From: Octopus bimaculoides
Lineage: Eukaryota
Assembly: GCF_001194135.2 (NCBI RefSeq)
Contig: NC_068992.1
Location: 63,163,515-63,207,091 of the forward strand
DNA: 43,577 nucleotides
Reading direction: 5' to 3'
Shown: positions 1 through 43,577 of the stretch, in pieces
Numbering within the stretch: position 1 is the stretch's first letter
Layout: each line of letters begins with the position of its first letter
Notes under the pieces: generated by a model
Databases searched by the model: none
Told to the model about the DNA's origin: nothing
Seen by the model: only the letters and a program-made list of their open reading frames with translations
Made by a program: the position numbers and the translations under genes

Positions 1-2002
1 ATATATATATATATATATATATACTTGCATAGATATATGTATGTGTGTGCGTGCATGTGTGCATATGTGTATGTACATACATACCTATGTATGTATATGT
101 ATATATTTATACATACATATACATACAAAATTCCGTGCTGCATCGTGGAATTAAGGTAGCCATTCACATTTTAAACACCAAAAGGCACAAGTAAAATCGT
201 TACTAAAGGATGCAAATCAGCACCAGCATTGCTAGAAATAAGAATCAAAACAAATCTTGATTGTCTTTTGTCTTAGGTCTACACAGCCAAGGCTCTCCAA
301 GGGCTAAAGAATAACAGATCATTCAACAATGGTACAGTCCTAAGTCTTTACAGCAACTCGGTTTAGTTTCCAGCTGAATGACTTATCCGTTTTATCGAAG
401 GCTTTAATATCCTTGCGACAAGTCGACAGGTAAACATGTATAAGATAGCTAGCCATGCTAGAAATAATAGTAACCAAATCACTTCAAGCCAGACCTTGCT
501 GCGTTATAAAAGAAAGTTTATGTTTGATACTGTGGTCTTGTGTTCACTTTATCGAAGGAAAAGCCACGGATGGAATGTCCCCTGGTATATGTCTGCTCTG
601 TGAGAGCTGACTGGAGACTAAGCACCAACAACAATAATACATTCGGGAAAGGCATTAATGTCACACAAGCTTCATTCAACACCAACACCACCACTACTCT
701 TACCATCTTCATCACCACTCTCTCCAGTATTATCCTAAATAAGTCGATTGAATGGGAAGGCCTCTACGTAATCGTTTGACCTGTTAAAAATAGCAGGTAA
801 TCTCACTGAAATCTCGGTCTACCGTCTTATAAAGGGATTTGTTGAATAATGTATTAATGAAAAAAATGATCACGGCTGGAATGTCTTTAATGATAAGTTT
901 TCTCCTATTAAAGCTGACCTGGGGCTAAACAGCTGCACCAAGAACAATTGTAAGATCCAAAACTTGTTTAGACCTCGTGTCTGCTTAAATGAAGCAATCG
1001 CTAGTCTCTTCCTGTTGTATTTTATCAGTGTAAACAACGACCGGAAGCGGATATAGTATTCCCCTGTATGAAATATAAAAAGAAACTATAAACAAAACTA
1101 AACCACAACACACCAAAACACAAAATAAAATATCACCGGAAACATCTCGAATTAACAAGGGAAGCAATAACCGAACTGCCGAAAGGAGTCACAGTGCGGT
1201 CGTTCGGGCTGCGTGACATCGAGACATAACAGTGAAACATCTCTCAAATTACAATCTACATTCTTTAAATAGAGAACAACACAGTGCCTCAGAGTTTCCT
1301 TTCACCGGTGAATCGCATGTCATATAAAACTACATTATTAAAAGGGAATGAGCTGTTCTCTGATGACGAAAAACAACAGCTGTCAGATAGTCATGCTATA
1401 ATAAGCCAGAACATATTGGGAATGAATCGATACATTAATGTTTCAATTCTTGCTGTTCTGCGTGCCATCATCGTCATGCAGCCCGCTTTTTACAGTTCGT
1501 CGATGACACTACAACAAATGCATTCCCGATTAAGCGTGAGTTCTCAGATGAAGTCATAGCGTTATTTTATGCTGGCTTTGCTATAGCGCTTCCTTAGCAG
1601 AGATACTAGCGAGGTTTAGCATTACCTTCCCGAACTGGAATGCTCTTGGCCCACGAGGAGCTCATCCGTCGTTTGACAGGTCTTGTTTTTAGTCTTCTTG
1701 GGTGTCCAGATACCCTCCTCACAAGAGTGGCAAGCTATTCAAGTGGGGGAGCCTGTTTAGTTACTGACCACTCAACCATGAAGTTGATAGTACTGATTTA
1801 CACGGTACCGGTAGCAGGTCCCATCGGCCTATGGTGAGAGCCCTGACCTGACTGGATTCTCATTAATTATTTTCTGTTTGCATCTCATTAATTATTTTCT
1901 GCTGGACGGACATCAGAATGCATCAGTAAATAATTTGTTCGCTGATTTTTATGAACAAGAGTTCGTGCTCTTGTGAAATTCCTCGATCTAGTTGGGAAGC
2001 TT

Positions 2003-2045
2003 TGACTGAAGAGACAAAATGAGGTCGAAACACCGCAGTGTCTCA
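2003..2045 (+). ncRNA. Type I hammerhead ribozyme, complete catalytic core
   Basis: TGA-CTGAAGA-GAC(aaaatgag)GTC-GAA-ACAC(cgca)GTGT-C^TCA: all core nucleotides present, stem II 3 bp, stem III 4 bp, GUC cleavage triplet (C17 = 2042), stem I 3 bp proximal. Confidence 0.85.
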
Positions 2046-2307
2046 CTGAACCAGTGTGTTAGGAACACATAATCTAAAGGGAGGAGGTATTCTCCAATAG
2101 GAAGTACCAACAGCGATCTGGCATTCATGCGTGGATGTAGCAGCACGTGTTAAAAATCAATAGACACGTTATTATTTGGATTCTCGCAGTTGTGTATGCA
2201 CCTCATTAATTATTATCTGATTGACAGACATCAGCACGTACTAGCAAATAACCTGTTCGCTGACGGCTATCAACAAGAGCCTTTATTCTTGCTAGATGCG
2301 TCGGCCA

Positions 2308-2377
2308 GTGTGATACTTTGACTGAGGAGACACACAATAGGGACGAAACACCACGATGTCTTAAAGTTCCCTTACAC
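2308..2377 (+). ncRNA. Type I hammerhead ribozyme, second copy with weakened stem II
   Basis: CTTTGA-CTGAGGA-gacacacaatagggac-GAA-ACA(ccacga)TGT-C^TTAAAG; stem I 6 bp plus distal helix gtgtga(2308-2313)/ttacac(2372-2377); C17 = 2360. Confidence 0.75.
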
Positions 2378-2883
2378 CAGTGAATCACTTGTGGTATGAA
2401 CATTTTTTGTCTCACAGATGGTGTTCTCTGCTGACGGAAAACAACAGCGATCAGAGGATCACGTTCGAATTTACCAGAACGTATTAGGAATAAGAAGATA
2501 AGTTATTGTATGGATTCTCACTGTTCTGCGTGCAGCCCATGAATTCTTTGAGACGTCTTAATGCGTTATCCATATCGGCGGAACCCATAGATCTGTTGTA
2601 AAGTAATTTATTAGCCCTGTTACCTTAAAACCTTAAAAACAAATTCTCCACATTCCAAAAGGAAGCAACAAAGTTATTTAAAGTGCCACAACAATTTTAG
2701 GGGACCAGGTACGATTTCAGTCGATAAATGCCAAGTCCCATAAACTTTGCAAGACCGACACAGGAAGTGAGAAATAAAAAAATATGTTTATACTATGAAG
2801 ACCTAAATTAATGTTCTTCTTGTGTTCTTCCTCTCATGTAGGACATTCCTCAAATATCAGATTTGAAGACAGACAGCTTACTG

Positions 2884-3215
2884 CCATCATCATCATCATC
2901 ATCACCATCATCATCATTACCTTCATCATCATCATCATTTGCAACATCATCATCATCATCATCATCATTAGCATCATCTCCGTCACCGTCGTTATGAGTG
3001 CCATCCACACCATCATCGTCATCATTATCATCATCACCATCATCATCATCATCATCATCGTCATCATTATCATCATCATCATCATCATTGCAGTCATCAT
3101 TCTCCGCCTCTCTTTCCCCTCCTCCTCCTCCTCATCATCACCATGACCAAAGTCTCCGTCACTGTCAACATAAACGTCATCATCGTCATCGTCATCATCG
3201 TCGCCATCCATCATC
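2884..3215. repeat. Compound (CAT)n/(CAC)n/(CCT)n trinucleotide microsatellite
   Basis: Directly visible; explains the poly-I/S/H/M ORFs. Confidence 0.95.
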
Positions 3216-3623
3216 AACAACACCATCCTTTCTACTGCTGCTATTACTACCGTTTTACCATTACCAGTTCCTAATTACCGTGACAGAACGAATTCAATTA
3301 AAGATAGAATTCCACTGCCAAAGTATACTTTACTTACACGTCCCACCCGCAAACCTCTCTGCCTGTCTACTGATCTCTCTTTTTTCCTCTTCTTCTCCCC
3401 TTCTCTCTCTCTCTCTCTCTCTCTCTCTTCCTTCCCCCTATTCATCTCTCTAATAACTCGCTGCTACCAAATTTGGTGCTACCTCTTCTTCCATAACGTA
3501 AACAATTAGTTTTTGTTGAATGTATATAGGACTTTTACACCAACACACACGCACATATATATACCTACAAACGTACACATACGCACACATGCACACACAC
3601 ATACACACACACACACACAAATG

Positions 3624-3679
<56 letters not shown>

Positions 3680-3907
3680 AACACGTACATACATAAGCAC
3701 ACATGCAAAAACATAAACACACACACACGAACACACACACACATATATATATACATACATATATAATTATAAGCTTAAAGCTTATAATTATTATTATCAT
3801 AATTATTTATATTATTCTTATTCGTCACCGCTTCTCCATAATATATATATATAACAAGTATTCATATATACACGCATATAATGTTTACAGACACACCACT
3901 GCATAAC

Positions 3908-3953
<46 letters not shown>

Positions 3954-4121
3954 AACGCCTACGTGTTAAAGGTAATACCATCTCTGTTCTTCGACCGTTT
4001 TAACTAAGTCTCGTCAATTCTTCACCATTCCTAAAGATCCTCGAAATCAAAACTGCTTGCTTCACGATTCCGTTAAGTCTTCTTTAATTAAATCTACAAA
4101 TACCAACATCGAGAAAAACAA

Positions 4122-4159
<38 letters not shown>

Positions 4160-4867
4160 GTTTATTGACACGGTTCAAAGCCAGCAACTTTGAGATGAGG
4201 GGCTGGTCGATATAAACGACACCCAGTACTTGACTTACTTTCGTTTTTGATTCCATTTGGGAGAAAGGTGTAGTTGATCTCGGTAGGATTTGAACTTAAA
4301 ACGTGAAGTGCCCGAAGAAATACCGTAATCTTATTTTTGCCGACATTTTATCGAGTCTTCCAGCTTGCTGATCTTTAATGATTTTAAATTTAGCCATCGG
4401 CCCCAGCATTGAGTATTACTAAATTTTATCGACACCGAAAATATAAAAAGAAATGTTGCCACTGGCGTGATTTGAACTAACTGCAAAGCCGAGAGAGATT
4501 CTTTTTCCGACGCCCTGTCGATTCTACCTGCAAGCCGCCTGGTCATACGGGTTTCAAATTTTGGCACAAGGCCAGCAAGTTCGTGGAAGGGCGTAAGTCG
4601 ATAACATTGACCTCGTTGCTCAAGTGGTTCTTATTTTATTGAATCAGAAAGGATGAGATGTAAAGTCGACCGCGGCAGCATCTGAACTCAGAATGTAAAG
4701 ACGGACGAAATGCCTTTAAGCATTTTGTCCAGCGTGCTAATGATTCTGCCAGCTCACCGTCTTAAGACGCCTTCTGGTATTGCTTTCCAATAGGTACAAT
4801 TCCAGCAAGTTTCGTGAAAGGGTTTTAGTCGATATCATCTCCCACAGTACTTGACTGGTACTTTATT
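4160..4867 (-). mobile_element. Nest of ~3.5 copies of SINE family 2 (tRNA-like head, central gcctttcatcctttcggggtcgataaa block, (ATT)n tail)
   Basis: Best copy 4550-4768 matches 6628-6838, 15652-15853 and 42414-42600; the minus strand has a B-box-like gagttcaaat. Confidence 0.8.
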
Positions 4868-5985
4868 CTATAATTTTATTTAAAAAACCTGCCATACAAA
4901 AAGTTTACAAAAGACGTTGGCAAGATTATTATACCAGCTTCAAGTGCAAGTAAAGAGAACTTAACAGGGCTATGATACTGCCGATAAATAATGCAGCGTT
5001 AAGAATTGCAATAAAAATTTTGAGAACAAATCTTGAAAAACACTGCTCGTAACTTCTTCCTACCGGTCCTCATCCAACTGGAATTCTGACACGAACCAAA
5101 TCCTAAGTATTTCTTTTAGATGATCGTCGATCTATCCACGCATTAACGCAGTTCAGCAGAGATGTGTGTCTGCATAAATCGAGCTGCAAGAACAAAGAAT
5201 TGTCCGTATGAGTATATGTTTCTATAAAACCCTAATACTTCAGTGTGGTGCCATCTATCGCGATTTCCGTGCTGTTCCATATCATTATTGTGATTTCGTT
5301 GAAGTATATCGACACAGTTCCTTGCATTTCAAGTTGGATGTTCTATCAGTACATCTAGCTTCGGCAGTTGTGGTTCAGGAAGCCAAAACGTAGAGAAACA
5401 TTGAAAGAAAATACACTTCACGGACAGAACGAACCTGAATTTAAAGCAGCTACGTAAAGCCGCCATCTTAGATTGAGCAAATTAGTATTCCCCTATTCTG
5501 ACCACCATAAACGTGGGGCATTCCATGGAGTGGACATCACTCCTTGCGTCCTACTTCTCTTCGGTCTAACCGCAGTACTTGTATTTGTGATTTTATTTTC
5601 TGATACCCAGAGTAATTTACTCCATTTCTTCAGTCTTCATTCAGACGCAAAGCATTCGTATAGCAGGGCTGGTTGTGGTTTATATCCTGTTCTGCATTAG
5701 TTGTGCCTGGGTAACTCAGTGGCAGAGAAGGCGATAGTTCTCCTCGGCACGGCTACTTGTTGCCATTGCTAACTCTTCTTTTGCCCGCAGCCTTCTATCC
5801 TCGTTACCTTCACCTCCTCATCTAGTCAGAAACCTCTCATAATGTCTCTTACTTTCAAACGTATAACAACTGTGCCTTCTACTCTGAACAAGCAAGTGTG
5901 GCTGTATTTCTCTGCCCGGCCTACTAACGATTCTGCCAGCTCGCCGCCTTAATAATTATGATAATAATAATAATAATTATAATAA

Positions 5986-6049
<64 letters not shown>

Positions 6050-6600
6050 GGCCTTGGTGTAGTACCAGGCACTGGCTCTCAAGGCTTCTGATCTAAACTG
6101 ACTGGTAGTGTTATCATGTGCGTGTTTGTATTGGTGTAAAAAGATGGGCTACAGCAAATATTCCGCTCAATAACTCAGATTTGCTTGGCGGTTGTTTGTC
6201 CTTAACCAGTTGTCCCTCGGTGGTTGATGATATGTGCAACTCTGATCACGAACAGAAGTAGTGGAGGAGCATCATAGCCATGTGTTGAGAGGAATTCTTT
6301 GGGGGTTGAATAATTCACCCCTGGAAACATGGGTGTTACGTTCAACATCCTTAAACAAACCTTATTCAGGGACCTTTTTGAACGAGATGTGCCACAAGAA
6401 CTGAAGAAAATTCTAACTGGGTCCCAACTGGAAGGTCATGCGCTTTTTACCTTGATATGAGATTACCATGCCGTGCACATATCGATGTGATGCGTGTGTT
6501 TCATGTACTCTTATCAGATGGGTAGTCATGGTGAATATACTAGGCTTTATATATTTGTACCCCAGGTCACTTTGATGGCATGAACTGCTCTCTCACTCAA
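6050..6600. mobile_element. ~550-bp non-coding interspersed element bounded on both sides by (TAA)n
   Basis: Complex sequence with sharp (TAA)n boundaries at ~6048 and ~6602; recalled as a common Octopus repeat, family not assigned. Confidence 0.45.
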
Positions 6601-6627
6601 TTAATAATAATAATAATAATAATAATA

Positions 6628-6838
6628 ATCTTTTCTACTGGAAGCACAAGGCCTGAAATTTTGAGGTAGAGGACTAGTCGATTAGATCGATCCCAGTGCG
6701 CAACTGGTACTTAATTTATCGACCCCGAAAGGATGAAAGGCAAAGTTGACCTCGGTAACATTTGAAACGTAAAGACGGACGAAATGCCGCTAAGTATTTC
6801 GCCCGGCGTCTAACGATTCTGCCAGCCCACCGCCTTAA
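6628..6838 (-). mobile_element. SINE family 2, near full length, embedded in (TAA)n
   Basis: Similarity to the other in-window copies; flanked by TAA tracts. Confidence 0.85.
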
Positions 6839-6869
6839 TAATAATAATAATTATCATTATCATTATTGT

Positions 6870-6920
<51 letters not shown>

Positions 6921-6921
<1 letters not shown>

Positions 6922-7059
6922 GTTGTGTGGTAAGTAGCTTGCTTACCAACCACATAGTTTCGGGTTCAGTCCCACTGCGTGGCACCTAGGATAAGTGTCT
7001 TCTACTGTAACCTCGGGCCGACCAAAGCCTTGTGAGTGGACAGAAGCTGAAAGAAGCCC

Positions 7060-7105
<46 letters not shown>

Positions 7106-7365
7106 NNNNNNNNNNGTGTGTGTGTGTGTGTGTGTGCGCGCGCGCGTATGTTTGCATGTCTGCTTGTATCCCCCACCATCACTTGACAACCGATGTTGGT
7201 GTGTTTACGCCCCCATATTTTAGCGGTTCGGCAAAAGAGAACAATAGAATAGGCACTAGGCTTACAAAGAATAATTCCTGGGGGTCGACTTGTTCGACTA
7301 AAAGGCGGTGCCCCAGCATGGCCGCAGTCAAATGACTTAAAACAAATAAAAGAATAAAAGAATAA
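6921..7365 (+). mobile_element. SINE family 1, full length (tRNA-like head, internal (TG)n, CR1/L2-like tail)
   Basis: A-box/B-box-like gtgtggtaag...gggttcagtccc, internal microsatellite, tail ggcggtgccccagcatggccgcagtcaaatgac + (aagaata)n; reverse-complement copies at 32497-32945 and 42605-43035. Confidence 0.9.
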
Positions 7366-7718
7366 TAATCGAAGCAGTTGCGCGACGGTTAAAGAATTCG
7401 CAGGATGAGAGAGAGGCCAGGTTTCTACGTTTTCCCACCCCACCCCCCAACCGTCAGTGTCATTAATAATGAATGTCAACTCAAAGCAAAGTGGGAAAAT
7501 AAAACAAGGTGATTAGAAGGGAGCAGATACGTCCCTTTAGTAAATGCTTTGCAAACATTTTAGTGTGTTGAAATAGTTAAAAGCATTTGAGTTGTTTGGT
7601 CGATATATTGATAAGTAAAGAAGACGTTGTTGTTTCTTCTAAACAGCTAAAAAGCCACATTGACTGATGTGTCACGTGTTCGTGTTAAGTCGAGAAGAAT
7701 GGGATCGGTTAGATAGAT

Positions 7719-7781
<63 letters not shown>

Positions 7782-8044
7782 CTGACTAATAGAGACAGTG
7801 TCAGATTACATGATTCGACTATTTGTTAGATTGATTTTTTTGTTTAATTTTCTAAGTCAGGTAATCTCGCCCTGTTTATGATTGACTGTTTAGTGTCAAC
7901 AGAGTCAACAGCTGTTGTCTCCTCCTCTTACCGCCAATCGTTCGTACAGAGAACTAACACGTAGCTTGAACGTTTCAGGGGTGTTTGCTGGAAGAGTAAT
8001 TCTATTGACACAAGTGCGTAAATATAATCTGCTGGAGTGTAATG

Positions 8045-8099
<55 letters not shown>

Positions 8100-8120
8100 C
8101 AACAACAACAACAACAACAA

Positions 8121-8330
8121 TCCTTTCTACTAATGGCACAAGGCCTGAAATTTTGAGGGAGCGGACTAGTCGATTACATTGAGTCCAGTGTTTCACAGGT
8201 GCTTCGTTTATGGACTCCGAAAGGATAAAAACGCAGAGTCAACCTCAACAGAATTTTGAACTCAGATCGTAGCGACGGGCGAAATACCGCAAAGCATTTC
8301 GCCCGGCGTACTAACAATTCTGCCATTCTC
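8121..8330 (-). mobile_element. SINE family 2 copy, head truncated next to an R4-like fragment
   Basis: Matches 6628-6838 up to ctaacaattctgcca. Confidence 0.8.
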
Positions 8331-8331
8331 T

Positions 8332-9189
8332 AGGAATGATTAAAAAAAAGGTACTGAAACCTATTTGAAAATGATACCAGGCTTACCATCCCTACAGGAA
8401 GTGCAAAAAATCGTGTTAACTGGAACGACTCATGTACTGAGAAGAGCATTATCGCTGTGAAAACAACATCCATTCAGGAATTTATTTTTTTTAAATACAT
8501 ATTTTACCTGTGAATTTGCGTGTGTAAACTGGGAATGCATACAATGAGTTTCTCTGCCCTAGGTGTACGGAAAACACTCGGCGAGAAATGGGAGAAAATT
8601 TGAAGAAAGAAGGAAAAAAAACNNNNNNNNNNNNNNNNNNNNNNNNNNNNNNNNNNNNNNNNNNNNNNNNNNNNNNNNNNNNNNNNNNNNNNNNNNNNNN
8701 NNNNNNNNNNNNNNNNNNNNNNNNNNNNNNNNNNNNNNNNNNNNNNNNNNNNNNNNNNNNNNNNNNNNNNNNNNNNNNNNNNNNNNNNNNNNNNNNNNNN
8801 NNNNNNNNNNNNNNNNNNNNNNNNNNNNNNNNNNNNNNNNNNNNNNNNNNNNNNNNNNNNNNNNNNNNNNNNNNNNNNNNNNNNNNNNNNNNNNNNNNNN
8901 NNNNNNNNNNNNNNNNNNNNNNNNNNNNNNNNNNNNNNNNNNNNNNNNNNNNNNNNNNNNNNNNNNNNNNNNNNNNNNNNNNNNNNNNNNNNNNNNNNNT
9001 TAAAACAAACACAATTTTCTTATGGTCTCTCAAACATTCTCTAGAACAACACTATGTACAAATCCAAATATATGGTACCCTAGGCATAACACCTACATAA
9101 ACTTCTAACTTGTCTCTTGAGGTCTCTGGGTGAGACTTGGATCCAACTTGTACAAATGCAAAACAAAAGTCAAACATAATAATAATAAT
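8332..9189 (+). mobile_element. 3' end of a REL-endonuclease non-LTR retrotransposon (R4/Dong-like) spanning an N gap, ending in (TAA)n
   Basis: 8332-8460 encodes (one frameshift) GMIKKGTETYLKMIPGLPSLQEVQKIVLTGTTHVLRRALSL*, resembling the R4-clade C-terminal 'LQK..LLGTAHILRKVL' motif; 3'UTR-like sequence to cataataataataat at ~9189. Confidence 0.75.
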
Positions 9190-9819
9190 GGGAACACCAA
9201 GGCAGATTTTCAAGAAACTATGGTACATCGGAATTTAGACTTAGTAGCAAAAATGTGAAGAATTGCCTCTCCCTTACTCAATAGGAAGCCGTTGCGATGA
9301 CTTGGAGAATATAGGATTTTGGTTCTCATATTTCACAGGGACAGGAATCCGTGGAAGTAATGAGAACGAGCCATTTCACATTCTATGTATGTTTAACTAC
9401 ATGTATGTATATATGTATGCATGTACGTATGTATGTGTGTATGCATCTATGTATGTAGGCATGTTTGTATGTATTTATATATGTATGTATGTATGTACGT
9501 ATGTATGTATATATGTATGTATGTATGTATGTGTGTATGCATGTATGTATATATGTATGTATGCATGTATGTTTGCATTTATGTATGTGCGTATGTATGC
9601 ATAAATGTATGCATGTTTGAATATATGTATGTATATTTGCATACATACATACATACATTGTTGAATAAGAAATAGAATGTCCTTAGTACAGTATTATTTC
9701 TTTGAAAAGATGAATAGGAATGGCTTTTCTGATAATTTTTACACTTTAATAATTGAATGTTTATAAGTTTACAAAAGGTGGCTCTGATAGGAGAAACTGC
9801 TGCCAGAGTCATACATATG

Positions 9820-10360
9820 TATATATCTTATACATAAATGACAATTTCAGTCTATCTGTCTGATCTGTCTATTTGTCTGTCTATTACCATCTTGATGCCT
9901 ACATCAGTGAACCAATCTTGACGAAACTTTGCATACATGTTAAACTAACATTCTGTCGAATTATAGGCTGAATGGATTTCAATAAAAATCTATAATGGAC
10001 CCCCTATGTGGGTGGCTGTAGTACATGTTTACAAATCAATAACACATCTAGTGATATGAATTAAGTAAGGCTTCTGTAAAGCGCAACCATGCACTCTTTC
10101 GTGTAAACAGCATGCGACTTTTGTGAGAACAACTCAGCTTTCCGAAAGAAAAACAAATCTACACGCAGCGCCCGAAAGTCACGCGAAGGTCACATTAAGG
10201 ACACGGTCAACTGCAGGATTCGTGGATAGGACATGAAACAATGTAATGACCAATGACCTCGAAGTTGGTTCACCATGAGATTAATTTGTTGAATTAAATC
10301 CAAATCACCATAGCAGCTTAATCATTTTTATCGCGCAACGCGCGATACGGCCATGCTATG
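9820..10360 (+). mobile_element. Non-autonomous Helitron/Helentron-like (DINE-1/HINE-type) element
   Basis: Degenerate (CTGT/CTAT)n at ~9850-9882, accaatcttgacgaaactttgcatac core, perfect 3' hairpin ATCGCGC-aac-GCGCGAT (10330-10346) followed by a CTAG-like end. Confidence 0.55.
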
Positions 10361-10440
10361 ATAAGCTCCGACACGTGACAACGCCAGCTATGAAACGCAG
10401 ACGATTTGTCAATGTATTTGGAAATCAATCCCTTTATCTA

Positions 10441-10995
10441 ATTTATTTTACTCAGATGCATATTCGTTTGTTAAAATAATAAAGGGACGTTCGTTATTCA
10501 CCCACAAATCGAATTAATAGTTTGTAATACCTATTTTTAGCAATAAACTGTTACCATAAAAGACGTGTTGGGTATAAAGACGGGAATTGAACAGGAAATG
10601 GAATAGGACATGGAACAGTGAAATGGCAAACGGGGAACTGGAAATGACCCCTGCTTGCCCGGTATTACCGGTCGATTCCTTTATTTTACTCAGATGCATA
10701 TTCGTTTGTTAATATAATATAGGGAGATTCTTGTTTCACCTCCTAATCGTATTAATAATCTGTAATACCTATTTTTAGCAATAAACTATTGCCATAAAGG
10801 TTAATAAAATATCTAATACCTTAATTACACCTAGCTGATTTTAAAATTTAAATATTGACATAGGACTGGAGATAAGAATGAGAGCGGAACTAAAATTGGA
10901 ACCAAACAGGAAACGGGATAGGACATAAAACAGTGTAACGGAATGAGAACTGGAAATAACCCTGCTTTTCAGGGTATTAACGGGTAATTCAGCTA

Positions 10996-10997
<2 letters not shown>
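10441..10997 (+). repeat. Head-to-tail duplicate (~240 and ~315 bp) with Helitron-type hairpin ends
   Basis: ttattttactcagatgcatattcgtttgttaa recurs at ~10444 and ~10681; copy 1 ends in hairpin ccggta-t-taccgg, copy 2 ends cgggtaattcagCTAGt before (TA)n. Confidence 0.75.
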
Positions 10998-11064
<67 letters not shown>

Positions 11065-11724
11065 TCACAGTGATATTGGTTGGTCCGATGCGATTGTAGA
11101 AGACACTTGTTCAAGGTGCTGTTCAGTAGGACTGAACTCAAAACCAAGTCGTTGCAAACCGAGTTTCGGAACCACAGAACCATGACGGCGCTTGTGGAAA
11201 ATTCTCAAACAATTTTGTTCTGAATCTTAGTATGGAACAAAGAAAAAAATGCTCAGAAGAAGAATGGTAGGTACAACTACATCATACCATTCGCTTCTCC
11301 AGACCCACAGGGGGTAGATATATAGGAGAGTAGCTTGACATTTAAAGACCTCCAGGTTTAAAACTGTCTCCCCCGCCAAAAAAAACAGTTACGATGCATT
11401 TATCTCTAGCATTCCAGGTCAGCCATCTGCAAAAAAAAAAAAGAAAAAGCTACATTTTAAGCAGATCAGCTTCCATCGTTTTGCTAATCCGTCAATTGGG
11501 GGTGTTGTGCTGGCAGAAAAACTCAACCCTAAGAGCGATATCGGATACTTACATATATATGTAGGGTAGGTTATAAATATTCATTTCTGAAAACGATGCT
11601 CCAGCATGGCCTTAGTTCTGTTTGTTAAACCACAGTTACACATATACATGTGTGCGTGTGTGCGAGCGGGATTCTGTGTGAGTGTATGTGCGTGTATGTA
11701 TATGCATGTATATGTATGTATGTA

Positions 11725-11755
<31 letters not shown>

Positions 11756-12411
11756 NNNNNNNNNNNNNNNNNNNNNNNNNNNNNNNNNNNNNNNNNNNNN
11801 NNNNNNNNNNNNNNNNNNNNNNNNNNNNNNNNNNNNNNNNNNNNNNNNNNNNNNNNNNNNNNNNNNNNNNNNNNNNNNNNNNNNNNNNNNNNNNNNNNNN
11901 NNNNNNNNNNNNNNNNNNNNNNNNTTATATACTTTCAATCAAACTTGCCCACATACATACACACGCACGCATGTACAGACACACACATACATACGTACAC
12001 TCAAACATACATATAGAAATATAATAATATACACACACAATTTTTTTTTAAATGGTTTGTCCTCATTATATCAACGGGTTCCTTTTCTTGTGAAATATGA
12101 GACAAATCAACATCCCCTATTTTCCAACAGATTGCAAAGGATTCTTGTCGGATAATAAAAGATAAGCAATTCTTCACATTTTTGCCATTAAGTCAAAATG
12201 TCATAATTTCTTGAAACTCTGCCTGAGTCCAAATGCCACCCGGAGTTAGACCTTGCCTTTCTTCGATTCGGGGTCGATAAAATAAATACCCGTTGAGTAC
12301 TGGGAATGATGTAGTCAACTAGCCCCATCCACTACCACCACCACCACCACCACCACCACCACTGCAACCACTCAAAAAAATTCAGTCCTTTGTACCTGTA
12401 GTAGAAGTGGA

Positions 12412-12595
12412 AACGCATTTCTTAGTGGTTAGGGATGTTGGACGCATGATCGTAATATTGGGGTTTCAACTCCCGGCCGGACCGGACGATGCGCTGTGTT
12501 CTTGAACAAGACACTTCATTTCTCCAGTTTACTCATCTGCTAAGAATGAGTAATCCTGGTACGACGGACCAGCGCCCCATCCAGGGTTGAATATA
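12412..12595 (+). mobile_element. SINE with tRNA-like head and V-SINE-like body (tgtgttcttgaacaagacactt...gacggaccagcgccccatccaggg)
   Basis: Head similar to 27843-27900 and 31590-31660; V-domain assignment from recall. Confidence 0.55.
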
Positions 12596-12803
12596 TAGTA
12601 GTTAGGTGCTTGTGCGTGCGTTCTCCTATGTCTGTGTGTGTATGTGTCTGTGTGTGTGCGCGCGCGGTTATGCTTTCTACCGAAAGCCGACCTAAACCGA
12701 CCGAGATAAAGAACTGGACTTTCTGGTTAAATAGTCTCTAATATCACGTTTATGAATCTGTTTGGCAAGATTCCTGGCGTAAAATCATGTGCTGAAACAG
12801 ATA

Positions 12804-13181
12804 TTGTTATTCTTCGGAATGGTCATTATTTGTTTTCTCGCCAAATAAACACACGCACTGTATATTCGTTCTTCACTCGTTTCTCATTGTTCTTATTTTT
12901 TCTTATGTCCATTGTCTGGAAAAATATTTCGTCACATATCTCTGACCTCTTCAGCGACTCTTCCAGCCACGTGTATCCTCCTGTTCTGAGAATGGACTTA
13001 ACAGGACAGGGGAGAAAACACGTAGATGAAAGAGTCATGAAGAGATCACGGGTGTGTGACGAGAGATTTCCAGACAATGGACATAAGATAAAATAAGAAC
13101 AATAATAAACGAGTGAAGAATGAATATACAGTGCGTGTGTTTATTTGACAAGAAAAAAATGACCATTCCGAAATATAACAA
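12804..13181. mobile_element. ~380-bp foldback/MITE-like palindromic element
   Basis: The left arm ttgttattcttcggaatggtc...gtccattgtctgga... is the reverse complement of the right arm ...tccagacaatggac...gaccattccgaaatataacaa; the inner region is also partly self-complementary. Confidence 0.9.
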
Positions 13182-13583
13182 AGTCTTTAATATGTTTCAC
13201 AAATCAACTGACCTTTTATATAAAATACTGTGAGAAAACCTTGTAATTCTTCAAAAAATAATGTTATAGATTTGTATCTTCTTGTGTTTTTGTTGGTGTT
13301 ATTCTTGTTGTGGTTGATGTTTCTGTTGTTAGCGACGGTGGTAGCTTTTCCTTATGTAAGGAGATAGCATATAAGGAGAAGGAGAATTAGCTGCTATTTC
13401 TGCAAGTTGGTTCAACTGGGTCGCGCTTTGGGCAAGTGACCTCTGCTAAAGCTCCGACCAGACCAATGTATAGTGAACGACTCTGGTACAGGGCAAGAAC
13501 TAACGCATAGACACAAACACACATGCACACACCGCACATACACACACAAGCACACACACACACGCATACATACATACATACAT

Positions 13584-13614
<31 letters not shown>

Positions 13615-14055
13615 TACATACATACATACATACATACATACATACATACATACATACATACATACATCCGTTAGAGTATGCGTGTGGTATAGAACTTGTG
13701 TTCGTTCATTTTTTTCGTTCATTTTTTTCATGGTTGTGTCTGTTATTTCTATGGAATGGTGTTTGTATTACTTNNNNNNNNNNNNNNNNNNNNNNNNNNN
13801 NNNNNNNNNNNNNNNNNNNNNNNNNNNNNNNNNNNNNNNNNNNNNNNNNNNNNNNNNNNNNNNNNNNNNNNNNNNNNNNNNNNNNNNNNNNNNNNNNNNN
13901 NNNNNNNNNNNNNNNNNNNNNNNNNNNNNNNNNNNNNNNNNNNNNNNNNNNNNNNNNNNNNNNNNNNNNNNNNNNNNNNNNNNNNNNNNNNNNNNNNNNN
14001 NNNNNNNNNNNNNNNNNNNNNNNNNNNNNNNNNNNNNNNNNNNNNNNNNNNNNNN

Positions 14056-14104
<49 letters not shown>

Positions 14105-14148
14105 CATATAAATATACATACATATATACATATATGTATATATGTATG

Positions 14149-14180
<32 letters not shown>

Positions 14181-14688
14181 CAGAGACGTGTGTGTTTATT
14201 GGAAAGTATGCGCGTGTGAGAATGAGAATGCAAGTGTGTGTGTGCGTGTGTGTGTGTGTGTGTCTCTGTGTGTGTGCGCGCGCGCGATCGTCTGCGTGTT
14301 TGAGTATTTGACTATAGAAGAAAAAAGGACGGTGATTGGTTGTTCTTAAACCGTCAATTCTTTGAGGCGGCCAATGCAGCTTTTTCTTCGTAATTAAGGT
14401 CATTGAATTAAAGCATTCACCCGGAACTGGAAGCTCCATTTATCAAATGACGTATTTATATTCATGGAATGGGCGGAAATTGACCACAGTCACCAATATG
14501 TAGGTGCATGTGTGACTGTGTAGCTAAGGTGTTTGTTCTGTAACCCGTAGTTCCGGGTTCATACCTACTTCGCAGCGACAGCCGAGTCGATCGAAGGTCA
14601 AGTCTTTGTGAGTGAGTTTGATACACAGAAATTGTGTAGCAGTTTGATGTGTGTGTAGATATGTGGTTGTGTGGTCATAGCTAGGTAG

Positions 14689-14774
<86 letters not shown>

Positions 14775-14912
14775 GTGGGATGGACGGACAGACAAACAGA
14801 TAGATAAGTAGATAGATATAGAGAGAGAGAGATAGACAAGCAGGTAGACAGACAGACTGGCAGACATACAGACAGATAGTTGGCTAGATAGACAGAGAGC
14901 CAGATAGATAGG

Positions 14913-14972
<60 letters not shown>

Positions 14973-14974
14973 AA

Positions 14975-15372
14975 TATGTAACACTGCCTAAATACTGATG
15001 TTGAGAAATTAGGCTTCTCAAAACCAGGAAGGAGAAAGCTGATTCGAAGACTACAGACCCAATCCATCACTGAAACTGTAGAAATTTGTAATACTTTCCA
15101 GAAGTTTACCATTTAAAAGCATATGAGTATTGCTTAGATATCCAAGTATATGCAAGAGTGTACATAGATAAAAGAAAACATACAAATCTGTACACATACA
15201 TACATACAAACATACATACATACATACATACACTGTTGATGTTTTTGAAATTGCAATGAAGGCTCCTTGGATCTGGGATAGAAACCGGCTCTTTCTCCAT
15301 TGGCAAGAAATCTTGAAACAAAACTGAATAATGACATACATACATACATACATACATACACATACATACATA
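14975..15372 (+). mobile_element. 3' end of a REL-type non-LTR retrotransposon ending in (CATA)n
   Basis: 14991-15116 encodes NTDVEKLGFSKPGRRKLIRRLQTQSITETVEICNTFQKFTI*, resembling recalled 'LGF...LIRRLQ..SI.GTVKICKTF.KF' C-termini; 3'UTR then (CATA)n from 15335. Confidence 0.6.
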
Positions 15373-15651
15373 ATTGTGTGTTGGTATGTTGCGTGTGTGT
15401 GGGTGTTGGTGTTTGCGTTTGTGTGTGTGTATGTGTGTGTGTGTGTGAGTGGTATCTGTGATTGCTCCTCCACCACATGACAACCGGAGAAGGTTTGTTT
15501 ACATCCTTGTAACTTAACGTTTCAGAAAAAAATATGCTAACCAACACAACATGCCCCAGTCTTATTCAAGTAAAACCTTTAAGGCAGCGCCCCCAACATC
15601 ATCGCAGTTTAATGAATGAAAGAGTTTATAAAATAAGGAATATTAATGATA

Positions 15652-15893
15652 ATGGTTTCAAATTTTGGCACAAGGCCAGCAATTTCAGTGGAACGTGGGT
15701 TGGATGACTACGTCGAGCCCAGTGCTCGAGTGATGTTTATTTTATCGACCCCGAAAGGATGAAAGGCAAAGTCGACCTTTGAAATTATAGACGGACAGAA
15801 TGCTGCTAAGCATTTTGCCCGGCGTGCTAACGATTCTGCCAGCTCACCGCATTAAGAATAATAATAACAACAACAACAATAGTAATAATAATA

Positions 15894-15928
<35 letters not shown>

Positions 15929-16110
15929 CATTATTATCATCATTATTATTATTATCACTATTTATTATTTCAAATATTTGGCACAAGAGCAGAAAGGCAA
16001 AGTCGATCTCGGTGGAATTTAAGCTCAGAACGTAGCGACGGGCGAAATATCGCTTAGCATTTCGTCCAGCGTGCTAACCATTCTGCCAGCTCACCGCCTT
16101 ACTCATCATC

Positions 16111-16165
<55 letters not shown>

Positions 16166-16570
16166 CAACAACAATAATAATAATAATAACTTGCAACTAC
16201 CAATTTGAAAATAATAATAATAATAGTAGTAGTAGTAGTAGTAGTAATGGTTTCAAATTTTGGCACAAGGCCAGCAATTTCGGGGGTGGAGATGAATCGA
16301 ATACATCGACTCCACTACTCAACCTAGAAAGGGTGAAAGGCAAAACTGACTTCGCTGGAATTTGAACTCAGAACGTAGCGGCAGGTGTGCTAACGATTCT
16401 GCTTTAATGATAATAATAATCCTTTCTACTATAGGCACGAGGCCTGAAATTTTGAGAGAGGGGACCAGTCGGTTCGATCGACCCCAGTACGCAACTGGTA
16501 CTTAATTTATCGACCCCGAAAGGATGAAAAGCAACGTTGACCTCGACAGAATTTGAATTCAGAACGTCTT
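15652..16570 (-). mobile_element. Four same-orientation SINE family 2 copies separated by (TAA/TTA/CAA)n tracts
   Basis: Copies at ~15652-15853, 15968-16101, 16247-16405 and 16419-16570, each with internal deletions. Confidence 0.85.
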
Positions 16571-16833
16571 TAAGACGCTTACATATCATAAGAACAACAG
16601 CAACAGCCGAAGAAAAGACGGAATTTTTATGTAATCGATCTCACCTGCTAGACATAACCGAATCTCTTCTTTACCTACATGCCACGAATTTTATCGTACA
16701 CACTAAAAAAAGGATGAAATTAAAGATGAGATTGGACAGTTTTGAAATCCTACATTAAGGAACCGAATCATATTACTGCATACCATCTCGACCATTGCAC
16801 CGCCACCTACAACATAATAATGATAATAATAAT

Positions 16834-16908
<75 letters not shown>

Positions 16909-17042
16909 CATGATCATGATAATGATTAATATTACTAAATACAACATTGCCAATATTATTGGCAGGGAATATACATACATTCATACATCCATACATTGAT
17001 TCATACATACGCACAAACGCATATTGACGTATATTTTTATAA

Positions 17043-17079
<37 letters not shown>

Positions 17080-17958
17080 NNNNNNNNNNNNNNNNNNNNN
17101 NNNNNNNNNNNNNNNNNNNNNNNNNNNNNNNNNNNNNNNNNNNNNNNNNNNNNNNNNNNNNNNNNNNNNNNNNNNNNNNNNNNNNNNNNNNNNNNNNNNN
17201 NNNNNNNNNNNNNNNNNNNNNNNNNNNNNNNNNNNNNNNNNNNNNNNNNNNNNNNNNNNNNNNNNNNNNNNNNNNNNNNNNNNNNNNNNNNNNNNNNNTA
17301 TGTATAGATATAGATATATAGATAGATACATGCATACATACATACATATAATCATACACATACACACTCGAACGCACACGCGCGCGCGCACACATACATA
17401 GTTCCAAATATACATGTGCAACCAACATTTGTGTAGGCGTATAACAATTCCAATATTTTTACATAACCGCATAACACGCAAACAACATCGAAGCTAAGAA
17501 ATATTTTCATGCATAGCTGCTCCTACATTCTCCGTCTTTATCGTATTCGAAGTCTTCATATCTCAACCCACTTCTGCATTCCCTACCTCCTTATTTATGT
17601 ATTTATGTATTTATTTATTTATTTATTTATTTATTTGTCTTTTGTTCATTCTGTTCCATCTTTATCTGATCCACCTCTCCTCTCTTCGTTTCGATTAGTT
17701 TACCAACGCTGACACGTCTTTCTCCCCAGCACCGCAAACCACTCCACCAATATCCACTAGTAAGGATGTCCAGTAGACACGGTTTCTTGAGCTTTCTATT
17801 GTTGCTTTTATTGCGTTTCTCAAACGACTAATCAACACTGAACGAACATAATAATGTCTTATATACTCGCCTCATTCATATATTTTCTTTGTTCCCATTT
17901 CTCCCACCCACACATACCCAATTCTTTTATACATATATAAGTGTATAAATGTATGCAT

Positions 17959-17998
<40 letters not shown>

Positions 17999-18008
17999 NN
18001 NNNNNNNN

Positions 18009-18042
<34 letters not shown>

Positions 18043-19038
18043 GGTATGTATGTATATGGCTGGGATTTCTGGAAGTCATACGATTTCGTTTCGTCCGCGC
18101 CCAACCATCGTTTATACTCGACTACACTACGATATTAAGACGCCATTTTGACTCTTCATTGCTTGCCTATCTGCTTCTTCTCCTCCCTCCGATATCGTCT
18201 GATTTTATTTACGTTCGTCTTATTTAAGCACACTTTGTTTCTTTGTTTGATTTTTTGCTGGTGGAGTTGTTGTTGGGTTTTTTTTCCTTCATTTTTACTC
18301 AATATAACTTTGAATGAAAAGATGCACGAACAAAAATACACATACCAAGATCCTCGAACATGCATAACCCTCATACACACTCAAACACAAATACCAAACA
18401 TACAAATATATATTTTTAAAAAATAACATACAAAGTAAATCATTCATGCATAGACACAGCAACATAGACATAAGAAAATAATACGTGCATACATACATAT
18501 ATACATACACACACACANNNNNNNNNNNNNNNNNNNNNNNNNNNNNNNNNNNNNNNNNNNNNNNNNNNNNNNNNNNNNNNNNNNNNNNNNNNNNNNNNNN
18601 NNNNNNNNNNNNNNNNNNNNNNNNNNNNNNNNNNNNNNNNNNNNNNNNNNNNNNNNNNNNNNNNNNNNNNNNNNNNNNNNNNNNNNNNNNNNNNNNNNNN
18701 NNNNNNNNNNNNNNNNNNNNNNNNNNNNNNNNNNNNNNNNNNNNNNNNNNNNNNNNNNNNNNNNNNNNNNNNNNNNNNNNNNNNNNNNNNNNNNNNNNNN
18801 NNNNNNNNNNNNNNNNNNNNNNNNNNNNNNNNNNNNNNNNNNNNNNNNNNNNNNNNNNNNNNNNNNNNNNNNNNNNNNNNNNNNNNNNNNNNNNNNNNNN
18901 NNNNNNNNNNNNNNNNNNNNNNNNNNNNNNNNNNNNNNNNNNNNNNNNNNNNNNNACACATATGCATAAATATATATACATATATAGATGAATGTACATA
19001 AATATGTTTATATATATATGTGTATATATATATATTCG

Positions 19039-19069
<31 letters not shown>

Positions 19070-19711
19070 GTCTATATATAAAGTACATAGATAATATACA
19101 TATATTATAATATACGTTGTAGATACATGCTAAAAGACGTAAATATATGTCTATGCATACACTCCCACCCACACACACCTTCAAACACACGCATACCTAT
19201 ATCCATATAAACATACACATATACATACATTCATATCCATACATAACTACCTACAAGCATTTAGAGTCTCGTACAAGCGAACATACACATATACAAAAAA
19301 CAAACAGCAATTAGAGAGAATCGCAACAGAATATTCACGTAGGGTAATACACATACGCACACACACACACACACACATACACACACACAAGCCACGAAAT
19401 CGTACTTGCATGGATATATACGCTCACGCCCAGAGACCTGTACATACAGTTGCACACGCATATAATAGAGTAGATATTATTGTTATGAGAAACAAAACAT
19501 TTGCGTGTAGATTAAATAAATAATATTAAATTAGAAGAACGTTTTCATTCCCTGTGATATTGTTTATTTACTTTATAAATATGCGTGTGATTATAGTTAA
19601 TGTGTGTTCGTGTGTGTGTGCGTGTGTGTGTGCGTGTGTGGGTGTGTGTACATATTTATATGTTCGTTTATTTATATATGTATATAAACATATATGTGTA
19701 AATATAAGTAT

Positions 19712-19756
<45 letters not shown>

Positions 19757-19856
19757 TTGTATGTATGTATGTACGTATGTATGTATGTATGTACGTATGT
19801 ATGTATGTATGTATGTATGTATGTATATAGCGAGACTGAAGAGAGCTGGGAAGATG

Positions 19857-19917
<61 letters not shown>

Positions 19918-20439
19918 ACAGACACACACAGAGACATACACACACACAGACATACACACACACAGACATACACACACACAGACATACACACACACAGATT
20001 GATTGATAGACACAGAGGGAGAACTGATATAAAATAGACAGTATATATTTTTTGATGTGTCAGAAAGTGCTCAATATATAAATTTATAAAATAATATAAA
20101 GAACTATCGAAAATAATTTAATATATACATGTAGAAGTTGATCTAATCGACTGCCCCACCCCACCCCAAAAATTTCGGGCCTTGTGCCGAGAGTAGAAAA
20201 GAATATTTTTAAATGAAGAAATGTCTTTGTTAGTTATATTTCGTAATTTAATTCAAAAAACTTAAATGATGGTGGTCGATAAGTTATCAGCTATCAACGA
20301 TTCCATGAAAGGGTTAATGACATAAGAAGTTTGCTGACACCTCCTCGACACTGACAGATATCTAAGAACACAGACAGACATCCTACACATACATCGCACA
20401 TATATACCTACTCATACAAGCATCTTAGGACACAGTTTC

Positions 20440-20750
20440 TTCACATACAGACCTCATAGAATGAAATCGATCACAAACCTACTCCCACCATGGGCCCACA
20501 GATACGCTGTGTCCATTCGCTGTTCTTTCTATAACAAATACACCAGCCTCCACTCCTCAGAGATGTCTAGTATCATTTCATCTTCACTCAAATTCTACTG
20601 ATTAACTCATCCTTCCTCTCATTCCCAATAATGTCACCACTTAGCCCAGGGGCCGTACAAACCACAATATCGATGCCTTTATCCCCGCCGCTCCGAAAAG
20701 TACGTTTCTTGGATTTTCATCCTCTCTGTGATTTACTTTTTTTTATTCCT
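20440..20750 (+). mobile_element. Decayed CR1-group LINE ORF2 3' fragment
   Basis: Frameshifted translation HRYAVSIRCSFYNKYTSLHSSEMSSIISSSLKF...PRGRTNHNIDAFIP resembles the 'HRR.VSSL.LFY.YY.G.CSSEL...' C-terminal region of CR1-group ORF2. Confidence 0.55.
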
Positions 20751-20767
20751 GCTGTCATCGACTTACA

Positions 20768-21155
20768 GTGGAGGCGCAATGGCCCAGTGGTTAGGGCAGC
20801 GAACTCGCGGTCATAGGATCGCGGTTTCGATTCCCAGACCGGGCGTTGTGAGTGTTTATTGAGCGAAAACACCTAAAGCTCCACGAGGCTCCGGCAGGGG
20901 ATGGTGGCGAACCCTGCTGTACTCTTACACCACAACTTTCTCTCACTCTTACTTCCTGTTTCTGTTGTGCCTGTAATTCAAAGGGTCAGCCTTGTCACAC
21001 TGTGTTAAGCTGAATATTCCTGAGAACTACGTTAAGGGTACACGTGTCTGTGGAGTGCTCAGCCACTTGCACGTTAATTTCACGAGCAGACTGTTCCGTT
21101 GATCGGATCAAGTGGAAACCTCGACGTCGTAAGCGACGGAGAGCCAACAACAAGT
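20768..21155 (+). mobile_element. SINE family 3, full length, with 15-bp target-site duplication
   Basis: tRNA-like head (tggcccagtggttagggc...ggtttcgattccc), (CAA)n tail, TSD tgtcatcgacttaca at 20753-20767 and 21156-21170; the 3' domain recurs at 27985-28152. Confidence 0.92.
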
Positions 21156-21600
21156 TGTCATCGACTTACAACATTTTCATTAGAACGTTAAAGACATCAA
21201 TATCAAAAGCTCCTGTGAATTTGAAAAGGTCTTAGAGCACCACTAATTTTTCCAAGCCAAACCAGAATAAACGACCTCAAAGAAAGAAAAACAGAATATT
21301 TTAAGCCTTTACGGCCCGAGTTCGAATATCGCTGACGTCGATTTTTCTTTCAACATTCTGCAATCGATATATGACACTTCAGCCAAACCCCACCAGATGT
21401 GAGCACTTGTGCCTCATTTAGTAATCAATGACTATAACAAATATTAATCAATTGTTATTGTTATTGATGAGAAAATGACTGGCCTAGTTAATGTCCTTTT
21501 TTGGATGTTATCGGCGACACCCTTTCAATTAGCTTCAATGGGTATACACATATATTACATATAAACAAATACGTACTTGCATACAATTATATAGATAGAT

Positions 21601-21703
<103 letters not shown>

Positions 21704-21806
21704 GAGATAGATAGATAGATAGATAGACAGATAGATAGATAGATAGATATGTAAACAAATCGTTACATATCTACTCACACATAAACATACAGTTACTACA
21801 CACACA

Positions 21807-21846
<40 letters not shown>

Positions 21847-22089
21847 TTTTTATGTGTGGGTATATATATATATATTATATAAATCCATATATACACACAT
21901 ACATAAAGATATCGATTACATCAATCAGTTAATCAATCAATCAATCGATCTATCTAGGTAGCTAATTCTCTTCTAAGAGTTTGCACCAACAATGTTGTTT
22001 TCTCCACCTACCTTCACCCATCCTAAACAAACAGTCCAATTACACAAACCTTCTCTAATTATATCCCTTTCTACGAGTTATTATTATTA

Positions 22090-22166
<77 letters not shown>

Positions 22167-22529
22167 GCTGTTGATATTATTATTTCTTTCATGTCAATCT
22201 TAAATCAATTACTTGTAGTTATATTCCTTTCAACATGAATCGGAAATCTTTGCAATTATCTTCCCTTGACGAAGTCTAAACAAGGCCGCACACCACATCA
22301 ACTATAACTACATTTTAGCGTCCCAAGTGGGAGAAAAAAAAACCTAATGAATACACAAATACATTTTATTTCATCAAGCTGGTACACGCACAGGGACATA
22401 TATATACAGAGGTGTAGCTAAGGTGGGGCAAGCAGGGCACGTGCCCTGGGTGCCACTGTGAATGAGGTGCAATTTTGGCCAAGATCATTTTTTAATTAAG
22501 CCATTTCTATGCGAGTTTCCACTTTTCTC

Positions 22530-22880
22530 CTTTTGTCGTTTGCTTGTTTCAGTCACTGGGCAGCGGCTATGCTGGGGCATCACTTTGAAGGGCTTTCATC
22601 GAACGAATCGACACAGTATTAATATATTTTGAAGCTTCGCACTTATTCTTGCGGTCTTTTGTTGTCAAACCGCTAATGTTATTGCAATGAAAATAAACCA
22701 ACAATGGTTGTCAAGTGGTGTGGAGAAAACAGAGTTTTCTTAGTTTCCGTCTATCAATGTCGGTCACAGTGCTTTGGTGGAATCAGGGCTGTAATAGATA
22801 ATATTTACCCAAATTGCCACGCAGAAGGACTGAACCCGAAACCAGGGTGGTGGGACGCAAACTCCTTACCACACAGCTAT
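22530..22880 (-). mobile_element. SINE family 1, degenerate
   Basis: Reverse-complement similarity to 6921-7365. Confidence 0.7.
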
Positions 22881-23074
22881 GTCTTGTGCATTTGTTTATT
22901 TTATCGAATTACTGAATTAATTACCCAGTGGTTGATTATTTTACATGTCTATCAACAAAGCCTTCGTTTGATGGACATAACATGTCTTTGGCGCAGTGTG
23001 ACCGTGTTGTTTAGAAGTTTGCTTGCTGACCAAGATGCTTTTTGAAAACATCTACTTTCATTCCTTGAAGGTCA

Positions 23075-23380
23075 ACTATTGTTTTACACATGGACCCCAT
23101 TTATTTCTTGGTTGACCCCCCCCNNNNNNNNNNTGACTGAGGAAAGAAAACTCCGAGTGACCCGTCCTTATTTTTTTCTTGTCCCTTTTTTATATCGTCT
23201 GTCTGGATGTTTTGTTGTCCCTTTTTTGTATCACCTAACTGTCTGGATGTTTTGCGTTCTTGTCCCATTTTTTGTATTCCTTTTTATATACATATGGTCT
23301 CTTATATGTAAGTACATTATATTTACTTTGGTCTCTTACATGTACACTTTGGTCTCTTATATGTAAGTACATTATATATA
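23075..23380 (+). mobile_element. Penelope-like pseudo-LTR remnant with degenerate HHR core and short internal tandem duplications
   Basis: ctgaggaaagaaaactccgagt at 23136; duplicated ctgtctggatgttttg and tttggtctctta blocks. Confidence 0.4.
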
Positions 23381-23669
23381 TATACATATGTATGAATTTT
23401 GTACGACTCCCTTATTCTTTCAATCTTTCTTTCTTTCTATCAGCCCCTTCACACTTCGTTCTGTCTACTTTTCTTTCTTTCATTCCCCCTCTCTTTATTA
23501 TACCTTTATAATTAATTATTATTAGCAATTGCATGACAATAATTAATAAAATATTTTAGATATTGCAAAACTATAATCAAATTATTGTGCATAAGCTTTA
23601 ACAACAAAATCTTATATGGACCCCCCCCCCCGCAAGGGACATATGGACACCAGTTGAGAAGCTCTGGTG

Positions 23670-24110
23670 TAGATCTATCAGGGATTTTGGCAAGATATTA
23701 AATAGCTTTGGGCCTTTGAATCCGAAACTATTGCAATACCTGGTCCTTACTCTATAAGCACTGAGTAGGACCTTTGGAAGAGTGCAGCGGCACCCTCTGC
23801 GGATGCTGTTATAGCTTTCGATGCCGAAGTTTGGTGCCAACCCCTCTAGAATCTTTCATTTCATCACCGCATATCTACACTCTTTTTGCATCTTGGGAAT
23901 TATAGATGTAATTACTTCACTCTCTCCCAGTGCCTAAAGTGTTTCATAGATGCAATTTTCTTGGCATAGCATCGCTCAAGTGCCTCAAGTTCCGCAACTG
24001 ATTTGACACTAAGAGGGTAACAACATTTGAGAACAGTTTTCTAGAGTTTGAGGACAAATATCCTCCATAGGACCAGCTTAAGACCAGCCCTTCGCCTCCT
24101 CATTACCACC
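23670..24110 (-). mobile_element. CR1/L2-group LINE ORF2 C-terminal fragment
   Basis: ORF 23598..23840 gives PNFGIESY...RTRYCNSFGFKGPKLFNILPKSLIDLH; homologous to 27110-27816. Confidence 0.85.
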
Positions 24111-24260
24111 TTCTCATTAACACTTTGTTGCTATGACCATGAAACGAACCATAGTTTGAATCATATATATATATATAGACACAACGGTGCTCCAGCTTGA
24201 CCGCAGCCACATTGCTGAAACGAGTAAAAGAGTAGAAGACTATATATATTATTCCTAAAG

Positions 24261-36382: not shown

Positions 36383-37990
36383 ACACACACACACACACAT
36401 CAGCAACATCACCCTCCCAACGAACACCACCACCACCACAAAAGTCAGAGCCAAAGACAGAACCCAGATCTCTGCCAGACATTTATGAGGGGAACAAACG
36501 AAGAATATAAAGTATGGCACCTAAGATGATATGATCTGTGAAGACCGCGTCATGTTTTATGGCTGACGTAAAAACGTGTTACAAGACGGTAATAAGAGAA
36601 TTGGTATATGGGGATGACGCGAAGGCAAAGATTGAGACACAAAAGGAAGGATGTGGAAAGGTGGAGGTGGGATTTATTGTTGAAGGTGGATCACATGACT
36701 TTCAGAAATACCAAAAAGCAGGGTTGAATTTCCATTGCTGTGGTGGAATATAAGCACAGAAACAACAGCGAATGAACGAGCGAAAGAACGACCCAGTTTT
36801 TAGCTGAAAAAGTCAAGAGACGTGAGATGGTGATTCTTATTGTGTACGTTGCTTCCGCTACGTTCATTGTTTGTTATTTCAAACACTGAGAAGAGAGCTA
36901 GTAGATGGAATGAAAGAATGAAGGAAGGAATGACAGAAAGAAAGGAGGAAAGAAAGGAGGCGATTTGGAAGGAGGAGGAAGATGAGGAGGTGAGGTGATT
37001 GTTGTTGTGACGAGGTGGGAAGGTAAATATATGTGTATGTGTAAACGTATACATANNNNNNNNNNNNNNNNNNNNNNNNNNNNNNNNNNNNNNNNNNNNN
37101 NNNNNNNNNNNNNNNNNNNNNNNNNNNNNNNNNNNNNNNNNNNNNNNNNNNNNNNNNNNNNNNNNNNNNNNNNNNNNNNNNNNNNNNNNNNNNNNNNNNN
37201 NNNNNNNNNNNNNNNNNNNNNNNNNNNNNNNNNNNNNNNNNNNNNNNNNNNNNNNNNNNNNNNNNNNNNNNNNNNNNNNNNNNNNNNNNNNNNNNNNNNN
37301 NNNNNNNNNNNNNNNNNNNNNNNNNNNNNNNNNNNNNNNNNNNNNNNNNNNNNNNNNNNNNNNNNNNNNNNNNNNNNNNNNNNNNNNNNNNNNNNNNNNN
37401 NNNNNNNNNNNNNNNNNNNNNNNNNNNNNNNNNNNNNNNNNNNNNNNNNNNNNNNNNNNNNNNNNNNNNNNNNNNNNNNNNNNNNNNNNNNNNNNNNNNN
37501 NNNNNNNNNNNNNNNNNNNNNNNNNNNNNNNNNNNNNNNNNNNNNNNNNNNNNNNNNNNNNNNNNNNNNNNNNNNNNNNNNNNNNNNNNNNNNNNNNNNN
37601 NNNNNNNNNNNNNNNNNNNNNNNNNNNNNNNNNNNNNNNNNNNNNNNNNNNNNNNNNNNNNNNNNNNNNNNNNNNNNNNNNNNNNNNNNNNNNNNNNNNN
37701 NNNNNNNNNNNNNNNNNNNNNNNNNNNNNNNNNNNNNNNNNNNNNNNNNNNNNNNNNNNNNNNNNNNNNNNNNNNNNNNNNNNNNNNNNNNNNNNNNNNN
37801 NNNNNNNNNNNNNNNNNNNNNNNNNNNNNNNNNNNNNNNNNNNNNNNNNNNNNNNNNNNNNNNNNNNNNNNNNNNNNNNNNNNNNNNNNNNNNNNNNNNN
37901 NNNNNNNNNNNNNNNNNNNNNNNNNNNNNNNNNNNNNNNNNNNNNNNNNNNNNNNNNNNNNNNNNNNNNNNNNNNNNNNNNNNNNNNNNN

Positions 37991-38036
<46 letters not shown>

Positions 38037-39418
38037 TTTAATCAAAAGATTAAATGTGATACTTTATTACTATAAGTATAGTTATCATTTATTTGGGCAC
38101 TTGTTAGCATTTTCTTTTTGAAATTTAGCACAACTAAGTTTAACAACAGTATTATCCCTACTCTCTTTAATCTTTCCAACAGCTGAAGTGCGAATTTGTA
38201 TGTTTCTAGGGTCCATGTTTATGTCCTTTCGAACTACATTATTAATGATATTGGAATTAGTACTAATTTAAATAGGGTATCCCTCAAATACTTTCAGACA
38301 ATTAGTAGTGGTAGGAAAATCATAGTCATTCAGGAGATGGTATTTCTTTCTTTATAACCAAACCTAGTTAGAGCCTTATTATAGTAGCTAATGTTATGGT
38401 CGAAGATGTCTTAAATAGTAAAGAGCATTGATATACGAGAGGATATACCATTGATCTAGAATACTATGACTGCTCTTGGATGGTTCGAAAAGCGATTAAC
38501 ATATAGTTAGATGCTGATTTGGTTTGTGAAAAGGCTTGGAGAGACCTGTATTAAGACCTAAAGTAATGTCTTGTTAGTTAACTATCTTTTCAGCTGTCAT
38601 TAAATGTAAAAGACAAGCCTAGATTTTTAAAGTATCGTATAAGTTTTTCCTAGTTCTATCATAGCTTGCAGTACTAGAATTACGTTTAATGAGCAAAACA
38701 TCGTCCTTGTAAAGACCGCCTTTAAGGTTCTGAAATTCACCCTTAATGCAATATAAGTATAGCCCCACACGTGGCTAAAAATCAATTTATGTAATTTGTT
38801 TATATTTTTATATACTTTTTATGCTATTTATTTTTTACTTTAGCTAATTTCGCTTCCTTCTTTACTCATCAAATCAATCTAATTTTGCCCAGTTTTCGGC
38901 ATTCGGTACAAGATTCTTATTATATATATATATATATATNNNNNNNNNNNNNNNNNNNNNNNNNNNNNNNNNNNNNNNNNNNNNNNNNNNNNNNNNNNNN
39001 NNNNNNNNNNNNNNNNNNNNNNNNNNNNNNNNNNNNNNNNNNNNNNNNNNNNNNNNNNNNNNNNNNNNNNNNNNNNNNNNNNNNNNNNNNNNNNNNNNNN
39101 NNNNNNNNNNNNNNNNNNNNNNNNNNNNNNNNNNNNNNNNNNNNNNNNNNNNNNNNNNNNNNNNNNNNNNNNNNNNNNNNNNNNNNNNNNNNNNNNNNNN
39201 NNNNNNNNNNNNNNNNNNNNNNNNNNNNNNNNNNNNNNNNNNNNNNNNNNNNNNNNNNNNNNNNNNNNNNNNNNNNNNNNNNNNNNNNNNNNNNNNNNNN
39301 NNNNNNNNNNNNNNNNNNNNNNNNNNNNNNNNNNNNNNNNNNNNNNNNNNNNNNNNNNNNNNNNNNNNNNNNNNNNNNNNNNNNNNNNNNNNNNNNNNNN
39401 NNNNNNNNNNNNNNNNNN

Positions 39419-39452
<34 letters not shown>

Positions 39453-42400
39453 GCACACATATATGTACATGTGTGTGCATATATGTGCATTTGTATATAA
39501 GACTCTACGTATTCAGCGGACGATGCGTAATTTCTTGTATCTTTAACAATTTTACATCTGCTAAAATTTCCGTCTTTCTTCCGATATTCTTCTCCAGGAA
39601 TGGTATGACCTGCGGCTGACATGGAATCCTGAGGACTTTGGCGGAGAGACCATGCTCCATATTCCATCCGAAGACCTTTGGAGACCCGACATCGTTGTCT
39701 ACAACAAGTTAAGTCCTTTCCTTTCTTCATCTCTCTCATATTTTCTGGGTTTTCCTTTTCTTCTCCTTTATTTTCTAATTAGCATTTCCTTTCCCTCATC
39801 CTTTCTTTCTCTCCGATATCATGTCTTTTTAGATTCTTTAGTTTTTCCGATGTTGTACTATGCTTGGTTTTTTTTAACTTTCTTCTACAATTTCATGTAA
39901 CTTTCGACTTATTTCTTCTTTCTCTGTCTTTCTTCGTCTGTTTCCCTCTATGTATTTATCTCTTATTTATCTACTTATATATTTTTTGCTTCTTTGTCTT
40001 ACGCTTTGTTCGTTTGTTTTGTCGATTTGTTTTGCGTTTATTTCTTGTTGGTGTTTTTTCTTCTAAAACTTTCAAAACTGTTGTTCGCTAACAGCAATAC
40101 GGAAGAACTTTTGTGCAAACTTTAAAATAATCGACTAGCCCCTTCCCCTAAAATTAAGTACTTGTTGCGTATTGAGGTTGATCTAATCTACTGGCCCCTC
40201 CTCCCAAATTTCTAGAGTAGAAAAGAATATCTTCTGTTTCCACAAACGCATAAAAAAAATAGAAAAAAAAACGGGGGCGGGGAAAAACACCTCTAATTAT
40301 TTATTACTAATAAAATACAGTTTTCATTGCATTTTCTTCAGATAGCTTTTAAATGACTGTGATGTAATCACTGTAAAATACGACTTAGACATGTTTTTTT
40401 TTTGTTTTTTACCGTGACTTCATCTTCTGCTTCTACAAACGCCTCAAATTATGAAAAAATATCTTAAATATTATTATTTAGCGAATTCAGGAAATTTTCC
40501 ATGTAGATGTAAATTGCTGCACACCCCCATCCCTCCTTATGGAGGGACGGGGGGGTGCTGTAATTATAGCAAATAAATAAGTAGAGGCGATTTTTTCCGC
40601 ACGTTTTCTATTTTTCGATGCATTTCTTGAGACAGAAGGTTTCACAGAGCTCTAAGATTCTACACCATTTATTTTGATGTCCATTCACAACTTTCCTGCA
40701 CTGTTCCCATCACGAAATTGAAAACCGTGAAAAAACGTTAGCCCACTACTGAACACTAATATATACACATGCACACAGAGAAATATATAAATCCTGAACA
40801 ATCTTGAGATTCAAGTTTATAAAAATACATGTTTATATATGTATGAATTTGTGTGCATTGGGTAAACTTCAACAGAGCATTACTTAAATTTTCTCACCGA
40901 CATTGAATACATCCCGTAATTTTTTTAAATATGATTCAGAAATATAGATATAAAATCAATATATTCATATATATTTTCTTTCTTCTTTTCTTTCTCTTCT
41001 TGTTTCCAGCGCCGACGGGGATTTCGTAATCACAATGTTAACAAAGGCTCTTGTGTCGTACGATGGTAAAATAGTTTGGGAACCGCCTGCTATCTACAAA
41101 ACATATTGCCCTATAGACGTAGAATATTTTCCGTTCGATACCCAGTTATGCTTCATGAAATTCAGCTCCTGGACTTACGATGGTAACGAAGTTGACTTGA
41201 TCGACTTTTGCCACGGCACCGGTCAAACGCAAGTTGATGGCAAGGTTGTGATCGCGAATGGCATCGATATGAAAGGCTACTCTCAGAACTCTGAATGGGA
41301 AATTCTAAACGTAACATCAACTCGAGAGATCAAAACGTATCCATGCTGTCCAACACCTTACCCAATCATATTATACAACATAACAATGAGACGCATCCCT
41401 CAATTTTACACTTTGAACTTAATCATACCTTGTGTATCAATTTCGTTCTTGACTATTCTTGTATTCTATTTACCGTCCGTGAGTGGTGAGAAAATTACTC
41501 TGTCCATATCAGTTCTCTTGGCACTGACTGTATTCTTCTTGCTGCTTTCTGAAATCATTCCGCCCACTTCTCTTGTGATTCCTTTAATCTGTAAATACCT
41601 CATGTTCACTATGCTAATGGTGACGGCATCGCTATTTCTGACTGTCTACGTATTAAACGTCAATTACCGAACAACCACAACTCATACAATGTCCCAATGG
41701 GTGCGGTATTACTTTTTGGAAAGACTGCCCACTTTCCTTATGATGAAGCGACCCCGTTTCGAAGATGAGCCGCCGATTCTGCCACCGTCCAAGATGCAAA
41801 GTTTAAGTACCTTCGACGGAGAAGAACCCGTAGAAACTCGAAGCATCACACTCAACTGTAGAGGAGAGGTGCCGACATACGAGAACATGTGTCCGCACCA
41901 GACCATTGATGAACCTGACCCTGGGAAGATGGAGAAAATGCAAAGCCTTGATGACTGGACAGGTAAACTGGTGGAAGAGATGATAAGTAATGTGGAATAT
42001 ATTGCCAGCACCAAAAAAGATGTCGAAGAAGGCAGTGCTGTGAGTATAAACGTTTCTTCTTTTACTGTAGACTAAGGTGGTGAGCTGGCAGAATCCTTAG
42101 CACAAATGATTATTACAAATTATAATTTGTTTATAGTGGTCAAATATATATGTTATACATTGGCTCACTCCATCCATCAAATCGACGTTCCCTGAATAGG
42201 TGCACGCCAGGTGTTGAGGTGAACGTAGAGTAACGTGAGAAGTGTTTTACTGAAGAACACAATGCACCACGACCTCACAATCATGAGTGCAACATTGTGA
42301 CCAATAGGCCATGGGCCTTTACAAATAGTCTATATAAAATACCGATCAACTAACACCCACATCAGTATCCTCTTCAAATCGAAGCCGATAACATCGATGC

Positions 42401-42815
42401 ATGTTATCAATAATAATTTCAAATTTTTGGAACAAACCTAGCAATTCCTAATACTCAATTGGTACTTAATTTATCGGCCCCGAAAGAATGAAAGGTAAAG
42501 TCGACTTCAGCAGATTTTGAACTCAGAATGTAAAGACGAACAAAATGCCGCTAAGCATATTGCCCGGCGCGCTACCGATTCTGCCATCATGTCACCTTAA
42601 TGTAGCTTTTATCTTTTATCTTTTACTTGTTTCAGTCATTAGACTGCGGCCATACTGGGGCACTGCCTTGAATTTTTAGTCGAATAGATCTACTCCAGTA
42701 CTTATTTTTTAAGTCTGGTACTTATTCAATCGGTCTCTTTTGCCGAACCGCTAGATTACGGGGACGTAAACACACTAACACTGATTGTCAAGTAGTGATG
42801 GGAGGACAAACACAG

Positions 42816-42852
<37 letters not shown>

Positions 42853-43473
42853 TATATATGTATATACGACGGGCTTCTTTCAGTTTCAGTCTACCAAATT
42901 CACTCACAAGGATTTGGTCGGTCCGAGGAGGTTATAGTAGAATAAACTTGCCAAAGATGCCACACAGTGAGACAGAACCCGGAACTGCATGGTTGAGAAG
43001 CAAGCTTCTTACCACACTGCCACTCCTACGCCTATGTTAACAAATAATAAATAATTAACAAATAATAAATTAATTGAAATAAATTTAAAATTGCTCAATT
43101 TGTTTTCATCAGCTTACATAATAAAAATTGTTTGCAGAGAAAGTAAACTGCACATTGAAGTGCAAAAAGGGCTCTGGACCACACACTGAAATATCACATA
43201 AGACTGCATACGCAGGTCATCATATTACCGCGATTTCTCATCCCTATTCATATCAATTTTTTATTAACGTTTCTCCTTGTTCTTTTCTTCTATTTGCAGG
43301 CGGTGCGTGATTGGGCCTACATCTCAACGTTGATAGATCGATTATTCCTTTGGGTCTTTAGTGTGATTTGTACGATCGGAACCGTTGTCATTTACCTGAA
43401 TGCACCCTCACACTTTGACACTAGGCCTAGTTTAGCAGCAGGAGATTTCGTCAATCTTTCCTGCACTTTTTGA
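33906..43473 (+). CDS. CHRNA-like: Nicotinic acetylcholine receptor alpha-type subunit (Cys-loop ligand-gated cation channel), 5'-incomplete spliced gene: join(33906..33950,39598..39707,41010..42039,43300..43473)
   Basis: Four exons with AG/GT boundaries splice in frame: [15 protein letters not shown]|[16 protein letters not shown]...WRPDIVVYN|NADGDF...[15 protein letters not shown]...SSWTY...YPCCPTPY...M1-M3...|[20 protein letters not shown]...TF*. Cys-loop codons at 41107 and 41149 (13 residues between), vicinal CC at 41344-41349, M2 [23 protein letters not shown]. Exact paralogue cannot be assigned without a tree. Confidence 0.97.
34929..35026. repeat. Second copy of the HHR-core palindrome family
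   Basis: CTGACGA (34976-34982)...GAAAC-ttcgaa-GCC-actgtcaacaa; arms match 24261-24363. Confidence 0.75.
36235..36295 (+). ncRNA. Candidate type I (minimal, Penelope-type) hammerhead ribozyme in nAChR intron
   Basis: GATAA-CTGAAGA-GATG...CATC-c-GAA-AC(tcgga)GT-T^TTATC; 5-bp stem I, extended stem II with one extra C before GAAA, near-palindromic stem III ACTC(G)GAGT. Confidence 0.65.
37056..37990. other. Largest assembly gap (others include 8623-8999, 18518-18955, 26295-27049, 38940-39418)
   Basis: Runs of N, almost always flanked by (TA)n/(CA)n. Confidence 1.
38040..38800 (-). mobile_element. Penelope-like element reverse transcriptase fragment (pseudogenised)
   Basis: Minus strand with stops/frameshifts: GLYKDD..., [40 protein letters not shown] - the motif order of Penelope RT (GLYRDD...VNFLDVTL...KPY.KPN...SNHP...RIS...Y..AL...GY). 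Confidence 0.8.
39598..39707 (+). CDS. CHRNA-like: nAChR 110-nt exon (EWYD...WRPDIVVYN; loop A)
   Basis: tctccag acceptor, gttaag donor at 39708, phase 0/2; W-x-P-D-I-V-x-Y-N-N motif. Confidence 0.97.
41010..42039 (+). CDS. CHRNA-like: nAChR large exon (Cys-loop, loops B/C/E/F, M1-M3, most of the cytoplasmic loop)
   Basis: tgtttccag acceptor, gtgagt donor at 42040; corresponds to ORF 41035..42075, which merely reads through the donor to a stop. Confidence 0.97.
42414..42600 (-). mobile_element. SINE family 2 copy in the last nAChR intron
   Basis: Matches 6628-6838. Confidence 0.8.
42605..43035 (-). mobile_element. SINE family 1 copy in the last nAChR intron
   Basis: Reverse complement of the 6921-7365 architecture. 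Confidence 0.88.
43300..43473 (+). CDS. CHRNA-like: nAChR last coding exon (M4 + extracellular C-terminal tail, TGA at 43471-43473)
   Basis: tatttgcag acceptor; [57 protein letters not shown]; the DW...IDRLFLW motif is diagnostic of M4. Confidence 0.95.
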   Translation, partial: AVRDWAYISTLIDRLFLWVFSVICTIGTVVIYLNAPSHFDTRPSLAAGDFVNLSCTF

Positions 43474-43577
43474 GCATGTTACTCTACTGTACCTCTAATA
43501 CATGTTAGTCTTGTTTTTGTTCTTATTGGTGGTGGTAGTATATATACATACATATGTATGTATATATATATATATAT

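What the first reader, a model, noticed from the sequence alone, without database searches (positions are those of the whole stretch)
1271..2540. Retrozyme-like tandem array: 318-bp units each carrying a type I hammerhead ribozyme
Seen: two tandem units (starts 1884 and 2202) and a partial third (1271-1485). Each full unit has CTGANGA-stem II-GAAA-stem III-GTC at the same position, with cleavage sites at 2042 and 2360, exactly 318 nt apart. The partial copy begins at the degenerate 3' half of the motif (gaacaacacagtgcc^tcagag, ~1288). Established: metazoan non-LTR retrozymes are non-coding tandem repeats of a few hundred bp with one type I HHR per unit; their transcripts self-process into monomers and circular RNAs and are thought to borrow Penelope-like RT. 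Inference: this is a cephalopod retrozyme family. The units here are strongly diverged, so it may be old, and younger copies may exist elsewhere. I do not know whether it has been described.
Basis: partly seen in the sequence, partly recalled or inferred. Interest (0 to 1): 0.9.

Follow-up and report, generated by a model that had tools for sequence, protein, structure and literature searches.

The report
Decayed hammerhead-ribozyme repeat in octopus intron
A short tandem repeat inside an intron of an Octopus bimaculoides acetylcholine-receptor gene carries one worn-down self-cutting "hammerhead" RNA motif per copy; it looks like an old relic of a known kind of mobile element (animal retrozymes), not a new kind of thing.

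Summary
Window 1845-2548 is about 2.2 tandem units of roughly 318 bp. Window 1271-1485 is a separate 5'-truncated copy. Both full units carry the complete type I hammerhead core at the same phase, with C17 at 2042 and 2360.

The motif is unlikely to be chance. A core with three stems of at least 3 bp occurs 0.007 times per shuffled window, and only once in about 198 kb of octopod DNA. Both motifs score below the Rfam threshold (18.9 and 19.5 bits; cut-off 34). Each copy has a broken stem, and the hammerhead fold is not the predicted minimum-energy fold.

The window is Octopus bimaculoides chromosome CM046612.1. The repeat lies in intron 1 of a nicotinic receptor alpha gene, in sense orientation.

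A second locus with about 1.2 tandem units was recovered from Logan contigs. Across the three full-length units, the hammerhead is the single best-conserved segment (72% invariant against 42% elsewhere, p = 1.7e-4).

Unit-to-unit divergence (JC about 0.36-0.44) suggests an insertion tens of millions of years old.

Best reading: a fossil non-LTR retrozyme or Penelope-associated hammerhead repeat, now probably inactive. This is a new member of a known kind, of modest interest.

The parts
1271..1485 (+). Copy A: a 5'-truncated solo copy covering the 3' ~60% of a unit. It starts inside the hammerhead 3' half, with a degenerate core (GAAC.., GCC^).
   Evidence: 70% identical to 2347-2533. Local alignment z = 27 against shuffles. 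Four-way alignment.
1486..1844 (.). 359-bp spacer unrelated to the unit, with higher GC (47%). Either an insertion into, or an internal non-repeat part of, the original element.
   Evidence: Alignment to the dimer is no better than shuffles. No other copy in L001, L114 or L002. No Pfam hit and no tRNA. GC.
1845..1883 (+). Start of the array: a short 3' end of a preceding unit (TGGATTCTC...TGCAT), including a 25-bp local duplication of the unit start (1859-1883 against 1884-1908).
   Evidence: Family D4; sequence; alignment.
1884..2201 (+). Unit 1 (318 bp).
2000..2051 (+). Hammerhead 1, type I. Core is CUGAAGA at 2006-2012. Stem II is 2013-2015/2024-2026 (3 bp). GAAA is at 2027-2030. Stem III is 2030-2033/2038-2041 (4 bp, loop CGCA). 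C17 is at 2042, so predicted cleavage is between 2042 and 2043. Stem I is only 3 bp (2003-2005/2043-2045).
   Evidence: Rfam Hammerhead_1 18.9 bits, E 0.33. Only structural-scan hit in the window and in 198 kb of octopod DNA. 0.007 expected per shuffled window. Hammerhead fold -2.3 against MFE -12.2 kcal/mol.
2043..2360 (+). The 318-nt monomer that double cleavage would release.
   Evidence: Distance between the two C17 positions. Fold z-score -0.25, so not unusually structured. GC 43%.
2202..2548 (+). Unit 2 (about 333 bp) plus the first ~14 nt of a further unit (CATGAATTCTT). The array ends here.
   Evidence: nhmmer envelope to L001 39854 = window 2548.
2315..2367 (+). Hammerhead 2, type I. 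Core is CUGAGGA at 2322-2328. Stem I is 7 bp (2315-2321/2361-2367). Stem II is broken (G-C, A.A, C-G). GAAA is at 2345-2348. Stem III is 3 bp. C17 is at 2360.
   Evidence: Rfam Hammerhead_1 19.5 bits, E 0.22. All 14 core positions identical to hammerhead 1. Hammerhead fold +2.6 against MFE -8.5 kcal/mol.
2106..2120 (+). Second conserved block of the unit (AACAACAGCGATC; also at 2440-2454 and 1375-1389). Function unknown.
   Evidence: 12 of 15 columns invariant across unit 1, unit 2 and the second-locus copy.
1929..1943 (+). Third conserved block (AATAAYYTGTTYG; also at 2247-2261). Function unknown.
   Evidence: 11 of 15 columns invariant across three copies.

Best explanation
This is the fossil of a small, non-coding, hammerhead-bearing tandem-repeat retroelement. 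It is of the kind called animal non-LTR retrozymes, which are thought to be non-autonomous partners or derivatives of Penelope-like elements.

It sits in intron 1 of an Octopus bimaculoides nicotinic acetylcholine receptor alpha gene, in the same orientation as the gene.

Inferred mechanism when the family was active:
1. A transcript spanning two or more units folds one type I hammerhead per unit and cuts itself after GUC.
2. This releases ~318-nt monomers with 5'-OH and 2',3'-cyclic phosphate ends.
3. A host tRNA ligase (RtcB type) circularises them.
4. A retrotransposon reverse transcriptase copies the circle round and round, so new insertions are head-to-tail multimers.

Shown here: the tandem anatomy, the complete catalytic core at a fixed phase, a second locus with the same tandem layout, and preferential conservation of the hammerhead.

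Inferred: cleavage, circularisation and reverse transcription.

The copies in this window are old and probably inactive. Unit 1 has lost most of stem I, unit 2 has lost stem II, and the solo copy is truncated.
For: - Complete core (C3-A9, G10.1/C11.1, G12-A15.1, U16.1, C17) in both units at 318-nt spacing. The only difference within the 7-nt CUGANGA box is at N7, the one free position.
- The Rfam best-clan hit is Hammerhead_1 at exactly these sites. The reported E-values of 0.22 and 0.33 are for 4227 families. By my own arithmetic, for this one family alone that is about 5e-5 to 8e-5 per 2 kb.
- Chance rate of the core plus three stems is 0.007 per window. It is the single hit in ~198 kb of octopod DNA.
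- A second locus (Logan contigs L115-L117, found through protein P0129) carries ~1.2 tandem units in unrelated flanks with an octopod SINE-like repeat.
- Across unit 1, unit 2 and that copy, the hammerhead has 33/46 invariant columns against 112/266 elsewhere (Fisher p = 1.7e-4). It is the unique maximum of 267 sliding windows.
- 76% of hammerhead pair cells are standard pairs, against 14-43% when partners are slid.
- The defects sit in different stems in different copies, so an intact ancestor is parsimonious: stem I CTTTGA/TCARAG, stem II GAC/GTC, stem III ACAC/GTGT.
- GC is 41-43%. There is no Pfam domain and no protein homologue, so it is non-coding.
- All three local copies are about equidistant (JC 0.35-0.44). 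That is about 0.18-0.22 per lineage, the level reported for the Penelope/LINE expansion in Octopus (JC 0.2, about 56 My; PMC13282606).
- Penelope-like elements are present in octopus genomes (PMC13282606, PMC8967140).
- The retrozyme definition and model come from PMC7229834, PMC7761336 and bioRxiv 10.64898/2026.07.22.740005.
Against: - Both motifs are well under the Rfam gathering score (18.9 and 19.5 against 34). The second-locus motif is not detected at all.
- Stems are short or broken, and there is no compensatory covariation, although only 3 sequences were available.
- Nearest-neighbour energies favour other folds by 10-11 kcal/mol. Even a mosaic 'ancestral' motif is 5 kcal/mol worse than its MFE.
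- The monomer is not unusually structured, whereas retrozyme circles are described as highly self-paired (PMC7761336).
- Only one extra locus was found. No copy turned up in ~175 kb of other octopod sequence, and none in two word-indexed protein searches.
- No Penelope-like reverse transcriptase or GIY-YIG ORF lies nearby.
Confidence: 0.7

Rival explanations
1. Remnant of a Penelope-like element itself. On this reading the units are pseudo-LTRs of a PLE whose ORF was deleted: a 5'-truncated pLTR (copy A), a short internal remnant (1486-1844), then tandem pLTRs. This overlaps with the main explanation if retrozymes are PLE derivatives.
For: - PLE insertions are typically partial tandems with a 5'-truncated upstream copy, hammerheads in the pLTRs and a 30-40-bp 'tail' at one end (PMC8557442).
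- The layout here is a truncated copy, a 359-bp unrelated spacer of different GC, then 2.2 units.
- The array overshoots two full units by ~50 nt.
- Vertebrate retrozymes group with PLE pLTRs (bioRxiv 10.64898/2026.07.22.740005).
- The age matches the PLE burst (PMC13282606).
Against: - No RT or GIY-YIG signal in any ORF segment of the spacer or within about 6 kb.
- Two units are directly adjacent with no ORF between them.
- Stem III is 4 bp with a tetraloop. PLE hammerheads are described as minimal variants with a very weak helix III (PMC7229834, PMC7761336).
- No octopus PLE sequence was available for comparison.
Confidence: 0.2
2. A SINE-like hammerhead-carrying retroposon, in the manner of Schistosoma Sm-alpha. 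It would be copied as a linear transcript by a LINE or PLE enzyme. The tandem arrangement would then be a local duplication and the ribozyme a passenger or transcript-trimming device, with no circular RNA stage.
For: - Copy A is a solo, 5'-truncated copy, as expected for target-primed reverse transcription from a 3' end.
- Copy A and the array end within ~15 nt of the same unit position, not at the cleavage site.
- Conserved blocks outside the hammerhead could be internal promoter or RT-recognition sites.
Against: - The second locus is also tandem, so tandemness is a family trait.
- That copy ends at a different unit position.
- No tRNA-like or other small-RNA head.
- No poly(A) or simple-repeat tail at either 3' end.
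- No significant target-site duplication. The best candidate is 7 nt; by my own arithmetic on the search space, about 0.17 such matches are expected by chance.
Confidence: 0.08
3. A chance hammerhead-like motif inside an ordinary tandem duplication of intron sequence, with no ribozyme history.
For: - Sub-threshold Rfam scores.
- Weak stems and unfavourable folding energy.
- No covariation.
- Loose core-only patterns occur elsewhere in the window by chance.
Against: - Expected 0.007 per window for the core plus three stems.
- All 14 core positions are identical in units that are otherwise ~66% identical (P about 0.003).
- The same unit occurs at a second, unrelated locus.
- The hammerhead is the best-conserved segment of the unit (p = 1.7e-4).
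Confidence: 0.02
4. An exapted intronic ribozyme. Because the hammerheads are in sense orientation in intron 1, they would cut the receptor pre-mRNA and tune its expression, as proposed for conserved intronic hammerheads of amniotes.
For: Sense orientation inside a 61-kb first intron of a neuronal receptor gene. Unit 1 keeps a complete core with all three stems.
Against: - Both copies carry stem defects, and the flanking units decay at an apparently neutral rate, about the same as the solo copy.
- Conservation is explained by family history.
- The orthologous intron in other octopods could not be fetched because the gene range is too long.
Confidence: 0.03

Closest known systems
Metazoan non-LTR retrozymes (Cervera & de la Pena 2020, PMC7229834; review PMC7761336)
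   Same: Non-coding tandem repeats of 150-450 bp, GC below 45%, one type I hammerhead per unit. They occur from dimers upward, in genomes that also hold Penelope-like elements. They are already described in a mollusc (mussel) and reported as present in many invertebrate phyla.
   Different: The copies here are degenerate (below the Rfam threshold, broken stems) and the monomer is not predicted to be highly self-paired. No circular RNA, cleavage or high copy number has been shown. No octopus or other cephalopod family is mentioned in those papers or their held supplement.
Hammerheads of Penelope-like elements (Cervera & de la Pena 2014, cited in PMC8557442; bioRxiv 10.64898/2026.07.22.740005)
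   Same: Type I hammerheads in tandemly arranged terminal repeats of a retroelement, with 5'-truncated upstream copies. PLEs are present in octopus, with a burst of similar age.
   Different: No RT/GIY-YIG ORF is associated here. Helix III is a normal 4-bp hairpin, not the minimal PLE type.
Newt satellite 2 and Schistosoma Sm-alpha hammerhead repeats (from my own knowledge; newt repeats are also discussed in PMC7229834)
   Same: Units of ~330 bp with one type I hammerhead, either tandem (newt) or dispersed SINE-like (Schistosoma). From memory, the stem II and loop 2 region here (..CAATAGGGAC GAAAC) resembles the Schistosoma motif (..CAAAUAGGAC GAAAC).
   Different: Those ribozymes are active and abundant. 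The resemblance was recalled, not tested, and no sequence similarity outside the core was examined.
Rfam RF00163 Hammerhead_1 loci counted in the giant squid genome (235 loci, PMC6962438)
   Same: Type I hammerheads in a cephalopod genome.
   Different: Those loci passed an Rfam-based annotation and were reported only as a count, with no repeat context. The octopus motifs here do not reach the Rfam threshold.
Conserved intronic hammerheads of amniotes (from my own knowledge; mentioned as isolated motifs in PMC7229834)
   Same: A hammerhead in sense orientation within an intron of a protein-coding gene.
   Different: Those are single and highly conserved. This one is a decaying repeat copy.

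Membership tests
Metazoan non-LTR retrozyme | Head-to-tail tandem repeats with a unit of about 150-450 bp | tested here: met
   About 2.2 units of ~318-333 bp at 1845-2548. About 1.2 tandem units at a second locus.
Metazoan non-LTR retrozyme | One type I hammerhead per unit, with a complete catalytic core and type I topology (stem I open) | tested here: met
   The core and the order CUGANGA, stem II, GAAA, stem III, GUC are present in both full units at the same phase. The stems are eroded: I/II/III are 3/3/4 bp in unit 1 and 7/broken/3 bp in unit 2.
Metazoan non-LTR retrozyme | Low GC (below 45%) and non-coding | tested here: met
   GC 41-43%. No Pfam domain in any ORF segment. No protein homologues except another copy of the repeat.
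Metazoan non-LTR retrozyme | Multiple copies dispersed in the genome | tested here: inconclusive
   One further locus found. None in ~175 kb of other octopod DNA. No cephalopod genome could be searched at the DNA level.
Metazoan non-LTR retrozyme | Self-cleavage of the transcript at the hammerhead | not testable with these tools
   In silico only. The hammerhead fold is 10-11 kcal/mol above the MFE, which suggests the present copies are poor or dead.
Metazoan non-LTR retrozyme | Expression as unit-length linear and circular RNA | not testable with these tools
Metazoan non-LTR retrozyme | Stable, highly self-paired monomer RNA | tested here: not met
   The 318-nt monomer 2043-2360 folds at -77 kcal/mol, z = -0.25 against shuffles. 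This was tested on a decayed copy, not a consensus.
Metazoan non-LTR retrozyme | Co-occurrence with Penelope-like elements in the host genome | not tested
   Literature only: PLEs are annotated in O. vulgaris and O. bimaculoides (PMC13282606, PMC8967140). None was seen in the loci read here.
Rfam RF00163 Hammerhead_1 | Covariance-model score at or above the curated gathering score (34 bits) | tested here: not met
   18.9 and 19.5 bits. No hit at gathering in the window or in L001. The second-locus motif is undetected.
Penelope-like element (pLTR) | Repeat flanks an ORF with PLE reverse transcriptase and (for EN+ elements) a GIY-YIG endonuclease | tested here: not met
   No Pfam hit for ORF segments between window 382 and 7512, including the 1486-1844 spacer.

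The most novel reading that the evidence does not exclude
Octopus genomes may hold younger, intact members of this family that are processed into abundant ~320-nt circular RNAs. Alternatively, the two sense-oriented hammerheads in intron 1 may still cut the nicotinic-receptor pre-mRNA in neurons, releasing a 318-nt RNA (2043-2360) that is circularised. Either would give cephalopods a ribozyme-made circular RNA class, or a ribozyme input into a neuronal gene. Nothing here excludes this, because no genome-wide DNA search and no RNA data were available.
Probability: 0.12. Interest if true: 0.55.

Novelty: new member of a known kind. Interest (0 to 1): 0.3.

Why it matters
The value is mainly annotation. 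It adds octopods to the animals that carry hammerhead tandem repeats. It gives a dated fossil of roughly the age of the Penelope/LINE burst, and seed sequences for a genome-wide census (units 1884-2201 and 2202-2534, plus the Logan copy).

If intact members exist, they would predict a class of small ribozyme-processed circular RNAs in cephalopod tissues. They would also offer a further test of the proposed link between retrozymes and Penelope-like elements. The copies in this window are most likely inert intron filler.

Tried and rejected
- Rfam at gathering threshold on the window, L001, L114+L002 and L118+L115: no hits.
- Tandem Repeats Finder: misses the array.
- Exact look-ups of window ORFs: nothing.
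- Word-indexed protein search with the unit 2 minus-strand ORF: nothing, not even self. The search with a 3-sequence profile returned only P0129 itself.
- Representative search hit P0128: rejected. It is an ORF through a 70-bp satellite on a metagenome contig, with no hammerhead.
- Metagenome pattern scans. The family-specific pattern gave 0 hits. The looser pattern gave 111 stretches, of which at least 48 are well-formed but unrelated type I hammerheads. Only one weak nhmmer match was found, confined to the motif.
- Orthologous intron. The O. vulgaris gene range is over 100 kb, so no DNA was returned. The Argonauta locus has no copy. The O. sinensis contig is too short.
- Paralogue locus in O. 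vulgaris (84 kb): no copy and no hammerhead.
- 1486-1844 as a diverged unit: rejected (z about 0).
- Target-site duplications: none significant.
- tRNA-like head: none.
- Search for a PLE ORF near the array: none.
- Suspected LINE tails at 23.6 and 27.4-27.8 kb: not confirmed by Pfam.
- Hammerhead-like core at 12919-12954 (-): no stem III and an offset stem II, taken as chance.
- Identity of runs SRR11869385/-90/-91: not recoverable from the literature.
Full report
**What is in the sequence.**
- Window 1884-2201 and 2202-2534 are two head-to-tail copies of a ~318-333-bp unit. They are 65% identical by BLAST, 66.5% by MAFFT and 71.6% by global alignment.
- The array starts at about 1845. There it has the last ~40 nt of a unit, including a 25-bp local duplication of the unit start.
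- The array ends at about 2548, ~14 nt into a further unit.
- A separate copy at 1271-1485 matches the 3' 60% of a unit (70% to unit 2; z = 27).
- The 359 bp between them (1486-1844) is not detectably related to the unit. It has higher GC (47% against 41%).
- Tandem Repeats Finder misses the array because the copies are too diverged.

**The hammerhead motifs.**
- Both full units have, at the same phase, the linear order that defines a type I hammerhead: stem I 5' strand, CUGANGA, stem II hairpin, GAAA, stem III hairpin, GUC, stem I 3' strand. C17 falls at 2042 and 2360, 318 nt apart.
- Unit 1 has stems I/II/III of 3/3/4 bp.
- Unit 2 has a good 7-bp stem I, a broken stem II (A.A at 10.2/11.2) and a 3-bp stem III.
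- The solo copy begins within the 3' half of the motif and has core changes (GAAC, GCC).
- Rfam finds nothing at gathering threshold. In a permissive search of 1000-3000, the best hammerhead-clan hits are Hammerhead_1 at 2000-2051 (18.9 bits, E 0.33) and 2316-2366 (19.5 bits, E 0.22), against a cut-off of 34. Those E-values are for 4227 families. For the single pre-specified family they would be about four thousand times smaller; that is my arithmetic, not a tool output.

**Is the motif more than chance?**
- My own scan for the core plus at least 3 bp in each stem finds only 2006-2042 on either strand of the window.
- A slightly looser version of the scan (stems II and III needing only 2 bp) also finds only that site in ~198 kb of octopod sequence.
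- 300 dinucleotide shuffles of the window give 0.007 hits per window.
- All 14 core positions are identical between units that are otherwise ~66% identical (P about 0.003).
- The one difference within the 7-nt CUGANGA box is at N7, the position free to vary.

**Where it is.**
- The large ORF at 41035-42075 is an exon of a nicotinic acetylcholine receptor alpha subunit.
- It is 100% identical to Octopus bimaculoides XP_014781747.1.
- The window equals bases 37307-80883 of locus L001, from chromosome CM046612.1 of assembly GCA_001194135.2.
- Exon 1 lies 27 kb upstream of the window and exon 2 at window 33906-33950. The repeat is therefore in the middle of the 61-kb intron 1, with the hammerhead strand in the sense of the gene.
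- No reverse transcriptase, endonuclease or other domain is encoded in or around the repeat. There is no tRNA-like sequence.

**Relatives.**
- No cephalopod genome could be searched at the DNA level with the tools on hand.
- There is no other copy in the 90-kb L001, in an 84-kb O. vulgaris paralogue locus or in a 23-kb Argonauta locus.
- The O. vulgaris orthologue could not be fetched because its gene range exceeds 100 kb.
- A word-indexed protein search with the longest ORF through unit 2 found nothing.
- A full HMMER search of 1.84 billion protein representatives, using a profile of the unit 1 and unit 2 minus-strand translations, gave two hits.
  - P0128 is an ORF through an unrelated 70-bp satellite and was rejected.
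  - P0129 (114 aa) is clearly homologous (IAVVFR..RT, CLLSQSYPIRS.NLT, QTNYL). It is encoded on three near-identical Logan contigs from runs SRR11869385, -90 and -91.
- Those contigs carry about 1.2 tandem units of the same family in flanks unrelated to the window. They end in a SINE-like repeat that occurs many times in both Octopus loci, so the source is an octopod or close relative. The species could not be established.
- The hammerhead of that copy is also dead: CUAAGGA (G5 to A), stem II GAC/GCC, H17 = A. It is invisible to Rfam.

**Conservation pattern.**
- With three full-length copies from two loci, 33 of 46 hammerhead columns are invariant, against 112 of 266 elsewhere (Fisher p = 1.7e-4). 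The hammerhead window is the single highest of 267 sliding windows.
- The best 15-nt block of the whole unit is TTGACTGARGAGACA.
- On the hammerhead structure, 76% of pair cells are standard pairs, against 14-43% in slid controls. There are two one-sided compatible changes and no compensatory ones. Three sequences are too few to expect more.
- The defects lie in different stems in different copies. The most economical ancestor therefore had all three stems: I CTTTGA/TCARAG, II GAC/GTC, III ACAC/GTGT.
- Uneven conservation among dispersed copies is what selection on the active source elements would leave.
- Two further blocks, AACAACAGCGATC and AATAAYYTGTTYG, are nearly as conserved and remain unexplained.

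**State of the present copies.**
- Nearest-neighbour energies put the hammerhead fold at -2.3 against an MFE of -12.2 kcal/mol for motif 1, and at +2.6 against -8.5 for motif 2.
- A mosaic of the best stems still loses by 5 kcal/mol to a competing GAGACA/UGUCUC helix.
- Such energies ignore hammerhead tertiary contacts, so they are suggestive only.
- The 318-nt monomer is no more structured than shuffles (z = -0.25).
- I conclude that the copies here are probably inactive, with unit 1 the only candidate for residual activity.

**Age.** The three local copies are about equidistant (JC 0.35, 0.36, 0.44). If the units were identical at insertion, that is ~0.18-0.22 substitutions per site per lineage. 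This is the level at which a Penelope-like and LINE expansion (JC 0.2, about 56 My) is reported in Octopus (PMC13282606). The inference is an insertion tens of millions of years old, before the O. bimaculoides/O. vulgaris split.

**Comparison with what is known.**
- The anatomy is that of metazoan non-LTR retrozymes: tandem, ~300 bp, low GC, non-coding, one type I hammerhead per unit. These are described in coral, mussel and axolotl, and reported as present in many invertebrate phyla (PMC7229834, PMC7761336).
- A 2026 preprint argues they derive from Penelope-like element termini (10.64898/2026.07.22.740005).
- I found no paper describing such a family in cephalopods. The giant squid genome paper does list 235 Rfam hammerhead_1 loci (PMC6962438).
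- Membership is supported for the structural features. It is not met for the Rfam threshold or the self-paired monomer, both tested on decayed copies. It is untested for cleavage, circular RNA and mobilisation.

**Limits.**

**Verdict.** This is a real but eroded hammerhead-bearing tandem repeat: a new member of a known kind, of modest interest.

Noticed in passing
window 33906-33950, 39565-39708, 41005-42042, 43300-43470 (+): Exons 2-5 of an Octopus bimaculoides neuronal nicotinic acetylcholine receptor alpha subunit gene (XP_014781747.1). Exon 1 lies 27 kb upstream of the window, so the whole window up to 33.9 kb is intron 1.
   Followed up: yes
window 1859-1883 and 1884-1908: A 25-bp tandem duplication of the unit start (CTCATTAATTATTTTCTG, 18/18 identical) at the 5' edge of the array. 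It is far more similar than the units are to each other, so it is a later local slippage or conversion event.
   Followed up: partly
window 2885-3088 and 3175-3227: A long imperfect CAT/TCA trinucleotide array just downstream of the repeat. It produces spurious sub-threshold C/D-box snoRNA hits.
   Followed up: no
window, many sites (e.g. 13.8, 17.1, 18.6, 26.7, 37.5, 39.2 kb): Runs of N (assembly gaps) flanked by TA/CA microsatellites. The same microsatellites give dozens of sub-threshold mir-297, mir-3149 and mir-1277 hits, which are low-complexity artefacts.
   Followed up: partly
window 4594-4752, 6672-6825 and many other sites in L001 and L114; L115 bases 1-172: A SINE-like repeat of ~170 bp is present many times in both Octopus loci (70-81% identity). 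It is also at the end of the Logan contig that carries the second copy of the hammerhead repeat.
   Followed up: partly
window 23601-23855 (-) and 27355-27847 (-): ORF fragments that look by eye like C-terminal tails of non-LTR retrotransposon proteins (..LEPNFG..RTG..C.VPKV..). Pfam gave no hit.
   Followed up: partly
window 12919-12954 (-): CTGAAGAG-GTCA..TGAC-GAAA: a hammerhead-like core with an offset stem II and no stem III. Taken as chance.
   Followed up: partly
L005, L008, L010, L017-L023, L027 and other loci among L003-L113 (JGI/TARA marine metagenome contigs): A recurrent, well-formed type I hammerhead (AAGTTATA-CTGAYGAGACTTMARTAGTCGAAACAC..GTGTC-TATAACAA; stems I/II/III about 6/4/5 bp) occurs on many marine metagenome contigs. 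It is unrelated to the octopus unit outside the motif. Its genomic context was not examined.
   Followed up: no
L118 1573-3809: A 70-bp satellite (32 copies, 98% matches) on an ENA metagenome contig is read through by called 'genes' of ~350 aa. It is an example of satellite ORFs polluting protein databases, and it gave a spurious hit to the repeat profile.
   Followed up: yes
window 2106-2120, 2440-2454, 1375-1389; L115 (reverse complement) ~360-375: The block GTTCTCYGATGACGRAAAACAACAGCGATCA is almost as conserved among copies as the hammerhead. In copy A it reads CTGATGACGAAA, a hammerhead-like core without a stem II. Its role is unexplained.
   Followed up: partly
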